64,000 nt of DNA from Bryobacterales bacterium. GTDB lineage: Bacteria > Acidobacteriota > Terriglobia > Bryobacterales > UBA6623. The position numbers were made by a program, and so were the translations under genes. The notes under the pieces were generated by a model. The model did no database searches. It was not told where the DNA came from and saw only the letters and a program-made list of their open reading frames with translations. Shown in pieces: positions 1 through 64,000 of the stretch. The DNA lies in contig OZ252030.1 in the NCBI GenBank assembly GCA_965247305.1, positions 189,262 to 253,261 on the forward strand, read 5' to 3'. The number at the start of each line of letters is the position of its first letter. Positions within the stretch are counted from its first letter, which is position 1.

Positions 1-1211
1 CCGCCTGCAAAGGCCTTTGCCGTCGCCTCGGGGTCGCTATAGTAGCCGGTCATCACATTGTTGCCGCGCATCAAAACTTCGCCAAGAGTCTCGCCGTCCC
101 AGGGCACTTCCACTAAGTCGCTATCGACCACGCCCAATCCGGTGTGGGCTATTGCGTATGGGACACCCTGGCGCGCCTTAACGCGACCCCGTTCAGCGGG
201 ATCGAGCAAGTCCCAGCCGGGCTGCTCGGCACAAATCGTATGGGGACCGTAGCACTCGGTCAGCCCATACACGTGGTGCACCGTCGCGCCCATGCCCTCC
301 ATCGTGCGAATGACATGTGGCGCCGGTGGGGCGCCGGCCGTTGTGATCGTAAGTCCGTCGAGTCGCCGGCCTTTGGCAGCCGGCGATGAGTAGAGCGCCG
401 TGAGCACCGTCGGGGCACAGCACAGGTGAGAGACCTTGTGCGTCGCGATTAGCCGATAGACCTCGGCGGGGTCAATTTTTCGCAGGCAAACGTGGGTTCC
501 CCCGACGGCCGTCACGCCCCATGGAAAGCACCAGCCATTGCAGTGAAATAGCGGAAGTGTCCAAAGGTAAACGGAGGCCGCCGTCAAGCCGGTCTCAAGA
601 GCTTCGCCGAGCGCATTGAGATAGGCACCCCTGGCATGAAACACCACTCCCTTGGGAAAGCCGGTCGTCCCGGAGGTGTAGTTGATTGCAATTGTTTCAA
701 GCTCGTCGATCTCGACAATTTCTTTGACGGGCGTTGTGTCGGCCAACATTGCTTCGTATTCGCTTGCCGCAATGTCGTCAACCACGGGCGCGACGTCAGC
801 TACTTGGATGTAGGCCTCGACGTTTGGACAATCCCCGACCAAACCTCTAACGGTGTCGGCCAATTCCGTATCGAAGATCAGCGCCTTAGCTCCCGAGTGA
901 TTGAGAATGTAGGCGGTTTCCCGCGAACTCAGCCGCGTATTCAGTGCGACTAGAACAGCGCCGATACGCATCGGACCGAACTTCGCCTCAAGCATCGCCG
1001 GCGTGTTCGGCGACAAGATCGCTACGCGGTCGCCCCGATCGATTCCAAGCCCACGCAGTGCGCCGGCCAGGCGACAGGTCCTCTCGTGGAATTCCGCGTA
1101 GCTGTAGGTTCGATCGCCGTGAATGACAGCGGGCTTGCCGGGATACACCAGCGCGCTGCGCTCAAGGAATGCCAACGGGCTCAAGTTTTCGAAAGAAACC
1201 GAATTGTTCAT
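1..1211 (-). CDS. AMP-dependent acyl-CoA synthetase/ligase (N-terminal ~403 codons; 3' end lies beyond the window start)
   Basis: Absent from the ORF track because it runs off the edge. My reverse-strand translation from the ATG (complement of 1209-1211) gives MNNSVSFENLSPLAFLERSALVYPGKPAVIHGDRTYSYAEF... It carries the AMP-binding signature YTSGTTGFPKGV and LPLFHCNGW. GGAG lies 5 nt upstream of the ATG. Confidence 0.85.
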   Translation of the reverse strand, partial: MNNSVSFENLSPLAFLERSALVYPGKPAVIHGDRTYSYAEFHERTCRLAGALRGLGIDRGDRVAILSPNTPAMLEAKFGPMRIGAVLVALNTRLSSRETAYILNHSGAKALIFDTELADTVRGLVGDCPNVEAYIQVADVAPVVDDIAASEYEAMLADTTPVKEIVEIDELETIAINYTSGTTGFPKGVVFHARGAYLNALGEALETGLTAASVYLWTLPLFHCNGWCFPWGVTAVGGTHVCLRKIDPAEVYRLIATHKVSHLCCAPTVLTALYSSPAAKGRRLDGLTITTAGAPPAPHVIRTMEGMGATVHHVYGLTECYGPHTICAEQPGWDLLDPAERGRVKARQGVPYAIAHTGLGVVDSDLVEVPWDGETLGEVLMRGNNVMTGYYSDPEATAKAFAG

Positions 1212-1408
1212 AACAACTCCGAGCTGAAAGTATATCCGGTAGACACTAGCTCCCAAGAGTACTAAAGCAAAGCACTTAGGAGTGCGGACATTCGCCAAAC
1301 AGCTATTACCGAACTATTACATTGATGCCGCACGATGGCCTCGGGTCGGTTGTTACCGTAAGTGCGGCGGGAGGTTTTTTTGCCCGCACCTCAACAAGAA
1401 TTACCGGT

Positions 1409-2287
1409 ATGAACGAACCTCTTCAAGGTGTGAAATTTGGCGATAAGACGAGAATAAATTGGGGCACATCCATTGCCATGGGTCTGTTCCACGTCGGGGC
1501 GGTCGCCGCTTTATTCTTTTTCAGCTGGACAAACTTGATCGTGGCCGCCGCGATTTACTGGATCGCGATTAGCTGGGGCATTGGTATGGGCTATCACCGG
1601 CTTCATACACATCGTGGTTACAAACTCCCAAGGTTCATTGAGTATTTCTTGGCGGTCTGCGGAACCCTCACGCTCGAGGGTGGGCCAATTTTTTGGGTCG
1701 CGACGCACCGCTGTCATCACCAGTTTTCCGACGCCGACGGCGATCCTCACACCCCGCGACATGGCGGATTCTGGGCTCACATGGGTTGGATCATGTTCGG
1801 CGATGCGATGCACGACAACACTGAGCTGGCGGGTAGGTATGCCCCAGACCTTCAAAAGGATAAGTTTTATCGCCTGCTGAGTGAATGGCACTGGGTGCCT
1901 TTGACTTTATTGGGTATTGCAATTTTGGCAGTCGGCGGCTTGGGTATGATGCTCTGGGTCGTCCCCCTACGAGTCGTGCTCGGCCTGCACTCGACCTGGC
2001 TAGTCAACTCGGCCACGCACATGTGGGGCGGTCGGCGGTTTGAGACTACAGACGATTCGCGCAACCTTTGGTGGGTCGCTCTGCTGACTTTCGGCGAAGG
2101 TTGGCATAACAATCACCACGCGAACCCGGTATCGGCACGGCACGGAGTGGCCTGGTACGAATTGGACATGAGCTACTTGCAGATTCGCTTGCTCGAACTT
2201 CTCGGAATCGCTCGCGATGTGTACGCGCCGGGGCTCACGGCGCTGGAAAGCGCAGCCGCCGTTGATGAGCTCGAACCGGCTGCGTAG
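1409..2287 (+). CDS. membrane acyl-CoA/acyl-lipid (delta-9 type) fatty acid desaturase
   Basis: ORF 1322..2287 has the three histidine boxes HRLHTH, HRCHHQFSD and HNNHH plus hydrophobic spans. The ATG at 1409 (MNEPLQGVKF) is preferred over the TTG at 1322, but the start is uncertain. Confidence 0.85.
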   Translation: MNEPLQGVKFGDKTRINWGTSIAMGLFHVGAVAALFFFSWTNLIVAAAIYWIAISWGIGMGYHRLHTHRGYKLPRFIEYFLAVCGTLTLEGGPIFWVATHRCHHQFSDADGDPHTPRHGGFWAHMGWIMFGDAMHDNTELAGRYAPDLQKDKFYRLLSEWHWVPLTLLGIAILAVGGLGMMLWVVPLRVVLGLHSTWLVNSATHMWGGRRFETTDDSRNLWWVALLTFGEGWHNNHHANPVSARHGVAWYELDMSYLQIRLLELLGIARDVYAPGLTALESAAAVDELEPAA

Positions 2288-2713
2288 CAGCCCCAACGCC
2301 GGCCGAGCGAACGTCTTATTACGGACTGCCGGGATCGCTTAACACGCGCAGTTTAGCAGCCCGTGGTAAAAGCCACGCAGGCCGCGTTACGCGCCGATGG
2401 GGCGGATTGAGTATTAGACGAGTGCCTCAACGAATCAGCAGCCAGAGCGCACCAGGAATCTTTGAATGGCGCGTAACCCGTTGGGCGGCGGGCACTTGCG
2501 GCCGTCGGCTTTGTCATTCGTCGGAGACGATCGCCCGGATCGCCGTCCTCCTCACTCCGCGCCGATCAGCCACAATTGCCCGCCGCGCGACCTACGGGAC
2601 TTTTACCACGGACTGCTAGGCGGGACTCTGCGTCAATCTGTCACAATAGACAATTGACCTCGCATCCGCCCTTGGCTTTGCCGCGGGCGATTCGCAGGAC
2701 GAGGGGGTAGCCA

Positions 2714-2944
2714 TTGGCAAGTCGATCAAATACAAAGTTCCAAAAGCGCCAGAAGGAATTGGCTCGGGCCAATAAGCGTCGCGATAAGGACGAAAAAAAG
2801 CAACAGCGTCGTTCTGAAAAGGTGAGCGATGGGGGCGGCCCCCCGATCGAAGCTATGGATCCGACAGACTTAGGTCTGCCCGCACTTGAAGAAGAAGTGG
2901 CCGCAACGGAATCAGAGGAAACCAAAGAACCAACGCCGGTTTAG
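2714..2944 (+). CDS. small charged hypothetical protein (basic N-half, acidic C-half)
   Basis: 76-aa ORF with a TTG start. It contains KFQKRQKELARANKRRDKDEKKQQRR followed by an acidic tail. No domain was recognised, and coding status is uncertain. Confidence 0.3.
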   Translation: MASRSNTKFQKRQKELARANKRRDKDEKKQQRRSEKVSDGGGPPIEAMDPTDLGLPALEEEVAATESEETKEPTPV

Positions 2945-2961
2945 CGCCCAAAGACGCTTCG

Positions 2962-4047
2962 CTATTTCTTGAGACAGAACACCTGCCCGCTGCGGGAACC
3001 GATTACCAGCCGGTCGCCTGAGATAGCTGGCGAGGCAACCACGCGGCCGCCGATGGCGAACTTCCAAAGCAGTTTTCCGTCAGAGTGGTTTAGCGCATAG
3101 AGATTGCCGTCCATCGATCCTACCCAGACGACATTTCCGGCTAATACCGGTGACGAATCGACGCGAGATCGAGTCGTAAACTCCCACACCAGCTCGCCTG
3201 TTTCTTGGTTGATTGCGTGGACTTTTTTGTCGCGGCCCCCGATGACGACCAGGCCATCTCTGACGACGGGCGAGGCAAAGAACTCAAACTGCGTTATCGG
3301 ATGGTGATAGCGCCACAGGACCTCGCCCTTTTTCCAATCCATCGCGAGCACTTCGTTGCCGAAGGTGCCTACATAGGCGAGGTCGCCGACGACTGACGGC
3401 GAAGCGGCCACGTAGTCCTTCATGTCGACAAACGAGTCTTCTTGGCCCGTGGCAACGTCGATCACTCGGAATTTTCCATCGCAGCCCGTGATGAAGGTTT
3501 TGCCGGCGACAATGGCAGGACTAGAGTTGACGCGGTCGTCCGTCTCGTATTTCCAGTTCACTTTGCCCGTTGCCGGCTCGAACGAGTAGAGATTGGCGTC
3601 GTAAGAGCCGACGAGTACGGCGCCGGCAATACAATTGGGAGAAGAGAGGAATTCCGCAAACCCCTCATAAACCCAGCGCTTCTTTCCCGTTTCGATATCA
3701 ACCGCGTGGAAGTAGCCATCCTCGTCGCCGAAGAAGACTGCTCCGTCAGTGACACAGCCCGACGACGGTACTCCCAAGGTCGCCTGGTAAACCCACTTGG
3801 CTTCGCCAGTTTCGAGGTCGACTGCGTGAAAACGGCCGTCCATCTCGCCAAAGTAGACCGTGCCGTCGACGATGATCGCGGTTGAGTCGACGCCGCCAGG
3901 CGCTTCGTATGTCCAAGCAACCTCGAGCGGTGGGTCGAGGGCTGTGGGGGAAATGGCGTTGCGATTGGGGTTTCCAAGAAACAGTGGCCAGTCAGCGGCC
4001 ACTAGCGAGGTCGAGAGTAGCGTGGCGATGATTGCTAAACGAGGCAT
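2962..4047 (-). CDS. secreted PQQ-like (BamB-type) beta-propeller repeat protein
   Basis: ORF 2962..4188. Moving the start to the ATG at 4047 gives the signal peptide MPRLAIIATLLSTSLVAADWP. Repeated G.V..G..DG.l.A.d..tG...W blades follow. Confidence 0.75.
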   Translation of the reverse strand: MPRLAIIATLLSTSLVAADWPLFLGNPNRNAISPTALDPPLEVAWTYEAPGGVDSTAIIVDGTVYFGEMDGRFHAVDLETGEAKWVYQATLGVPSSGCVTDGAVFFGDEDGYFHAVDIETGKKRWVYEGFAEFLSSPNCIAGAVLVGSYDANLYSFEPATGKVNWKYETDDRVNSSPAIVAGKTFITGCDGKFRVIDVATGQEDSFVDMKDYVAASPSVVGDLAYVGTFGNEVLAMDWKKGEVLWRYHHPITQFEFFASPVVRDGLVVIGGRDKKVHAINQETGELVWEFTTRSRVDSSPVLAGNVVWVGSMDGNLYALNHSDGKLLWKFAIGGRVVASPAISGDRLVIGSRSGQVFCLKK

Positions 4048-4261
4048 CTTTACTATTAGATCGCGTAGCGCGCTGAAGCGGTTACTGACGCACACTTCGG
4101 AGCCGCCCGTTTCCTGGATTATGAGGACGCTGTTATCGGTGTTTTTACCTGTAGCTTGTCCGACGCGGATTCCTCGTATGTGGATCAATTTCTTCGCGGA
4201 AATCGGTTACTGACGAGTATTCGTGGAAACCTGGTGATGCGCTACTTTCAGCCCGAAAAAT

Positions 4262-7033
4262 CTACTCCACCCAAATCGGAGAACTCCACGCTACCTGCCC
4301 GTCATTCTGGACGACTCGGATGTAGTAGTAGTTCGAGCCGGGCTCAAAATCCTTATCAGTAAATTGCAAGCTGTACTCGTCAGCGTTCGGGTGACGCGTG
4401 TAGAGGATGCCTTCGTTTTTCACAATCACGAACTGCTTGATCTTGTCGGTGCCGATCGCTTTGATTTTGAGCCTGGGGGCCTCGCGTGAGTTGATGATGT
4501 CGCCCATAATGTAGCTGTTGCCGTTTTCGTCGGTGGCTTGGAAGTCGAGCACAATGTTGTCGGTCGCGCCGTAGGCGTGGCGGGCTTTTAGCGCGGCGAA
4601 CATCGACTCGCGCGTAAAATCCTCGGCCAAGATCATGGCGTAGGAAATATGCGTAGACCAGTGATCGGATGATGCTTGCACGCCGATCTTGTAGCCCTTG
4701 CGCAGGGCGTCCCACCAGTAGCCGATGGAGTTGAAGCCGGAGCGCTGCTCCCGCAGTCTTTGCGGCGAGGCGGCTAGCGGGGCTCCCATGTATTCGTAGC
4801 TGGCGCGGTAGCCCTGGAAAATTTCCATTAGCGGCTCGACCTCGGGGTCGTTGTTGAACCAGTCGGTTCCCTGCGCGGTGCCGGAACTGTGAGGCATCGA
4901 GATGCCGTCGTTCTCGTGCAGGTAGGCGTAGAGCTTTTCGGCGCGAGCTTCGCCGCGGGCCTCATCTCGCGGAATCGGCAACGGGCGTGTGCCGCGCTTG
5001 GCAAAAATCACGTTGCGATGGCCGTTGGGAAAAGTCAACGAGCGTTCGTAGCCGAACATCGGCGTGAACGTACCCGCCGCGTGGAAAAGATCGGTCAGCT
5101 TTTCGTCCTGCCACCAAGTGAACTCTTGATCAAAGCCCAACTGGTGGTCGGTCGGAACGATGTAGTCGAATCCCGCGACATCGATAGCGTAGCGGTAGAC
5201 CTCGATCAATGATCCGTCGTACTTGAAGTCGGTCGAGACATCGGTGTGCCGGTGCATGTCGCCGCGATAGATTTTGAACTTCTTTGAGCCGGCGTCGATG
5301 GTGTGGGCGCGGATCGTTTTGAGATTCTCAACCTCATACGGGTGGATCGGAACGGCCTCGGCGAAGGGGTCGACGTAGGGCTGGAAGTTGCCCGCGGAGT
5401 AATCGGGCGCGCCCGTTGCTTTGCCGAGATCGGCCGAGTAGATTTCAGCGTTCTTCGGAATCATCTCGTTGTAGTCGCGGTTGTCCGTCATCCAGGCGGC
5501 GTGGAGATTGCCGTCGGCTGCGCGCGCCATCGCCGGGCGTTTTTCAATCGAGCCTTCGCTGTGGTTGATCGGGACAGGAGTCGACCAAGCTTTGCCATCG
5601 AAACGCGTAAGAAATGTCTCCCACATCAAGCGGGAACCAATGTTGTGGGTGCGCTGGCGAGTCCAATGGCGGAACAGCATCGTGAGAGTTCCGGTGGAGT
5701 CGAAAGCGAGCTGCGGGTTCTCGAAGTTGGGGTAGAGGCGATAGGTGTAGAAGGGATCGAGCGCGGTCTTCGGTTCGACCCACGACGCGCCGTCACGCTT
5801 GACGATCTTGATCGAGCGCTCTTGGTGCAGCGGCACCGAGAGTGGCGGCGTGATGAGATAGCCCTGGTCCTTGCCCCAGTTGACGCCGGATTCGTCCCAG
5901 GCGAGCCATGCTGTACCGTCGTTGTCGACTGCCACGTTGGCGTGGGCTTGGAAGCGTTCGCTGCTCGTGACTTGCTCGATCTCGCCGAGTTTGCTGTTCG
6001 TGTAGACACGGTAAAAAACGTCGTAGTTGCCGGCGTCGTAGCTATCCCAAACGACGTGGGCTTGGCCGTTGGGACCGCTTGCGATTTGGGGTTCCCAGTC
6101 GTTAGCTTCGGACTCGCTCACCTGCAATGGATCGCCCCAGGCTTGGCCGTCGTGCACTCGCAGATAAATGTCGCTCTGGGCTTTCCCGGCGGCGCCTTGG
6201 GTGCTTTGCCAGGTGACGAAAACTTTGCCGTCGACTCCGCTGGCGCGATGGAACGTGTTCGAGCCGTCAGCGCTGATTTTCTCTGGCGTGCGCCAGGCAT
6301 CGCCGTCCCAGAAACGTCCCCATAGATCCCAGCTCGAGCCGTCGCGTTGGCTCCAGAAAACCCAAACTTTGTCAGCCTCGGGGGAAGCTAGCGAGACGCG
6401 CCAGATGTCGCCGGGTTTGGTAGTGACTTCTTGCGTATCGCGCCAGACGCCGCTCTCGCGGACGCGGCCGAGAATACGGTCGCCTCGATCTTTGTAGGCA
6501 ACCCAGGCGGTGCCGACCGATGTGTCTGATGTTCGGATGATTGCGGCTTCGTCATCTTCATATTCTTCGCTCGAAAGTTTTTCGACCGATGGTGTAGCGG
6601 CGGCACTCGCACGACCTTCGAGGAACTCAGTTGCGTCATAGGAGAGGTCGCCGACACGAAATTGGAAATTACCCTGCTTGGTCTTGACCGAGACGCGGGC
6701 AGAGCCGCCGTCGCGGATCGTGGCGAAGAGTCCGAACGGCGAGTACTGCGTGGGAGGCAATTCCGCCGGGCTCATCTCGTTGTAGTTCATGCGGGCGAAT
6801 CCCTTGATCTGCTCCTCCCGTGTGGAGGCCGACCATTGATTCGTTCCGGTCATCTTGTCGTTGTCAAGGAAATGGCGGTCTTCGAGCGAGACTAGCTCGC
6901 CGCCGGAGACGCTGATTGAGCCGTCCCAAGCCTCCACAGCTTTGGCGTTTTCGCCTAGGCCGATGTAGACCGTGGTGTTCTGTGCAAGCAGCAGCGCGGG
7001 GAAAAAAATGAGCAGCAGGCTTAGCGGTTTCAT
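4262..7033 (-). CDS. large secreted protein: propeller-like N-terminal region + PHP/CehA-McbA-like metallohydrolase region
   Basis: 923-aa ORF with signal peptide MKPLSLLLIFFPALLLAQN. It has W/D-rich repeats (VWVFWSQRDGSSWDLWGRFWDG, VTWQS, VVWDSYDAGNYDVFYRVY). The C-terminal half carries the metal motif GDMHRHTDVSTD ... PTDH ... HSSGT. The function is only a fold-level guess. Confidence 0.6.
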   Translation of the reverse strand: MKPLSLLLIFFPALLLAQNTTVYIGLGENAKAVEAWDGSISVSGGELVSLEDRHFLDNDKMTGTNQWSASTREEQIKGFARMNYNEMSPAELPPTQYSPFGLFATIRDGGSARVSVKTKQGNFQFRVGDLSYDATEFLEGRASAAATPSVEKLSSEEYEDDEAAIIRTSDTSVGTAWVAYKDRGDRILGRVRESGVWRDTQEVTTKPGDIWRVSLASPEADKVWVFWSQRDGSSWDLWGRFWDGDAWRTPEKISADGSNTFHRASGVDGKVFVTWQSTQGAAGKAQSDIYLRVHDGQAWGDPLQVSESEANDWEPQIASGPNGQAHVVWDSYDAGNYDVFYRVYTNSKLGEIEQVTSSERFQAHANVAVDNDGTAWLAWDESGVNWGKDQGYLITPPLSVPLHQERSIKIVKRDGASWVEPKTALDPFYTYRLYPNFENPQLAFDSTGTLTMLFRHWTRQRTHNIGSRLMWETFLTRFDGKAWSTPVPINHSEGSIEKRPAMARAADGNLHAAWMTDNRDYNEMIPKNAEIYSADLGKATGAPDYSAGNFQPYVDPFAEAVPIHPYEVENLKTIRAHTIDAGSKKFKIYRGDMHRHTDVSTDFKYDGSLIEVYRYAIDVAGFDYIVPTDHQLGFDQEFTWWQDEKLTDLFHAAGTFTPMFGYERSLTFPNGHRNVIFAKRGTRPLPIPRDEARGEARAEKLYAYLHENDGISMPHSSGTAQGTDWFNNDPEVEPLMEIFQGYRASYEYMGAPLAASPQRLREQRSGFNSIGYWWDALRKGYKIGVQASSDHWSTHISYAMILAEDFTRESMFAALKARHAYGATDNIVLDFQATDENGNSYIMGDIINSREAPRLKIKAIGTDKIKQFVIVKNEGILYTRHPNADEYSLQFTDKDFEPGSNYYYIRVVQNDGQVAWSSPIWVE

Positions 7034-7267
7034 CCTGCGGCGATTATAGGCTAGTTGCCGTGGCGCACGATAGCGTCCACCATCTATCTGCTAGCAATCG
7101 TTCCGACTACCAGCGAAGTTAAGGTACTTAACCAGTGGGCTGTTTGCCGTTTCGTAGCGGGGGTGGCGGGCTAGCCTACAGGTATACAAATGTGAAGAAA
7201 CTGACTATGCTTGTGACTCAGTGGTTGGGTCAAAGCCGAAGCGCCACGTTCTCGTCTGAATGAACCC

Positions 7268-8299
7268 GTGGCTCGAAAAACGCAAGCTCCTTCAACGTTG
7301 CAAGACATCGCTGACCGACTAGGAGTGTCGGTGATGACGGTATCGCGTGCCATGCGCGATCAGCCGGACGTTAGCAGCGCGACGCGCGCCTTGGTGTTGG
7401 AGTGCGCCGAGGAATTGGATTACCGGCCCAACCGCTGGGCTCGGAGTCTCGTCAGCAATGAAACGCTTGTCGTGGGGATCATCCTCCCTGACATCGCGCA
7501 TAGCTATTTCAGCCAGATTACCCTGGGCGTAGAGGAGATCCTGGACAAGGCCGGTTACGATCTTTTCCTTTGCCATTCCCGAGGCGAGCCTGCGCGAGAA
7601 CAGCGCGAGATTGACACCTTGCTGGGCTGCCGCGTGGACGGGTTGATCGTCGCCTCGGCCGAAGGTTTTCCGTCAGCCGAGCCGTTCGAAAAGTTGACGC
7701 GCGAAGGTGTACCCTTCGTGTTAGTCGACCGCTATTTCGAGAATTTAGACGCACCGTCGGTTCGCGTGGACGACTATGAAGTTGGGCGTCTCGCGGCAAC
7801 TCATTTGCTGGACCTTGGCCACCGCAAGTTGGCGTATATCGCGGAAACGCGGATCAGTCCCGGCATCATCCGGACACGCGGATTCTTCGACACGCTTCGA
7901 GCAGCAAATGTTGACGCGCAGTCTGAAGAGATCCCGGTTGGCGGTGAATCGACGGTCAAGGGCCGCGAGGCTATGCTTCGGCTTTGTTCTAGCGGCATTA
8001 ACTTTACCGGGGTCGCGGCTTTCAATGATCGGACGGCGCTAGGGGCTGTAACGGCTTGCAAGGAAATGGGCTTGGCTGTGCCGGAGCAAGTTTCGGTCGT
8101 CGGGGCTGGGGCAATCGAGGGTGAAGATCACCCTGACCCGTACCTGACTACGATCAGTTGGCCGCGAGTTGAATTGGGGCGTCAGGCGGCGCGGGCGTTG
8201 CTTTCGGTAATGGATTCCGAGTCGGAGAACGTGGATATAACTAAATTGCTGAGGCCCGAGCTACTTGTTCGACGCTCGACTGCGGCGCCGGCGGTGTAA
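7268..8299 (+). CDS. LacI family transcriptional regulator
   Basis: N-terminal HTH STLQDIADRLGVSVMTVSRAMRD, YRPNRWARSL, and a sugar-binding-fold C-terminal domain. GTG start. Divergent from the 923-aa gene. Confidence 0.9.
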   Translation: MARKTQAPSTLQDIADRLGVSVMTVSRAMRDQPDVSSATRALVLECAEELDYRPNRWARSLVSNETLVVGIILPDIAHSYFSQITLGVEEILDKAGYDLFLCHSRGEPAREQREIDTLLGCRVDGLIVASAEGFPSAEPFEKLTREGVPFVLVDRYFENLDAPSVRVDDYEVGRLAATHLLDLGHRKLAYIAETRISPGIIRTRGFFDTLRAANVDAQSEEIPVGGESTVKGREAMLRLCSSGINFTGVAAFNDRTALGAVTACKEMGLAVPEQVSVVGAGAIEGEDHPDPYLTTISWPRVELGRQAARALLSVMDSESENVDITKLLRPELLVRRSTAAPAV

Positions 8300-8366
8300 G
8301 GCATACCTGGCCTGCTAGCCCCCTTTCCGAACGCTCATTTGGACACACCTGCAGCTTGGCACGCCC

Positions 8367-9128
8367 CTATAGCGCGGTCCAACCGCCGTCGATCGTCTGC
8401 ACCGAGCCGTGCACGAATTCCGCTTCGTCCGAGCAGAGATAAAGCGCCATATGAGCAATCTCTTCAGGCTTGCCTAGCCGACCTACTGGCTGCCGCGCGT
8501 TCAACTGCTCGCGCATCTCGGCCTTCTCGTGCTTGTGATACTTCTCCAAATACCCCTCGACGAAAGGCGTGTCGACAGTGCCGGGACAAATGCAGTTCAC
8601 GCGGATCTGCCCGGCATAGTCGGCCGCCAAGGCTCGCGTCATCATCACAACGGCGCCTTTAGAAGCGCAATACGCGAATCGTCGTTTGATTCCTACCAGA
8701 CCCGCCACCGAGCCGATATTGACGATCGAGCCGTGATCGGACTTCAACAACAAAGGTAGCGCCGCCTGGGTGACAAAGAAAACGCCGTCCACGTTGACGC
8801 GCATCAGTTTCCGCCACTCGCCGAACTCGCATTCCTCGATCGAGCCGACATGCCCGACCCCTGCGTTGTTGACTAGGATGTCGAGGTCCTCAAGCTGGTC
8901 GAATGCCGCCCAGACGGAATCCGGATCGGTAACGTCGATGTTTAGCGCAAGCGCCCCGCCCCCGACTTCTTCGCAAAGCTTTTGGGCCGCCTCTTCATTC
9001 ACATCAGCGACGAGGACGTGAGCCCCCGCCGCCGCGAAAACGCGAACGGTCTGCTCGCCGATTCCGCTGGCGCCGCCTGTTACTAGCGCCGTTCGGCGGT
9101 CTAATCGAAAAGGTGCTTTTGTCGCCAT
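8367..9128 (-). CDS. SDR family oxidoreductase (FabG-like)
   Basis: TGGASGIG Rossmann motif, NNAG, and catalytic YCASKGAV. Confidence 0.9.
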   Translation of the reverse strand: MATKAPFRLDRRTALVTGGASGIGEQTVRVFAAAGAHVLVADVNEEAAQKLCEEVGGGALALNIDVTDPDSVWAAFDQLEDLDILVNNAGVGHVGSIEECEFGEWRKLMRVNVDGVFFVTQAALPLLLKSDHGSIVNIGSVAGLVGIKRRFAYCASKGAVVMMTRALAADYAGQIRVNCICPGTVDTPFVEGYLEKYHKHEKAEMREQLNARQPVGRLGKPEEIAHMALYLCSDEAEFVHGSVQTIDGGWTAL

Positions 9129-9339
9129 GCGAATTGACGATTATATCCCGCTGCCACCGTCCTCAATACCTAGAACGGCTGCCGAAAGCCGGCAAGAGCT
9201 GAGCGGCATTTGGATTGATCGCATTCCGAAGCCTGGGGTATCATCGGCGCAGGGATCTGCTTGAGTTGTCGGGGGAGAAATCACTGCTCGCAACCCGGCG
9301 CGGGCGAGCAAAGACGATCCTTATTTCGGGATCGACTGC

Positions 9340-10533
9340 TTGGACTCTGACCACAAACAGCGCACCGGACTATCAACGGCGGTCGCAATCGCGGTGGTCA
9401 TCGTTATCTGTTGGTCACCATTTTTCTCCGGCGGATTTAAGTACGTCATCAAGCAGGACTTCATCGGATTCTATGTAGCCGCCACGATGGCCCTCGAAGG
9501 CGAACTCTCGCAACTACACGACCCGGCGGTATTCTCAGCCCGTGAACAAGCACTCGGCAGAACCGACCTTCTACCATTTGCCAGGCCACATTTTTACGCG
9601 ACGCTACTTAGCCCGGCAGGGCTGCTCGATTTTCCCTACCCGGCCTTTGCGGCCTGGGTCATCGCATTCTCGCTGCTGTTGATCGCAACGGTCGTCTTGG
9701 CCGTGCGTCGATGGGGGCCCGACGCAATGCTGATGACAGCGTTCTCCGGCGCCGCGATGAGCATCTTTATCGGACACGAAACGGTGTTCTTGCTTCTGGC
9801 GTTAACCGTCTCTTATTTACTTGCGGAGCGAGGCCGGCATTTCGCGGCGGGAGCTGCGTTGGCCCTGGTGCTTGCCAAGTTCCACCTACTGATGCTGTTC
9901 CCTGTCTTGCTGATTACACAGAAACGGTTTCGATTGTTCGGCGGCTTCTGCGTAACTGGGTTGGCACTGGCGGCTCTGTCGGCATGGCTGGGAGGCTGGG
10001 AGGGCGTCGGCAACTACGTGGACCTCTTACTTTCGAATAACGAAATTGAGTATTGGCACCCCGAGGCCGACCGCATGCCCAATCTCTGGAGCATGCCGCT
10101 TTCATGGGGCTTGCCCGAGGCAGCGCATCTGCCGTTCAGCGTCGTCGCCTGTGTTCTCGCCGTGGCGGCAGTTTTGCGGGCCTCGGGCAGCGAGCTTTGG
10201 CGCCTCTACGCGCTAGGCACGGCGGGAAGTTTACTAGTCGCCCCATATACCTGGTGGTACGACTTTACCTTGATGTTGTTGCCGGTTTGGCTGATCTATC
10301 AGTACTCGCGAAATCGCGTCTCGCGTATAGCTGCTGTCGTGATCGCCAGCCCCGTGCCCTTCGCGCTTTCGATCACTGACTCTCCTGTAGCTGCTTCCCT
10401 CGAGACGGTGCTGCTACTCGTGCTCGTTGCTGCTGAGTGCTTCGACAGCTTCGTCGGGCCGCGGCAAGCCGCTTCGGAACGGGCCGGCGCTAGTCCTCAG
10501 CCGGAGCCGGCAGGGTCAGAGGGCAGCACCTAG
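9340..10533 (+). CDS. polytopic membrane protein, GT87/DUF2029-like (tentative)
   Basis: 397-aa ORF with a TTG start that is uncertain. It has about 9-10 hydrophobic spans. The N-terminal pattern QDFIGFYVAATMALEG resembles DUF2029 glycosyltransferases (from memory). Confidence 0.55.
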   Translation: MDSDHKQRTGLSTAVAIAVVIVICWSPFFSGGFKYVIKQDFIGFYVAATMALEGELSQLHDPAVFSAREQALGRTDLLPFARPHFYATLLSPAGLLDFPYPAFAAWVIAFSLLLIATVVLAVRRWGPDAMLMTAFSGAAMSIFIGHETVFLLLALTVSYLLAERGRHFAAGAALALVLAKFHLLMLFPVLLITQKRFRLFGGFCVTGLALAALSAWLGGWEGVGNYVDLLLSNNEIEYWHPEADRMPNLWSMPLSWGLPEAAHLPFSVVACVLAVAAVLRASGSELWRLYALGTAGSLLVAPYTWWYDFTLMLLPVWLIYQYSRNRVSRIAAVVIASPVPFALSITDSPVAASLETVLLLVLVAAECFDSFVGPRQAASERAGASPQPEPAGSEGST

Positions 10534-10634
10534 AATGGCGGGCTGACAGACCTGGCGCATGGTATCTTATTCTTGGAAAACCTCCGTCTAATCCGTGTCG
10601 GCGGATACGGTTCTATCTCCAACTGAATCCCATA

Positions 10635-11480
10635 ATGAAATCAATATTAGTTGTAAGCGCCGTCGCGCTCACGCTCACAGCAGGCAGCGTCACAGGCCTC
10701 GCGCAATCGGATTTCGAACCCGCCCGCTTGGCCAACGGAAAACCCGACTTCAACGGGATTTGGCAGGCGCTGAACACCGCCAACTACGACCTCGAACGGC
10801 ATATGGCAAGGGCGTCGCTGCAGCTGCGCGAAGGCCCCCATAGCGCGCTTCCCGACGTCCCGCTGTTGCGGCTTGGAGCAGTTGGCGCCGTACCTGGCGG
10901 CATGGGTGTTGTCGAGGGCGGCAAGATCCCGTACAACCCCGAAGCCGCCGCCAAGCGCGAAGAAAACCGCAAGAATTGGATTGACCGCGACCCCGAAATT
11001 AAGTGCTACATGCCCGGCGTGCCGCGCGCGACGTACATGCCTTTTCCGTTTCAGATTTTTCACAACGAGAATTCGATTTTCGTTGCCTATGAGTTTGCCG
11101 GCGCGACGAGAGAAATCTATCTCAAAGACGTTGGACCTGCCGAGACGGATGCCTGGATGGGCCAATCCGTGGGCCATTGGGATGGCGACACGCTGGTGGT
11201 CGACGTTTCGGGTTTGCACGACGGCTCATGGCTCGATCGCTCGGGCACGCATCACAGCTACAAGATGAAGGTGACTGAGCGCTACACGCTCGTCGGCGAG
11301 AACCACATTCAATACGAAGCAACCATCGAAGACCCTGAAGTCTTCACAAGGCCCTGGAAAATCAGCATGCCGCTCTACCGCCGCATGGAAACAGATGCGC
11401 GGCTGATGGACTTCAAATGCGTTGAGTTCGTCGAAGAACTCATCTATGGCGAGTATCGCCGCAAACCGTTGGAGCGATAG
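10635..11480 (+). CDS. uncharacterised secreted protein, short diverged member of paralog family (P1)
   Basis: Signal peptide MKSILVVSAVALTLTAGSVTGLA. It shares the blocks GKPDFNGIW, KCYMPGVP, MGQSVGHWDGDTLVVDVSG, EDPEVFTRPW and FKCVEF with the next three genes. Confidence 0.8.
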   Translation: MKSILVVSAVALTLTAGSVTGLAQSDFEPARLANGKPDFNGIWQALNTANYDLERHMARASLQLREGPHSALPDVPLLRLGAVGAVPGGMGVVEGGKIPYNPEAAAKREENRKNWIDRDPEIKCYMPGVPRATYMPFPFQIFHNENSIFVAYEFAGATREIYLKDVGPAETDAWMGQSVGHWDGDTLVVDVSGLHDGSWLDRSGTHHSYKMKVTERYTLVGENHIQYEATIEDPEVFTRPWKISMPLYRRMETDARLMDFKCVEFVEELIYGEYRRKPLER

Positions 11481-11496
11481 GCAAGGGAGGACCCTT

Positions 11497-12579
11497 ATGA
11501 CCGCTCGATTGTTGGCCGTTGTAGGCGTTCTCACGATCGGCGTCGGCACGTTGGTAGGCGCGGATATCCCGCGCACGGCCGACGGCCACCCGGACCTCTC
11601 CGGCACCTACAACGTCGCCACCCGCACTCCACTGGAGCGACCTAAAGCCCTCGGAGACAAGCTTACCCTCACGAACGAAGAGGCCCAAGCGATCGCCAGA
11701 AAAGAGGCGGAGCTGGCGGCAAAAGCCGACGTCGCTTCGAATCCTGATCGGTCCGCGCCGAAAGTTGGCGGATCGGGCTTCGCGGGCGAGATTGAAGTCC
11801 CCGAGCTTGATTTCGCGGCCGGCGAAGTGGGCGGATACAACTGGTTTTGGATCGACCGCGGCGAGGGCGCCTTCCAGATTGATGGAACCTGGCGCACCTC
11901 GATCATCACCGACCCGCCCAACGGACGCAGGCCTGCGCTCACGGACAAGGCCAAGCAGCGAGCCGCGGCACGCGCCAAGCTCTTCAAACCAAATACGGGC
12001 ACAGCGTGGTGGATCAAAGACGGGCTTGACCCCGGCCCATACGACAACCCGGAGATGCGGCCGCTCGCCGAGCGCTGCTTGCTTGGCTTCGGCTCCACCA
12101 GCGGCCCGCCAATGCTGCCGGTGCTCTACAACAACCTCAAGCGAATCGTGCAGACCAAAGACAACATCATGATTCTTGTGGAAATGGTCCATGACGCGCG
12201 TATCGTTCGCATGAATGCCGAACACGCCCCGGACGACGTCCGCAAGTGGATGGGGGACTCCGTCGGCCATTGGGATGGCGACACCCTCGTCGTCGACACG
12301 ACGAACTTTACCGACCAGCCCGCGCTAGGGAGCGCCTCGAAAAACCTACACGTCGTTGAGCGGTTCACGCGCATCGATGCCGATACGCTGATCTACAAAT
12401 TCACGGTCGAAGATCCAACCGTCTGGGCCGCACCCTGGACCGGCGAGTACGTCTGGCCAACAAGCGACCAGCGGGTATACGAGTACGCCTGCCACGAGGG
12501 GAACTACTCATTCCAGGGCATCCTGCGCGGTGCGAGGGTTCTCGAATCCGACGTGGTCGGCAAGACCGACGACGAATGA
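11497..12579 (+). CDS. uncharacterised secreted protein, paralog P2
   Basis: ATG at 11497 preceded by AAGGGAGG. Signal peptide MTARLLAVVGVLTIGVGTLVGA. Motifs DGHPDLSGTY, ERCLLGFGSTSGPPMLPVLYNN, VGHWDGDTLVVDTTNF and YEYACHEGNYS. Confidence 0.85.
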   Translation: MTARLLAVVGVLTIGVGTLVGADIPRTADGHPDLSGTYNVATRTPLERPKALGDKLTLTNEEAQAIARKEAELAAKADVASNPDRSAPKVGGSGFAGEIEVPELDFAAGEVGGYNWFWIDRGEGAFQIDGTWRTSIITDPPNGRRPALTDKAKQRAAARAKLFKPNTGTAWWIKDGLDPGPYDNPEMRPLAERCLLGFGSTSGPPMLPVLYNNLKRIVQTKDNIMILVEMVHDARIVRMNAEHAPDDVRKWMGDSVGHWDGDTLVVDTTNFTDQPALGSASKNLHVVERFTRIDADTLIYKFTVEDPTVWAAPWTGEYVWPTSDQRVYEYACHEGNYSFQGILRGARVLESDVVGKTDDE

Positions 12580-12589
12580 GGAGAGTCGC

Positions 12590-13645
12590 ATGATCTATAG
12601 ATTTGCCGTTGTCCAATTCGCGATCGCATTCGTCGCCGGCACACTCATAGCCGCCGACAATCCGCGCCAGGCCGACGGTCACCCAGACCTCTCCGGCACT
12701 TACGACATCGCCAGTCTTACACCGCTACAGAGGCCCGCGAAATTCGGCAACAGACTCACCCTGTCCGACGAAGAAGCGGCCGAAATCGCGCAGGCGGAAG
12801 TTGAGTTCATGAAAAAGAGCGACGCCGCATCGAACCCCGAAAGGGGAGCGCCGCCCGCGGGCGGAGACGGAACCACAGGCGGAAAAGGGAACGTCGGCGG
12901 CTACAACTCGCTGTGGTACGGCCGCGGAACAGGCGCGGTGAAAGTGGACGGCCAGTGGCGTACTTCGATCATCATCGACCCGCCCAACGGACAGCGCCCG
13001 CCGATGACCGTCGCTGCACAAAAAAGGGCGGCCGAGCGTGCCCGGCGTTCAAAGAAAAACAACGGCAAAGCCTGGTGGATCGACGCCAAACTCGACCCCG
13101 GCCCCTATGATGACCCCGAGCTACGCCCACTAGCCGAGCGCTGCCTGTTAGGCTTCGGCTCGACCGGTGGCCCGCCAATTTTGCCCGTCCTCTACAACAA
13201 CCTAAAGCGGGTCATTCAGACCAAAAACCACATCATGATCATGGTTGAGATGGTCCACGACGCACGCATCATTCGCATGAACGCCGAGCACGCAGCGCCC
13301 GACGTCCGCAAGTGGCTAGGCGACTCTGTGGGCCATTGGGAAGGCGACACGCTTGTCGTCGATACCACCAACTTCAGCGACACACCGGCTCTCTCGAATG
13401 CATCGCGGAATCTGCACGTGGTCGAACGCTTCAAGCGCATCGACAACGACACGTTGCTCTACAAATTCACGATTGAAGATCCCACCGTATGGACCGCGCC
13501 ATGGACAGGCGAATACACTTGGCCCGCTAGCGATCAGCGCCTCTACGAGTACGCCTGCCACGAGGGCAACTACTCGTTCAGAGGAATTCTCAACGGTGCA
13601 AGAGTTCTAGAGGCGGATGCGCTGGCCAAGACAGACGGCGAATAA
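12590..13645 (+). CDS. uncharacterised secreted protein, paralog P3
   Basis: ATG at 12590 preceded by GAGGAG. Signal peptide MIYRFAVVQFAIAFVAGTLIAA. Same motif set as P2 and P4. Confidence 0.85.
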   Translation: MIYRFAVVQFAIAFVAGTLIAADNPRQADGHPDLSGTYDIASLTPLQRPAKFGNRLTLSDEEAAEIAQAEVEFMKKSDAASNPERGAPPAGGDGTTGGKGNVGGYNSLWYGRGTGAVKVDGQWRTSIIIDPPNGQRPPMTVAAQKRAAERARRSKKNNGKAWWIDAKLDPGPYDDPELRPLAERCLLGFGSTGGPPILPVLYNNLKRVIQTKNHIMIMVEMVHDARIIRMNAEHAAPDVRKWLGDSVGHWEGDTLVVDTTNFSDTPALSNASRNLHVVERFKRIDNDTLLYKFTIEDPTVWTAPWTGEYTWPASDQRLYEYACHEGNYSFRGILNGARVLEADALAKTDGE

Positions 13646-13708
13646 CGGTTTATGATGATGTTGACTACCGTTGCAGCCGGCTGGATACAGGGCTGAAGGA
13701 GATACGCT

Positions 13709-14788
13709 ATGCAGCGTCGCACTTCCGTAATTCTTGCTGTTCTTGTGATCATCTCGGGTATCGGCGCGCTGGCTGCCGCGGATATTCCGCGTACGGTGGA
13801 CGGACACCCGGATCTCTCGGGCACGTACGACATTGCCACCTTGACACCGCTACAGCGCCCGAAGCAGTACGGAGATAAGCTGACGCTGACCGACGAAGAG
13901 GCGCAACAGATCGCCCGCAAAGAGGCGGAGCGCAATGCAAGCCGCAATGCAGCGACGGACCCGAACCGCGAAGCCCCACCGGCGGGCGGAGACGGCTCAG
14001 AAGGCGCGGCTGGCAACGTCGGCGGCTACAACACATTCTGGATCGACCGCGGCAACGGCGCATTCAAAGTCGACGGCACTTGGCGCACCTCGATCATCGT
14101 CGACCCGACGAACGGGCAGCGGCCCGCGATGACTGCCGCGGCCAAGAAGCGAGCTAAAGAGCGCGCTGAGATCTTCCGCTCGAATGTCGGCAAGAACATG
14201 AACAAGGGCAGGGCGTGGTGGATCGACGAGAAACTTCCTGTAGGCCCCTACGATGATCCGGAACTACGCCCGCTGGCTGAGCGCTGCCTGCTGGGGTTCG
14301 GCTCGACAAGCGGCCCTCCGATGCTTCCGGTTCTCTATAACAATCTCAAACGCATCGTGCAGACCAAAGATCACGTTATGATCTTCGTCGAGATGGTTCA
14401 CGACGCGCGCATCGTTCGCATGAATGCCGAACACGCCCCGTCGGATGTCCGCAAATGGATGGGCGATTCGGTTGGACACTGGGATGGCGACACGCTCGTA
14501 GTCGACACAACCAACTTTGACGACAGGCCCGCACTGAATGGAGCGACGAAAGACCTGCATGTCGTAGAGCGCTTTACGCGCATCGACAAAGACACGTTGC
14601 TCTACCGCTTCACCGTCGAAGACCCCAACGTTTGGACCAAGCCTTGGACTGGCGAGTACACCTGGCCGGCAAGCGAAAACCGTGTTTATGAATACGCCTG
14701 TCACGAGGGCAACTATTCGTTCGGCGGAATCCTACGCGGCGCGCGCATTCTCGAATCTGACATCCTCGGTAAATCCGACGACGAATAG
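13709..14788 (+). CDS. uncharacterised secreted protein, paralog P4
   Basis: ATG preceded by GAAGGAG. Signal peptide MQRRTSVILAVLVIISGIGALAA. The C-terminal half is nearly identical in protein sequence to P2. Confidence 0.85.
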   Translation: MQRRTSVILAVLVIISGIGALAAADIPRTVDGHPDLSGTYDIATLTPLQRPKQYGDKLTLTDEEAQQIARKEAERNASRNAATDPNREAPPAGGDGSEGAAGNVGGYNTFWIDRGNGAFKVDGTWRTSIIVDPTNGQRPAMTAAAKKRAKERAEIFRSNVGKNMNKGRAWWIDEKLPVGPYDDPELRPLAERCLLGFGSTSGPPMLPVLYNNLKRIVQTKDHVMIFVEMVHDARIVRMNAEHAPSDVRKWMGDSVGHWDGDTLVVDTTNFDDRPALNGATKDLHVVERFTRIDKDTLLYRFTVEDPNVWTKPWTGEYTWPASENRVYEYACHEGNYSFGGILRGARILESDILGKSDDE

Positions 14789-14802
14789 CAATTACCGGTA
14801 AA

Positions 14803-15273
14803 ATGGGAATGGTGAATTCTATGGGCATCAAATCACTTATTCGGATCACGGCGGCAGTCCTTCTCTCAGGCCTTGTGGCGGTCGGCATATTTGTGCTGGC
14901 GCAAGCCCCGGCTGAAGCTCATCACGCCTTTGGAGCCGAGTTCGACCCGCGGGCGCCTGTGCTTCTGAAAGGGCCGGTTGTGAAAGTCGAATGGGTCAAC
15001 CCACACACATGGATCCACATGGAAATCACGAACGACGAGGGCAAGAAAGAAATCTGGATGGTCGAAGGCGGCACTCCGAACAGCCTGCTGCGTCGTGGCC
15101 TCAAGCGTGACACCATCACTCCAGGCTCGATAATCATCGTCGATGGCTACCGGGCGAAAGACCGCTCGGATCGCGCCAACGGCCGCGATGTCACCTTTGA
15201 AGACGGTAGAAAGTTCTTCATGGGCTCGTCGGGTACAGGCGCACCATACGACAAAGAACGGCGAGGGCAGTAA
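14803..15273 (+). CDS. small secreted protein, DUF6152-like (tentative)
   Basis: The signal peptide ends ...LAQAPAEA and is followed by HHAFGAEFD. The mature part is a roughly 110-aa beta-rich domain. It starts 15 nt after P4. The family name is from memory. Confidence 0.7.
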   Translation: MGMVNSMGIKSLIRITAAVLLSGLVAVGIFVLAQAPAEAHHAFGAEFDPRAPVLLKGPVVKVEWVNPHTWIHMEITNDEGKKEIWMVEGGTPNSLLRRGLKRDTITPGSIIIVDGYRAKDRSDRANGRDVTFEDGRKFFMGSSGTGAPYDKERRGQ

Positions 15274-15347
15274 AGGCTCAAACGCGACTGATTGCGTAGC
15301 AGACCGGCACGTTTTACTCGCCGTGAGATGGTGAGAAATGCGGGCGA

Positions 15348-15645
15348 GCTAGAGCAATTTTGCTGATGCCATAGACCGTTCTTGAATAAAAAGCGGTGAA
15401 GCTGGCAATTTCTGGAGACTAGATTCCGCTGTCCAAAATCGGAGGCGCGACTGTAAAGGAGTGCGGTGGCGAAGGGTGAACTGGGAAAGAGGAGTCGGGC
15501 CCTGTTGAGGAATGATCAGCAGGTCCCAACTCAGCGTATTCCAGAAAGCTGCTCCGCAACCGCACTCCTTTACAGACGCGCCTCCGATTTTCACGGGCTC
15601 GGTGCTGCGGCAAGCAGTCTAGGCCATTCCTGAAAATGCTCTAGC
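15348..15645. repeat. ~300-bp imperfect palindromic intergenic element (family 1, intact copy)
   Basis: Termini GCTAGAGCAATTTT... and ...GAAAATGCTCTAGC are inverted. There is an inner 33-bp inverted repeat (15435-15467 vs 15559-15591, 1 mismatch). About 90 bp (15370-15460) closely match 35945-36030. Confidence 0.85.
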
Positions 15646-16159
15646 TCACGAAATCTCTAGCGCTGAATGTGGGCGACGCGTTATAGGCGGACGGGCGCTG
15701 CGTTTGAGATGCAGCAGTCCAAAAAGCCCATAGGGCGACGAGGATGAGGACTGCGGCAGCAGGTATCGCCCATCTGGGCATTCGGCCGAGAGGTGTCGGG
15801 GTAGTCGGCACTTGAATCTTGTCCGCACCGTCAACTTCCGCCATGAATCTGTATCCAACATCGGGCACGGTTTCGATGAAGCGCGGCTCTCTTGGGTGGT
15901 CGTTGAGCGCCTCGCGTATTCGTTTGATGGACTGATTGAGACTTTCTTCAAAGTCGACTGAGGCGTCCGCACCCCACAGCCGATCGCGAAGCTCCTCGCG
16001 AGTGACGACTCGGCCCGGACGATGCAACAAGACTAAGAGGGCATCCATCGGCCTCTCACCCAGGGGCACGGCGGTACCAGATTTTCGAAGTTCTAGGCTA
16101 TTGAGGTCGATCTCAAATGAGGAGAACCGAATCTGCGCCTGGTCGCCTTGAGTGTCCAT
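15641..16159 (-). CDS. membrane-anchored winged-helix (OmpR/CadC-type) transcriptional regulator, short form
   Basis: Trans_reg_C-like region: FEIDLNSLELRKSGTAVPLGERPMDALLVLL...VDFEESLNQSIKRIREAL...IETVPDVGYRF. One TM span (WAIPAAAVLILVALWAFW) follows, and then only about 24 aa. Confidence 0.8.
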   Translation of the reverse strand: MDTQGDQAQIRFSSFEIDLNSLELRKSGTAVPLGERPMDALLVLLHRPGRVVTREELRDRLWGADASVDFEESLNQSIKRIREALNDHPREPRFIETVPDVGYRFMAEVDGADKIQVPTTPTPLGRMPRWAIPAAAVLILVALWAFWTAASQTQRPSAYNASPTFSARDFVS

Positions 16160-16288
16160 CGGGGGTTCACGAACAGTTTAAGCTCAAAAGGCGGATTTGT
16201 CACCTGAATATTTGTCGCTGTCCCGAACTGAGCTCGCGACGTCCCGGCAGTTTGATACGTCTACGTTTTGATCTGTCGATGCCGCTGA

Positions 16289-17716
16289 CTATGCAACCAA
16301 CTCGCGGATCAACTCGCCGCCGGTTTGGCTTAGCTGCTTGTCACGGCCCTGGGCGAAGTAGGTTAATTTGGTGTCGTCCAACCCTAGTAGGTGCAGCAGC
16401 GTCACGTGAAGATTCTTGATCGGGTGCGCGGTTTCGACTGCCGATCGGCCGGTTTCGTCGGTGGCTCCCACAATCTTGCCTCTGGGGGCGCCGCCGCCGG
16501 CCATCCAGAAGGCCATCGCCGTGGCGTTGTGGTCGCGCCCCCAGGCCTTGTCGACGCCGCGGATGCCGTTGTCTGGCGAGCGGCCGAACTCGCCGGCACA
16601 GACGACTAGCGTCTCATCGAGCAGGCCCGTGCGTTTAAGGTCTTTGAGCAGCGCGGCGATGGGTTGGTCGACGGCATCCATCTTAGAACCGTGGGCTTTT
16701 TCAATGTAGTCGTGCGAGTCCCATCCACCGGACATGACCTGGACGAAACGAACGCCGCGCTCGACCAGGCGGCGGGCTAACAGGCAGCGTCGCCCAAGCG
16801 AAACGACATCGGCGTTTTCACTGTTGAGCCCGTAAAGTTCGCGCGTGGCCTCGGCCTCGGAATCGACGTCAATGGCGTCGGGCATTTCGGCTTGCATGCG
16901 GAATGCTAGCTCGTAGCTTTCGATACGTGCGGCTAGTTCGTCATGAGCGGGGTGACGCTCGAGGTGACGCTTGTTGAGTTCGCCGATGAAGTCAAGGTTG
17001 GCCCGCTGCTGTTCGTCGCTCACGTACTCGGGCGGATTCATGTCGAGAACGGGAGAGCCCTGGGCTCGCAACGGCGTGCCTTGAAAATATGCGGGTAGAA
17101 ATCCGTTCGACCAGTTGCCGGCGCCGCCCTGGGGATAGGCGAGGTCGGGGAGAACGATGAAGCCCGGCAGGTTTTGGTTCTCGGTGCCGAGGCCGTAAGT
17201 GACCCACGAGCCGATGGCCGGATCGCCGCCGAACCGGTTGCCGGTATTGAGGTGGTACAGCGCGGTGGGGTGGTTGACTGAGGTTGCTTGCAGTCCGCGA
17301 TAGAAACAGATGTCGTCGACGCAGTCGGCTAGGTTGCGGAATTTCTTGTTGATCTCGATGCCCAGTTGGCCGGCGCGCTGAAACTCGAACGGGCTGCGCA
17401 CGAAGTAGCGCTTGCCGGTGTTCATCGCGGCTTCAAACTTCGTTCGTTCTTTCGAGAACTCCGTCATGTGAAGCTCGGTGAGCTTGTGCTTAGGATCGAA
17501 TGTGTCGATGTGGCTAGGTCCGCCCTCCATCAACAGAAATATGCAATTTTTGGCCTTGGCCGCGTGATGGCCCTGCTTTGGCGAGAGCACACCCGCGCTG
17601 GCCTTTTCCTGCTGCAGCATCGCGGTCAGAGCGAGCGACCCGAGGCCCATACCGGAGTGGTACAGAAACTCGCGCCTAGACGGTTGCGCTGTGTGGACCT
17701 TGTTTCGTATGGGCAT
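16289..17716 (-). CDS. DUF1501 domain protein (sulfatase-fold, Tat signal)
   Basis: Tat-like N-terminus SRREFLYHSGMGLGSLAL with DUF1501-typical blocks. Its start overlaps the stop of the upstream gene (TGATG). Confidence 0.85.
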   Translation of the reverse strand: MPIRNKVHTAQPSRREFLYHSGMGLGSLALTAMLQQEKASAGVLSPKQGHHAAKAKNCIFLLMEGGPSHIDTFDPKHKLTELHMTEFSKERTKFEAAMNTGKRYFVRSPFEFQRAGQLGIEINKKFRNLADCVDDICFYRGLQATSVNHPTALYHLNTGNRFGGDPAIGSWVTYGLGTENQNLPGFIVLPDLAYPQGGAGNWSNGFLPAYFQGTPLRAQGSPVLDMNPPEYVSDEQQRANLDFIGELNKRHLERHPAHDELAARIESYELAFRMQAEMPDAIDVDSEAEATRELYGLNSENADVVSLGRRCLLARRLVERGVRFVQVMSGGWDSHDYIEKAHGSKMDAVDQPIAALLKDLKRTGLLDETLVVCAGEFGRSPDNGIRGVDKAWGRDHNATAMAFWMAGGGAPRGKIVGATDETGRSAVETAHPIKNLHVTLLHLLGLDDTKLTYFAQGRDKQLSQTGGELIRELVA

Positions 17717-20352
17717 CAGTAGACGTAAACAAACTCGTTCGAATTGAACAGCGATAGCGCGATGTCGGCCAGCGCGCGAGTCTCGGGGGCGACTTCGCTG
17801 GGGTGCGGATTGTGTTCGTAGTCGACCTTTGTGCGAAGCTGCGTGAACTGGTACTTTTCTCCAGTTAACTCACTCGTGATCATCGCGACGATCGTCGGTT
17901 CCTCGCCGCGGGGCTCGACGGGATTGTCAGCATGTCGCTGCCTCATATTTTCGTAATGCTTGAGTGCGAGAGCGAGTTCATCATCGCTCGGCCCGCGCCC
18001 GTACGCCAATTCGAATGCGCGCGCGATGCGTTGCTCGGCGGAGTTGCGCTCGGCTTCAACTCGCTGCGCCATGATGAGCGCCACATCGTGCGACTGCTCG
18101 GCGTTGAGCAGCGCAAATGCCTGTGTGGGCACTGTCGATGACTCGCGACTTTCGCAGGTGAGGTCAGGGTTCGCGCCATTAAAAACTTCGATCATGGGAT
18201 CAAGCAGACTGCGCTGCTGAAAGCTATAAATCGATCGCCGGTTGCGATCGCGCCGTTTCGGAGCGGCCTGATAGGCAGGGCGCAACGTGCCTTGCGCGTG
18301 GCGAGGCTGACGCGCGGCGGCGGCGTTAATCTGCGGATACGTCCCGGGCCCGCCGGTCGAGTCGCTGAGTTCGCCCGAGACCGCGAGCATACTGTCACGA
18401 ATCTCTTCGGCTTCGAGGCGGCGCGGGCTGTAGCGGGCGAGGTAAAGATTTTCTGGGTCGGCTTGCAGCAGCGAATCCATAGCCGGGTGAACGGTCGAGC
18501 GCTGGTACGCCTCGGAAAGCAAGATCACGCGGTGAACGGCTTTGACGCTCCAACCCTGTTCGATGAAAAATCCGGCTAGCCAGTCGAGCAGTTCCGGATG
18601 GGTCGGACGTTCACCCATTTTGCCGAAATTATTGGCGTTGGCCGCGATGCCGCGTCCGAAGTGGTACTGCCAGATTCGGTTTACCATCACCCGCGGGGTT
18701 AGCGGATTGCGAGGGTCCGCAACCCATTCGGCCAGCGCCCGCCGACGTCCGGAAACGGTTTCCGGCAGCACGGCGTCTGGTAGTTCCGAATAGCGTCCAA
18801 CAGCCTCGAGCACCCCTGGGGACACGGGTTCGCCCTGCGCTTGTACGTCGCCTCCGACAAGAATGTTGGTCTTGGCGTTCTCGTAGTCGGCCTTTTGCAT
18901 GTAGCTATTTGCGCCCGACGCAATGTCGTTCCAAGGTTCGACTAGGCCACTGGTGACGACCGTTGCTACTGGGTCAAAGCGGGTGGCCGAGCCCCGGTGC
19001 AGCGTCTGCTGCTTACGGAGCAGTTTGAAGGTCTCGGCCTCTTCCTTCTCGAGGTAGCGCTGCAGTGCGCCACTCGATGCTTTCTCCGCGACTTCTTTGC
19101 CCTTTTCGGCGGCTAACCGCAGGCGGGCACGCTCGTGCATGAGGTCCATGCGGCGCTCCAGCTCGGCGAGGGTATCTCTATAAAACTTCTTGCCGTCCTC
19201 GAATCCGACCGTCGATTCATATGGCTGGAAGGCGAGCGGCTGGCGGGCAAAGGCGGTTGTCGCGAAGGCCGCCTGAATGCGGTAGTAGTCCTTGGTCGGG
19301 ATGGGGTCAAACTTGTGGTCGTGGCAGCGCGCGCAACCGAGTGTAAGCCCTAAGAACGACTGACCGATGTGGTGCGTTACGTCGTCCAAGAACAACTGGC
19401 GCGTGATGGCCGCGACTGCCATCCCCGTGTGTTCCCAGGGACCCGTTCGGAGGAAGCCGGTCGCCAAGATTGCTTCGGGGTCGTCGTGAAATATTTCGTC
19501 GCCGGCAATTTGCTCGAGGACGAAGCGGTCGTAGGGCTTGTCGTGGTTGAAGCTACGAATAACGTAGTCGCGATAGCGCCAGGCTGTCGGGTGTTCAAAG
19601 TCATTTGAGTATCCAGAGGTGTCGGCGTAGCGCGTCACGTCAAGCCAGTGGCGGCCCCAGCGTTCGCCGTAGCGCGGCGACGAGAGCAAGCGCTCGACGA
19701 CCTTCTTGTAGGCACCTTCGCTGCTGTCGCCGAGAAAAGTTTTCACTTCGTCCGGCGTCGGTGGCAGTCCGGTTACGTCAAACGTCACGCGGCGAAGGAG
19801 CGTTAATTTGTCAGCGGCGGGGGCCGGCGCGATGCCTTTTTCGACGAGCTTTTCGAGAATGAATGAGTCGACTGGGGTGCGAATACCGTGGCCTTGTCCC
19901 GCCAGGGCTGGCGGTGTGACTTTCCTGAGCGGACGAAATGCCCACAGGTCTTGCTCGGCGTAATCCCAGTTGTGCTCGGCCGATGCTGTGATGAAAGGTG
20001 CTCCGGCGGAGATCCACGCACGAAATGCGCGAACCGTTTCGGCGGGGAGCTGTTTCTGGTCGTCGCCAGGAGGCATTTGCAGTTCGCCGGCATGCTCGAT
20101 GGCAGCAATTAGAGTACCGGCGTCGGGGTTGCCCGCGACAATCGCAGCTCCCTGCTGACCACCCTTGAGCGCGCCCTCGCGCGAACGCAGGTCGAGCTTG
20201 CCAAATGTGTTTCCCTCGCCGTGGCAGCCCACGCATTGCTGCTTGAGAGTCGGCTGAATGGTGTTTCGGAATAATTCTTCGCCGGACTCGGCGGCTAGAC
20301 CGATGGCCGGCAAGACCCAAAGCGCAACTAGAAAAACTTTCGTGACAGACAC
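17716..20352 (-). CDS. PSCyt/DUF1549/DUF1553 (PSD1) protein with N-terminal cytochrome c motif
   Basis: Signal peptide and heme motif CVGCHG. Its length (878 aa) and pairing with DUF1501 are typical of this family. Confidence 0.85.
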   Translation of the reverse strand: MSVTKVFLVALWVLPAIGLAAESGEELFRNTIQPTLKQQCVGCHGEGNTFGKLDLRSREGALKGGQQGAAIVAGNPDAGTLIAAIEHAGELQMPPGDDQKQLPAETVRAFRAWISAGAPFITASAEHNWDYAEQDLWAFRPLRKVTPPALAGQGHGIRTPVDSFILEKLVEKGIAPAPAADKLTLLRRVTFDVTGLPPTPDEVKTFLGDSSEGAYKKVVERLLSSPRYGERWGRHWLDVTRYADTSGYSNDFEHPTAWRYRDYVIRSFNHDKPYDRFVLEQIAGDEIFHDDPEAILATGFLRTGPWEHTGMAVAAITRQLFLDDVTHHIGQSFLGLTLGCARCHDHKFDPIPTKDYYRIQAAFATTAFARQPLAFQPYESTVGFEDGKKFYRDTLAELERRMDLMHERARLRLAAEKGKEVAEKASSGALQRYLEKEEAETFKLLRKQQTLHRGSATRFDPVATVVTSGLVEPWNDIASGANSYMQKADYENAKTNILVGGDVQAQGEPVSPGVLEAVGRYSELPDAVLPETVSGRRRALAEWVADPRNPLTPRVMVNRIWQYHFGRGIAANANNFGKMGERPTHPELLDWLAGFFIEQGWSVKAVHRVILLSEAYQRSTVHPAMDSLLQADPENLYLARYSPRRLEAEEIRDSMLAVSGELSDSTGGPGTYPQINAAAARQPRHAQGTLRPAYQAAPKRRDRNRRSIYSFQQRSLLDPMIEVFNGANPDLTCESRESSTVPTQAFALLNAEQSHDVALIMAQRVEAERNSAEQRIARAFELAYGRGPSDDELALALKHYENMRQRHADNPVEPRGEEPTIVAMITSELTGEKYQFTQLRTKVDYEHNPHPSEVAPETRALADIALSLFNSNEFVYVY

Positions 20353-20414
20353 AACTAACTCACTGTAAGTATTCTAAACGGTCCATACTCGCGGCGAAAA
20401 AGTCTTGACGGTTA

Positions 20415-20438
20415 GTTTCAGAATGTATATTCTGAAAC
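20415..20438. promoter_or_regulatory. palindromic operator (putative TetR site) overlapping the TetR gene promoter
   Basis: GTTTCAGAAT-GTAT-ATTCTGAAAC. TTGACG lies at 20405-20410 and TATTCT at 20428-20433 (17-bp spacer). The ATG at 20440 follows directly with no SD, so the transcript is probably leaderless. Confidence 0.6.
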
Positions 20439-20439
20439 T

Positions 20440-21027
20440 ATGGCTAGGCCGCGAGAGTTCGAACCCGAGCAAGCTCTTGAGCAGGCCCTGCATGTTTTTT
20501 GGGAAAAAGGATACGAGGACACCTCGTTCGAAGACATCGTCAAGGCCACAAACGTTAGCCGCTATGGCCTCTACGGCGCTTTTGGAAACAAGCGAGACCT
20601 GTTTCGCAAGGTGCTGCGGCAGTACGCGGATTTCTTCATCCACAACTACCAAGCGGAGCTCCGCAAACCAGATGCTTCGCTGCCGCAGATCCGCGAGTAT
20701 TTCGAGACTCTCTTACTGCTTGGGGATAGCATGCTTGCTGGTCGTGGCTGCATGATCTGCAATACGGCCGTCGAAGTGGCGCCTCACGACCCGGAGATCG
20801 CCGCGGAAATTCGCAAGCTGTTTGGCGAGCTTGTCGGTGTATTTCGTCGGGCGCTTCAGAATGCCCACGACAACGGAGATATTTCGTCTGAACTCTCTGT
20901 CGATGACTGGGCGGTGAATCTTGCCGCACTTACCCAGAGCTCTGCCGTGATGGCTCGAGTCGGCATCAAGATGGCGACGGTAAGAAAAAGCATTGAGGCC
21001 GCGCTAGGCGCCCTCGAATGTAAGTGA
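20440..21027 (+). CDS. TetR/AcrR family transcriptional regulator
   Basis: N-terminal HTH region EQALHVFWEKGYEDTSFEDIVKATNVSRYGLYGAFGNKRDLF. Confidence 0.9.
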   Translation: MARPREFEPEQALEQALHVFWEKGYEDTSFEDIVKATNVSRYGLYGAFGNKRDLFRKVLRQYADFFIHNYQAELRKPDASLPQIREYFETLLLLGDSMLAGRGCMICNTAVEVAPHDPEIAAEIRKLFGELVGVFRRALQNAHDNGDISSELSVDDWAVNLAALTQSSAVMARVGIKMATVRKSIEAALGALECK

Positions 21028-21047
21028 AAGGATTTTTGTCACAGAAA

Positions 21048-21067
21048 TTCAGAATGTGTATTCTGGA
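21048..21067. promoter_or_regulatory. second copy of the operator, upstream of the RND gene
   Basis: TTCAGAAT-GTGT-ATTCTGGA has the same CAGAAT-N4-ATTCTG core as 20415-20438. It lies 23 nt upstream of the RND start. Confidence 0.55.
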
Positions 21068-21089
21068 TCGACACTAATGGGAAACACGA

Positions 21090-23444
21090 ATGACAAAGTC
21101 GAACCAATCAATTGATCGCTTCGCCGCCGGCCTGGCCGATTTCGTGATCAGGCGGCGATTGCTCGTGATCGCACTCTGCTTGGTTACCGTTGTTGCCGCC
21201 GGCTCCGGTGCGCGCTTCTTGGGGTTTTCGAACAACTACAGCACCTACTTCAGTCCTGAGAATCCCGACCTCGTCGACTTCGAAAATTTTCAAGACACAT
21301 ACACCAAAAACGACAACATCCTTTTTATCGTTCAGCCGGAGGAAGGTAGCATCTTCACGCCGCGCATGGCGGGGGCCATTGAATGGCTAACGGAGGAGTC
21401 TTGGCAGATTCCCTATACGATTCGAGTGGACTCGATCACGAATTTTCAACACAGCTCGGCTGAAGGCGATGACTTAACCGTCGACGACCTGATCCGAGGT
21501 GGCGCAGACCTTTCGCAAAGCGAACTGGATGATCGCAAGCGCATCGCTCTCGCCGAACCCTTGCTCAACGGCAGCATGATTTCTCCAGACGCAAGAACCA
21601 CGGGCGTGAACGTCACGCTGCAATACCCGGAAGAGAGCCTCATGGAGGTTCCCGAGAGCGCAGCGTACGCTCGCAATCTCGCCGCTCAGTTGAAGGAAAA
21701 ATACCCTGGGATAACGGTCGCGATTTCGGGCGTCTCGATGCTGAATAACGCCTTCGCGGAGTCGGGAATGATGGATTCCATGACGCTTGTACCCTTCATG
21801 TACTTCGTCCTCATCGTAGTGATGATCTTTACTTTGCGCAGCTTCAGCGCAACGGTTGCGACGCTACTGGTTATTGGCTTTTCGACGGCCACCGCGCTCG
21901 GGCTCGCGGGCTACCTCGGGCTGATGCTCGATCCGATTGCGATCACCGCGCCGACTATAATTTTGACCCTTGCGATCGCCGATAGCGTCCACATTTTGGT
22001 GTCGATGCTGACCCTGATGCGCGCCGGGAAAGACAAGACAGCAGCGCTGAAAGAAAGCATCACGATCAACTTCTTGCCGGTCGTTATCACCAGCGCGACT
22101 ACGATCGTCGGGTTCCTGGCACTCAATTCGTCCGACTCACCACCATTCTGGAATCTCGGCAATATCACCGCGATGGGAATTTTCTCGGCTCTAATCTACT
22201 CGGTGACACTCATGCCGGCGGTCGTCAGCTTGCTGCCGATTCGGGTAAAGGGCGGGGCCGAGAGAAATCAGAACTGGCCTGACCGCATGTCGACGTTCGT
22301 AGTGTCTCGACGCCGCCCGATTCTGGTAGTAACGACCGCGCTGACGTTGATCTTTGCCGCCTTCGTCCCGACGCTTGATCTCAACGACGAATGGGTCCGC
22401 TATTTCGATCGCCGCGTGCAGTTCCGCAATGACGCTGAATTTGGCATCAAACATCTCAACGGAATCTATGTCGTCGAATATTCGGTCGAGGCAGGCGAGC
22501 CGGGGGCGATTAGCGAACCCGAATATATTTCGACCCTTGAGAGGTTTACCGCTTGGTTGCGAGAGCAGACCGAGGTCACCCGCGTTTACAGTTACAGCGA
22601 CATCATCAAGCGCCTCAACAAGAATATGCACGGCGATGACGCCTCGTGGTACGCCGTACCGGAGGAACGCAATCTCGCCGCGCAGTACCTGCTGCTGTTT
22701 GAACTCTCACTGCCGTTCGGCCTCGATCTCAACGACCGCATCAACATCGACAAGTCGGCGACACGTGTCACCGCCACGGTTGGGCAATTGCCGACGGTTC
22801 AGCTAAGGCAGTTTCTTGAGCGTTCGGAGGCGTGGCTCGCCGACAACGCGCCGGAATACATGCGAGCATCGCCTACCGGCGCGTCGGTAATGTTCTCGTA
22901 CATTTCCGAGCGCAATATTCGCAGCATGTTGGGAGGCAACTTGATCGCGGTGTTGCTGATCTCAATGATCATGATGCTGGCTCTGCGCAGTCTGCCGATT
23001 GGAGCAATGAGCCTGGTCCCGAACTTAGTGCCGATCCTGATGACCTTTGGAATTTGGGCAGTGTTTGTCGGACAAGTTGGGATGGCGGCGGCGACGGTTT
23101 CGGCTACGTCGCTGGGAATTGTTGTCGATAGCACCGTCCACTTCCTTGCCAAATATTTGCGGGCGCGGCGCGAGAAGAACTGCAGCCGGCCGGACGCCGT
23201 CCGCTACACGTTTCAGATGGTTGGGCGCGCTCTGCTCATTAACTCCCTGATTTTGGCGTTTGGCTTTGGCGTGTTGGCCTTTTCGACATTCCGCATCAAT
23301 TTCGAGATGGGCCTGCTCACCGCAATCGCTATCGTGATCGCGTTGGCAGTCGATTTTCTACTGCTGCCCGCTCTTTTGCTTATTGGATACAAGAAGGAAG
23401 AAGAAACAAGTTATGCAGATCAAACCGTTGTTCAAGCTGCTTAA
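21090..23444 (+). CDS. RND-superfamily exporter of the MMPL/HpnN-like type
   Basis: 784 aa with two blocks of about 6 TM helices, each preceded by a large soluble loop. The sequence style is that of MMPL-type transporters. Confidence 0.8.
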   Translation: MTKSNQSIDRFAAGLADFVIRRRLLVIALCLVTVVAAGSGARFLGFSNNYSTYFSPENPDLVDFENFQDTYTKNDNILFIVQPEEGSIFTPRMAGAIEWLTEESWQIPYTIRVDSITNFQHSSAEGDDLTVDDLIRGGADLSQSELDDRKRIALAEPLLNGSMISPDARTTGVNVTLQYPEESLMEVPESAAYARNLAAQLKEKYPGITVAISGVSMLNNAFAESGMMDSMTLVPFMYFVLIVVMIFTLRSFSATVATLLVIGFSTATALGLAGYLGLMLDPIAITAPTIILTLAIADSVHILVSMLTLMRAGKDKTAALKESITINFLPVVITSATTIVGFLALNSSDSPPFWNLGNITAMGIFSALIYSVTLMPAVVSLLPIRVKGGAERNQNWPDRMSTFVVSRRRPILVVTTALTLIFAAFVPTLDLNDEWVRYFDRRVQFRNDAEFGIKHLNGIYVVEYSVEAGEPGAISEPEYISTLERFTAWLREQTEVTRVYSYSDIIKRLNKNMHGDDASWYAVPEERNLAAQYLLLFELSLPFGLDLNDRINIDKSATRVTATVGQLPTVQLRQFLERSEAWLADNAPEYMRASPTGASVMFSYISERNIRSMLGGNLIAVLLISMIMMLALRSLPIGAMSLVPNLVPILMTFGIWAVFVGQVGMAAATVSATSLGIVVDSTVHFLAKYLRARREKNCSRPDAVRYTFQMVGRALLINSLILAFGFGVLAFSTFRINFEMGLLTAIAIVIALAVDFLLLPALLLIGYKKEEETSYADQTVVQAA

Positions 23445-24228
23445 TAGCATTGGCTTCGCCGCGGCACTTTCATTAGTGCTCGCCGCTGACGCACCCACTG
23501 GGCCGATGGCCGAGAAGGGTTTTGAGATTGCCGCACGCAGCGACCGTAGTGACCGTGGATTTGGCGACAGCAAGGTCAATTTGACGATGATTCTGCGCAA
23601 CAAGGCGGGCAAGGAATCGAAACGAGTCCCGTCGATATCGACGCTCGAGGTTCCAGACGAGAGCGTCGGCGACAAGGGAATTATTGTGTTCGAGAGCCCA
23701 GCCGACATTGACGGTACCGCGCTGCTTTCACACGCGAAGATACTCGAGCCGGACGATCAGTGGCTGTTCCTGCCTGCGCTGAAGCGCGTCAAGCGAATCT
23801 CGTCGGTGAATAAGTCCGGCCCGTTCGTGGGCAGCGAATTCGCATTCGAGGATTTCACCTCGCTCGAGCTCAACAAGTTTACTTACAATTACCTCCGTCA
23901 AGAGCCGTGCGGCTCGATGACCTGCGATGTGGTCGAGCGCTACCCGCGCTACGAGCATTCGGGCTACACGAAACAACTCTCATGGCTGGACGCGACGGAT
24001 TTTCAAGTACGTAAAGTCGAATTCTACGACCGGCGCGGCGATCTACTGAAGACGTTGACGCTCGAAGATTACAAGCTGTACGAAGGCGGAGTTTGGCGGG
24101 CGCAGAAGATGTCAATGGTGAATCACAAGACCGCTAAGAGTACTGACTTGCTCTACGCAGACTACGAGTTTAAGACGGGGTTGAAAGAGATCAACTTTGT
24201 CCAGACCGTGCTGACTCGCTTGCGTTGA
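23413..24228 (+). CDS. outer membrane lipoprotein-sorting (LolA-like) protein
   Basis: ATG at 23413 with signal peptide MQIKPLFKLLNSIGFAAALSLVLAA. Contains DDQWLFLPALKRVKRISSVNKSGPFVGSEFAFEDF, typical of the LolA_like family. It overlaps the RND gene end by 32 nt. Confidence 0.75.
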   Translation: MQIKPLFKLLNSIGFAAALSLVLAADAPTGPMAEKGFEIAARSDRSDRGFGDSKVNLTMILRNKAGKESKRVPSISTLEVPDESVGDKGIIVFESPADIDGTALLSHAKILEPDDQWLFLPALKRVKRISSVNKSGPFVGSEFAFEDFTSLELNKFTYNYLRQEPCGSMTCDVVERYPRYEHSGYTKQLSWLDATDFQVRKVEFYDRRGDLLKTLTLEDYKLYEGGVWRAQKMSMVNHKTAKSTDLLYADYEFKTGLKEINFVQTVLTRLR

Positions 24229-24271
24229 TCGGTAGGGGGCTCGACATCGGAACTCAAGCTGGCGGACGCCG

Positions 24272-25480
24272 ATGGGTTTGCTGAAGCATACGGGCCTGGC
24301 TAGCCGCGCCGCAACGCTTGTGTTCCTGATCGCCGCAGGATCGGCACTGGCGGGCGACGGTTCAGTCTCCGGGTATGTCGCCGGTGAATTTCGCGCATTT
24401 CCTAGTGAGCCCCTTCAGGCCGGCCAATTCGAAACTTTCCAGCCGTCGTTCCTGGCGGTACCGGAGTTTCGGTATCGCAGCGAGAACGGCAACGAGCAGT
24501 TCACTGTCATTCCGTTCTTGCACATCGATTCTCAGGACGGAAACCGCACGCACTTCGATGTCCGCGAGGCCTACTGGCTGCATCGCGCCGATTCATGGGA
24601 TCTCACCGTAGGACTCAACAAAGTCTATTGGGGAGTCGCCGAATCACGTCATCTAGTCGATGTCATCAACCAAACCGATTTCGTTGAAGACATCGATGAA
24701 GAAGACAAACTCGGACAGCCGATGCTGAACCTCAACCTGCGGAGCAGTTGGGGAGCCGTTAGCTTGTTCCTACTGCCCGGCTTTCGGGAACGGACATTCA
24801 GTGACCGGGATGGCCGCCCCGGTTTTCCACTGCCGATTGACGTCGACAACGCTGTGTATGAATCGGGGCGAGGCCGCGGACACGTCGATTTTGCAGCCCG
24901 TCACTCGCATTTTCTCGGCGATTGGGACGTCGGAGTCTCATATTTCCAGGGCACCGGACGCGAGCCTCGGTTCGTTCCCAGCGTTCGGCGCGATCGGTTG
25001 ATTCCTCACTACGACTTGATCAAACAGGGCAGCGTAGACGTGCAATACACCAAGAACGCCTGGCTGTGGAAGTTCGAGGGCATCGTGCGCGAGGGACAGG
25101 GTAGTACGTTTGGCGCGATGGTTGGCGGCTTCGAATACACCTTGTACCAAGTCGCGGGAGCGGCCGATCTTGGTCTGATAGTTGAGTACCAGCGCGACGA
25201 GCGTGACCCTGACGCGCCGTTCACGCTTGGCGACGATGATTTGTTCTTCGGCGCGCGCTACGCCTTAAACGACACGCAGGACACGTCAATCCTGGCGGGT
25301 GCTCTGGTAGACCGTGATACGCGCGCAACCGCCGTTCTCATCGAGGCTGAACGGCGTCTGAGCGAGCATTGGAAGTTTGAGTTCGAGGGCCGCTTTTTCA
25401 CCAATACCGAGCCGCGGGACCCGTTGTACTTCTTTCGCAACGATAGTTTTGTGACCGGGCGGCTGTCTTACTTCTTTTGA
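24272..25480 (+). CDS. putative outer-membrane beta-barrel protein
   Basis: Signal peptide, alternating beta-strand pattern, and a C-terminal GRLSYFF (terminal Phe) typical of OMPs. Confidence 0.6.
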   Translation: MGLLKHTGLASRAATLVFLIAAGSALAGDGSVSGYVAGEFRAFPSEPLQAGQFETFQPSFLAVPEFRYRSENGNEQFTVIPFLHIDSQDGNRTHFDVREAYWLHRADSWDLTVGLNKVYWGVAESRHLVDVINQTDFVEDIDEEDKLGQPMLNLNLRSSWGAVSLFLLPGFRERTFSDRDGRPGFPLPIDVDNAVYESGRGRGHVDFAARHSHFLGDWDVGVSYFQGTGREPRFVPSVRRDRLIPHYDLIKQGSVDVQYTKNAWLWKFEGIVREGQGSTFGAMVGGFEYTLYQVAGAADLGLIVEYQRDERDPDAPFTLGDDDLFFGARYALNDTQDTSILAGALVDRDTRATAVLIEAERRLSEHWKFEFEGRFFTNTEPRDPLYFFRNDSFVTGRLSYFF

Positions 25481-25574
25481 GCGGGGCGGGCGGTAGGTGT
25501 CGACCGACGGGTTGACATGGCCAGCGTGCGCACAGCTTCGTATTCGTCTGGCAAAGTTCTCTATCATGTGCGTG

Positions 25575-27059
25575 ATGAGCCTTACTCGACGCGAACTGAT
25601 GTTTTCTTCCCTGGCGGCGGCCTCGGCGCGATCATTGGTTGCTCAACGCAAGCGCCCGAATATCCTGTTCGCGATCGCTGATGACTGGGGCTGGCCCCAC
25701 GCCGGCGCGTACGGATGCACCTGGGTCAACACACCGTCATTCGACCGGATCGCGAAAGAGGGCGTGCTATTTACGAACTGCTTTACGTCGAACCCCAAGT
25801 GCGCTCCTTGCCGCGCAAGCATATTGACCGGGCGCAATAGTTGGCAACTTGAAGAGGCGACGAATCACTTCGGCGTGTTCCCGGCAAAGTGGGATGTTTT
25901 TCCGGATTTACTCGAAAGCGCCGGGTACCACGTTGGCTACACCGGCAAGGGTTGGGGACCGGGCGACCACGAAGCCGGCGGGTTCAAGCGCAACCCTGCC
26001 GGGCCAAACTACGACAAGTACACCTCGCCACCCAAATTCCGCTACATCTCGAACAAAGACTACGCCCGCAACTTCGAGCACTTTCTCGACAGCCGAGAGG
26101 ACGAACAGCCCTTCTGCTTTTGGTTCGGCACCCACGAGCCGCACCGAGCCTACGAGGACGGTGCCGGTGAACGCAGCGACAAGCTCTACAAAGACGTCGA
26201 TGTCCCCAAGTTTTATCCGGACAACGAAACGATCCGTCGTGATCTCGCCGACTACGCCGTCGAAAGCGAGTGGTTCGATACGCACCTGGGCCGCATCCTA
26301 AAGAAAATCGAAGCGATGGGTGAGTTGGACAATACGCTCGTACTCGTCACGTCCGACCACGGCATGCCATTCCCGCGCGTCAAGGGACAGATTTATGAGT
26401 ACGGTTTTCACTTGCCGTTGGCGGTGCGCTGGGGCGGCATGACTGGCGACCGCAAGATCGACGACTTTATCAACGTGCGCGACTACGCGCCCACGTTTCT
26501 CGAGCTGGCGGGAATTGAGGTTCCTGACTCGATGACCGGTAAGAGTTTTCTGGATGTGCTCGAGTCTGGGGATTCCGGGTCAGTCGACCAGACCCGCAAT
26601 CGCATGCTCATCGGCAAAGAGCGCCATGATCTGGGCCGCCCTAACGATTGGGGCTACCCCGTGCGTGCTCTGCGGACGCCGGAGTACCTCTACGTCCGCA
26701 ACTACGAGCCCGATCGCTGGCCCGCCGGCAACCCCGAGACGGGCTACCGCAACTGCGACGACAGCCCGACGAAATTTCAACTGTTGCGGGGATTTGATGA
26801 GTTCTACCGTATGGCCTTTGGCAAACGCCCGGCTGAGGAGCTGTACAAGATCCCCGAAGACATGGACTGCGTCGATAACCTGGCCGACGACCCTGCCCAC
26901 TCAGAAACCAAGAAGCAGATGCGTGCTGAGCTTGAGCAGCGACTGAAAGACGACGGCGATCCGCGAGCGCTCGGGGAGGGCTGGGTCTTCGATACGTATA
27001 AATACACCGGTGGGCGAAGGCACTCGTTCGACACCTGGCTCTCAAACCATAAGCCGTAG
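25575..27059 (+). CDS. sulfatase (formylglycine-type arylsulfatase family)
   Basis: Canonical C-x-P-x-R site in NPKCAPCRASILTGR, plus ADDWGW and SDHG. Tat-like start MSLTRRELMFSSLAAASA at 25575. The ORF is open from 25497. Confidence 0.85.
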   Translation: MSLTRRELMFSSLAAASARSLVAQRKRPNILFAIADDWGWPHAGAYGCTWVNTPSFDRIAKEGVLFTNCFTSNPKCAPCRASILTGRNSWQLEEATNHFGVFPAKWDVFPDLLESAGYHVGYTGKGWGPGDHEAGGFKRNPAGPNYDKYTSPPKFRYISNKDYARNFEHFLDSREDEQPFCFWFGTHEPHRAYEDGAGERSDKLYKDVDVPKFYPDNETIRRDLADYAVESEWFDTHLGRILKKIEAMGELDNTLVLVTSDHGMPFPRVKGQIYEYGFHLPLAVRWGGMTGDRKIDDFINVRDYAPTFLELAGIEVPDSMTGKSFLDVLESGDSGSVDQTRNRMLIGKERHDLGRPNDWGYPVRALRTPEYLYVRNYEPDRWPAGNPETGYRNCDDSPTKFQLLRGFDEFYRMAFGKRPAEELYKIPEDMDCVDNLADDPAHSETKKQMRAELEQRLKDDGDPRALGEGWVFDTYKYTGGRRHSFDTWLSNHKP

Positions 27060-27238
27060 CTGTTTGAACCGGGCGCGACAGGGCCTGTGACATAACGTCG
27101 AGCACGACGATCGAGCGCAACCAAGCAGTGGCGCGCCTGTCGCCTGCTTTCGCCGTCTGATAGAACACACTCGGCCGCCCTGGTAGAATCAGCCTTCTGG
27201 AAACCCGTCTTGGCCGCGGGTCGTCTTTCTTACTGCAG

Positions 27239-28222
27239 ATGGGTCGCTTCCCCAAGTTAGTGTTAGTCGGCGCGATAGCCTTGCTGCTGCCAATGGTTGC
27301 GCAGCAGCAAGCAGCGGACGAAGAGATCCTCGAAGATCCCACGTTCTCGCTCGACGTCAAGGTAGTCAACCTGCTGGCCACAGTCAAAGATGGCAAAGGC
27401 TTGCTCGTCAACAGCTTGACCAAGGACGATTTCATTCTTGAGGAGGACGGTGCCCGCCAAGACGTCACATATTTTGCTCGACAGACCGATCTTCCAATCA
27501 CCATCGGACTGCTCGTCGATACCAGCGTCAGCCAGCAGCGACTGATCGAAGACGAGCGCTACGCTTCGTCGAAGTTCTTTGAGGCCATTCTCCGTGAGAA
27601 AAAGGATCTCGCGTTCTTGATGAGCTTCGACTCCAACGTCGAGTTGTTGCAGGACTACACCGATTCGCGCACGCTCCTTGGGCGCGGACTCGAAGACCTG
27701 CAAATCGAAAGCTCGGTCGGGGGCCTACACCCCGGTCCGACTGGTTCTGGTCGCGGCGTCGGCACGGCGCTTTACGACTCGATCTACCTCGCTTGCGACG
27801 AAATGTTTAAGGGGCAAGTAGGCCGCAAAGCGCTGGTCCTCATCTCCGACGGCAACGACTCGGGCAGCAAGATGAAAATTGAGCAGGCCATCGAGGCCGC
27901 GCATCGCTCCGACGTTGTGATCTTCTCGATACGCTACTTCGATCGCCAATTTTATATGCAGTACGGGCAAGGCTTCGGTGGCTCGGGCACATTGAACCGC
28001 ATTTCGCGCGACACCGGCGGATCGCTCTTCGAAGTCACCAAGCGTAAGACTCTGAGCAGCATCTACGACGCGATCAACAAAGAGATGCGCAATCAGTACA
28101 GCATCGGCTACTCACCAAAGCGCGACCTATCCGTCTTAGGATTTCGTAAGATCAAATTACGCACCCGGCAAAAGGGCCTCAAGGTCCAGGCGCGTGAAGG
28201 ATACTATCCGGGCGTGATTTAG
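27239..28222 (+). CDS. VWA domain protein (VWFA-related acidobacterial type)
   Basis: Contains DVKVVNLLATVKD..G..V..L.KDDF.ILEDG..Q....F, then IGLLVDTSVS (MIDAS-like) and LVLISDGNDSGS. The family assignment is from memory. Confidence 0.75.
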   Translation: MGRFPKLVLVGAIALLLPMVAQQQAADEEILEDPTFSLDVKVVNLLATVKDGKGLLVNSLTKDDFILEEDGARQDVTYFARQTDLPITIGLLVDTSVSQQRLIEDERYASSKFFEAILREKKDLAFLMSFDSNVELLQDYTDSRTLLGRGLEDLQIESSVGGLHPGPTGSGRGVGTALYDSIYLACDEMFKGQVGRKALVLISDGNDSGSKMKIEQAIEAAHRSDVVIFSIRYFDRQFYMQYGQGFGGSGTLNRISRDTGGSLFEVTKRKTLSSIYDAINKEMRNQYSIGYSPKRDLSVLGFRKIKLRTRQKGLKVQAREGYYPGVI

Positions 28223-28289
28223 CCGTTGAGTGAGCGGTCTTCGCTGGCCGGAGATCGCTGACCAAACCCCAATTTTGGAGATTTGCCCC

Positions 28290-29177
28290 GTGAAGTTTCG
28301 TACCTCGCTCTTAGTTCTTTGCTTAACGCTCGGCGCGGCGCCCGCAGTGGTAGTTGGCCAACCCGCGGAAGAAGACGTTGTCGTAAGAATTGGCGGCAAG
28401 GGTTATAGCGCCGAGCATCTCGAGCGTTTGCGAAGCTCATTGCCGCAGCAGTTTCAGCAGAATATCGATCACATGAACAACAAGGCGTTCGTCGACACAT
28501 ACGCGAACTTGTTAGCGCTTTCTAATGCGTCGGAACAGGCCGGTCTGCTCAACGAAGAGCCCTTCAAGTCGCAATTTGAATTCAACCGGCTGAACTTTTT
28601 GGCGCAGATTTACCTAGCTCAGATCAACTCCACGTTGTCCATCAGCGTCGAAGAAAAGAAGCGGTATTACGAAGATCATCTGGCGAACTACAGTGAGTCA
28701 AACGTATCGGCAATTCACGTCGAGTACGACCCTTTGCCCGAGCTCGCCGAGCGAGCCGGCCGCGAACCTGTGAGTGAGCAAGACGCTTGGGCCCAGTCAG
28801 AGAAACTGTTGCTGAGTCTGCGCCAAGGCGCGGAGTTTGCCGACGTCGCCAAAGATCACTCCGACGACAAACTTACCGCCGAGTCGGGTGGCGTCGTTGG
28901 CTGGCTGAGCCCCGACAGCGAACTGGCGCCAACGTTGAAAAAAGCTATTTTCGAACTTAAACAAGGGCAGGTTTCACAAGCTATCAAAGACGGCGGAAAG
29001 TTCTACATTTTCAAGATCAATAAAGTCCGAGCGAAGACGTACTCAGAGGCTCTTCCTGACATTTTGCGCAAGATCCAAAGCGCCAAGGTGCAAGAAAAGC
29101 TGGAAGAAATTCGCGCGACGATGCCCGTCGAGTTTACCGACGCCGATTTCGCCTTGGCAATGCCGGCGAAGAAGTGA
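28290..29177 (+). CDS. SurA/PpiC-type (parvulin) peptidyl-prolyl isomerase
   Basis: GTG at 28290 with GGAG 10 nt upstream. Signal peptide VKFRTSLLVLCLTLGAAPAVVVG. Parvulin block FADVAKDHSDD..TAESGGVVGWLS. Confidence 0.75.
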   Translation: MKFRTSLLVLCLTLGAAPAVVVGQPAEEDVVVRIGGKGYSAEHLERLRSSLPQQFQQNIDHMNNKAFVDTYANLLALSNASEQAGLLNEEPFKSQFEFNRLNFLAQIYLAQINSTLSISVEEKKRYYEDHLANYSESNVSAIHVEYDPLPELAERAGREPVSEQDAWAQSEKLLLSLRQGAEFADVAKDHSDDKLTAESGGVVGWLSPDSELAPTLKKAIFELKQGQVSQAIKDGGKFYIFKINKVRAKTYSEALPDILRKIQSAKVQEKLEEIRATMPVEFTDADFALAMPAKK

Positions 29178-29207
29178 GACGGTAGGCTTGCTTCGGCCCG
29201 CGGCTAC

Positions 29208-30182
29208 TCAGTAACGGGCCAAGTCGCGCGCCTTCTCGACAACCAAATCGACCCCAGGAAGAAATGCGCTCTCCAACGTCTGGCTAAAAGGCACCGGCGT
29301 GTCTGGCGCGGCGATCCGCACCATGGGTCCGTCTAAGTAATCAAAAGCGTGCTCGCCAACAATTCCCGCAAGTTCTCCTCCAAGACCGCCGGTTATGGTG
29401 TCCTCGTGCAGAAAGATCACCTTATTCGTCTTCTTGACTGTGTCGAGAACTGCGTTCCTGTCGAGTGGCACTAAGGTACGCAAATCGAGCACCTCGACGT
29501 CGACGCCTTCATCGGCCAACTGCGTCGCCGCGTCAAGCGCAACGTGAACCATCCAGCCGTAGGTAATGATTGAGAGGTCGTTGCCCGAACGCTGAACTTT
29601 CGCCTTACTGAGCGGAACAGTGTAGTCCTCAGTCGGCAGCTCTCCTTTCACCGAACGGTAGAGATACTTGTGCTCCAAAAAAATGACCGGATCGTTGTCG
29701 CGAATCGAAGCCTTCATCATGCCCTTGGCGTCGTAAGCTGTCGCCGGTTGAACTACCTTCAACCCCGGGGTGTGCACGTAGGGCATTTCAACGTTCTGAG
29801 AATGAAACGGACCTCCGTGAATGTTGCCGCCGGCCGGTGCCCGGATCACCATCGGTATCTGCTGTCCCCAACGGTAACGGCACTTGGCGGCGAAGTTTGT
29901 AATCTGATCAAACCCACAGGCCATGAAGTCAGCGAACTGCATTTCGAGAATCGGCCGCAGGCCATAGATCGCCGCGCCGGTTCCCGCGCCCACAATTGCT
30001 GATTCCGAGATCGGCGTATCGACCACACGTTTCTCGCCAAAGCGCTCGAGCAGGCCCATAGTGGCCTTGAAGGCGCCGCCGTATTCCCCAACGTCTTCGC
30101 CCATCACGAAAACATTCGGGTCACGCTCCATCTCTTCCCATATTCCAGAGCGTATTGCCTCTATGTAGGTGGATTCTGCCAT
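29208..30182 (-). CDS. 2-oxoacid dehydrogenase E1 component, beta subunit
   Basis: Contains EAIRSGIWEEMERDPNVFVMGEDVGEYGGAFKAT...RVVDTPISESAIVG, typical of PdhB/BkdA2-type proteins. Confidence 0.9.
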   Translation of the reverse strand: MAESTYIEAIRSGIWEEMERDPNVFVMGEDVGEYGGAFKATMGLLERFGEKRVVDTPISESAIVGAGTGAAIYGLRPILEMQFADFMACGFDQITNFAAKCRYRWGQQIPMVIRAPAGGNIHGGPFHSQNVEMPYVHTPGLKVVQPATAYDAKGMMKASIRDNDPVIFLEHKYLYRSVKGELPTEDYTVPLSKAKVQRSGNDLSIITYGWMVHVALDAATQLADEGVDVEVLDLRTLVPLDRNAVLDTVKKTNKVIFLHEDTITGGLGGELAGIVGEHAFDYLDGPMVRIAAPDTPVPFSQTLESAFLPGVDLVVEKARDLARY

Positions 30183-30218
30183 TGCAAAATTTGAGCGAGA
30201 GACTGGAGTTTCTCGTCC

Positions 30219-31226
30219 CTAAATACTTTCGTAAACGTTATCTTCAAGCGTCGCCGGGTCTGGGAACGGCTGCTCAAGAGCCCACTCAACGGCCTCGTCG
30301 ATCTCATCGAGAACGCCCTTGCGAAGCTGTTTGAAATCCTGCTCTGTTGCCCACTCTTGATCGACCATGTGTTTTTGCAGCATCAGGATCGGGTCTTTTT
30401 TCGACCACTCTTCTTTCAGCGACCCTGGGACGTAGTCAGCCAGGTCGTGCGCGGAATGTCCGCTCATGCGAAATGTTTTGCACTCAATGAGGTACGGGCC
30501 GTTGCCGGCGCGCACATGCTCCAACGCCCGCTGAGTCGCCTTAAATACCGCGATGACGTCGTTGCCGGAGACGATTTCGGCCGGCATGCCGTAGGCCGGA
30601 GCGCGCTCCACGACGTCGTCAACATTCATCTGGCGATCGATAGGAGTCGAGTACGCATAGTGGTTGTTGTTGCAAAGGTAGACGATCGGCAGGTCCATGA
30701 CCGAGGCCATGTTCAATCCCTCGTGCCAATCGCCCCGGCTCGTCGCGCCGTCCCCAAAATAGTTGAAAACGACATGCGGCTCGCCACGGTATTTCATGGC
30801 GAAAGCGAGTCCTCCCGCGATCGGGACGCTAGCGCCAATCGACGAAATAATCGGCACGCAATGGCGCTTCGCGCAGCCCATGTGCATGTTGCCGTCGCGT
30901 CCGCCCGTAAGGCCCGTGGCGCGGCCCAAATATTGCGCCAAAATTTCTTTCGGGGTGATCCCGCGAATGAGCAAGGCAGCCATATCGCGGTGGGACGGCG
31001 TTAGCCAATCGCCAGGCTGCGAAAGGATCGCACTTCCAACCGGAATTGCCTCCTGCCCACGCCCCGTGTAGCAGCCCCCTAAGACTTTTCCCTGCCTGTA
31101 TAACTTCGTTTCAATGCGGTCTTCCAACTCCCGCATCATCACCATATGATGCAGAAGCGTTCGGCAAAGTTCGAGGTCTACCTCGGTGGATAAGGTTGCG
31201 GCAGCAGGTGCGCTCATACCATCCAT
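30219..31226 (-). CDS. 2-oxoacid dehydrogenase E1 component, alpha subunit (TPP-dependent)
   Basis: TPP-binding region YFGDGATSRGDWHEGLNMASVMDLPIVYLCNNNHYAYST. Confidence 0.9.
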   Translation of the reverse strand: MDGMSAPAAATLSTEVDLELCRTLLHHMVMMRELEDRIETKLYRQGKVLGGCYTGRGQEAIPVGSAILSQPGDWLTPSHRDMAALLIRGITPKEILAQYLGRATGLTGGRDGNMHMGCAKRHCVPIISSIGASVPIAGGLAFAMKYRGEPHVVFNYFGDGATSRGDWHEGLNMASVMDLPIVYLCNNNHYAYSTPIDRQMNVDDVVERAPAYGMPAEIVSGNDVIAVFKATQRALEHVRAGNGPYLIECKTFRMSGHSAHDLADYVPGSLKEEWSKKDPILMLQKHMVDQEWATEQDFKQLRKGVLDEIDEAVEWALEQPFPDPATLEDNVYESI

Positions 31227-31421
31227 GCACGATATACCATGGCAGGCCGGTTTGCAACTTACACCACCACTCGGGTGGGGTATGTTGTGCTGTCAAAATC
31301 TGCGGCCCCCGCACGCGGACCGGTCCTCACAACCACCTCCTAAATGGTCCCTGTGGTGGCGCTGAATGCGCTCGAAATATACGGCAATTCGCTTTGGAGC
31401 GCCTCTCGCAGGCGACCTGCA

Positions 31422-32252
31422 TTAGCGTTTTAGGCCGCGCTCAATGCTGTACTTCCCCCTCTTGTCGATCATCGCGACGAGCCGAACAATGCAGCCGTCG
31501 CCTTCTTTCCAGCGCCACGGAAACGCCGCGAAGGTACAACGTTTACCCGTGACCTTGTCCAGATCTCCCCCGATGTTTTCGATTCCCGGTATGCCGACGC
31601 CGAGCAGAGCCCGGTGACAAGGCTCCCAGAGCGGGAAGTCTTCGATCACCTTTCGTCCGGTCTCGCGCTCGTACTCTTCGTTGACAGCCGGCAATAGCGG
31701 ACCGCCTGGTCCGTGCGGACCGATTGCAGTCCCCAGGGGATGATCGAGCGCCTGCTGATCGACGCCGACGAGTTTGACGCCCTTGGCGGCCAACCACTCG
31801 CCTGCCTCTTTGTAGAGACCCGGGCTATATCCGTAATACTCAACGTTGTCGCCGTACTTGTGGTGCCAGCCGGTGTTGATGATGACAATGTCGTTCTTCT
31901 CGATCTTGGGGCGCGCCTTTTCCAGATCCTCTGGTGTGATGACTTCCCACTTTTTCTTGGGGATCGAAACGGCGACGCCGGTCCCGAAGCATCGATCGAG
32001 CGGAATTTCTGATAAAAACGGCGCGCCCTCGACAACGTGAGCGGGAGCGTCCATATGTGTGCCGCTATGCATCACAATTTCAAGCTTTTGAGACAGCACG
32101 CCCGACTTTGCGTGGTAGTGAACGCGCTCGATTTTGACATCTTCAAAGTACGGCCAGTTGGGGACACCCAGCCCCCAAGGGTGGCTCAGGTCGTAAAACT
32201 CGAGATCGTCGGTATTAGGACGTTTACTTTTGGCTGAAGTCTTGGCTGCCAC
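31422..32252 (-). CDS. cyclase family protein (kynurenine formamidase-like)
   Basis: Putative-cyclase metal motif HSGTHMDAPAH. GTG start. Confidence 0.8.
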   Translation of the reverse strand: MAAKTSAKSKRPNTDDLEFYDLSHPWGLGVPNWPYFEDVKIERVHYHAKSGVLSQKLEIVMHSGTHMDAPAHVVEGAPFLSEIPLDRCFGTGVAVSIPKKKWEVITPEDLEKARPKIEKNDIVIINTGWHHKYGDNVEYYGYSPGLYKEAGEWLAAKGVKLVGVDQQALDHPLGTAIGPHGPGGPLLPAVNEEYERETGRKVIEDFPLWEPCHRALLGVGIPGIENIGGDLDKVTGKRCTFAAFPWRWKEGDGCIVRLVAMIDKRGKYSIERGLKR

Positions 32253-32316
32253 GGTCTAAATTCCTCCCGCGCTGGTCGGGGTGACGAACGCGATCGGGTA
32301 GTATAGCCCACCGAGT

Positions 32317-33099
32317 GTGTTAGCCTCTATTGCACTCGTGAAGGCGCATGAGGGGTTCAACATCGAGGGGAAGTCTGCTCTGGTTGTCGGGGCCGGCGGT
32401 GCTCTTGGCCGGACCGCCGCTCGTACGTTGGCTTCGATGGGTGCGCGTCTGACATTGGCGTCGGGCAACGGCGAACAGCTCGAATCAATCGCTGGCGAAA
32501 CCGCCGCGACCCAAACGGTACATCGTCGCCCCGATACGGAGGCTGACGCGGAAGCGATGGTGGCCGCCTGCGGCGCAATCGACATCTTAGTGGTCGCCGC
32601 CGGCACGAACATCGTTGGAAAAGCGCCTGAGATGGACCCTGCCGACTGGCAACGTGTGATGGACGCCAACGTTCGCGGATCGTGGTTAGTCGCCCGGGCC
32701 GCGGGAAAACAGATGATCGCGCGGAGAAGCGGTGGCAAGATCGTGCTCATCTCATCCACCCGCGGGAAGCTCGGTCACCCGGCGGGCTACTCGGCCTACT
32801 GCCCGTCGAAAGCGGCGGTCGATGGTTTGGTAAAGTCTCTGGCTTGCGAGTGGGGGGAGCATGGGATTAACGTGAACGGCATCGGTCCGACCGTATTTCG
32901 CTCGAACCTAACCGCATGGATGTTCGGCGACGACGAAAAGGCCACGGCCGCCCGAAGCGGAATCCTATCGAGGATCCCGCTAGGCCGTCTGGGCGAGCCC
33001 GAAGACCTTGCCGGCGTGCTGGCGTTTCTTGTTTCGCCCGCATCGGACTTTTGTACCGGACAGATTATCTATGTGGACGGTGGCTACACGGCGGGCTGA
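32317..33099 (+). CDS. SDR family oxidoreductase
   Basis: VVGAGGALGR Rossmann motif, catalytic YCPSKAAV, and a C-terminal TGQIIYVDGG. GTG start is uncertain. Confidence 0.85.
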   Translation: MLASIALVKAHEGFNIEGKSALVVGAGGALGRTAARTLASMGARLTLASGNGEQLESIAGETAATQTVHRRPDTEADAEAMVAACGAIDILVVAAGTNIVGKAPEMDPADWQRVMDANVRGSWLVARAAGKQMIARRSGGKIVLISSTRGKLGHPAGYSAYCPSKAAVDGLVKSLACEWGEHGINVNGIGPTVFRSNLTAWMFGDDEKATAARSGILSRIPLGRLGEPEDLAGVLAFLVSPASDFCTGQIIYVDGGYTAG

Positions 33100-33153
33100 G
33101 AAACCTAGCAGCCGCAAGAGCACCTGTACCCGGGACAGTAACGATTTACGATC

Positions 33154-34200
33154 TTGAGGAGGATCATGATTACTTTCAAACGATTCGCGCTGGCCGGAAC
33201 GGCAACCGTTCTCGGCGCCATGCTGTTGGCCGTATTTATCGAAGGCCCGGCCGAAGGTCAGATGCGGCGAAAGGGCAACAAAAAGGATGTCCTGAACTTC
33301 GTTGGCATGGACGAGAACGGCTTTCCGCTCAACGTCAATCCCGAAATTCTAGCGGCGGCTGACGCGCCTATCAGCGACAGTGACATGGTGATGGGAGTAG
33401 TCATCAATGGAGAGGCTCGCGCCTACCCGGTCAACTACATGAACGGGCCGACCAATGAGGTCGTCAACGACAGGCTGGGCGGTCAAGCAATCGCCCCAAG
33501 CTGGTGACCGATCGACCGTAGCGGCGTCGTGTACGACCGCAAATTCGACGGCAAGGAAATCAACTTCGGTGTGATCGGTGTAAACAAGGGCTCGCTGACG
33601 ATGTACGACGATGCGACCCGATCGTGGTGGAGCCAGCTTTTCGGCGAAGCCCTCAGTGGAGAAATGAAAGGCGAGAAACTTACGAAACTGCCCTCCACGA
33701 TGACCACATGGGATAAGTGGCAGGCGCTCCACCCCGACACGACGGTCTACGTCAAGAGCTCTATCCCTTACAACCCTCGCTTCACGGCCGAGACGTTCAA
33801 GAATTTCGCGTCGATGCCCGCCGGACCGCCGAAGCCGACCGAGGTCGTGCTGGGGGTCGAGGGTCATGTCCAGGCGAAGGCGTATCTGTTGCGGCGCCTG
33901 GCTAAGAATCGCCTGCGCAACGAGGAACTCGAAGGCAAAGGCATCCTCGTGTTTCTCAGCGACGACCATGCCACATCGCGCATCTATTCCGGGGAAGTGG
34001 ACGGGCGGACACTGAGCTTTGTGCCGGCGTCCGGCGACCGCATCAAAGACCGTGAAACTGGATCCGTCTGGAACGCGATCAACGGCAGGGCGCTATCGGG
34101 CCCGCTTGCGGGCAAGCAGTTGGGAGCGATGGCAACGACCTACGCACTATGGGATGTGTGGAAGCGCTACCGTCCGGATACAACGCTGGCCGAGGAGTAG
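33154..34200 (+). CDS. DUF3179 domain protein interrupted by a single in-frame TGA at 33505-33507 (selenocysteine candidate or pseudogene)
   Basis: Track ORFs 33154..33507 and 33529..34200 are in the same frame (both coordinate mod 3 = 1). Only the TGA separates them. The read-through is ...VVNDRLGGQAIAPSW-TGA-PIDRSGVVYDRKFDGKEINFG...SWWSQLFGEALSG, which is collinear with DUF3179. Confidence 0.65.
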
Positions 34201-34212
34201 CGAGCGACGCCA

Positions 34213-35685
34213 ATGAAGTCTGGAATGCTGATCGCTGTCCTGCTCTACGAGCTGATCGTTATCGGCGGGATCGGGTTGTGGCTGGCCAAACAGCGCTCCG
34301 GGCGCAAGCGTGAGGAAGGTGATTTCGCTCTTGGCGGCCGCAACCTTCCGGTTTCAGTCACCGCGATCACGCTGGCATTGACGGTTCTCGGGACGGCTCA
34401 CATTCTCGGCGTCTTCGAGATGTCGTGGTTCCTTGGTGCGTCGGCTGTATGGTTCAGCATCGCCCACGTCATCCTGCTAGTTGTTGTTTGCTTGAGCACG
34501 GGCCTGTGGTTCCGCCGACTCGGCTTGACGACGGTGCCGGAAGTTTTGCGGATGTTTTTTGGGCCTGGCACGGAGCTGGCTGTTTCGGCGGTCATGGCCG
34601 GCGTTCTGTTCGGCATCCTCACGGTTGAGGCTCAAGGTCTGGGCATCATCATGGCCTCGATGACCGGCTGGACCATTCGCGAAGGGGCCATGGTAGGCGG
34701 ATCGATGGGCGTGCTGTATGTAGTCCTGGCCGGCATGAAGGAAGTCGGCTGGATCAATCTGGTCAACGCAGTGGTCATGTACATCGGCCTGATCTTGAGC
34801 GTGATATTTCTGGCGCTACGGTTGCCCGGTGGCGACTATGAAACGGTGTCGACGTTTTACGCCGGCGCCGGACAGAGCCACATGCTCAGCATCTATGGCA
34901 ACGCGGATATCATGGTGAACTTCGCGATCGCCACGACGGTTGCGGTGGTGTTCAGCCAAGGCGTCAACCAGATGCTGTTGCAGCCGGCAATGTCGGCGAA
35001 AGACGAGCAAACGATTCGCAAAGCCCTGTGGATTGCGGCGCCGGTTAACGGGTTGTTCGGTGTCTTCGCGGTCGTCATTGGGCTGAGCGCCAAAGCCATT
35101 CCTGAGTTCAATGCGCTTGGCCCGAAGGTCGCGGCAACATCGATGCTGGTTGCCTACCTGCCGACGTGGCTTGCGACGCTGCTGCTGGCCTCGTTCCTCG
35201 CGGCAATTCTGTCGACATTCGCGATGGTGGCACTGGCGCCGGCAACAATCTTCAGCGTCAATATCTACAAAAATCTCTACAACCCCAAGGCCGACGAAGA
35301 CCGCGTCACACTCGTGACACGTTGCGCAATCGTCTTCTTGGCGATAGTAGCGATGGCGATCGCCGCCTATCTCCCGCCGATCCTGGCGGCGATGAACTGG
35401 CTATTCGCTTGGCTCGTCCCGATATTTTGGGTGATCGTGTTCGGATTTGTCTGGAAGCGCAGCAGCGGCGCGGCGATCAGCACGCTCGTAGCGGCATGGG
35501 TCGCGAATTCGCTTTGGTCGTTTACCTCGCTGCCGACGACGCTCGGATTATCGGCGGAATTCCCGAATGCATACGTAACTCTCGCCGTCACACTCGTCGT
35601 CGGAATTTTGTGCAATGCGACCATCGCCGGCGAAAACGGATACTTCCGTTCGGCCGAGTATCAAGAAAAATACGCGGGGCAGTGA
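34213..35685 (+). CDS. sodium:solute symporter (SSS) family transporter
   Basis: 490 aa with about 13 TM helices and an SSS-like pattern. It starts 12 nt after the DUF3179 stop. Confidence 0.8.
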   Translation: MKSGMLIAVLLYELIVIGGIGLWLAKQRSGRKREEGDFALGGRNLPVSVTAITLALTVLGTAHILGVFEMSWFLGASAVWFSIAHVILLVVVCLSTGLWFRRLGLTTVPEVLRMFFGPGTELAVSAVMAGVLFGILTVEAQGLGIIMASMTGWTIREGAMVGGSMGVLYVVLAGMKEVGWINLVNAVVMYIGLILSVIFLALRLPGGDYETVSTFYAGAGQSHMLSIYGNADIMVNFAIATTVAVVFSQGVNQMLLQPAMSAKDEQTIRKALWIAAPVNGLFGVFAVVIGLSAKAIPEFNALGPKVAATSMLVAYLPTWLATLLLASFLAAILSTFAMVALAPATIFSVNIYKNLYNPKADEDRVTLVTRCAIVFLAIVAMAIAAYLPPILAAMNWLFAWLVPIFWVIVFGFVWKRSSGAAISTLVAAWVANSLWSFTSLPTTLGLSAEFPNAYVTLAVTLVVGILCNATIAGENGYFRSAEYQEKYAGQ

Positions 35686-35920
35686 TAAGGCATGTTCTGG
35701 AGCATTTTCTTCAATAGTTTGGCCCTGATCGCGGGCATCATGGCGATCGGATGGGGAGTTGGCAAGTGGAAGAGTTAGTAGTCACACGCCTATGGATGGC
35801 AGGTGTCGTCGCCATGATGGCGCTATTTGGGCTGGTCTCACTGGTGGGTTATCTTCGGCAGAAGTAGCGAACCCCGCGGCGCCAGCACGTACTTTCACTA
35901 TTGGCAGGTCAGAAATGCCG

Positions 35921-36064
35921 GCTAGAGCATTTTCAGTAACGGCGTAGACCGTTCTTGAATGAAAAGCGGTGAAGCCGGTAATTCCTTGAGACTAGATTCC
36001 GCTGTCCGAAATCGGAGGCGCGACCGTAAGGGGCTGTGAAAAAACCTCCCCTAACTCGAGAATC
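35921..36064. repeat. palindromic intergenic element family 1, copy 2, long (left) arm
   Basis: Begins GCTAGAGCATTTTCAG. About 90 bp are highly similar to 15370-15460. It ends ...GAAAAAACCTCCCCTAACTCGAGAATC, which is mirrored at 39838-39870. Confidence 0.85.
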
Positions 36065-36085
36065 GGGCGTAGCAAGCTACGCCCC
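36065..36085. repeat. apex hairpin GGGCGTAGC-AA-GCTACGCCCC (flanking duplication, copy 1 of 3)
   Basis: Perfect 9-bp stem immediately abutting the IS left end. Confidence 0.85.
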
Positions 36086-36149
36086 CTGGAGTTTGGCTGT
36101 TCAAAGAGGGTTGAAGTTTGGGGTAGGGTGCGGAAATAGGGGATTGGCG

Positions 36150-37670
36150 TTAGCCGGAAGCGTAGATTGCTGCAGGCGGAGCGCCTCTTGGGAGTTTCTG
36201 CAGCTTCGTGTTGGATTGCGAAGTGTTCCGCAAGCCGCAGAAATGTTGCCGCTGCACGCCGTCCGCCCAAAGCTCGGCCCGCAGGTGGCTGATCAGCCGT
36301 TGCGTGGTGAGCCGTTGCGGCTGCGAGCGGCGTCGCCAGTGCGGTCGCGGCAAGGCGTCGTCCACGCCCTGTTGGCGGCTCCAACTCGCGCCCGCCAACA
36401 GCAGTAGCGCATACACCGCCGTCATAAATTGAGGGACCCGCTCGACCGCGTCCGGCTGCCGCACCTGCGCCTGTCCGACTCCCAACAGCGTCTTCTGCTC
36501 ACGGAAGTTGACCTCGATCTCCCAGCGCCAAACGTACTGCCGCACGATCTGCTCCAGCCCCAAACTCGGATCGCTGACAATCAAATACGCCGGCTTGCGA
36601 TACAGCACCTTCGAGCCCGCCCGCGGCCGATAACCCAACGGTGCGATCACCACCAAACGCAAGTCCCGCTTGCCTCCCGCCGGCCGCCAACGCAGCGGCG
36701 CGAGCGTCTTCACTTTGAACTGGTGCAGGCTGCCGGCGGCAAAAACCTCGACCGTTTGCCACGGCACGTTGTCGTCCTGGCGGAGTTGCTCGGGCGTCGG
36801 CGCGCGTTCGCCGTAACAACGCCTGCGGCCTTTGCCGGGCTGCTCGAGGGGCAGATGATACAGCTTGGCGTCGGAACGAATGCGGCCGATCAACGTCACC
36901 TCGGCGGGCAACGATCCGAACACCGTGCGGTTGGTGTAAGCGCCATCAACGACGAGGTGCAAGGCTCTGTCAGCGCCTCCGGGATCGGCGTTCATGGCCT
37001 CGCGCAAGCGCGCGATGTGCCTGGCGGCGAGGGCCGTCAAGCTGCACTTGCGAGCCTCGCGCCGGTACTGTTTCCAAACCTCGTCCGTGGCCTTCTTCGA
37101 CGGTCGGCGCGGAGTCGGCGCGTGTTCCAAGCCGATCGGAATGAGTCGCGCCGGCTGCTGCCGCTCGCTGGGAGGCAGTGCTGCCGAGAATTGCAAGAAG
37201 CGCTGCGCGAGAATCAAGTTGGCCTGAAACTTGGGTCCAAGCGGATCGCGCCGCCAACTCACGCCGGGCGTTTTGAGACTCGACTTGGCGAGCAGTGTAT
37301 CGTCGATGGCGACGACCAAGGGAGCCTCGGGCGGCAAGCGAGCGAGCACCTCGCGGCGCGAGGCATCGAGCAGGCGTTGCGGCTCGACGCGTTGTTGCGA
37401 GAACAGGCGGTAGCCGGCGCTCCAGTCCTGAAAGCTCTCGCCGGAGGCATGTAGCAGGCCGGTGATGGTGGAGCGGCCGAGGCAGACGGCGGCACCGAGA
37501 GCGAGGCGGGTGAGGTGGTCGTTCACGCTTTGTCGGGCGTGGGGGTTGAGGCCTTTGGCGAAGAGTCGGGAGAAGGTGTCGACGACTCGATCGGGAGTTT
37601 TTTTTTCAACTCGACGGGCGGAGGTTGCAAACGATTGAGCACGAGTTGGGAGCGGTCGAGCAGGATCCAT
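36150..37670 (-). CDS. DDE transposase frame of IS copy A (YREK-type, IS4/IS701/IS1634-like)
   Basis: D in VVAIDDT, D in LVVDGAY, and Y-x2-R-x3-E-x6-K in YVWRWEIEVNFREQK. In this copy the frame stays open upstream across the A9 run, so the 5' 48 codons overlap orfA. Confidence 0.85.
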   Translation of the reverse strand: MDPARPLPTRAQSFATSARRVEKKTPDRVVDTFSRLFAKGLNPHARQSVNDHLTRLALGAAVCLGRSTITGLLHASGESFQDWSAGYRLFSQQRVEPQRLLDASRREVLARLPPEAPLVVAIDDTLLAKSSLKTPGVSWRRDPLGPKFQANLILAQRFLQFSAALPPSERQQPARLIPIGLEHAPTPRRPSKKATDEVWKQYRREARKCSLTALAARHIARLREAMNADPGGADRALHLVVDGAYTNRTVFGSLPAEVTLIGRIRSDAKLYHLPLEQPGKGRRRCYGERAPTPEQLRQDDNVPWQTVEVFAAGSLHQFKVKTLAPLRWRPAGGKRDLRLVVIAPLGYRPRAGSKVLYRKPAYLIVSDPSLGLEQIVRQYVWRWEIEVNFREQKTLLGVGQAQVRQPDAVERVPQFMTAVYALLLLAGASWSRQQGVDDALPRPHWRRRSQPQRLTTQRLISHLRAELWADGVQRQHFCGLRNTSQSNTKLQKLPRGAPPAAIYASG

Positions 37671-37786
37671 TCGAGCTGTTCGCCGGGCTGGAAGTCGAGC
37701 ATCTGAGCGCTGGCGGAGGGGAAGTTGACGTAGAACTGTTGGGAAGCCTTGCGCTTGATCAACTGCAGTTTGGTGGGGAAGGACAT
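37523..37786 (-). CDS. IS orfA, AbrB/MazE/SpoVT-like small protein (copy A, 87 aa)
   Basis: AAGGAG 7 nt upstream of the ATG. MSFPTKLQLIKRKASQQFYVNFPSASAQMLDFQPGEQLEWILLDRSQLVLNRL fits a swapped-hairpin beta-alpha-beta pattern. The call is by pattern only. Confidence 0.6.
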   Translation of the reverse strand: MSFPTKLQLIKRKASQQFYVNFPSASAQMLDFQPGEQLEWILLDRSQLVLNRLQPPPVELKKKLPIESSTPSPDSSPKASTPTPDKA

Positions 37787-37941
37787 GAGGTCTCCTTGGA
37801 AATGAATCTAGTTACACAACAAGCTAAACAACTAGATACAAGAATACCTCAAAATGTTTTGAGACACAAGCATTCTCAGATCCCTCACAACTCAAGAACG
37901 TGCTTACCGCGCGTCCCATCTAGTGAAAGGCCAAACTCCAG

Positions 37942-37962
37942 GGGGCGTAGCTTGCTACGCCC
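37942..37962. repeat. hairpin GGGGCGTAGC-TT-GCTACGCCC between IS copies A and B (copy 2 of 3)
   Basis: Same stem as 36065-36085 with the 2-nt loop complemented. Confidence 0.85.
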
Positions 37963-39817
37963 CTGGAGTTTGGCTGTTCAAAGAGGGTTGAAGTTTGGGG
38001 TAGGGTGCGGAAATAGGGGATTGGCGTTAGCCGGAAGCGTAGATTGCTGCAGGCGGAGCGCCTCTTGGGAGTTTCTGCAGCTTCGTGTTGGATTGCGAAG
38101 TGTTCCGCAAGCCGCAGAAATGTTGCCGCTGCACGCCGTCCGCCCAAAGCTCGGCCCGCAGGTGGCTGATCAGCCGTTGCGTGGTGAGCCGTTGCGGCTG
38201 CGAGCGGCGTCGCCAGTGCGGTCGCGGCAAGGCGTCGTCCACGCCCTGTTGGCGGCTCCAACTCGCGCCCGCCAACAGCAGTAGCGCATACACCGCCGTC
38301 ATAAATTGAGGGACCCGCTCGACCGCGTCCGGCTGCCGCACCTGCGCCTGTCCGACTCCCAACAGCGTCTTCTGCTCACGGAAGTTGACCTCGATCTCCC
38401 AGCGCCAAACGTACTGCCGCACGATCTGCTCCAGCCCCAAACTCGGATCGCTGACAATCAAATACGCCGGCTTGCGATACAGCACCTTCGAGCCCGCCCG
38501 CGGCCGATAACCCAACGGTGCGATCACCACCAAACGCAAGTCCCGCTTGCCTCCCGCCGGCCGCCAACGCAGCGGCGCGAGCGTCTTCACTTTGAACTGG
38601 TGCAGGCTGCCGGCGGCAAAAACCTCGACCGTTTGCCACGGCACGTTGTCGTCCTGGCGGAGTTGCTCGGGCGTCGGCGCGCGTTCGCCGTAACAACGCC
38701 TGCGGCCTTTGCCGGGCTGCTCGAGGGGCAGATGATACAGCTTGGCGTCGGAACGAATGCGGCCGATCAACGTCACCTCGGCGGGCAACGATCCGAACAC
38801 CGTGCGGTTGGTGTAAGCGCCATCAACGACGAGGTGCAAGGCTCTGTCAGCGCCTCCGGGATCGGCGTTCATGGCCTCGCGCAAGCGCGCGATGTGCCTG
38901 GCGGCGAGGGCCGTCAAGCTGCACTTGCGAGCCTCGCGCCGGTACTGTTTCCAAACCTCGTCCGTGGCCTTCTTCGACGGTCGGCGCGGAGTCGGCGCGT
39001 GTTCCAAGCCGATCGGAATGAGTCGCGCCGGCTGCTGCCGCTCGCTGGGAGGCAGCGCTGCCGAGAATTGCAAGAAGCGCTGCGCGAGAATCAAGTTGGC
39101 CTGAAACTTGGGTCCAAGCGGATCGCGCCGCCAACTCACGCCGGGCGTTTTGAGACTCGACTTGGCGAGCAGTGTATCGTCGATGGCGACGACCAAGGGA
39201 GCCTCGGGCGGCAAGCGAGCGAGCACCTCGCGGCGCGAGGCATCGAGCAGGCGTTGCGGCTCGACGCGTTGTTGCGAGAACAGGCGGTAGCCGGCGCTCC
39301 AGTCCTGAAAGCTCTCGCCGGAGGCATGTAGCAGGCCGGTGATGGTGGAGCGGCCGAGGCAGACGGCGGCACCGAGAGCGAGGCGGGTGAGGTGGTCGTT
39401 CACGCTTTGTCGGGCGTGGGGGTTGAGGCCTTTGGCGAAGAGTCGGGAGAAGGTGTCGACGACTCGATCGGGAGTTTTTTTTCAACTCGACGGGCGGAGG
39501 TTGCAAACGATTGAGCACGAGTTGGGAGCGGTCGAGCAGGATCCATTCGAGCTGTTCGCCGGGCTGGAAGTCGAGCATCTGAGCGCTGGCGGAGGGGAAG
39601 TTGACGTAGAACTGTTGGGAAGCCTTGCGCTTGATCAACTGCAGTTTGGTGGGGAAGGACATGAGGTCTCCTTGGAAATGAATCTAGTTACACAACAAGC
39701 TAAACAACTAGATACAAGAATACCTCAAAATGTTTTGAGACACAAGCATTCTCAGATCCCAGACAACTCAAGAACGTGCTTACCGCGCGTCCCATCTAGT
39801 GAAAGGCCAAACTCCAG
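37963..39817 (-). mobile_element. IS4-superfamily insertion sequence, copy B (1855 bp), head-to-tail with copy A
   Basis: Same termini as copy A. It differs from A by A8 vs A9 (39475-39482), one synonymous base (39056) and a 2-nt change at 39771-39772 in the noncoding 5' region. Confidence 0.92.
38027..39403 (-). CDS. DDE transposase frame of IS copy B
   Basis: 458-aa ORF identical in protein sequence to the corresponding part of copy A. The orfA ATG lies at 39662. Confidence 0.85.
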   Translation of the reverse strand: MNDHLTRLALGAAVCLGRSTITGLLHASGESFQDWSAGYRLFSQQRVEPQRLLDASRREVLARLPPEAPLVVAIDDTLLAKSSLKTPGVSWRRDPLGPKFQANLILAQRFLQFSAALPPSERQQPARLIPIGLEHAPTPRRPSKKATDEVWKQYRREARKCSLTALAARHIARLREAMNADPGGADRALHLVVDGAYTNRTVFGSLPAEVTLIGRIRSDAKLYHLPLEQPGKGRRRCYGERAPTPEQLRQDDNVPWQTVEVFAAGSLHQFKVKTLAPLRWRPAGGKRDLRLVVIAPLGYRPRAGSKVLYRKPAYLIVSDPSLGLEQIVRQYVWRWEIEVNFREQKTLLGVGQAQVRQPDAVERVPQFMTAVYALLLLAGASWSRQQGVDDALPRPHWRRRSQPQRLTTQRLISHLRAELWADGVQRQHFCGLRNTSQSNTKLQKLPRGAPPAAIYASG

Positions 39818-39836
39818 GGGCGTAGCTTGCTACGCC
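39818..39836. repeat. hairpin GGGCGTAGC-TT-GCTACGCC right of IS copy B (copy 3 of 3)
   Basis: Directly abuts the IS right end. Confidence 0.85.
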
Positions 39837-39837
39837 T

Positions 39838-39903
39838 GATTCTCGAGTTAGGAGAGGTTTTTTCATACCCCCTAGGGTTGCGACTCTGATGCCGTTGCTC
39901 TAG
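39838..39903. repeat. palindromic intergenic element family 1, copy 2, short (right) arm
   Basis: GATTCTCGAGTTAGGAGAGGTTTTTTCA... is the reverse complement of 36033-36064 with 1 mismatch. It ends GCCGTTGCTCTAG, mirroring CTAGAGCA...AACGGC of the left arm. Confidence 0.8.
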
Positions 39904-39932
39904 GGTATTGCAGCGTTTGCGCCGTGGTGATT

Positions 39933-41042
39933 TCACGAGAACGCGGATCGCAGCGTTGCAGCGTATGTTTCAATCATCTGGTTCTGGTTGAAACGATCGA
40001 CTACTGTGCGGCGGGCGTTGCTTGACAAGTCCGCGTAGTCTTCCGGAATTCGGGTGAAGGCGTCGGCGAAGGCATCGGGTGTTCTCGCACCAGTCAACTT
40101 GCCGTTTCTGCCGTCGGAGATGACGTCGGCTACCGTGCCGACATCGGCTGCTATCGGGACCACTCCCATCGCCATTGCTTCTAGTAACACTAGCGGGCTG
40201 CCTTCAGTTTCTGAGGTTAGGAGCAGGTGGTCGGATACGGCTAGTAAATGGGGAATGCGATCGGTCAGGCCCAGGATGTGGCAGTGATTCGTCAGGCGCC
40301 GTTCGGCAATTTCCTGTTCCACCTGGTCTCTGTCGGGGCCGTCTCCGGCAATTAGTGCCCGGATCTTGCGGTCGGGGTTGCGGCGGATGATCTCTAACAC
40401 GGCCCGTACGAAAAGAGGGCAGGCCTTTTCGGGAGAAAGTCTGCCTATGAATGTGAGTACGGTTTCGTCTTCGGTGACGGCGAATTCGCGGCGCAATTCG
40501 GGCAGCTCGTGCGCGTAAGTTACGGAGTTGAAGCGAGTTTCGACGTCAACACCGTTGTGGGCAAGAGTGACTTTGTTCGGATCGATCGATGCGAATTTGA
40601 TGAGTTCATCGGCCTGGGCTGGGCCAACCGCGAAGTGCCGGTCGATGAACAGATCAAAAAGAACTGAGTGACGGATCCAGGCCTCGGGCGCGGTGTTGTG
40701 GACGATGTCGGCGGTCCAGATGTTGTGGGCAATCGATTTGAGTTCCGGGAGGGCTTCGTAGCCGGCGGCGCACCAGTTGACTAAGACACCTCGAACGTTG
40801 TGCTGCTCGACTAACGACTTCAAGAAGGCTGGAGTCGGCTCGCTGGTCTGGCGGGCGGCGTGTTCGACCCAAACTGCTTGCCGAGCGACCTGCTCCTCTA
40901 GAGGGTGATCGCCCGCTAGGGTCGTGACGACGCCGAAATCGAATTCGTCGTGGAGGGCCTCGATGATTTGGAACCCGATCGCGTCGGCGCCGCCGATCTC
41001 AAGCCACGGGACGACTAGCATGATGGTCGGGCGCTGACTCAT
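39933..41042 (-). CDS. glycosyltransferase family 4 (GT-B, group 1)
   Basis: Contains LLLTSETEGSPLVLLEAMAMGVVPIAADVG (E-x7-E-type region) and the N-terminal GGADA motif. Confidence 0.85.
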   Translation of the reverse strand: MSQRPTIMLVVPWLEIGGADAIGFQIIEALHDEFDFGVVTTLAGDHPLEEQVARQAVWVEHAARQTSEPTPAFLKSLVEQHNVRGVLVNWCAAGYEALPELKSIAHNIWTADIVHNTAPEAWIRHSVLFDLFIDRHFAVGPAQADELIKFASIDPNKVTLAHNGVDVETRFNSVTYAHELPELRREFAVTEDETVLTFIGRLSPEKACPLFVRAVLEIIRRNPDRKIRALIAGDGPDRDQVEQEIAERRLTNHCHILGLTDRIPHLLAVSDHLLLTSETEGSPLVLLEAMAMGVVPIAADVGTVADVISDGRNGKLTGARTPDAFADAFTRIPEDYADLSSNARRTVVDRFNQNQMIETYAATLRSAFS

Positions 41043-41055
41043 CTTTGGGCTCGGA

Positions 41056-42549
41056 CTACTTTTCGAAGATCGTTTCGGCGGGGACGATTTCGATTGAGCC
41101 GATATCGAGTTTGTAGTCGACGATGGTTTTGTCTTCGGCCAGGATGTCGTCGGCTGGCGGCGTTGCGTAGAGCGGTGTGGCGCGGGCGCCGCTTTGAAGG
41201 GCTCGGCGCATGCCCTGGGCGTCTTTGGTGATGATGACGATGTCTAGGTCGGTGGCTCTCAGATGTTTCTTGATTGCTTGATTGACTGCATCAATTGAGA
41301 GGCCGCTGATCTGGTCTTTGATCCAACCGTTGAATTCGGGTAGGCGGTAGTGGGCGGCGTCGAGAGCGTAGCCAAGTTCGTTTGACTGCGTCTGCGTTAA
41401 CAGATTGACGTACTTGCTAAGGAACTCCCGCGTCGCTGAAAAGTCCTCTTCGGGGATTCCTTCGCGGACTAGTTTGTCGAGTTCGTGCATGGCGATCTTG
41501 AGCGCGAACAGGCCATTTTCTGGGACCACGGGACGAATCCAAATTTGAAAGATTTGCTGTCGACGCGCGAGATTCGGCTGGGGCTGAGTTAGGAACATTC
41601 CGCGCGGAAAATATTCGATGTAGGCGTAGTCGCCGTAGTTCATGCCGCGGATTTCGCGGATGCGTTGGTAGAGGCGGCTTTTACTTGAGCGGTGTTGGCC
41701 AAGGTAGCTCTGCATGAGTTTGAGCGCCGGCCAGTCGGGATGGTCACGTGTGACTTCGATCGGGAAACCCAACGAGATCAGAGTGGAACGAGTGTCCTTT
41801 TCAATGATGTGGACTCGTAATTTTTTCGCCGGGCTAGGTTGCGGGAGGACGGTTTCCTCGGAGACATGGTCGGGTAAGAGTTCGAAGTCCTTTTTGACGC
41901 GCTCGGGGAAACTTTCGGGGTAACCACCCGCTAGGCCGATCGTTAGTTTGCTTCGCCAGTAGTTGGCGTCGTAGAAGGCTTTGAGGTCGCCTAGGGTCAT
42001 CACTTCGACGGACGCGATTGTTCCGGAAGTTTGGTGACCGTAGGGGTGGCCTTGGTAGATCTTCAGGTACAGGTATTCTTTGCCTAGTTCCTCTTCGTTG
42101 TTGGAGCGGAGTTGGATGCGCAGGAAGTTGAGCGCTTCGTCTTTGAGACGCGTGAAGTCGTCCTCGCGCCAACCTGGTTCGAGTAGCATCTGGCGCAGGA
42201 TTTCGTAGTAGGCGTCGAGGTTTTCGGCGTGTGTTGTTCCCTCGAAGACGGTCATCTCTTTATCGACTTGGGCCGAGACGGCCGCTGCCATGGGGAAAAA
42301 TGCGTCGACGATCTCGTCGTCGCTCATTTTTTGGCTGCCGCCGCCAGTTAGCATGGCCGCGGTTAGGGCGGCCGCACCCTGTTTGCCCGGCGAGTCGAAG
42401 GCAGCACCGGTACGAAAGACGATGCGGAAGGTCACCAATGGAGATCTGGTTGGTTTTAGCAGCAGCTCGGGTTCGGCGGCTAGGGCCGTGAACGCGAAGG
42501 CCGCGAGTGTGGCGAGGCGAATCAGTCTCATCAAGTTTTTGTTAGTCAT
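41056..42549 (-). CDS. M16 family peptidase-like protein lacking the HxxEH site (non-catalytic partner)
   Basis: ATG at 42549 gives signal peptide MTNKNLMRLIRLATLAAFAFTALAA. It has an M16 fold pattern but no HxxEH. It overlaps the upstream M16 gene by 8 nt. Confidence 0.75.
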   Translation of the reverse strand: MTNKNLMRLIRLATLAAFAFTALAAEPELLLKPTRSPLVTFRIVFRTGAAFDSPGKQGAAALTAAMLTGGGSQKMSDDEIVDAFFPMAAAVSAQVDKEMTVFEGTTHAENLDAYYEILRQMLLEPGWREDDFTRLKDEALNFLRIQLRSNNEEELGKEYLYLKIYQGHPYGHQTSGTIASVEVMTLGDLKAFYDANYWRSKLTIGLAGGYPESFPERVKKDFELLPDHVSEETVLPQPSPAKKLRVHIIEKDTRSTLISLGFPIEVTRDHPDWPALKLMQSYLGQHRSSKSRLYQRIREIRGMNYGDYAYIEYFPRGMFLTQPQPNLARRQQIFQIWIRPVVPENGLFALKIAMHELDKLVREGIPEEDFSATREFLSKYVNLLTQTQSNELGYALDAAHYRLPEFNGWIKDQISGLSIDAVNQAIKKHLRATDLDIVIITKDAQGMRRALQSGARATPLYATPPADDILAEDKTIVDYKLDIGSIEIVPAETIFEK

Positions 42550-43912
42550 CACCGCTCCCTTTGTCGTCGGACTGATAGGTGAGTACTGAAACGGTTCGGG
42601 CCGTTTCGACAAAGTATTTTTGGGCGACCGCCTGGACGTCTTCGGCGCTGACGCCGGCGTAAAGTTTGTAGCGCTTGTTGATGGTTTCGGGACTGCGCCG
42701 CAGGCTGAGGTAGTGGGCTAGCGTTTGGGCGATGGCTTCGGTGCTATTCATGCCTAGCGCGAACTGGTAGCGCAGGTGCGACTTGACCGCGTCGAGCTCT
42801 TCGGTTGGGATTGGCTCACTTTTGACACGCTCGAAGGTTTCTAAGATCTGCTGTTCGACGTAGGCGACGTCGGCTTCGTCCTTCACGCGGGCAATCACCG
42901 AAAAGGGGTAAGGGTCTCGGTGGTCGGGGTAGCTGGGCATGACGGCATCGACCTTTTGCTCTTCGATGACCAACTTCTTGTAGAGGTCGGAATTGTCGCC
43001 AAAGGAGTGGAAAGAGATCAGGTCCATCACGGCGGAGTCGATCAGTTCGTCGTCGTAGGCCGGCGCTTGGAAAGAGACCGCTAGGAACGGTAGCGTCGGC
43101 GCTTGGAACTTGAGATCGACTCGTTTCGATTCCGATTGCGGCGGGTCGGCAGGGATGGCGGCTTCGTAGCTGCCGCGATTCCAGCCGCCCCAGTATTTTT
43201 CGACTATCGCTTGGGTGGCATCGAAGTCGACGTCACCAACTACCGTGACCGTCGTGTATTCGGGGCGGTAGTAACGATCGAAGAATTGCAGGCCGTAGTC
43301 GTACATTGATGGCATATTTTCGACGTCTTCGACAAAGCCCATCGTGGTGTGTTTGTAGGTGTGGTTGCTGAAGATGGCATTGCGCATGCCTTCGTCTAGC
43401 TTGCGGAACGGGTTCGAAAAGTTCTTGTTGTACTCGCTAAGAACCGCGCGGGTTTCGGTCTTGAATACTTCTTCGGAGTAGCTGAGGTTTTGGAATCGGT
43501 CGGCTTCAAGCTCAAGTATGTTCTCTAGGTCTTCTTTGGAAAACGTGGCGTGATAGACGGTGCGGTCGTCCGAGGTGTAGGCGTTGGTGGACGCACCTGC
43601 TGCTTCCATAACGGCTTGCCACGCTTCGGGCGGATTTTTCTCGGTGCCGCGAAACATCACGTGTTCGAAGAGGTGGGCGAAGCCGGAACGGCCTGGTTCA
43701 ACTTCGTTGCGCGAGCCGACGTTGACTACGACGTAGAGCGAAACGATATTGGGGTAGCCGGAATCGACTGTGACCAGGCGCAGGCCATTGTCAAAGTCGT
43801 GAATTTCGTAGGAGTAGGGAAAGATGGGTGGGGGGTCGGGGGTGCCTGAGCTGCAGGCCGCAAGTACGATTGCGAGTACGCAGGCTAGTCCGCCCGTAAG
43901 GTGAACTCTCAT
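42542..43912 (-). CDS. M16 family zinc metallopeptidase (pitrilysin/insulinase type), lipoprotein
   Basis: Zinc motif HLFEHVMFRGT (HxxEH). Lipobox ...VLAAC. Confidence 0.85.
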   Translation of the reverse strand: MRVHLTGGLACVLAIVLAACSSGTPDPPPIFPYSYEIHDFDNGLRLVTVDSGYPNIVSLYVVVNVGSRNEVEPGRSGFAHLFEHVMFRGTEKNPPEAWQAVMEAAGASTNAYTSDDRTVYHATFSKEDLENILELEADRFQNLSYSEEVFKTETRAVLSEYNKNFSNPFRKLDEGMRNAIFSNHTYKHTTMGFVEDVENMPSMYDYGLQFFDRYYRPEYTTVTVVGDVDFDATQAIVEKYWGGWNRGSYEAAIPADPPQSESKRVDLKFQAPTLPFLAVSFQAPAYDDELIDSAVMDLISFHSFGDNSDLYKKLVIEEQKVDAVMPSYPDHRDPYPFSVIARVKDEADVAYVEQQILETFERVKSEPIPTEELDAVKSHLRYQFALGMNSTEAIAQTLAHYLSLRRSPETINKRYKLYAGVSAEDVQAVAQKYFVETARTVSVLTYQSDDKGSGDD

Positions 43913-44022
43913 TTGTGATCTCCGCTGGGGATTCGACGCCTTTCATGCTAGCGGACGGGGCGGGCTTTGATCTGAAGCGTGGACTGCCGTCCATGCCTCG
44001 CTGGAGTGCCGTCCATGCCTCG

Positions 44023-44256
44023 CTGGAGTTTGGCCTGCGCTGGCCTTTCCCGCTCGTTCGGCGGGGCAGGGGGAACTCCCGGCGCGTCGTCGACTTCGAA
44101 TCCCAGGGTTGCACCCCGGGCGAATACAAACGTCACCCCTCCGGGGTTCAGATTCTGTGGCTTCGCGCACAGTGCTACGCGCAATCCGAGGCGTCAGTGA
44201 TTCGATTATGGACTCATTCTTCAAGCCTTACAGCCTCCAATAAAGCCACACTCCAG
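44023..44256. mobile_element. 234-bp MITE carrying the terminal inverted repeats of the IS
   Basis: Starts CTGGAGTTTGGCC and ends GCCACACTCCAG. There is no coding capacity. It is flanked by duplicated hairpin GAAGCGTGGACTGYCGTCCAYGCCTCG (43974-44000 and 44258-44284). Confidence 0.7.
44059..44170. repeat. ~112-bp repeat (family 2), copy inside the MITE
   Basis: CGGCGGGGCAGGGGGAA...GGGTTGCACCC...CACCCCTCCGGGGTTCAG...GGCTTCGCGCAC aligns with 61576-61688 at roughly 85% identity by eye. Confidence 0.8.
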
Positions 44257-44423
44257 TGAAGCGTGGACTGTCGTCCACGCCTCGGATTCTGGGTGGCGAG
44301 TGGCCTCGTTGGCGCAGGGTTCGAGAACAGTGTCGACAGCGGAAGACTTCTCGGGGCGGTAACTACGGCAGCTCTGAACACGCCCTTTGATAGAATGGAC
44401 AAGCCTGGAAGGCCTGTATTCTC

Positions 44424-46646
44424 ATGATGATTAGCGCGGTGTCGAAGTCTTCATTTATCGCGTTTTGGGTCGCTATCGCACTGGCTGTGCCGGCGGCTCA
44501 GGCCGCGGATTGGCCAAACTGGCGCGGCGTCAATTCCGACGGCGTCTCGGGCGAGCGGGGGCTTCCGGACACGTGGTCGGCTGACGGCGAGAACTTGATC
44601 TGGAAAGCGCCTTATGGTGGGCGCGCTACGCCGATCGTTTTAGACGGCCGGGTCTGCCTCATTCGGCTGGCTGAGCCCGACGACCCAGCGAAATGGCAGG
44701 AGCAGGTTGTTTGCCTGAACGCGGATACCGGCGCCGTGGTTTGGGAGTACCGTTTTAACGTCTTTCAGACCGATATTCCGCACCACCGCATTGGTTGGGC
44801 GAGTTTGGTTGGCGACCCATCGACCGGCAATGTTTTCGCGCATGGCGTCGAGGGGATGGTGATTGCTTTCGACCCCGACGGGAACGTGCTTTGGGAGCGG
44901 GCGACTACGCAGGAGATCGGGCGCATCTCGGGGTTCGGCGGCCGCACCGTTAGCGGCGTGCTCGACGGCGATTTGCTGATTGTTAGTTTTCTGTCAGCCG
45001 GCTGGGGATCGACTTTCATACCACGCCATCGTTTCTATGCTCTCGATAAGAGGACTGGCGAAACAATCTGGATTTCTACGCCGGGGAATGCTCCTTTCGA
45101 TACCACTTATTCTGCTCCGATTGTTCGTGAACTGAGCGGAGAACGCCTATTGATCGCGGGCAACGGCGACGGCGGCGTCTACGCGCTGCAGGTCGCTACG
45201 GGCAATAAAGTATGGGGCTTCCCGATGTCGAAGCGCGGCCTCAATTCCTCCGTGGTCGTTGACGGCAATATTGTGTATGCCTCGCATAGCGAGGAAAACT
45301 CTGACGAAAGCACCGCAATGGGCCGCTTGGTGGCGCTTGATGCCGCAACGGTTTCTGACGGCAAGCCGAAGCAACTCTGGATGATTGACGGTTTCACTGG
45401 TGGCTATGCCTCACCCGCGCTGTACAACGGTGTGGTTTACCACGTCGACAACTCGGCGAACCTTGTCGCTATTGACGGCAAGACTGGAAACCAACTGTGG
45501 CTCGAGAATTTGGGAATCGCGCAGAAGGCTTCGCCGATTATCGGTGACGGCAAACTGTACGTTTCTGACGTTGACGGCAAATTTCATGTCTTCAAACTCA
45601 ATGGCCGATCGGCGCCGGAGAAAATCGATCTCGATGTGTTCAAGAACCCTGACGGCAGCGCCACGCAAATCAACGGATCGCCCGCGATCGCCGGTGGGCG
45701 AGTGTATTTCATCACCAACAACGACCTTTACTGCATTGGCAAGAATGGGTCGGCCGGAGGTTCGACAGCGGACATTTTGAGCGCGCCAACGAGAGCAGGC
45801 GCGGGAGCAAAAGCGGCGCTCGTGCAGTTAACGCCGGCCGAGATCAATTTACGGCCTGGGGAAACGGCGCAGTTCACCGCGCGGACATTCGACGCCAGAG
45901 GCCGGCTGATCGGCGAGAGCGAGGCTCAGTGGTCAATCGAAGGAGCGCTCAAGGGCAACTTGAGTGGCTCGGGATCGTTCACGGCAAGCGAGGAATTTCC
46001 GCAGGGCGGCCAGGTCGTCGCGACGGTCGCCGAGTTGAAGGGTGTCGCGCGCGTGGCGGTGCGGCCTGACGGCGGATTCACTGAAGACTTTTCGCGCTAT
46101 GCACCAAAGAGCGTGCCTGACGGGTGGTCGGCCGCGCGTGGGCGCTTCCAGGTAATGGAAGTCGACGGCGAGAACATGCTCTACAAGCCTTCAGGCAATC
46201 CGCGTAGCTGGCGCACGACGGTCTACGTTGGCGATACGCGGCAGAAAAATTACGATGTCGAGGCCGAAGTGATGTCGAAAGAGGCACGGCGGCGGATGGC
46301 CGACATCGGCATTGTTTCGCACCGCTACACGTTGGCGCTAATGGGCAACGCTCAGACGCTGATGATTCGAACTTGGCTCTCGGAATTGGAGCGTTTTTCG
46401 AAAGAGATCGATTTTGAGTGGGATCCCGACGTTTGGTACCAAATCAAGCTTCGCGTCGAGCCCTCTGAGGGCGGCACGACGACAGTTCGCGGCAAAGTTT
46501 GGGAGAAGGGCAAGCCTGAGCCCGACGCTTGGACGATCGAGGCGACGGATCCGATCGGGCATACGCATGGCAGCCCTGGGATCTACGGCTACTCATCCGC
46601 TGACATCTACTACGACAACCTGAAGGTCACGCCCTACGGCGGCTAA
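44424..46646 (+). CDS. secreted PQQ-like beta-propeller protein with C-terminal Ig-like and lectin/DUF1080-like domains
   Basis: Signal peptide ...AVPAAQAADWPNWRG, propeller blades, and a C-terminal jelly-roll-like region (WYQIKLRVE...GSPGIYGYSSADIYYDNLKV). Confidence 0.75.
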   Translation: MMISAVSKSSFIAFWVAIALAVPAAQAADWPNWRGVNSDGVSGERGLPDTWSADGENLIWKAPYGGRATPIVLDGRVCLIRLAEPDDPAKWQEQVVCLNADTGAVVWEYRFNVFQTDIPHHRIGWASLVGDPSTGNVFAHGVEGMVIAFDPDGNVLWERATTQEIGRISGFGGRTVSGVLDGDLLIVSFLSAGWGSTFIPRHRFYALDKRTGETIWISTPGNAPFDTTYSAPIVRELSGERLLIAGNGDGGVYALQVATGNKVWGFPMSKRGLNSSVVVDGNIVYASHSEENSDESTAMGRLVALDAATVSDGKPKQLWMIDGFTGGYASPALYNGVVYHVDNSANLVAIDGKTGNQLWLENLGIAQKASPIIGDGKLYVSDVDGKFHVFKLNGRSAPEKIDLDVFKNPDGSATQINGSPAIAGGRVYFITNNDLYCIGKNGSAGGSTADILSAPTRAGAGAKAALVQLTPAEINLRPGETAQFTARTFDARGRLIGESEAQWSIEGALKGNLSGSGSFTASEEFPQGGQVVATVAELKGVARVAVRPDGGFTEDFSRYAPKSVPDGWSAARGRFQVMEVDGENMLYKPSGNPRSWRTTVYVGDTRQKNYDVEAEVMSKEARRRMADIGIVSHRYTLALMGNAQTLMIRTWLSELERFSKEIDFEWDPDVWYQIKLRVEPSEGGTTTVRGKVWEKGKPEPDAWTIEATDPIGHTHGSPGIYGYSSADIYYDNLKVTPYGG

Positions 46647-46672
46647 CCTGGCGACTAAGGGACTAGAACCAT

Positions 46673-48088
46673 ATGTTGATCAACAATCGTTTGCTCGTTG
46701 TTTCGCTCTCCGCCGCGCTTGTGGCACCGCTTTTCGGTGCCGACTGGCCGATGTGGGGGGGTGACGGCGATCGCAACATGGTTTCAAGTGAGAAAGGCAT
46801 ACCGAGCACTTGGGATGTAAAAGCGAAGACGAACATCAAGTGGGTGTCGGAGGTCGGCTCGCAGTCGTACGGCAATCCGGTCGTCGCCGACGGAAAGATT
46901 TTCGTCGGCACAAACAACGAATTCCTGCGCGATCCGAAGCAAGACGGGGACCGCGGAGTGGTGATGGTGTTCAACGAGGCCGATGGGAAATTCCTCTGGC
47001 AAATGACCCATCCGAAGCTCGCGGCCGGGCGGGTTAATGATTGGCCCGAGCAAGGTGTTTGCTCTTCCCCGGCGGTGGTTGACGGTGTCGTTTACTACGT
47101 TTCGAATCGCGCCGAAGTGCTGGCGCTCGATGTTGAAGGTTTCATGGATGGCGAAAACGACGGCCCGTTCAAAGAAGAGGAGCATACCTCGGAAATGGAC
47201 GGCGACGTCATTTGGTCGTTGAATATGTACGACGACCTGGGGGTGTTTCCACACAACATGGCGGCTACCTCACCGTTGATCGTTGGCGACATCTTGTTCG
47301 TGAACACTTCGAACGGCGTCGACGAAAGCCACGTAAATATCCCTTCGCCGCGAAGCCCAAGCTTCTTGGCAATCAATCGTAAGACCGGTGAAATTCTGTG
47401 GGAAGACGGCTCGCCGGGCCGCAACATTTTGCATGGCCAGTGGTCGTCACCCGCCTACGGCGACATTGGCGGAAAGAAGCAGGTTCTTTTTGCGGGCGGA
47501 GACGGCTGGTTGCGGAGCTTCGTGCCTGAAAGTGGCGAGTTGATTTGGAAGTTTGATGCTAACCCGAAGGAATCCGAATGGAAGCAGGGACGTGGTGATC
47601 GCAACAACATCATCGCGACGCCGGTGGTCAATGAAGGACGCGTTTACTTCGCGGTGGGGCAAGACCCCGAGCACGGTGAAGGCATTGGACACCTGTGGGC
47701 GATCGACGGTAGCGGGTCTGGCGATGTGACCGAGACCGCGGTGGTTTGGCATCATCCCTTCCGACGGACGATTTCGACTGTAGCGATCGACGACGGCGTC
47801 GTGTACGCCGCGAACTTCTCAGGATTTCTACACGCGCTGGATCTCGCGTCAGGCGAGTTGCTTTGGGAGCACGATATGCTCGCGGCGGTTTGGGGATCTC
47901 CCTACGTGGTCGACGGTAGAGTCATGATCGGCGATGAGGATGGCGACTTGTCGATCGTCAAGACGGGACGCGAGATGGAAGTGCTGGCGGAGATCAGCTT
48001 TGGCAACACGATTTACTCGACACCGGTCGTCGCAAACGGGACGCTCTACGTGATGACGCGCTCGCATTTGTACGCGATCGCGGAATAG
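46673..48088 (+). CDS. secreted PQQ-like beta-propeller repeat protein
   Basis: Signal peptide followed by ADWPMWGGD, with repeated blades ending ...GTLYVMTRSHLYAI. Confidence 0.75.
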   Translation: MLINNRLLVVSLSAALVAPLFGADWPMWGGDGDRNMVSSEKGIPSTWDVKAKTNIKWVSEVGSQSYGNPVVADGKIFVGTNNEFLRDPKQDGDRGVVMVFNEADGKFLWQMTHPKLAAGRVNDWPEQGVCSSPAVVDGVVYYVSNRAEVLALDVEGFMDGENDGPFKEEEHTSEMDGDVIWSLNMYDDLGVFPHNMAATSPLIVGDILFVNTSNGVDESHVNIPSPRSPSFLAINRKTGEILWEDGSPGRNILHGQWSSPAYGDIGGKKQVLFAGGDGWLRSFVPESGELIWKFDANPKESEWKQGRGDRNNIIATPVVNEGRVYFAVGQDPEHGEGIGHLWAIDGSGSGDVTETAVVWHHPFRRTISTVAIDDGVVYAANFSGFLHALDLASGELLWEHDMLAAVWGSPYVVDGRVMIGDEDGDLSIVKTGREMEVLAEISFGNTIYSTPVVANGTLYVMTRSHLYAIAE

Positions 48089-48195
48089 TCCGGCGACTTG
48101 GGGAGGTCTCTCGCATGAGGGTTTCCCCATAGAACTACTAGGGCTTAAGTCGGGTGTTGGGCGCGGCGCCCGAGGCCTCAAAATTGCTCGTAGAT

Positions 48196-48426
48196 ATGTA
48201 CTGCACTGGTTGCGGAACTGAACTTACGGGCGCATTTTGCACCGATTGTGGCCAGCAGGCCGGCAACCAGCCGGGCGGCCCGGCGGCCCCCCAACTGGCG
48301 GCTTCGATGTCGAAGCCGGGATTTCGGGTTTCACGCAAGATCTGGTTTAAGCTGATCTACCTTGGCATCGTCATACTCGGGTTCACTTTCGTCACGAGTC
48401 GGCTCGCGAACCTATTTCCTCAATAG
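48196..48426 (+). CDS. zinc-ribbon protein with C-terminal TM helix
   Basis: MYCTGCGTELTGAFCTDCGQ (CxxC-N8-CxxC) and a hydrophobic tail WFKLIYLGIVILGFTFV. The ATG at 48196 is preferred to the GTG at 48154. Confidence 0.55.
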   Translation: MYCTGCGTELTGAFCTDCGQQAGNQPGGPAAPQLAASMSKPGFRVSRKIWFKLIYLGIVILGFTFVTSRLANLFPQ

Positions 48427-48452
48427 CGCTTTTGCGACAATGGCTGCGTACG

Positions 48453-49409
48453 ATGCTCAGTCAGGCGCAGCTTTCTCAGTTCGACGAAGATGGGTTTTTG
48501 GTTGTTGAGGATCTGCTCGATCAAGAACTCGATGTTGCGCCTGTAGTCGCCGAGTATGAGGCGCTGCTCGACAACCTCTGCGCGGGCTGGGTTGCTGAGG
48601 GGCGTCTAGAGGATACATTTGCGGCGCTACCTTTTGAGCAGCGGCTCGTAAAGGTCTATCAGGCCGGGTTGCAGTACACGCAGCCGCTTGATATTGCTCT
48701 ACCGGGCGGCGAGATTAGAGCGGATACGCCGATTCATTTGGGGCAGGCGGTCTTTGACTTGATGCGCAGTCCGCGGCTGCTCGACGCGGTGGAGTCGTTC
48801 ATCGGACCAGAGATTTATTCGAACCCTATCCAACACGTGAGGATTAAGCCGCCGTTGAGTCTGGTCGACGCCACGGACCACGCGAATGCCATGTTGGCAA
48901 AGACGTTCTGGCACCAAGACCAGGGCGTGACGATGCCCGAGGCGGATGAAACGAACATGATCACGGCCTGGGTCGCGATTACAGACGCCACGGCTGAGAA
49001 TGGCTGCCTCCAAGTGATTCCGGGCAGCCATCGCGGGGAGATGGTGACGCACTGTCCGGGCAAGCAAACTAGGATTCCGGATCATCTCATTGACGAGGGG
49101 TTGGCACGGCCGGTTCCGGTGCGGGGCGGCGGTGTGATTTTCTTTCACCCCTATACGAAGCACGCGTCGCTGAACAATTTGAGCGATTCGTTCCGCTGGA
49201 GCTTTGATCTACGCTACAACCCAATTGGGGAGCCTACCGGACGGCCATTCTTCCCCGGATTTGTAGCGCGCAGCCAGGCGCACCCGCAGAGCGAGGTGCG
49301 CGACGTGAGGGACTGGGCGGCCTCTTGGTATGAGGCCCGGAGATTGCTCGCTATCGATGGCTCGGTGACGCTGCATCGCTGGGACGCTGACGCGCCGGTT
49401 TGTGCTTAG
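48453..49409 (+). CDS. phytanoyl-CoA dioxygenase (PhyH) family Fe(II)/2-oxoglutarate oxygenase
   Basis: Contains LSQFDEDGFLVVEDLL, the H-x-D motif in FWHQDQG, and the distal His in HPYTKHAS. Confidence 0.8.
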   Translation: MLSQAQLSQFDEDGFLVVEDLLDQELDVAPVVAEYEALLDNLCAGWVAEGRLEDTFAALPFEQRLVKVYQAGLQYTQPLDIALPGGEIRADTPIHLGQAVFDLMRSPRLLDAVESFIGPEIYSNPIQHVRIKPPLSLVDATDHANAMLAKTFWHQDQGVTMPEADETNMITAWVAITDATAENGCLQVIPGSHRGEMVTHCPGKQTRIPDHLIDEGLARPVPVRGGGVIFFHPYTKHASLNNLSDSFRWSFDLRYNPIGEPTGRPFFPGFVARSQAHPQSEVRDVRDWAASWYEARRLLAIDGSVTLHRWDADAPVCA

Positions 49410-49747
49410 CCCGCATTTCTCACCAGCCAACAGTGAATGCACGCGTTAGTTGCGTCACCCCTTCGTTGCGCTCGCTTGCCGTGCTCAACGGACTGTCGAG
49501 TACGCCTGCGCGCGCCAAGTGTCGCGTGCCTCGTATTGACGGACCTTCCGCGCACTTTCCGTCGCTGACTGGTGAGAATTGCGGGTTATAACGGCATTAG
49601 TTGATGTGCGATCATCTTTGCGTCTGCTTTTCCTGAAGAGCGGCGTGAGTAGCTGCTCCGGTTGGATCAGTCGCTTCGTGACAACCGCCTACCTTCTTGC
49701 GCGGCTCAGACTCTCGCCATCTGCACAACGTTGCTGGCGTCGTCTCG

Positions 49748-51994
49748 ATGAATTTTCGATTTTTGATTTTGGCCATCGTGCTGATTTTTGTCGGCGATGC
49801 TCGCGCGCAGGACCTTACAGCGGCGCAACAGGTTCGCGTGCGCGCGCGCAAAATCGCCGAGCCGCCCATGCTTGACGGCGTCGTGGACGACGCGGTGTGG
49901 CAGGCAATCGAACCGGCGGCGGGTTTCATCCAGCAGAATCCTGACGAAGGCGCGGCGGCGACCGAGCCGACTGAAGTTCGCCTGGCGTTCGACGGCAAGT
50001 TTCTCTATATCGGCGTGATCTGTTTCGATTCGCAGCCACAGAACATCGTGATGACGCAGAATCGCCGCGATGCTCCGCTCGACGACACCGACTCCGTTCA
50101 GATACTGCTCGATACGTTTGATGACGACCAGAGCGCGTTTATCTTTGGGACTACGCCGACGGGTGTGGAGTTTGATGCGCAGTTGTCGAAGGCGGGCCAA
50201 GCTCGTGGCGGCGTGGGTACTCCGGCGACGGCCGGTGGCGGCGGCGCCCAGCGTGGAGGAGCCGCTGCTTTCAACCTCAATTGGGACGCAGTCTGGGACG
50301 TGCGCTCGAGCATCACAGAGCGTGGCTGGGAGAGCGAGATTCGGATTCCGTTTCGGACTTTGCGGTACCGGCCCGGTACGGACTCAAAGTGGGGGCTGAA
50401 CGTGATGCGCACCATGCGGCGGCGCAACGAGCAATCGTTCTGGGCACCCGTATCGCGTGCCTTTCAATTCAGTCAGGTCGGCCTCGCGGGCGAGCTTTAC
50501 GGGCTGGATACAACCCCGCAGCGCAACTTGAAACTGTTGCCCTACGTCTTGGGCGGGTTCTCGCAAGACTTTCGACTCGAGGGCGATCGAACAGAGATCA
50601 AGAAAAACGTGGGCCTCGACTTGAAGTACAGCCTTACGCCGGGTCTGACTCTCGACGCTACGTTCAATACGGACTTTGCGCAGGTGGAGGTGGACGACGA
50701 ACAGATCAACCTGACGCGGTTTGACTTGTTCTTCCCCGAGAAGCGGCCGTTTTTCCTTGAGAACTCGGGGACCTTCGAATTTGGTACGCCGCGTACGGTC
50801 GAGCTATTTTTCTCACGGCGTATCGGCATTGACGAAAACCGCAATCAAGTTCCGATCGATGCCGGCGCTCGCGTGAGCGGCAAGGTTGGCAAGTATCAGG
50901 TTGGGATGCTCAATATGCAGACGCGTGAGCAAGAAGGCTCGGCGCCGGCGAACAACTATGGGGCGGCACGCGTAGCGCGGGAGTTTTCAAATCGTACGTC
51001 GATTGGCGGAATCTTTGTTTCGCGAAAAGCGACGACGGAGTTTGAGGACGCGCCGGATTCGAACATAGCCTTCGGGCTCGATGCGAATATCGGGTTCGGT
51101 CAGTACGCTAACTGGTTTAACTATGTGGCGAAAAGTTCAACACCGGGCTTAGAGGGCAGCGACCACGCTTACGCTTCGGCATTTGCTTATGAAAGCACGA
51201 ACCACAATCTCGACTTGTCGATTATCGAGGTCGGGACTAACTTTAATCCCGAAGTCGGCTTTGTACGGCGCGTAGGGTATCGCAAACCGACCGTCGGGTA
51301 CCGCCACACGTTCTATCCAAAGAACAGCCGGATTCGCAGCGTCTTTCCTCATTTCCAATGGAACCGCTGGTATACCTTGGGATCGAACGAAACCGAGTCG
51401 GGGTTTGAGCACTACCACGTCGATAGCCGGTGGCAAAACGGGGGGCGGCTGGGGACGTCGTTCAACCGCCACTTTGAACGTCTGGACAGGCCATTTGAAG
51501 TTCATCCGGGGGTGTTTATCGCACCAGGGCGTTATCCATTCCAAGACCTCATCGCTAACTTTGGAACTGACCCCACGGCGACGCTGTTTGCGAGTGGCTC
51601 GGTGGCGGCCGGAAGTTTCTACAACGGCACGATTCGCTCGCTGAACTTTAGCGGCGGTTATCGCTATAGCCACAATATTGTTTGGACCGGCAGTTACACA
51701 CGGAACATTGTCGACCTCCCGCAGGCAGAGTTTAATACCGACTTGGTCGGACTGCGGTTTAACTGGTCGTTTACCCCGAAGAGTTTCCTACAGACGCTGA
51801 GTCAGTACAACAGCCGGACGGGGCAAATTGGCCACAACATTCGCCTGGGGTTGATGTCGACGTCGAGTACCGGACTATTTGTTGTTTACAACAACTCCAA
51901 TTCGACACGCGACTTCACCGACCCACATGACGATGTCCGGAGGACGCTGTCGCGGGCTTTGTTTGTGAAGTTTAGTTACTTGTTGGATTATTGA
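49748..51994 (+). CDS. CBM9-like + DUF5916 beta-barrel protein
   Basis: ATG at 49748 gives signal peptide MNFRFLILAIVLIFVGDARA. It has PMLDGVVDDAVWQAIEPAAGFIQQNPDEG...TEVRLAFDGKFLYIGV and a long beta-strand region. The family name is from memory. Confidence 0.7.
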   Translation: MNFRFLILAIVLIFVGDARAQDLTAAQQVRVRARKIAEPPMLDGVVDDAVWQAIEPAAGFIQQNPDEGAAATEPTEVRLAFDGKFLYIGVICFDSQPQNIVMTQNRRDAPLDDTDSVQILLDTFDDDQSAFIFGTTPTGVEFDAQLSKAGQARGGVGTPATAGGGGAQRGGAAAFNLNWDAVWDVRSSITERGWESEIRIPFRTLRYRPGTDSKWGLNVMRTMRRRNEQSFWAPVSRAFQFSQVGLAGELYGLDTTPQRNLKLLPYVLGGFSQDFRLEGDRTEIKKNVGLDLKYSLTPGLTLDATFNTDFAQVEVDDEQINLTRFDLFFPEKRPFFLENSGTFEFGTPRTVELFFSRRIGIDENRNQVPIDAGARVSGKVGKYQVGMLNMQTREQEGSAPANNYGAARVAREFSNRTSIGGIFVSRKATTEFEDAPDSNIAFGLDANIGFGQYANWFNYVAKSSTPGLEGSDHAYASAFAYESTNHNLDLSIIEVGTNFNPEVGFVRRVGYRKPTVGYRHTFYPKNSRIRSVFPHFQWNRWYTLGSNETESGFEHYHVDSRWQNGGRLGTSFNRHFERLDRPFEVHPGVFIAPGRYPFQDLIANFGTDPTATLFASGSVAAGSFYNGTIRSLNFSGGYRYSHNIVWTGSYTRNIVDLPQAEFNTDLVGLRFNWSFTPKSFLQTLSQYNSRTGQIGHNIRLGLMSTSSTGLFVVYNNSNSTRDFTDPHDDVRRTLSRALFVKFSYLLDY

Positions 51995-52029
51995 GTGCTT
52001 GGCGGGGTTCGATGCGATGCCCCTGTGAG

Positions 52030-52809
52030 CTATTCATCGACGCGGGCTTGGAGGATCACGAACATACCTCGGGCCTTGCCTTGCATGCCGGTTTTGCCAA
52101 TGACCACTAGTTTGTTTTCGGCGACGTCGATGTCGGTGTTGATGCCGAGATCGCTGTAATTGTATTCGTCTTTGCCTGTGAGTATCGGGACGCGAAAACC
52201 CGCTCTTAGGTTTTGTAGGTGCACCGTGCGAGCACCGACGGCGCCACTGACTCCGGTGACGTTTGTACGGAACTGATAGATCATTGGGCGGACCGAGCGC
52301 TGGCCGCTCGGATCCGGTTCGACACCGCTGACCTCGGTTGCGCGGTCGACGCGAACTCGCGTGATTAGCGTGTCGAGCAATTCGTAGCCGGGGTAAGGAA
52401 AGCGAGGTTTCAATTGCTCGACCACCGCGTTGAGGTCGCCCGGGAGTCTTGCGGTCGTCGGCTCGTCAGTCACCCCAAGAAAGTGCACTGTGAGCTCGAC
52501 ATTGATGTCAGCGTTCGCCGCTCGCGGCACGTCCAGCGCGCGGATTGCCTCTTCTACTGTGTCGACCTCGCTGGCCGTACCAATCACCGTGAGCACGCCG
52601 AGGTCTTTGCTTGGGATCATGTTGCCTCTGACCCACTTCCGAAACATCCCCGAGACATCGTTCGGGTTAAGGTGATGCACGCGAATCACGCGCTTCACGA
52701 TGGAATTGCCGTCGTCGACGGACTGCGCGTCCAATAGGCCCGACGTTGTGACCGGAACAATGAAACATAGTAGACAAGCAAATCTTAAAAGCTTTCGTAA
52801 AGACATCAT
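52030..52809 (-). CDS. secreted protein with secretin-N-like repeats, no secretin pore domain
   Basis: The true start is ATGATG at 52809/52806, overlapping the anti-sigma stop. Signal peptide MMSLRKLLRFACLLCFIVPV. VIRVHHLNPNDVSGMF...LTVIGTASEVDTVEEAIRALDVP resembles the short secretin_N module. Confidence 0.6.
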   Translation of the reverse strand: MMSLRKLLRFACLLCFIVPVTTSGLLDAQSVDDGNSIVKRVIRVHHLNPNDVSGMFRKWVRGNMIPSKDLGVLTVIGTASEVDTVEEAIRALDVPRAANADINVELTVHFLGVTDEPTTARLPGDLNAVVEQLKPRFPYPGYELLDTLITRVRVDRATEVSGVEPDPSGQRSVRPMIYQFRTNVTGVSGAVGARTVHLQNLRAGFRVPILTGKDEYNYSDLGINTDIDVAENKLVVIGKTGMQGKARGMFVILQARVDE

Positions 52810-53405
52810 GAACCTCCGTGGGTCTCGCTGACCCAGTAAAGCACTACATCGGGATTGGTTGACGGGAGTTTGAGGATGACGCTGTCTTTCGCGTCGGGTT
52901 CTGACTCCGGTGGAATGTTGAGGGCGAAGACTTCGATCTCGGTGTGCGGCGGCGCCTGTGGCTGTGGCGCAGGCTCGAGCCTCGCGGGTGGTGAAGCTAC
53001 GGCGGGTTCCGGCGGCAGAGCAACGGGCGGCACCGGTCTGACAATTGCGATGGTTGGCGGCGGCACAGGTTCGGCATGTTGGAAAACGTTCCAGGCAACG
53101 GCGAACGAGGCGACGCTCGCGAGGCCCATTGCGATTCGCAATCGCCAACCTCCAAAGAATCCAACTGTCGGAGCCATAGATAGCTCACGTAGGACTGAAG
53201 TTCTTGCCTCTGACAAGACGGCTGGGTCGATGGATTCCTCAACCGCCGGTCGCAGCTCCACGCGAATCGCCTCAAATTCTGCAATCACAGCGGCACAATC
53301 CGTACAGCTCGCGACGTGGGTTTCCAGCGATCTGGCCTGCGGTAAGTCCAGCGAGCCTTCAACCAGATCCGGAACTTTGAGCAGAAACTCTTCGCAAGTC
53401 ATCAT
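52806..53405 (-). CDS. anti-sigma factor (zf-HC2), single TM, Pro-rich periplasmic tail
   Basis: H-x3-C-x2-C in ETHVASCTDCAAV, a TM span (RIAMGLASVASFAVAWNVF), and a 4-nt overlap with the sigma gene. Confidence 0.8.
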   Translation of the reverse strand: MMTCEEFLLKVPDLVEGSLDLPQARSLETHVASCTDCAAVIAEFEAIRVELRPAVEESIDPAVLSEARTSVLRELSMAPTVGFFGGWRLRIAMGLASVASFAVAWNVFQHAEPVPPPTIAIVRPVPPVALPPEPAVASPPARLEPAPQPQAPPHTEIEVFALNIPPESEPDAKDSVILKLPSTNPDVVLYWVSETHGGS

Positions 53406-54022
53406 TGCTTCAGCCTCCGTTGGACGAACGCCCTGAGCTTTGCGCGCGCACGACTCGCCTGTGAACGCACCGAACTCTCGGACGAACCGAGTACAGCGCT
53501 CGCTTCCGCCGCCGACATTCCCTCGATGTCACGCAGGATCAGCGCCGTCCGCTCTTTGGTCGGCAACTGTTTGAGTCCCTCCGTCAGAATCCGGCGTCGT
53601 TCGTTCAAGAGCGCCTGCTCGTCGGATTGCATTGCGCTCTCGGCCGGTTCGGTCAGGTGCCCTGTCGCCGTCAGCATGTCCAGCGAAAGGGCGGAGAACG
53701 TCCGGCGTTTGCGCTGCGTGTCGCGGCAGACGTTCATCGTGATTCGATAGAGCCACGGCAGAAAGTCGTTGCCGGGGCGGAACGAGCCGAGGCCCCGATG
53801 AATACGTAGGAAGACTTCTTGTGAGGCGTCGCTAGCGTCCTCAGGATTTCGTAGTGTAGCTAGGGCCACGCGGAAGACTCGGCGCTCGTGCAGGATCATG
53901 ATTCTTTCGAATGCGGCGAGGCTTCCAGTTTGTGCCTGCTGGATGAGCGCCTGGATGTCGGTTTGTAGGGCGTCGAACTCCTCGTCGGGAGCGGACATCC
54001 AATACTCGGTCGCGGCGGCCAC
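53402..54022 (-). CDS. ECF (sigma-70 family group 4) RNA polymerase sigma factor
   Basis: Region 2 is DASQEVFLRIHRGLGSFR...FLPWLYRITMNVCRD. Region 4 is ERTALILRDIEGMSAAEASAVLGSSESSVRSQASRARAKLR. Confidence 0.9.
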   Translation of the reverse strand: MAAATEYWMSAPDEEFDALQTDIQALIQQAQTGSLAAFERIMILHERRVFRVALATLRNPEDASDASQEVFLRIHRGLGSFRPGNDFLPWLYRITMNVCRDTQRKRRTFSALSLDMLTATGHLTEPAESAMQSDEQALLNERRRILTEGLKQLPTKERTALILRDIEGMSAAEASAVLGSSESSVRSQASRARAKLRAFVQRRLKQ

Positions 54023-54144
54023 GGTTTCTGCCTCTCGCTAGGTAATACGCGTCCGGAGGGTCAAACGTTGAGAGGAAAAACGAATCACCCGGCTTCAACG
54101 GCTCGGAATGACGCATCGAGACTTTCGACGTTCGAGCAGAGCGA

Positions 54145-55704
<1,560 letters not shown>

Positions 55705-55824
55705 GGTTTTTGCAGGTGGGGATGGAGATTCCCCGCACAGGTGCGTGGGGAACCTTCATTGTAGTGATGCCTACGGACTAGGCCCAACTCTGTCCGTAAG
55801 CAAGCGATGACCTCGAAGTGGATC

Positions 55825-55858
55825 AAACGAGGCGTGGACGGAAGTCCACGCCTCGTTT
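55825..55858. repeat. terminator-like hairpin AAACGAGGCGTGGAC-GGAA-GTCCACGCCTCGTTT, left flank of IS copy C
   Basis: Perfect 15-bp stem with A-tract/T-tract flanks, abutting the IS end. It is duplicated at 57771-57804. Confidence 0.85.
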
Positions 55859-57770
55859 CTGGAGTTTGGCTGTTCAAAGAGGGTTGAAGTTTGGGGTAGG
55901 GTGCGGAAATAGGGGATTGGCGTTAGCCGGAAGCGTAGATTGCTGCAGGCGGAGCGCCTCTTGGGAGTTTCTGCAGCTTCGTGTTGGATTGCGAAGTGTT
56001 CCGCAAGCCGCAGAAATGTTGCCGCTGCACGCCGTCCGCCCAAAGCTCGGCCCGCAGGTGGCTGATCAGCCGTTGCGTGGTGAGCCGTTGCGGCTGCGAG
56101 CGGCGTCGCCAGTGCGGTCGCGGCAAGGCGTCGTCCACGCCCTGTTGGCGGCTCCAACTCGCGCCCGCCAACAGCAGTAGCGCATACACCGCCGTCATAA
56201 ATTGAGGGACCCGCTCGACCGCGTCCGGCTGCCGCACCTGCGCCTGTCCGACTCCCAACAGCGTCTTCTGCTCACGGAAGTTGACCTCGATCTCCCAGCG
56301 CCAAACGTACTGCCGCACGATCTGCTCCAGCCCCAAACTCGGATCGCTGACAATCAAATACGCCGGCTTGCGATACAGCACCTTCGAGCCCGCCCGCGGC
56401 CGATAACCCAACGGTGCGATCACCACCAAACGCAAGTCCCGCTTGCCTCCCGCCGGCCGCCAACGCAGCGGCGCGATCACCACCAAACGCAAGTCCCGCT
56501 TGCCTCCCGCCGGCCGCCAACGCAGCGGCGCGAGCGTCTTCACTTTGAACTGGTGCAGGCTGCCGGCGGCAAAAACCTCGACCGTTTGCCACGGCACGTT
56601 GTCGTCCTGGCGGAGTTGCTCGGGCGTCGGCGCGCGTTCGCCGTAACAACGCCTGCGGCCTTTGCCAGGCTGCTCGAGGGGCAGATGATATAGCTTGGCG
56701 TCGGAACGAATGCGGCCGATCAACGTCACCTCGGCGGGCAACGATCCGAACACCGTGCGGTTGGTGTAAGCGCCATCAACGACGAGGTGCAAGGCTCTGT
56801 CAGCGCCTCCGGGATCGGCGTTCATGGCCTCGCGCAAGCGCGCGATGTGCCTGGCGGCGAGGGCCGTCAAGCTGCACTTGCGAGCCTCGCGCCGGTACTG
56901 TTTCCAAACCTCGTCCGTGGCCTTCTTCGACGGTCGGCGCGGAGTCGGCGCGTGTTCCAAGCCGATCGGAATGAGTCGCGCCGGCTGCTGCCGCTCGCTG
57001 GGAGGCAGCGCTGCCGAGAACTGCAAGAAGCGCTGCGCGAGAATCAAGTTGGCCTGAAACTTGGGTCCAAGCGGATCGCGCCGCCAACTCACGCCGGGCG
57101 TTTTGAGACTCGACTTGGCGAGCAGTGTATCGTCGATGGCGACGACCAAGGGAGCCTCGGGCGGCAAGCGAGCGAGCACCTCGCGGCGCGAGGCATCGAG
57201 CAGGCGTTGCGGCTCGACGCGTTGTTGCGAGAACAGGCGGTAGCCGGCGCTCCAGTCCTGAAAGCTCTCGCCGGAGGCATGTAGCAGGCCGGTGATGGTG
57301 GAGCGGCCGAGGCAGACGGCGGCGCCGAGAGCGAGGCGGGTGAGGTGGTCGTTCACGCTTTGTCGGGCGTGGGGGTTGAGGCCTTTGGCGAAGAGTCGGG
57401 AGAAGGTGTCGACGACTCGATCGGGAGTTTTTTTTCAACTCGACGGGCGGAGGTTGCAAACGATTGAGCACGAGTTGGGAGCGGTCGAGCAGGATCCATT
57501 CGAGCTGTTCGCCGGGCTGGAAGTCGAGCATCTGAGCGCTGGCGGAGGGGAAGTTGACGTAGAACTGTTGGGAAGCCTTGCGCTTGATCAACTGCAGTTT
57601 GGTGGGGAAGGACATGAGGTCTCCTTGGAAATGAATCTAGTTACACAACAAGCTAAACAACTAGATACAAGAATACCTCAAAATGTTTTGAGACACAAGC
57701 ATTCTCAGATCCCTCACAACTCAAGAACGTGCTTACCGCGCGTCCCATCTAGTGAAAGGCCAAACTCCAG
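55859..57770 (-). mobile_element. IS4-superfamily insertion sequence, copy C (1912 bp = 1855 + 57-bp internal duplication)
   Basis: Same 12-bp termini as the other copies. A8 run at 57428-57435. In-frame tandem duplication at 56416-56472 / 56473-56529. Confidence 0.92.
55923..57356 (-). CDS. DDE transposase frame of IS copy C (19-aa internal duplication)
   Basis: 477-aa ORF identical to copy B apart from the duplicated RWRPAGGKRDLRLVVIAPL. The orfA ATG lies at 57615. Confidence 0.8.
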   Translation of the reverse strand: MNDHLTRLALGAAVCLGRSTITGLLHASGESFQDWSAGYRLFSQQRVEPQRLLDASRREVLARLPPEAPLVVAIDDTLLAKSSLKTPGVSWRRDPLGPKFQANLILAQRFLQFSAALPPSERQQPARLIPIGLEHAPTPRRPSKKATDEVWKQYRREARKCSLTALAARHIARLREAMNADPGGADRALHLVVDGAYTNRTVFGSLPAEVTLIGRIRSDAKLYHLPLEQPGKGRRRCYGERAPTPEQLRQDDNVPWQTVEVFAAGSLHQFKVKTLAPLRWRPAGGKRDLRLVVIAPLRWRPAGGKRDLRLVVIAPLGYRPRAGSKVLYRKPAYLIVSDPSLGLEQIVRQYVWRWEIEVNFREQKTLLGVGQAQVRQPDAVERVPQFMTAVYALLLLAGASWSRQQGVDDALPRPHWRRRSQPQRLTTQRLISHLRAELWADGVQRQHFCGLRNTSQSNTKLQKLPRGAPPAAIYASG

Positions 57771-57804
57771 AACGAGGCGAGGACGGAAGTCCACGCCTCG
57801 TTTT
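57771..57804. repeat. second copy of the terminator-like hairpin, right flank of IS copy C
   Basis: AACGAGGCGAGGAC-GGAA-GTCCACGCCTCGTTTT has the same loop orientation, with one stem mismatch. It lies 57 nt downstream of the sulfatase-like gene stop. Confidence 0.85.
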
Positions 57805-57860
57805 CTAGACACGGACCGACTCTGCACCCGCGCGGTGCAATCAGAATTGGACGTGGTTCG

Positions 57861-59279
57861 CTACTGGAGATAGCCGAGACTTTCGAGGATCTCGGAGTCT
57901 CGTTTGCTTAGCTTGGCCTCGGTCTCCTCGAGATCGGTCGATTCGTACCAGCGTTCAAACGCCGCCATCTCAAATTTGTACTTGCGGTCGTCAGGAGTTA
58001 ACTCAACCGGCTCAAACTCAAACGGATCTTTGGCGAGATCGTGAACGCGAAATTTCTCGTCCCCGGGGGTCCAGACCGTCTTCATCGTTCCTTCGACTTT
58101 TCCCATTTTTAGGGGCAGCCCGCCGTTGTTTATCCACATCCACGACAGCCACCCTGGGGCGAGCCCCTTCTTGCCCGCGAACGAGACATAGCGCACCGTC
58201 CGCTGGGTAGGGGTAGCGCCCTCGCGAATCGCCTTCAGTTGGCTGCGACCGGCGAACGCAACTGAGATTTCGGACTGCTTCCGATACTCGGGCACTGTCA
58301 AGTCGAGAATCGTCGGGGCGAGATCAAGCGCGGAGACGTTTTGTTCGATGGTCGTTCCGGCGTCGATCGTGCCCGGCAGCTTCATGATCCAGGGGACATG
58401 TACGACGGATTCAGTCAGCCAACGGCCATGACCCACAAAGCCGTGCTCGCCCAACCCTTCGCCATGGTCAGCAACTAGTACAACCAACGTGTTGTCGGTT
58501 AAGCCGTGATCGTCGAGGCGATCGAGCAACTTGCCAATGTGTTTGTCGGCATAGCCGATCTCGGAGTCATACTTGCGGACGCGCTCAGCCACTTCTTTCG
58601 AGTAGCGAGAAACAGCCTCGCTTGGTGCGCCGAGCTGCTCGGGGTTAGCGAAGTCATCGCGGAGGTTATAGGGCTCATGCGGGTCGAAGTAGTGCACCCA
58701 CATAAAGATGTTCTTGTCGTCTTTGTACTCGTCGAGCCAACTAATGGCTTTCGGCGTGACATCTTCGGCCCAACGCATCGAGTGCAGCAGTTGGTAGCTG
58801 CGGTCGAGGTCGTCGTCGAAATGGTCAAACTTATCGTCGAAATGCGTTAGCCGGCCGATCAGCGGCCAGGCACTGACGAACGCGGCCGAGCTGTAGCCGA
58901 ATTTTCTGAGCACCTGGGGGATCGTCAACCATTTCGAATCGTCCGGGATGGCGACGCCGTTGATGCGGGCTCCGTGTTCCTGAGGGTAGCGGCCAGTAAA
59001 CATCGAAAAATGTGAGGGGCCAGTCATCGGGATCGCGGCGTGTGCGCGATCAAACCGCACGCCCTCGGATGCCAGCCGGTCGATACGCGGACTCGTCTTG
59101 AGGTGATAGCCGTACGACGAAAGATGGTCCGCACGAAGCGTATCCACCGTAATCATCACTACGTGGGGCCGGCTGACCGTTCCGCCCGAACCCGATTCAG
59201 CCGGATTCGCGGGCGGCGACAGTTGCGCCAGCAGTAATGTTGTCGTCGCCAGCCCAGCGACAACGAGACATTTCCGCAT
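57861..59279 (-). CDS. sulfatase-like hydrolase/transferase (alkaline phosphatase superfamily) with non-canonical T-x-P-S-H site
   Basis: ATG at 59279 gives signal peptide MRKCLVVAGLATTTLLLA. It has VMITVDTLRADHL and ADHGEG. The position of C/S-x-P-x-R reads MTGPSHFSMFTGR. Confidence 0.8.
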   Translation of the reverse strand: MRKCLVVAGLATTTLLLAQLSPPANPAESGSGGTVSRPHVVMITVDTLRADHLSSYGYHLKTSPRIDRLASEGVRFDRAHAAIPMTGPSHFSMFTGRYPQEHGARINGVAIPDDSKWLTIPQVLRKFGYSSAAFVSAWPLIGRLTHFDDKFDHFDDDLDRSYQLLHSMRWAEDVTPKAISWLDEYKDDKNIFMWVHYFDPHEPYNLRDDFANPEQLGAPSEAVSRYSKEVAERVRKYDSEIGYADKHIGKLLDRLDDHGLTDNTLVVLVADHGEGLGEHGFVGHGRWLTESVVHVPWIMKLPGTIDAGTTIEQNVSALDLAPTILDLTVPEYRKQSEISVAFAGRSQLKAIREGATPTQRTVRYVSFAGKKGLAPGWLSWMWINNGGLPLKMGKVEGTMKTVWTPGDEKFRVHDLAKDPFEFEPVELTPDDRKYKFEMAAFERWYESTDLEETEAKLSKRDSEILESLGYLQ

Positions 59280-59362
59280 GATGCAAGTGTAGCGAGAGCG
59301 ACCCCCAGCAATCAAATCACCGCTGAGCCGCTCCCGCGGTTCGATCCGCGTTGTTACAAGAA

Positions 59363-60838
59363 TTAACGAGCAACCACAACGAAGCGAGTATTGCCTCGCC
59401 GGTTCAAGAGCAGCAAGACCGGCTTGTCGCCTGACTCTGCCAGGGCATCGCGAAACTCGTCGGCTGTCGAAACTTCCTTGCGATTTATTTGCTCGAGAAC
59501 GTCGCCGCGTTCGATTCCTGCTTCAGCCGCGGGGCTTCCGAGCTCGACTCGCGCCACGACGACGCCTCGAGTATCCGTATCGACGCGCAGTTGCTCGGCG
59601 ACTTCGGGCGTCAACGTCTGCACGCTGATTCCGATCGAACTGGGCGCGGACTCTACGCCTGGCGCATCCGGCTTGTCGAACTCCGGATGCTCGCCGAGCT
59701 TGACGGCTAGAGTGCGTGCCTTGCCGTCCCGCAGGACGGCGAGCTGGACTTCGCTTCCGGGCGCGTGCTCGGCAACCTTCAAGCTGAGCTTGCGTGGGTC
59801 GTCGATCGCTTCGCCGTTCAACTCGCGAATAATGTCGCCCTGTTTTAGTCCGGCGGTGGCTGCTGGGCTTTTGGGCTCGACACTTGTGACCAGGGCGCCA
59901 CCTGGTTGCTCTACGCCGAAGGCTTCGGCGATGTCTTGATCAACAGGCTGGATGCCGACGCCCATATAGCCACGGCTAACGTGTCCACTGGCAGCGAGCT
60001 GGGTCATGACGTGATGCGCCATGTTGACCGGAACCGCGAAGCCGACGCCCTGGTTGCCGCCACCGCCGCGGGCGATGATCGCTGTGTTGATGCCGATCAG
60101 CTCGCCGCGAGAGTTGACGAGCGCGCCGCCCGAGTTGCCGGGATTGATGGCCGCATCAGTCTGTATGAAGTTCTCATAGCGTTCGATACCGAGACCGCCG
60201 CGGCCAGTCGCGCCAACGATGCCCATCGTCACCGTCTGTCCGATGCCGAAGGGATTGCCAATTGCGAGTACGATGTCGCCGACTTCAACACTTCCAGAGT
60301 TGCCAAGTTTAAGGGTCTGCAAGTCTTTCGCCTGAATACGCAGCAGCGCGATGTCGGACTGCGGATCGGTGCCTACGAGTTCGGCTTCGAACTCGCGCTT
60401 GTCGGCCAAATGGACCGTGATTTGCTCGGCCCCTTCGATCACATGATGGTTCGTCACGATATAGCCGTCGGGGCTAAGAATCACGCCCGACCCCGCGCCC
60501 CGCTGTTTGTGAGCGCCGGGTGATTGGGGACCCGGCCGCGTTCCTGGGCCGAAGAAAAACGGCAACGCTCTCTCGGTCGGGGCCTCGACGGTTTTCTCCG
60601 CCGTGATACTGACCACCGCGGGCGCAACGGACTTCACAACAGGGGCGAAGGTTCCTGACGCGGGCAAGCTGTTGTTTGCTGGGTCGGTGGTTTTCGTGGC
60701 TAACGCCGGTAACCAGTCCGCTTCGCGCGCGAAACCGGGTTCCGGATTTGTCATTTGAATCGTCAGACCGCCAACGGCCATCATTGCCACAAACATCGCG
60801 GCGGCCGTCAGCAGGCTAGTCGGGTGTAATTTACGCAT
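59363..60838 (-). CDS. htrA: Do/DegP/HtrA family periplasmic serine protease with two PDZ domains
   Basis: Catalytic triad context TNHHV...D.ALL...GNSGGALVN, followed by two PDZ-like regions. Confidence 0.9.
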   Translation of the reverse strand: MRKLHPTSLLTAAAMFVAMMAVGGLTIQMTNPEPGFAREADWLPALATKTTDPANNSLPASGTFAPVVKSVAPAVVSITAEKTVEAPTERALPFFFGPGTRPGPQSPGAHKQRGAGSGVILSPDGYIVTNHHVIEGAEQITVHLADKREFEAELVGTDPQSDIALLRIQAKDLQTLKLGNSGSVEVGDIVLAIGNPFGIGQTVTMGIVGATGRGGLGIERYENFIQTDAAINPGNSGGALVNSRGELIGINTAIIARGGGGNQGVGFAVPVNMAHHVMTQLAASGHVSRGYMGVGIQPVDQDIAEAFGVEQPGGALVTSVEPKSPAATAGLKQGDIIRELNGEAIDDPRKLSLKVAEHAPGSEVQLAVLRDGKARTLAVKLGEHPEFDKPDAPGVESAPSSIGISVQTLTPEVAEQLRVDTDTRGVVVARVELGSPAAEAGIERGDVLEQINRKEVSTADEFRDALAESGDKPVLLLLNRRGNTRFVVVAR

Positions 60839-60907
60839 TGCAAATTCTCCTCTCGTCGTAAGAAAGTGTTTCTATTCTTCTTTGACGCGGAGAATCTGAG
60901 TACGTCG

Positions 60908-61501
60908 CTAGTCCTCGGGCGCGGCTGTGCGTTCTCTCACAAAGTGCGCAAGCTCTGGGAAGAACGTCTTAAAGTCGGCTTCGAGTTCATCGTATTGAAC
61001 CCGCAGTACTGAAACACCAGTGGCAAGCGGGTTCTCGCCGGTAAGCCGCCGTGAAATCCCGCGCAGCGCCCGATCGATGTTGTCGAGGTCGCGATACGAC
61101 CCGAGCCAGTCGCCGTTTTGCATTGAAATCACGACCTGCTGAAAACGCTCACGGTGAACGTCGCGGTGCCCATTTAGGACTCGATAGCACTGTTGCGAAA
61201 ATTGTTCGAGCGAAACATCGCCCCGATAGCGGTCCCAGTTCTTCGCCAAGAAATGATCAAAAAACATGTCGAGCAGGATATTCCCGTAGCGGCGATAGGG
61301 AGCGACCATGCGACGGCGAGCGGCGGCCACAACGGGATGGGAGTCGGTGAAAACGTCGATCCGCTGATGCGCTCGAATGCCGGCGCGGATACCTGGCTCG
61401 AAAGAATCGATTTCACGGGCCAGAACGAAATCCGCGAGGACCTGGCCGACTTGGGCCTTGGGGTCGTCTCCGGCCAAATAAAGATGGGCCAAATAATTCA
61501 A
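60908..61501 (-). CDS. acpH: acyl carrier protein phosphodiesterase
   Basis: MNYLAHLYLAGDD...LADFV...HQRIDVFTDSHP...LDMFFDHFL is collinear with E. coli AcpH. TTG start. Confidence 0.85.
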   Translation of the reverse strand: MNYLAHLYLAGDDPKAQVGQVLADFVLAREIDSFEPGIRAGIRAHQRIDVFTDSHPVVAAARRRMVAPYRRYGNILLDMFFDHFLAKNWDRYRGDVSLEQFSQQCYRVLNGHRDVHRERFQQVVISMQNGDWLGSYRDLDNIDRALRGISRRLTGENPLATGVSVLRVQYDELEADFKTFFPELAHFVRERTAAPED

Positions 61502-61575
61502 GCGATCATGAGCCTATAGCATTTTCACCGAAAGCATAGACCGGCAATTGGACACGCCGGCCGCAAGTGCGGCGT

Positions 61576-61688
61576 CGGCGGGGCAGGGGGAAATTCCGGC
61601 TCGTCGTCGACTTTGAATCACAGGGTTGCACCCTGCGCTAATACAAATGCCACCCCTACCGGGGTTCAGTTTCCGCGGCTTCGCGCAC
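61576..61688. repeat. ~113-bp repeat (family 2), second copy
   Basis: Aligns with 44059-44170. Its last 33 nt (61656-61688) form the last 10 codons plus the stop of the sialidase gene. Confidence 0.8.
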
Positions 61689-62867
61689 CCATTCGGCGTC
61701 GAATCTTGCCACCGTCAAATACTTCACGTGTGTGCCGCGATCCGTCGGCGTGCCACTCTCATACACGCAGTAGATTGCGCCGTCCGGGCCAATCGCTAGA
61801 TCGCTATAGCCGCTCACGCCCGGCTCGATCACCCTCTTGTGCGGCCACGTCTTACCGTCATCGTCGCTAAGCTGAACCGAAACATTCTGACGTACCCAGC
61901 TGCCAAGTGGGTTTTCGGCGCTTCGCGGCTCAGTGCTATCAGGGTTCACGAACACCAACAAGTCCCCCGAGCGGATTAGACTGCCCATGCAGATTGGCTC
62001 TACTAGCGCCTCGTCAAAGCGAATCTCAGACCAACCCGAGGCTCCGTCGGGGCTCACTGATATCGCGCGACGATGCCGCGGCGACTCGTGGCGAATGTTT
62101 AGCATGACGCTGCCGTCGGAAAGCTCAACGGCCAATGTTTCGCTTGGGTTTTTCAGGTCGGGGTGGCGGACGACCACCTCTCCGCGGTTCCAAGTGACGC
62201 CGTCATCGTCGCTGTAAATCGTCGAAACGATGGAGGGCCGATGCGCGTGGCCGCCGGTACCGTCCGACAGCCAGACGGGAACGATCAGTCGTCCGTTTGA
62301 GTGCTTGATGCCGTGGCCAGGTCCGGTGGCGATGACTTTCCAGCCGTACTCGGTCTTGAACTCCTCAAACGTGGCGGTTATGTCGACGGGAGCGGAAAAT
62401 GTCTCGCCGTCATCGTCGCTGCGGATGTAATAGGCCCGCGCGTACTCGACGCAAAAGAGAAAATGCATCAGGCCGAGTTCTTTGTCGACGATCGGAACGA
62501 TGTTGTTGTAGGTCACCTCGCCCGGTTTCGCCAGGTCTTGCGCGAAGGCGACTTCGTTCTGCTGAATTTCACCGTCGACCCGAGCGATTTGACGGGGCTC
62601 GTCCCAGGTCTGACCGCCGTCATGGCTGCGCCGCATCAGAATATTCTGCGTGCCCCAGTCGCCGCCGGAGCTTTTACGTGCCTCGGCCATAGCCATCACT
62701 GTGCCATTGGGTGATACAGCGATGGCAGGCACGCGGTAGTGGGCATAACCGCCGGTTTCAGCCTCGAAGACATTGACTTTTTGGATTGAGGATTGTGAGT
62801 CGACTGGAGGCTCGGGGGCTGAACCACAGGCCGAAAGTATCAACAGAGCGGGTAGAAAACGGCACAT
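61656..62867 (-). CDS. exo-alpha-sialidase (GH33, BNR/Asp-box repeats), lipoprotein
   Basis: ATG at 62867 gives lipobox MCRFLPALLILSAC. YRVPAI (RIP-type motif) is present. Asp-boxes are SHDGGQTW, SDDDGETF, SDDDGVTW and SDDDGKTW. Confidence 0.85.
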   Translation of the reverse strand: MCRFLPALLILSACGSAPEPPVDSQSSIQKVNVFEAETGGYAHYRVPAIAVSPNGTVMAMAEARKSSGGDWGTQNILMRRSHDGGQTWDEPRQIARVDGEIQQNEVAFAQDLAKPGEVTYNNIVPIVDKELGLMHFLFCVEYARAYYIRSDDDGETFSAPVDITATFEEFKTEYGWKVIATGPGHGIKHSNGRLIVPVWLSDGTGGHAHRPSIVSTIYSDDDGVTWNRGEVVVRHPDLKNPSETLAVELSDGSVMLNIRHESPRHRRAISVSPDGASGWSEIRFDEALVEPICMGSLIRSGDLLVFVNPDSTEPRSAENPLGSWVRQNVSVQLSDDDGKTWPHKRVIEPGVSGYSDLAIGPDGAIYCVYESGTPTDRGTHVKYLTVARFDAEWVREAAETEPR

Positions 62868-63017
62868 CGGGGTAGAGTCTACCAGGTTTTTGGCGGTATG
62901 GACTTTATCGCTAAGCCTCAGCAGGACCGGGTTCCGCGACACTGGCTAGCTTCATCCTCTAACGCACTTGCTTACGCGCGCGCCACCGAGACGATCGCTT
63001 GGTGAGTTCGCGGCGGG

Positions 63018-64000
63018 CTAGTTGCGCATAACCGCCATGGGCGCATCGATGTCGTTGAGATAGGCCGTCAGTTGCCGCTCAAGCCTGCGTGCCACCTCGG
63101 GGTTCTTACCGCTGACGTCTTTGGATTCTCCGATGTCGGTCGATAGGTCGTAGAGCTGCGATTCGCGTGACTCGTACAACACTACTAGCTTCCATTTCCC
63201 AGACCGAATTGCCGATGAAGGTCGATTCCCTTTTTCGACCTGGTAGTGCGGGAAGTGCCAGACGAGTTCATCGCGTTCGCGCACGACCGATCCTTCGCCG
63301 CCATTGTTCAATACCCCTGTCAGACTACCGCCTTCGATCTTCAAAGGCAGTTCGGCCTGCACGCCCAGCCAGTCAGCAATCGTGGGATACAGGTCCATTC
63401 CGGTGACAGGAACCTTGCTCACCGAGCTAGCCTCAATTCCTGTTCCGCGAATGACCAGCGGTACGCGAATACGACCCTCCCAGGTCGAGGCTTTCTGGCC
63501 GCGCAACGGCAAATTCGTCATTACAGGCGTCGGGCCTGAATCGTGGTACGACCCGTTATCGGACGTGAAGATCACGTAGGTGTCGTCGGCTAGTTCGAGA
63601 TCGTCGAGCGCTTTCAGTAAACGGCCGACGCCCGCATCCGCCTCATTAGTCATCGCCGCGTGGGCAGCATTGTTGTGGCGCGTCACCTTGGTCTTGGCAT
63701 CGAACTTTTCAATCGTTTCGTCAAAAGCGTGAATCCGTAGGTGGACCGCGAAGTACGACACTTGCAGGTAGAAGGGCTCAGCGGCCTGCTTACGGTGCCT
63801 GAGGAAGTCGACGGCGCGGGTAGTTACGCTCACGGTGCGCTTGGGATCGGGCGCCGGGGTAGCGCCCTCGGCGTTGGTCGTTGCTCCGCTGTGCTCGTCG
63901 TAGCCGTGCTGGCCCGGGCCACCGCCGCCCAAATGCCATTTACCGAAATGGCCCGTTACATATCCCGGCTTGTGTTTTTTGATCAGCTCGCCAATCGTGA
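63018..64000 (-). CDS. sulfatase family protein (C-terminal ~327 codons; 5' end beyond window end)
   Basis: The reading frame stays open to position 64000. Reverse translation reads ...IGELIKKHKPGYVTGHFGKWHLGGGGPGQHGYDEH..., TSDNG, and the C-terminal sulfatase fold. Confidence 0.85.
   Translation of the reverse strand, partial: TIGELIKKHKPGYVTGHFGKWHLGGGGPGQHGYDEHSGATTNAEGATPAPDPKRTVSVTTRAVDFLRHRKQAAEPFYLQVSYFAVHLRIHAFDETIEKFDAKTKVTRHNNAAHAAMTNEADAGVGRLLKALDDLELADDTYVIFTSDNGSYHDSGPTPVMTNLPLRGQKASTWEGRIRVPLVIRGTGIEASSVSKVPVTGMDLYPTIADWLGVQAELPLKIEGGSLTGVLNNGGEGSVVRERDELVWHFPHYQVEKGNRPSSAIRSGKWKLVVLYESRESQLYDLSTDIGESKDVSGKNPEVARRLERQLTAYLNDIDAPMAVMRN

Follow-up and report, generated by a model that had tools for sequence, protein, structure and literature searches.

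The mobile elements whose targeting comes closest to that of the insertion sequence (IS) examined here are IS1272 and TnSha1, of the IS1182 family, the transposition of which has been termed "structure-dependent" or "stem-loop-replacing" (PMC4923244, PMC5678879). Like our IS, they encode a DDE transposase, measure ~1.9 kb, contain two reading frames, and target hairpins and terminators whatever their primary sequence. A given hairpin may be struck more than once, and the IS terminus has been reported in short tandem duplications (PMC4923244, PMC5678879). IS1272, however, deletes or replaces the stem–loop and leaves no duplication, whereas our IS duplicates the whole stem–loop (PMC4923244, PMC5678879). 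Such a duplication is predicted, purely hypothetically, by the 5'-foot branch of the cruciform model for IS1272 (PMC5678879). The enzymes differ as well: IS1272 has an IS1182-family transposase, while that of our IS matches IS701-type profiles and no IS1182 model.

A second point of comparison is the IS701 family itself. Our IS shares terminal inverted repeats with its canonical members, and it passes the cutoff of the NCBIfam model IS701_3 and matches DDE_5. Canonical members have a single ORF, whereas the present clade has an orfA, a run of nine adenines (A9), and an orfB. Canonical IS701 elements are 1400–1550 bp long, duplicate exactly 4 bp, and in most cases have no Y in the YREK motif (PMC2266710), in contrast to a length of 1750–1900 bp (1856 in our IS), a palindrome-length duplication of 19–35 bp, and a complete motif in this clade. 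Insertion specific to repeated extragenic palindromes is also the property of the REP/BIME-targeting IS, and several of the targets described herein are REP-like hairpins. The IS3 family contributes IS1397 and ISKpn1 to this group, and the IS110/IS1111 families contribute ISPpu9 (PMC12288879), ISPpu10, and ISPa11. REP/BIME-targeting IS insert at a fixed position inside the palindrome, with a 3–4-bp duplication or none, and require the sequence of a particular REP family, whereas this clade duplicates the whole hairpin and accepts any perfect hairpin. CRISPR Cas1-Cas2 and the casposons duplicate a 28–37-bp repeat in its entirety by staggered joins at the two borders of the partly palindromic repeat, followed by gap repair. 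The resemblance to our IS is by analogy only and implies no homology. Their enzyme is unrelated to that of our IS, their repeats do not vary in length, and their reaction is leader-dependent.

The window, meaning the whole 64-kb stretch of DNA that was analyzed, carries two copies of our IS at 35.9–39.9 kb, spanned by direct repeats with periods of 1877 and 1876 nt. By BLAST, copies A and B are 99.8% identical over 1855 nt, which, together with the direct repeats, bears out the initial annotation of two copies in the same orientation. They lie head to tail, with the transposase on the minus strand, in the order H1-IS(A)-H2-IS(B)-H3, where H1, H2, and H3 are three copies of one 19–21-bp hairpin. 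Within the window this hairpin pattern is confined to the tandem locus, and its chance expectation is 0. Because every IS copy at every locus compared has C as its first base and G as its last, the ends were set as CTGGAG...CTCCAG, with a length of 1856 bp. The features of the locus are as follows:

35921–36064, no strand: left arm of the palindromic mosaic repeat, its outer ~112 nt homologous to 15348–15459
36065–36085, no strand: hairpin H1, GGGCGTAGCAAGCTACGCCCC; GGGCGTAGC AA GCTACGCCCC
36086–37941, minus strand: IS copy A, 1856 bp, CTGGAG...CTCCAG, 12/12 terminal inverted repeats
36150–37670, minus strand: orfB frame of copy A, DDE transposase by profile matches
37523–37786, minus strand: orfA of copy A, 87 aa, 57–68% identity across the clade
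37598–37606, minus strand: A9 slippery run (T9 on the plus strand), predicted site of the −1 shift from orfA to orfB
37942–37962, no strand: hairpin H2, between IS copies A and B, GGGGCGTAGCTTGCTACGCCC; GGGGCGTAGC TT GCTACGCCC
37963–39817, minus strand: IS copy B, 1855 bp
39818–39836, no strand: hairpin H3, GGGCGTAGCTTGCTACGCC; GGGCGTAGC TT GCTACGCC
39837–39903, no strand: right arm of the palindromic element

The tandem sits at the apex of a ~230-bp palindromic intergenic element, a nesting that had been proposed from reading the sequence and that agrees with the folding of the locus: with the IS removed, the 230 nt form a single long hairpin (−71 kcal/mol, z = −11.4), and 0 of 200 shuffles folded as well. 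The inner 36 nt of the left arm are complementary to the right arm, and an inverted-repeat alignment of 36029–36085 with 39817–39873 (57 nt) gave 93% complementarity, as the same reading had anticipated. On the side of the right arm, homology to a related species with the neighboring glycosyltransferase gene stops at ~39894.

Reading frames and profile matches place the element among the IS701-like insertion sequences of the IS4 superfamily, with orfA, A9, and a DDE orfB. The orfB of copy A scored 185.5 bits against NCBIfam NF049999 (transpos_IS701_3, cutoff 170) and 60.5 bits against Pfam DDE_5 (cutoff 27), and it has every residue of the Y-(2)-R-(3)-E-(6)-K motif; D75/76, D194, E338, and K345 are invariant in an alignment of 12 sequences. 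No IS1182 model was among the NCBIfam matches at E ≤ 0.01, the best being IS701 and IS4 models. The terminal inverted repeats, CTGGAGTTTGGC and GCCAAACTCCAG, match at 12/12 positions in 8/8 copies. At the overlap of orfA and orfB lies the slippery sequence TTG AAA AAA AAA C, with orfB in the −1 frame, and the orfB frame stays open, and its homology continues, upstream as far as the A9 run, which is kept in five species as well as in two relatives at 41% identity (L002 and L003). The transposase is probably made as an OrfAB fusion of ~545 aa, via a predicted −1 shift on the conserved A9. The secondary structure of orfA is predicted to be all-beta (single-sequence AlphaFold2 model, pLDDT 63). 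Sub-threshold MazE/AbrB-like PF04014 matches were seen in 2/4 of its orthologues (E = 0.006 and 0.03), the domain search of the orfA protein in the window gave no PF04014 (SpoVT-AbrB) match, and a profile search of PDB sequences with orfA gave no match.

Whole hairpins are also duplicated around two other elements in the window, and these hairpins are unlike those of the tandem:

55859–57770, minus strand: IS copy C, in which the run is A8 and 57 bp are tandemly duplicated internally, in frame
44023–44256, no strand: MITE-like derivative, 234 bp, with the termini of the IS, CTGGAGTTTGGC, and CTGGAGTGTGGC on the other strand

A terminator-like hairpin of 33 bp is duplicated on the two sides of copy C (55826–55858 and 57771–57803, one mismatch), and the 234-bp derivative is flanked by a 28-bp hairpin duplication (43973–44000 and 44257–44284), beside which lies a 22-bp partial duplication (44001–44022). 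The association was recorded at eight sites of the IS species, in the 234-bp derivative, in four other species, and in 41 metagenomic relatives. Copies that are 99.8–100% identical bear different flanking hairpins, each having the same hairpin on both sides. The duplication is of 19–20 bp at copy B, 22 bp at L005 and L009, 19 bp at L007 and L117, and 23 bp at L008; in the four other species (52–58% amino-acid identity), it is of 19 bp (L011 and L017), 19–20 bp (L018), and 23–24 bp (L022), and three more loci (L020, L023, and L024) have a hairpin at each IS end. In the metagenomic relatives, 35 of the 39 left flanks and 36 of the 38 right flanks had a perfect hairpin, its stem ≥7 bp and its foot no more than 3 nt from the IS end, and matching duplications measured 20–35 bp. 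A perfect hairpin adjoins >90% of the ~80 IS ends, against a background of 0.46% of window positions, and none of the 33 free hairpins in the window forms an identical doublet. As the loop orientation is equal on both sides in 16 of the 19 informative pairs, the flanking repeats are direct.

Members of the clade thus almost always adjoin a perfect hairpin at both ends, and in at least 19 insertions the whole stem–loop is present on both sides. In many relatives, the hairpin on the left differs from that on the right, which requires recombination between IS copies or chimeric short-read assembly. Where left and right flanks form a pair, the duplicated target site comprises the entire palindrome, 19–35 bp long and of locus-specific sequence, and H1–H3 are the target-site duplications of the IS itself. 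No sequence consensus was found across the >40 targets; the duplications frequently begin with G/A-G and finish with C-C/T.

We consider it likely that the IS inserts into hairpins chosen by structure, duplicates them whole, and made the tandem by inserting a second time. It would pick its targets through DNA structure rather than sequence and integrate at both feet of a short perfect palindrome, and staggered joins at the left and right borders, followed by gap repair, would duplicate the whole hairpin as a direct repeat of 19–35 bp, with a length fixed by the target. At the tandem, the target would have been the perfect apex hairpin, with an 8–9-bp stem, of a longer imperfect palindrome; the duplication there ends where the first G.T / C.A mismatch breaks the stem. 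The variable stagger may come about via extrusion of a cruciform, or via some equivalent intermediate that bears a hairpin, because the two 5' feet of a cruciform adjoin whatever the stem length. Strand transfer at these 5' feet is the best mechanistic model, and 5'-foot attack on a cruciform has been proposed on paper as a route duplicating the whole stem–loop (PMC5678879).

Less probable, yet deserving of consideration, is that the targeting is real but that the IS joins to hairpins formed where DNA is briefly single-stranded (the lagging-strand template or a transcription bubble, for example), or that it recognizes symmetric sequence at the two borders of B-form DNA. Stems of only 7–9 bp extrude poorly as cruciforms in vivo, and the hairpin-dependent IS200/IS605 elements and integron attC sites use single-stranded DNA, both of which count for a single-stranded target; a DDE transposase, however, has to join both strands. 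The weak border preferences mentioned above speak for B-form DNA, but a border sequence is hard to reconcile with >40 targets lacking a consensus, and a 19–35-bp stagger that tracks the length of the palindrome cannot be squared with active sites at a fixed spacing on such DNA. The halt of the tandem-locus duplication at the first stem mismatch argues against either form of recognition.

For the tandem, the initial annotation had offered unequal exchange between duplicated hairpins or re-insertion into one of them, the latter implying target preference, and it is re-insertion that is favored by the clade-wide hairpin targeting, by the differences between A and B, and by pile-ups at other loci. 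Most simply, the tandem is a second insertion into a duplicated hairpin: the first insertion would have given H-IS-H, and a second, independent one, into either hairpin copy, H-IS-H-IS-H. With 10–20 copies and uniform use of an estimated ~5000 hairpins per genome, two strikes on one hairpin would, however, be only a few percent likely. Different clade members do pile up at single hairpins elsewhere, since three of them, with 39–50% identity to the query, are separated by hairpins alone at L061, and L055 has the arrangement IS-H-IS. When related species were compared, none of the insertions yielded an empty-site allele, the species being without the element or synteny being lost at its edge; that the tandem locus once held a single hairpin is what we infer.

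Copies A and B are four events apart. The A9 run of copy A and the A8 run of copy B (T-runs on the plus strand, 37598–37606 and 39475–39482) and the substitution of T at 37179 for C at 39056 had been read correctly; a further difference, TC against AG, is also real but had been placed ~9–10 nt away from its true positions, 37885–37886 in copy A and 39761–39762 in copy B. Copy A matches the family consensus except for T at 37179 and differs from L008 by one event and from L005 or L009 by two. On this sequence comparison, neither A nor B is the closest relative of the other.

It is unlikely that the tandem arose from one H-IS-H insertion without a second transposition, whether by unequal sister-chromatid exchange or replication slippage between the ~20-bp hairpins or by excision of an IS+hairpin circle and its RecA-mediated reintegration into the resident copy, these routes being judged jointly. 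The IS+H unit does repeat with a clean 1877/1876-nt period, and the hairpin repeats around every copy are substrates for exchange, but unlinked copies are at least as close to A and B as these two are to each other: A has T37179 in common with L008, and the AG is private to B. The short-read contig L028, a closed unitig of IS and hairpin (1872 + 30 nt), could stand for a circle or a tandem; it is explained equally by collapse of the de Bruijn graph, because the 31-nt hairpin equals k. Finally, heterologous pile-ups such as L061, with different IS species and one of them inverted, cannot come from duplication, and re-targeting therefore does occur.

An assembly artefact, whether by expansion of a repeat or by end-to-end joining of two strain haplotypes that share a single IS locus, is improbable. 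The source, with a contig of 8.55 Mb and sister contigs bearing ctg..x_l names, seems to be a long-read metagenome assembly, and the A8/A9 and junction G/C-run differences are typical errors of such assemblies; A and B, however, differ by substitutions too and not by homopolymers alone, the three hairpins are unlike in loop and length, typical long reads exceed the 3.9 kb of the structure, and IS-hairpin-IS junctions reappear in independent assemblies (L055 and L061). Although the palindromic flank makes hairpin and inverted repeat read as one 37–39-nt inverted repeat, the hairpins can be ruled out, with next to no doubt, as a sub-terminal part of the IS, given that 99.8–100% identical copies carry wholly different hairpins, as is also the case in each of the related species.

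Re-insertion into a duplicated hairpin, in its simplest two-step form, does not accord with the lengths of the junction G/C runs (GGG..CCCC at H1, GGGG..CCC at H2, and GGG..CC at H3), which need a 1-nt flank carry-over or homopolymer errors. The loop is AA in H1 and TT in H2 and H3, as originally described. H2 is the exact reverse complement of H1, whose loop is flipped relative to those of H2 and H3, while H3 is a direct repeat of H2 with identical loop orientation. H1 is thus inverted with respect to H2 instead of repeating it directly, and this demands one extra event. The flip of the H1 loop is probably secondary and may reflect gene conversion between the long inverted arms or a template switch between complementary single-stranded gaps during repair.

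Among the candidates scored, 4775 proteins from soils, sediments, and several phyla matched at E ≤ 1e-20. The chances seem about equal for and against a large and widespread IS701-like clade that reads DNA secondary structure and integrates at the 5' feet of extruded palindromes, with the target dictating the length of the duplication. No description of such whole-hairpin-duplicating behavior was found in the searchable literature and, if true, it would be the natural realization of a pathway hitherto drawn just as a hypothesis for IS1272. Each insertion would then double its own target, leaving two fresh hairpins where one stood, and because a hairpin is thereby kept beside each flanking gene, elements would accumulate as tandems wherever there are terminators and REP-like repeats. 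As a clade-wide property, whole-hairpin duplication, which the initial annotation did not recognize, outweighs the tandem itself in importance.

The palindromic surroundings of the tandem had been assigned to an element family with an intact reference elsewhere in the window:

15348–15645, no strand: related mosaic palindromic repeat, formerly regarded as the intact copy

The recurrence of this family at the tandem holds for the left arm (~112–130 nt, 83–86% identity), but the central part is unrelated, and the sequence in common with the right arm is a 9-nt terminus only; the two loci share no more than the left module and the CTAGAGCA termini. A single palindromic or MITE element family with full-length homology was rejected on these grounds. 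Homology also continues upstream of the supposed terminus of the 15348–15645-type element. Rather than a single element that has one long arm and one short one, the locus is a mosaic of repeat modules, others of which reappear in different combinations in L005 and L006.

The initial annotation had described two insertion sequence (IS) copies in the same orientation at 35921–39903, and this arrangement was confirmed by direct repeats with periods of 1877 and 1876 nt. The two copies, A and B, are 99.8% identical across 1855 nt. In all loci, the base before every IS copy is C and the base after it is G, and those beyond differ; because of this constant pair followed by variable neighbors, the IS was delimited as CTGGAG...CTCCAG, with 1856 bp. 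One small hairpin is present three times (H1–H3), bracketing the IS pair and separating its members, and within the window this motif is confined to the tandem locus (chance expectation, 0):

36065–36085, hairpin H1, GGGCGTAGC AA GCTACGCCCC
36086–37941, IS copy A
37942–37962, hairpin H2, GGGGCGTAGC TT GCTACGCCC
37963–39817, IS copy B
39818–39836, hairpin H3, GGGCGTAGC TT GCTACGCC

H1 and H2 are exact reverse complements of each other (loops AA and TT). The differences previously listed between the copies were right, with the exception of the coordinates of the TC/AG change, which is located at 37885-6 and 39761-2. The proposal that the locus without the IS would be a palindrome of ~230 bp agrees with the folding of the 230-nt IS-less locus as one long hairpin (−71 kcal/mol, z = −11.4), and the complementarity claimed between its arms was found between 36029–36085 and 39817–39873 (57 nt, 93% complementary). 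The duplication at this locus stops at a G.T/C.A mismatch that breaks a much longer stem.

The hairpins represent target duplications made by the IS itself. Two other elements of the window carry different ones:

55859–57770, IS copy C, with hairpin flanks wholly unlike H1–H3
44023–44256, MITE-like derivative of 234 bp with the IS termini

On each side of copy C is a terminator-like palindrome whose stem has 15 bp (AAACGAGGCGTGGAC GGAA GTCCACGCCTCGTTT), and its two occurrences form a direct repeat of 33 bp that differs at one position. The flanks of the MITE-like derivative are a 28-bp hairpin duplication with two mismatches (within 43973–44284). Six more copies of the same IS, 99.8–99.9% identical, were obtained from the long-read contigs of one metagenome. 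A duplicated palindrome, with a different sequence at each locus, flanks five of the six (22 bp at L005 and L009, 19 bp at L007 and L117, and 23 bp at L008). The hairpins on the two sides of the sixth copy, L006, differ, and one of them, GGCGTAGC AA GCTACGCC, is the hairpin of the tandem locus in a different genomic context. In L008/L116 (ENA ERZ26167216 ctg459458), the target hairpin is located between orfA (HTH_Tnp_1) and orfB (rve) of an IS3-family element, and is possibly its frameshift-stimulating stem-loop. L117 is a 27-kb circular contig (ENA ERZ26167216 ctg466955_23.87x_c, 24x) encoding a ParA-like protein, with an IS 99.8% identical to that of the window; it is probably a plasmid, by which the IS might spread.

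The same pattern was observed in four related IS species. ISx2 (transposase P0010, 58% amino acid identity) has duplications of 19 bp (L011 and L017) and 19–20 bp (L018), and ISx5 (P0078, 53%) has one of 23–24 bp (L022), while both ends of ISx3 (P0023, 56%) and ISx4 (P0042, 52%) carry hairpins. A scan of metagenome contigs added 80 relatives with 46–57% identity, and both IS ends could be located in 41 of them. On the left side, 35 of 39 flanks, and on the right side 36 of 38, had a perfect hairpin (stem ≥7 bp) with its foot at most 3 nt from the IS end, against a background of 0.46% of the positions of the window outside IS loci. Matching duplications among these relatives range from 20 to 35 bp. 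Over all loci, 16 of the 19 pairs with an informative loop have it in the same orientation on both sides and are direct repeats. The extent of the duplication is always that of the perfect part of the palindrome, ±1 nt. These data show that the choice of target is defined by structure and that the length of the duplication (19–35 bp) tracks the target palindrome.

Two other origins for the hairpins were rejected. They are not a component of the IS, since identical copies have different hairpins, and insertion between ready-made doublets was discarded because none of the 33 free hairpins of the window is adjacent to an identical one. In a scan of genome contigs, only four loci were found, in one Bryobacterales and one Verrucomicrobiota metagenome-assembled genome (MAG), and the plasmid collection returned no match at E ≤ 1e-20. 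The IS copies of the Bryobacterales MAG are 94–95% identical to the window IS at the DNA level, and the gene lysS, next to copy C, has its named best matches in Bryobacterales; on both counts the host is probably from this order of Acidobacteriota.

The IS contains two reading frames, which in copy A are:

37523–37786, minus strand, orfA, 87 aa
36150–37670, minus strand, orfB frame, a long reading frame

orfB matched the NCBIfam model NF049999 (IS701 family transposase) with 185.5 bits, above the curated cutoff of 170, and also Pfam DDE_5. In an alignment of 12 sequences, D75/76, D194, and E338 are invariant and the Y-(2)-R-(3)-E-(6)-K motif is complete. The two frames overlap in TTG AAA AAA AAA C; orfB lies in the −1 frame, which is open and homologous all the way to the A9 run. 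Five species of the clade keep this run, as do relatives with as little as 41% identity, A8 being the minority state (copies B and C, L006, L018, and L020). From its sequence, the overlap would be a signature of programmed −1 frameshifting or transcriptional slippage, with a predicted OrfAB of ~545 aa. orfA is strongly conserved (57–68% identity); its single-sequence AlphaFold2 model is all-beta with low confidence (pLDDT 63), Pfam gave only sub-threshold MazE/AbrB-like matches in two orthologues, and a profile search of PDB sequences gave no match. In the transposase of copy C, 57 bp (19 aa) are repeated in tandem without a change of frame at about 56416–56472 (the exact position is ambiguous within the unit), inside a 477-aa ORF at 55923–57356 (minus strand); this copy also has the A8 run. 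In L020, an IS200/IS605-like element (Y1_Tnp, 147 aa; ~470–1090) with CCGCCTGAAAGGCGG hairpins at its borders is located inside the orfA of a related IS.

Members of the IS701 family typically have a single ORF. An exact 4-bp duplication and a length of 1400–1550 bp are given for the family in PMC2266710. The transposase sequence places the IS described here in IS701, although it departs from the family in three descriptive features. REP-specific IS insert within one REP family, and their duplications are short or absent. The closest in behavior is IS1272 (IS1182 family), whose hairpin targets share no specific sequence (PMC4923244, PMC5678879); IS1272, however, deletes the stem-loop without duplication, whereas the IS here doubles the whole hairpin. 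No IS1182 match was obtained for the transposase with the NCBIfam models. Full-text searches on hairpin targeting returned only IS1272/IS1182 and the REP-specific IS, and no account in which IS701-like elements duplicate a whole palindrome; an earlier curated note, as in ISfinder or TnPedia, may exist. The main interest lies less in the tandem than in the rule that a widespread IS clade joins the feet of hairpins and duplicates the entire hairpin, which alone accounts for the tandem IS, the tripled hairpin, and the palindrome apex, and is open to checking across thousands of genomes.

That the target sets the length of the duplication is direct evidence, at the level of sequence, that a DDE transposase captures its targets by structure. 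Because a fixed active-site spacing cannot give staggers that vary by 16 bp on B-form DNA, we infer that the variable stagger needs a target that is not in B form. In an extruded cruciform, the 5′ feet of the top- and bottom-strand hairpins would adjoin at any stem length. Joining of the IS 3′ ends at both 5′ feet, followed by filling of the two single-stranded hairpin gaps, would double the whole palindrome. Wan et al. (PMC5678879) drew the same branch, as a hypothetical option, in their account of the deletion of the target stem-loop by IS1272. A rival substrate would be hairpins in transiently single-stranded DNA. The predicted empty sites are CTCGAGAATCGGGCGTAGCNNGCTACGCCTGATTCTCGAG for the tandem locus and GGATCAAACGAGGCGTGGACGGAAGTCCACGCCTCGTTTTCTAGAC for copy C. 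The IS offers a tractable experimental system for cruciform or hairpin recognition and possibly an in vivo probe of extruded palindromes.

Each insertion turns one target into two, leaving a hairpin beside each flanking gene and the IS bracketed by long direct repeats. Insertion into terminator or REP-like hairpins is plausibly a low-cost niche, since the hairpin is kept on each side. IS annotation tools expect short duplications of fixed length, so a palindromic one would be merged into the inverted repeats (IRs) and the boundaries mis-set; our own repeat search returned "IRs" of 37–39 nt, in which hairpin and IS inverted repeat were merged.

The tandem is real, and the second of the two routes named in the initial annotation, re-insertion into a duplicated hairpin, which would indicate target preference, is supported by the divergence of A and B and by pile-ups at other loci. 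Copies A and B are separated by four events, while A is separated by one from the unlinked L008 and by two from L005 or L009; T37179 is common to A and L008, and B has a private AG and the A8 run. L061 (JGI Ga0316628_100028067) contains three different members of the clade, which share 39–50% identity with the query and of which one is inverted, in the order IS0 → hairpins → IS1 → hairpin ← IS2, with spacers of one or two hairpins only, and L055 has the layout IS-hairpin-IS. Independent hits on one hairpin therefore do occur, and the tandem is explained most simply by a second insertion, at either copy of a doubled hairpin. The long direct repeats created by insertion could permit precise excision and local amplification. 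Unequal exchange between hairpin repeats, or reintegration of an excised circle of IS and hairpin, is a less likely origin. An assembly artefact is unlikely. L028 (Logan ERR3858129 contig, 1902 nt) is a closed unitig with the IS and one 31-nt hairpin (1872 + 30 nt overlap), and four more such contigs were seen in other samples; a tandem array, an excised circle, and an artefact of the de Bruijn graph are all possible sources. Exact-match searches with the neighboring transporter and glycosyltransferase proteins, aimed at empty or single-copy alleles, gave no hit. The element is absent from three loci with a 91%-identical glycosyltransferase orthologue (L029–L031), where homology ends at ~39894, and the REP-like hairpin of copy C is entirely absent from the lysS orthologue loci L032 and L033.

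Some details deviate from the simplest scheme. The lengths of the G/C runs at the four internal junctions can be reconciled with the two-step model only if copy B brought along one extra C and copy A one extra C and one extra G, or if the homopolymers were mis-called. The H1/H2 loop flip could result from gene conversion between the long inverted arms or, alternatively, from a template switch between complementary single-stranded gaps during repair. A simple inversion between the arms was discarded as the source of a single flip, because both loops or neither would flip. Loop flips were also found at L071 (a clear case, where the hairpin again forms the apex of a longer palindrome) and L097. 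The REP-like hairpin GCGTGGAC-NNNN-GTCCACGC is reused as an IS target across genomes (55826–55858; flanks of L009, L002, and L020), and because its loop occurs as GGAA and as TTCC against conserved flanking sequence, flipping seems common in this family.

Single stem mismatches between duplication copies are more frequent than predicted by the divergence of the IS (at least 99.8% identical), as in copy C (55835 T vs. 57780 A), L009, L017, and the MITE-like derivative (43973–44000 vs. 44257–44284). In these pairs one hairpin is perfect and the other mismatched, and the cause may be that gaps are repaired through the hairpin with errors or template switches. Short tandem duplications of the IS terminus, resembling those reported for IS1272, were seen at L055 and at 44001–44022, the latter a 22-bp duplication of the first 6 nt of the MITE-like derivative and part of its hairpin. 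Unlike hairpins on the two sides of an IS are frequent, including in long-read contigs, and reciprocal flank exchange is traceable at L010, L012, L013, and L018. L018 has one hairpin on both sides, and L010 and L013 each hold half of that site; exchange was also seen at L019, L023, and L024. This points to IS-IS recombination, IS-mediated rearrangement, or intramolecular replicative transposition, and its frequency suggests that these IS drive genome rearrangements in Acidobacteriota.

The claim that the 15348–15645 element recurs at the tandem locus stood for its left 112–130 nt (83–86% identity) and a 9-nt terminus, but the central parts are unrelated, and the homology extends upstream beyond the supposed terminus. 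The flanks of L005 and L006 have the same modules combined otherwise, and the repeat is therefore a mosaic, BIME-like family instead of a single element. No Rfam match was obtained at the gathering threshold in the whole window, including a conserved module of ~65 nt (...CGCAACGAAG..CGCGTGC.TTC....GGTGAGAAATGCGGGCTA) found upstream of the CTAGAGCA "terminus" at several loci:

15285–15347, ~65-nt module
35860–35920, ~65-nt module
49403–49470, minus strand, ~65-nt module

The module is also present in L005, upstream of the IS, and in L006 the hairpin is fused to the 15456–15610 module.

Follow-up and report, generated by a model that had tools for sequence, protein, structure and literature searches.

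Elements of the IS1, IS3, IS5 and IS630 types classically control how much transposase they make by recoding on A-rich tracts. The absence of such recoding is part of how the IS4/IS701 group has been delimited: the revision of the IS4 family, in which IS701 was split off, treated the absence of a frameshift as a hallmark, and classical IS701-family elements are 1400–1550 bp long, have one ORF with no frameshift and generate a 4-bp target duplication (PMC2266710). The initial annotation of the locus described here stated that recoding is not a known property of IS4/IS701-type elements, and the literature that we searched (with ISfinder outside that search) yielded no paper linking IS701 or DDE_5 to frameshifting or slippage. 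The present element shares with the IS701 family its IS701-type DDE transposase and its terminal inverted repeats, but it is 1855–1912 bp long, has an orfA and a putative recoding site, and is flanked by hairpin duplications of 19–33 bp.

Our results support a model, to which we assign a probability of roughly 80%, in which this element encodes its transposase in two overlapping frames, a fused OrfAB protein is made by a one-base slip on an A run, and OrfAB is the active transposase. Three copies of the element, which is ~1.86 kb long, lie on the minus strand of the window, that is, the whole 64-kb stretch of DNA that was analysed. The relevant features, in window positions, are as follows.

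36086–37941, minus strand: IS copy A, 1856 bp, with an A9 run and the DDE frame at −1, the canonical register
37963–39817, minus strand: IS copy B, 1855 bp, head-to-tail with copy A, with an A8 run and the DDE frame at +1
55859–57770, minus strand: IS copy C, 1912 bp, with an A8 run and the DDE frame at +1
37523–37786, minus strand: orfA of copy A, 87 aa
36150–37670, minus strand: DDE frame (orfB) of copy A, at −1 and without a stop across the run
37598–37606, minus strand (T9 on the plus strand): candidate slippery A9 of copy A, AAA AAA AAA in the orfA frame
39475–39482, minus strand: A8 run of copy B, with the orfA read-through at 38847–39662 (271 aa) and a DDE ORF from GTG at 38027–39403
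57428–57435, minus strand: A8 run of copy C, with the orfA read-through ORF at 56800–57615 (271 aa) and a DDE ORF at 55923–57356
37942–37962: hairpin GGGGCGTAGCTTGCTACGCCC between copies B and A, the duplicated target
36065–36085 and 39818–39836: further copies of the same hairpin, left of copy A and right of copy B

The terminal inverted repeats (in copy A, CTGGAGTTTGGC(C) / GCCAAACTCCAG) include a perfect match of 12–13 bp at both ends of all copies, and copy C contains an in-frame 57-nt tandem duplication within its DDE ORF. The direct duplications are palindromic hairpins of 19–33 bp at seven independent sites; the element duplicates whole hairpins on insertion. The A runs of the three copies (T9 in A, T8 in B and T8 in C) are the only homopolymers of 8 nt or longer in the whole window, and all three sit in the same context, cgggag-Tn-caactc. 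Chance does not account for this coincidence, because all three long homopolymers fall at a single site of a repeated element and distant relatives keep the run as well.

In copy A, orfA reads GAG TTG AAA AAA AAA CTC on the minus strand, which places an A_AAA_AAA heptamer in phase, and the DDE frame is open through A9 at −1. With A8, the DDE frame of copies B and C lies at +1 with a TGA directly 5′ of the run, and orfA reads on into Arg/Pro-rich sequence, the source of the 271-aa ORFs. No copy encodes a contiguous OrfAB, as the frames would meet only if copy A had A10 or if copies B and C had A7; these changes would conceptually give uninterrupted products of 545, 544 and 563 aa, respectively. 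For copy A, the conceptual 545-aa OrfAB joins 37786–37598 to 37598–36150, with the predicted junction peptide VELKKKTPDRVV (VELKKTPDRVV if A7). On the frames and on the coordinates and lengths of the runs we agree with the initial annotation, and our frame analysis leads to the same conclusion that a full-length OrfAB would need ribosomal or transcriptional slippage. Its length of 87 aa for orfA of copy A also stands, but the stop codon lies 24 codons beyond the run and not 23.

By profile comparison, orfB is an IS701-family DDE catalytic domain (NCBIfam NF049999, transpos_IS701_3: E = 1.4e-54, 185.5 bits, cut-off 170; Pfam DDE_5: E = 2.6e-16), and it contains the conserved acidic residues D163, D281 and E425, which we take to be the DDE triad. 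Plasmid-borne IS701 relatives at 24–26% identity match residues 90–545 only and thus lack OrfA. Residues 1–55 of orfA are predicted to form an AbrB/MazE/SpoVT-like DNA-binding domain. Neither this domain nor the duplication of hairpins on insertion was noticed in the initial annotation. An AlphaFold2 model built from a 54-sequence alignment (the single-sequence model was poor) has a beta-beta-alpha-beta-beta order (E6–11, E16–21, H24–30, E38–44, E47–52) with a moderate pLDDT of 68–77 over residues 1–60, and its top Foldseek matches are MazE, SpoVT, AbrB, C56 and VapB, at weak E-values of 0.13–1.4. An OrfA profile matched C56 of pSSVi in the PDB at E = 0.32, and nothing in the Pfam and NCBIfam families, AbrB/MazE models included, matched at E ≤ 1; the sole hint to this fold at the sequence level is that JGI names some homologues MazE/PrlF antitoxin. 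Conservation of OrfA is strong: 15 positions within residues 1–52 are invariant. The protein is 66–95 aa long across the subgroup, and at least 7,999 database proteins contain its domain, the best 120 of which are all stand-alone proteins of 64–94 aa.

The initial annotation had proposed a survey of tract length in homologous elements. Among 80 metagenomic loci at 43–52% amino-acid identity, with the run patterns taken from the OrfA domain, 77 combine an A8/A9 run with a DDE frame at −1 (the best 80 of 570, a choice that, together with the use of fused queries, may skew the tallies slightly). The remaining three are one A5G5 site (AAAAAGGGGG), one locus fused by A10, and one 5′-truncated locus that was excluded from the frame tests. 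NNN AAA AAA AAA C, the A9 arrangement of copy A, occurs in 35 of the 80 loci and NTA AAA AAA ACT, with A8, in 38; these are the two main forms, and minor variants bring the number at −1 to the 77 given above. A run of A8 or A9 as such occurs in 78 of the 80; no A7 or A6G site was found in 79 loci, and the +1 register of copies B and C was seen in none of the 80. The lysine codons at the junction are all AAA, whereas lysine elsewhere in the loci is encoded by 54% AAA and 46% AAG. Pairwise identity in the 30-nt flanks of the run is only ~35%, no two of the 80 contexts are the same, and the GC content spans 34–69%. The run itself is conserved at the nucleotide level.

Several features of the reading frames indicate where the shift would have to occur. 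Within the 22 codons after the run, stop codons are found in the −1 frame of 0 of 78 loci, compared with 60% for the 0 frame and 31% for the +1 frame, and BLOSUM similarity after the run is highest in the −1 frame. In several loci a −1-frame TAA overlaps the 5′ end of the run, and in many a 0-frame stop lies 6–15 nt past it. By these boundaries the shift window is pinned to the run, which is the only link between the two frames in the window and in 78 of the 80 relatives. A scan of genome contigs with one protein query gave five loci. Two loci from a Bryobacterales MAG (L003 and L004) are in the +1 register, like copies B and C, and their run reads TTA followed by A9; we set them aside as unreliable evidence because their contig names appear to be Flye-style and L004 contains an extra indel.

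The survey of the 80 loci bears on whether the copies are instead pseudogenes that decayed from a contiguous orfAB, the homopolymer being a mutational hotspot with no programmed recoding. A8–A10 runs are hypermutable, and contiguous relatives of 537–556 aa do exist among the best protein matches (11 of 120), one of them with no homopolymer at the junction. The initial annotation had reasoned that uninterrupted homologues free of the homopolymer would mark these copies as simply decayed, but across the family that description does not fit: run-less fused relatives (P0056/L096, with CCG AAA GAA GAG at the junction) are rare, other fused relatives (L074 and L097) are joined through A10, and 149 of the 150 best 50%-identity cluster representatives lack the OrfA part, with only one fused. 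Random decay would not leave so many divergent loci at −1 with a pure-AAA run, would not hold the −1 frame stop-free in all 78, would not keep both OrfA and OrfB under strong amino-acid conservation, and would not make the unfused form so prevalent among the cluster representatives. In addition, the presence of near-identical A9 copies at six different sites points to recent transposition of the unfused form. Decay from a contiguous gene is thus close to refuted by the comparative data. Since rare fused relatives exist, the fused protein is itself a viable product; these relatives join exactly at the run.

A second alternative is that OrfA and OrfB act as separate proteins, with OrfB made by termination-reinitiation at GTGA and no need for a frameshift product. 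Gene calling on copy A gives genes of 87 and 458 aa with a 4-nt overlap, in which the TGA of orfA overlaps a GTG in the DDE frame, and 25 of 78 relatives have a −1-frame start no more than 5 nt away from the orfA stop, a frequency above chance by a rough estimate. However, this layout is absent from the other 53, the position of the orfA stop varies from 6 to 99 nt past the run, and orfB has no conserved start codon across the subgroup. Well 5′ of any such start, beginning at the run, the −1 frame is already open and conserved. The NF049999 match within the 506-aa ORF starts at residue 36, which is 13 residues ahead of the GTG codon. The precise joining of the fused relatives at the run also argues against separate proteins, and coupling is impossible in copies B and C, whose orfA frame continues into the 271-aa ORFs. 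A Shine-Dalgarno sequence, AAGGAG (37797–37792), is present 5 nt 5′ of the orfA ATG in copy A, and none precedes the GTG start called for orfB. We reject coupling at GTGA as a general mechanism, as it is not conserved in the family, and we consider a purely two-protein element very unlikely, although some separate OrfB may be synthesized by coupling.

It is less straightforward to interpret the length difference among the copies. If the A8 calls of copies B and C were long-read homopolymer errors, all three copies would be canonical −1 elements with A9 and the difference would have no biological meaning. The same element in ENA assembly ERZ26167216 has A9 at five distinct insertion sites and A8 at one. 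Contig names in that assembly have coverage tags of 4–24x, in a style that we take to be that of a long-read metagenome assembler. A8 occurs on two SNP backgrounds (at alignment column 904, copies B and C have G and L092 has A), as either a recurrent miscall or a recurrent mutation would produce, and no SNP is linked to A8 among the copies, so that no transposing A8 lineage is evident. A10 is found in none of nine copies, as deletion-biased error would give, and the +1 register does not occur among the distant relatives. However, the window is dense with long intact ORFs (up to 923 aa), and the assembly is thus not generally indel-ridden. The A8 copies also have more private changes than the A9 copies (four SNPs and the 57-nt duplication in copy C, one dinucleotide in copy B, and loss of the target duplication in L092), which suggests that they are older, decaying copies. 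On balance, we regard sequencing error as less likely than not for the A8 copies, but as the most probable of the alternatives considered here.

Returning to slippage on the A run, we envisage the following model for this large, mainly environmental IS701 subgroup. The stop codon of orfA lies shortly past the run, and the DDE_5 orfB carries on from the run in the −1 frame, so standard decoding would yield OrfA alone. By analogy with InsA of IS1 and OrfA of IS3, this protein would bind the element ends and restrain transposition. We infer that one-base slippage on the run occurs in a minority of expression events, through a −1 shift of the ribosome on the in-phase A_AAA_AAA or through insertion of a single untemplated A by RNA polymerase (A9 to A10). 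Both routes would produce the 545-aa OrfAB, with the junction ...VELKKK-TPDRVV..., as the active transposase. Copies B and C, with one A fewer and orfB at +1, would be off-register mutants or homopolymer miscalls; if real, they would be silent unless polymerase slippage dropped one A or added two.

Between these two routes, we lean slightly toward transcriptional slippage as the main one. The unfused A8/A9 loci all have runs of at least 8 A, with the shorter A7 and A6G sites absent, there is no conserved stimulatory RNA, both registers are found among the copies of this element, and IS copies in Nostoc differ only by A8–A10 (PMC1088944). Ribosomal frameshifting as the main route is somewhat less probable but a serious contender, and it fits better with the strict −1 direction in 78 of 78 unfused relatives. 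A frame direction that is not conserved is a criterion for transcriptional realignment, and families that use it often show both directions (Antonov et al., PMC3711429); the distant relatives here are strictly −1, and this element's own copies include both −1 (A9) and +1 (A8), although the A8 calls may be errors. Use of both routes to a comparable extent seems improbable. Folding of the 60-nt segments that flank the run in 85 loci revealed no excess stability (downstream 60 nt: mean z-score −0.39, 9% of loci below −2, −0.7 for the window copy). An apparent stem in the A8 subgroup was rejected, since RNAalifold on 22 members gave −0.06 kcal/mol and no covariation. Rfam searches returned no frameshift element, only sub-threshold miRNA-like matches on the IR-hairpin-IR palindrome at the A/B junction. 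A missing stimulator does not exclude frameshifting, because IS1 also lacks one.

Our study has several implications for how such elements are annotated and studied. Gene callers currently report two genes per element, the first as a 'hypothetical protein' or 'MazE antitoxin' and the second as an 'IS701 family transposase' truncated at its N-terminus, and the curated NCBIfam model covers the DDE part only. The branch has thousands of members in soil, sediment and freshwater bacteria. We tentatively suggest, at a little under even odds for the whole, that it represents a large IS701 branch with an organisation undescribed for IS4/IS701, in which an AbrB/MazE-type OrfA and DDE_5 are fused only via programmed A8/A9 slippage, run lengths of 8, 9 or 10 act as a heritable attenuate/on switch for each copy, and insertion into terminator-like hairpins with duplication of the whole hairpin (19–33 bp) amounts to an unusual form of target capture. 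The available variants (A9 in phase 0, A8 in phase 2, A5G5, A10 fused and run-less fused) form a natural series in which ribosomal and transcriptional slippage could be told apart, and hairpin-duplicating insertion deserves a study of its own.

Finally, the comparison with known recoded elements reveals likenesses to two groups. As in the elements with A8–A10 runs ascribed to transcriptional slippage (Baranov et al. 2005, PMC1088944), including a Roseiflexus IS630 element, homologues keep a run of 8–9 A at the orfA/orfB junction, and, as with the Nostoc IS copies, otherwise identical copies within one genome differ in run length and no RNA structure would be required. Those elements belong to different families, and neither IS701 nor IS4 occurs in the text of that paper. 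The resemblance to IS1 (InsA/InsAB′) and IS3 (OrfA/OrfAB) lies in the overlap of two ORFs, the second of which encodes the catalytic DDE domain in the −1 frame, in the in-phase A-rich X_XXY_YYZ heptamer within the overlap (in copy A and the 77 relatives, though not in copies B and C), in the small upstream ORF encoding a DNA-binding protein (here predicted), with transposase proposed to be made only as a fusion, and, for IS1, in the lack of an evident stimulatory RNA. The run here is at least 8 A long, whereas IS3 elements favour A_AAA_AAG and IS1 uses A_AAA_AAC. The DNA-binding domain is of the zinc-finger/HTH type in IS1 and HTH in IS3, unlike the predicted AbrB/MazE-like domain here, and the catalytic domain is of the IS701/DDE_5 type, unlike those of IS1 and IS3 (rve). 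If our model is correct, the present element represents another independent origin of the OrfA/OrfAB design, built on a different DNA-binding fold.

Homopolymers of eight or more bases occur exactly three times in the window (58.5% GC), as T9 at 37598-37606 and T8 at 39475-39482 and 57428-57435, and all three tracts share a common sequence context. Each is the minus-strand poly-A run at the junction of orfA and the DDE frame (orfB) in one of three copies of an IS701-type insertion sequence.

Copies of the element, and reading frames of copy A
36086-37941, minus strand, copy A, 1856 bp
37963-39817, minus strand, copy B, 1855 bp, head-to-tail with copy A
55859-57770, minus strand, copy C, 1912 bp
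37786-37523, minus strand, orfA of copy A, 87 aa, with its stop 24 codons past the run
36150-37670, minus strand, DDE ORF of copy A, open across the run at -1

Run aside, the copies are separated by few substitutions and by a 57-nt duplication in copy C. The coding strand of copy A reads GAG TTG AAA AAA AAA CTC at the run. Copies B and C have an A8 run and a DDE frame at +1, in which a TGA stands directly 5' of the run, and orfA continues as 271-aa Arg/Pro-rich ORFs. By conceptual translation, A10 in copy A would give a continuous 545-aa protein with the junction VELKKKTPDRVV, and A7 would give products of 544 aa (copy B) and 563 aa (copy C) joined through VELKKTPDRVV. A recheck of the sequence bore out the run coordinates, frames, TGA, 271-aa ORFs and A7/A10 fusion reported in the initial annotation; the distance from run to orfA stop, reported there as 23 codons, is 24. 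An AAGGAG Shine-Dalgarno sequence lies 5 nt upstream of the orfA ATG, and none is present at the GTG where gene callers begin the DDE ORF. The duplication in copy C (~56477-56590) is an in-frame tandem repeat of 19 aa, RWRPAGGKRDLRLVVIAPL, within the DDE ORF, between conserved D281 and E425, in our reading the last two residues of the DDE triad; copy C is likely impaired by it. Unrelated to the element, three diverged tandem repeats of ~1.07-1.14 kb each (69-80% identity) at 11827-14542 on the plus strand overlap ORFs at 11422-14788 and resemble paralogous genes arrayed in tandem.

A search with the conceptual fusion among 5.8 billion proteins returned more than 3,400 relatives. Among the best 120, 11 are contiguous (537-556 aa, the junction reading ...LKKKT... 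in most) and the others are ORFs of 430-531 aa beginning at or past the run; relatives of ~506 aa read ...EKKT... across the run in the DDE frame. Representatives of 50%-identity clusters numbered 810 at E <= 1e-30, and 149 of the best 150 have no OrfA part, the remaining one being fused. An OrfA-domain profile matched at least 7,999 proteins, the best 120 of which are all stand-alone (64-94 aa). OrfA-domain patterns scanned against metagenome contigs hit more than 570 loci; the 80 that were retrieved share 43-52% identity with the query.

Junctions in the 80 metagenomic loci
NNN AAA AAA AAA C (A9, phase 0), as in copy A: 35 loci, DDE at -1
NTA AAA AAA ACT (A8, phase 2): 38 loci, DDE at -1
Other A8/A9 variants: a few loci, DDE at -1
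A10: 1 locus (L074), fused
AAAAAGGGGG: 1 locus (L083), DDE at -1

This survey of tract length, which the initial annotation had proposed, thus finds A8 or A9 with DDE at -1 in nearly all 80 loci; the register of copies B and C, A8 with DDE at +1, occurs in none of them. A Verrucomicrobiota genome copy (42% identity) has an A9 run. The nearest copies in genomes come from a Bryobacterales MAG; the host is probably acidobacterial. Rare relatives are fused, via A10 in L074 and L097 and without any homopolymer in L096 (CCG AAA GAA GAG), so the OrfAB fusion is a viable protein. The initial annotation had taken uninterrupted relatives lacking the homopolymer as a sign that these copies are decayed; L096 is such a case, but a rare one, and judging from these junctions the form maintained among relatives is the unfused one.

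The run stands out from its surroundings. Its 30-nt flanks share ~35% pairwise identity, and all 80 junction contexts differ (GC 34-69%). Lys codons in the metagenomic loci are 54% AAA and 46% AAG outside the junction, and at the junction all are AAA, with L083 the sole exception. Over the 22 codons past the run, the -1 frame is stop-free in 78 of 78 loci and stops fall in the 0 frame of 60% and the +1 frame of 31%; past the run, the -1 frame is also the best conserved at the protein level. Several loci (NNT AAA AAA AAA C) have a -1-frame TAA overlapping the run start, and many have a 0-frame stop 6-15 nt past the run, so the frame change must fall within the run. Decay is a very improbable origin of the unfused frames, as neither a pure-AAA run nor a stop-free -1 frame is expected from it, and we read the pattern of conservation as the signature of programmed recoding. 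With run and register kept in relatives, the slippage originally proposed is supported for copy A. A C directly follows the run at 79 of 84 junctions (window and loci L002-L085). Its codon position differs between the two main junction types, suggesting a constraint at the nucleotide level.

The DDE frame matches Pfam DDE_5 and NCBIfam NF049999 (IS701 family transposase; 185.5 bits, curated cut-off 170). The latter match starts just past the run, at ORF residue 36 of 506, so the curated model covers the catalytic part alone. OrfA has no match in Pfam or NCBIfam; yet across relatives no other part of the protein is as well conserved as residues 1-55, where 15 positions are invariant. An AlphaFold2 model (54-sequence alignment) has a beta-beta-alpha-beta-beta fold (pLDDT 68-77 for residues 1-60), and its top Foldseek matches in the PDB are nearly all AbrB-fold proteins with weak E-values of 0.13-1.4 (MazE, SpoVT, AbrB, C56 of pSSVi, C68 of pSSVx and VapB). 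A profile search of PDB sequences also found C56 (E = 0.32), and several homologues are named 'MazE/PrlF antitoxin' by JGI. With moderate confidence, OrfA is predicted to be an AbrB/MazE-type DNA-binding domain. Default decoding of orfA would then yield the small DNA-binding OrfA alone, and the transposase would arise solely as the OrfAB fusion, by slippage on the A-rich run.

A -1 ribosomal slip on A_AAA_AAA and a single A added to the mRNA both give VELKKK-TPDR in copy A, so both routes would make the same protein. We favor transcriptional slippage as the main route, with a probability of roughly 0.55. In its favor we count the length of the run, which is always at least eight A's, neither A7 nor A6G occurring in any of 79 loci (IS3 elements favor A_AAA_AAG, and the IS1 site is A_AAA_AAC; PMC4066793), and the presence of both registers among copies of the element. 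Folding around the run, counted likewise, revealed no conserved structure (mean z-score -0.39 downstream and -0.08 upstream); RNAalifold on the largest subgroup gave -0.06 kcal/mol with zero covariation, and an Rfam search found no match. Nostoc IS copies identical but for A8-A10, and Deinococcus radiodurans IS elements with A8/A9 runs (PMC1088944), provide precedent. Ribosomal frameshifting is a possible route to OrfAB to which we give somewhat less than even odds: it fits the -1 direction seen in each of the 78 relatives (in families attributed to transcriptional realignment, both directions are often present; PMC3711429), the in-phase heptamer within every run, and the retention in L083 of just an A_AAG-type site. 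A contribution from both routes seems improbable. L083 (positions 886-895) has A5G5 in place of the A run, with the DDE frame still at -1. The tract is reminiscent of Roseiflexus IS630 and its heteropolymeric T5C5 slippage motif, but it also holds the A_AAG ribosomal slip site.

The A8 run and +1 frame first noted in copies B and C are present in the sequence, but their register is a defect or else a miscall. In ENA assembly ERZ26167216, the element is found on contigs with A9 at five distinct insertion sites and A8 at one (L092, ctg428696); the nine distinct copies overall comprise six A9, three A8 and no A10. A8 occurs on two SNP backgrounds and so arose, or was miscalled, more than once. 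Private changes are more numerous in A8 copies (four SNPs plus the 57-nt duplication in copy C, a dinucleotide change in copy B, the absence of a target duplication in L092) than in A9 copies, which are near-identical at six sites; this fits a model in which A9 is the active form and A8 copies are older and crippled. L092 has different hairpins on either side, without target duplication, as might result if two copies had recombined or the site had undergone a second event. Homopolymer miscalls are a real but less likely source of A8. They are suggested by the ERZ26167216 contig names, which include 4-24x coverage tags and look like those of a long-read assembler; the window, however, is filled with long intact ORFs, so indels are not a widespread error in it. 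Genuine A8 copies could be rescued only if the polymerase slips (-1 A or +2 A) or, improbably, the ribosome shifts by +1.

Wherever the flanks of a copy are intact, a 19-33 bp palindromic hairpin is duplicated whole and directly on both sides, also at loci L086-L090 beyond the window, whereas 4-bp duplications are described for the IS701 family.

Hairpins and MITE-like element in the window
36065-36085, 37942-37962 and 39818-39836, duplicated hairpins of the A/B pair
55825-55858 and 57771-57803, duplicated hairpins of copy C
44023-44256, MITE-like element, 234 bp, with the termini of the IS, CTGGAGTTTGGCC ... GCCACACTCCAG

The hairpin GGCCCCGATCATCGGGGCC borders L087 on both sides, and AAACGAGGCGTGGACGGAAGTCCACGCCTCGTTT borders copy C. 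A long A6...T6 palindrome between convergent genes has the A/B pair at its apex. Of the three hairpins of the pair, one has the two-base loop AA where the others, read on the same strand, have TT, which means that the loop is flipped in one duplicate. The target hairpins look like terminators, and the element seems to capture hairpin or cruciform targets, regenerating a terminator at each end. Such insertion may be a more unusual property than the recoding. The MITE-like element has a near-identical hairpin, GAAGCGTGGACTG(C/T)CGTCCA(T/C)GCCTCG, on both sides and is probably a non-autonomous deletion derivative mobilized by the same transposase.

In the papers searched, we found nothing tying IS701 or DDE_5 to frameshifting or slippage, or AbrB-type domains to transposases, and the GeneTack paper supplements mention neither IS701/DDE_5 recoding nor AbrB-type transposases. 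The initial view that recoding is not known for IS4/IS701-type elements thus met no contrary paper there for IS701 or DDE_5. Our results are of moderate interest for recoding and insertion-sequence research and should help annotation of the element's family. Its catalytic domain places the element in the IS701 family, but it departs from three published features of that family: a single ORF without frameshift, target duplications of 4 bp, and an element size of 1400-1550 bp (PMC2266710). IS701 relatives found on plasmids (24-26% identity) align with residues 90-545 alone and so are without OrfA. In form the element is close to the IS elements with transcriptional slippage on A9 described by Baranov et al., and its functional design would be like that of IS1 and IS3, with a small DNA-binding OrfA by default and a transposase made as OrfAB by slippage.
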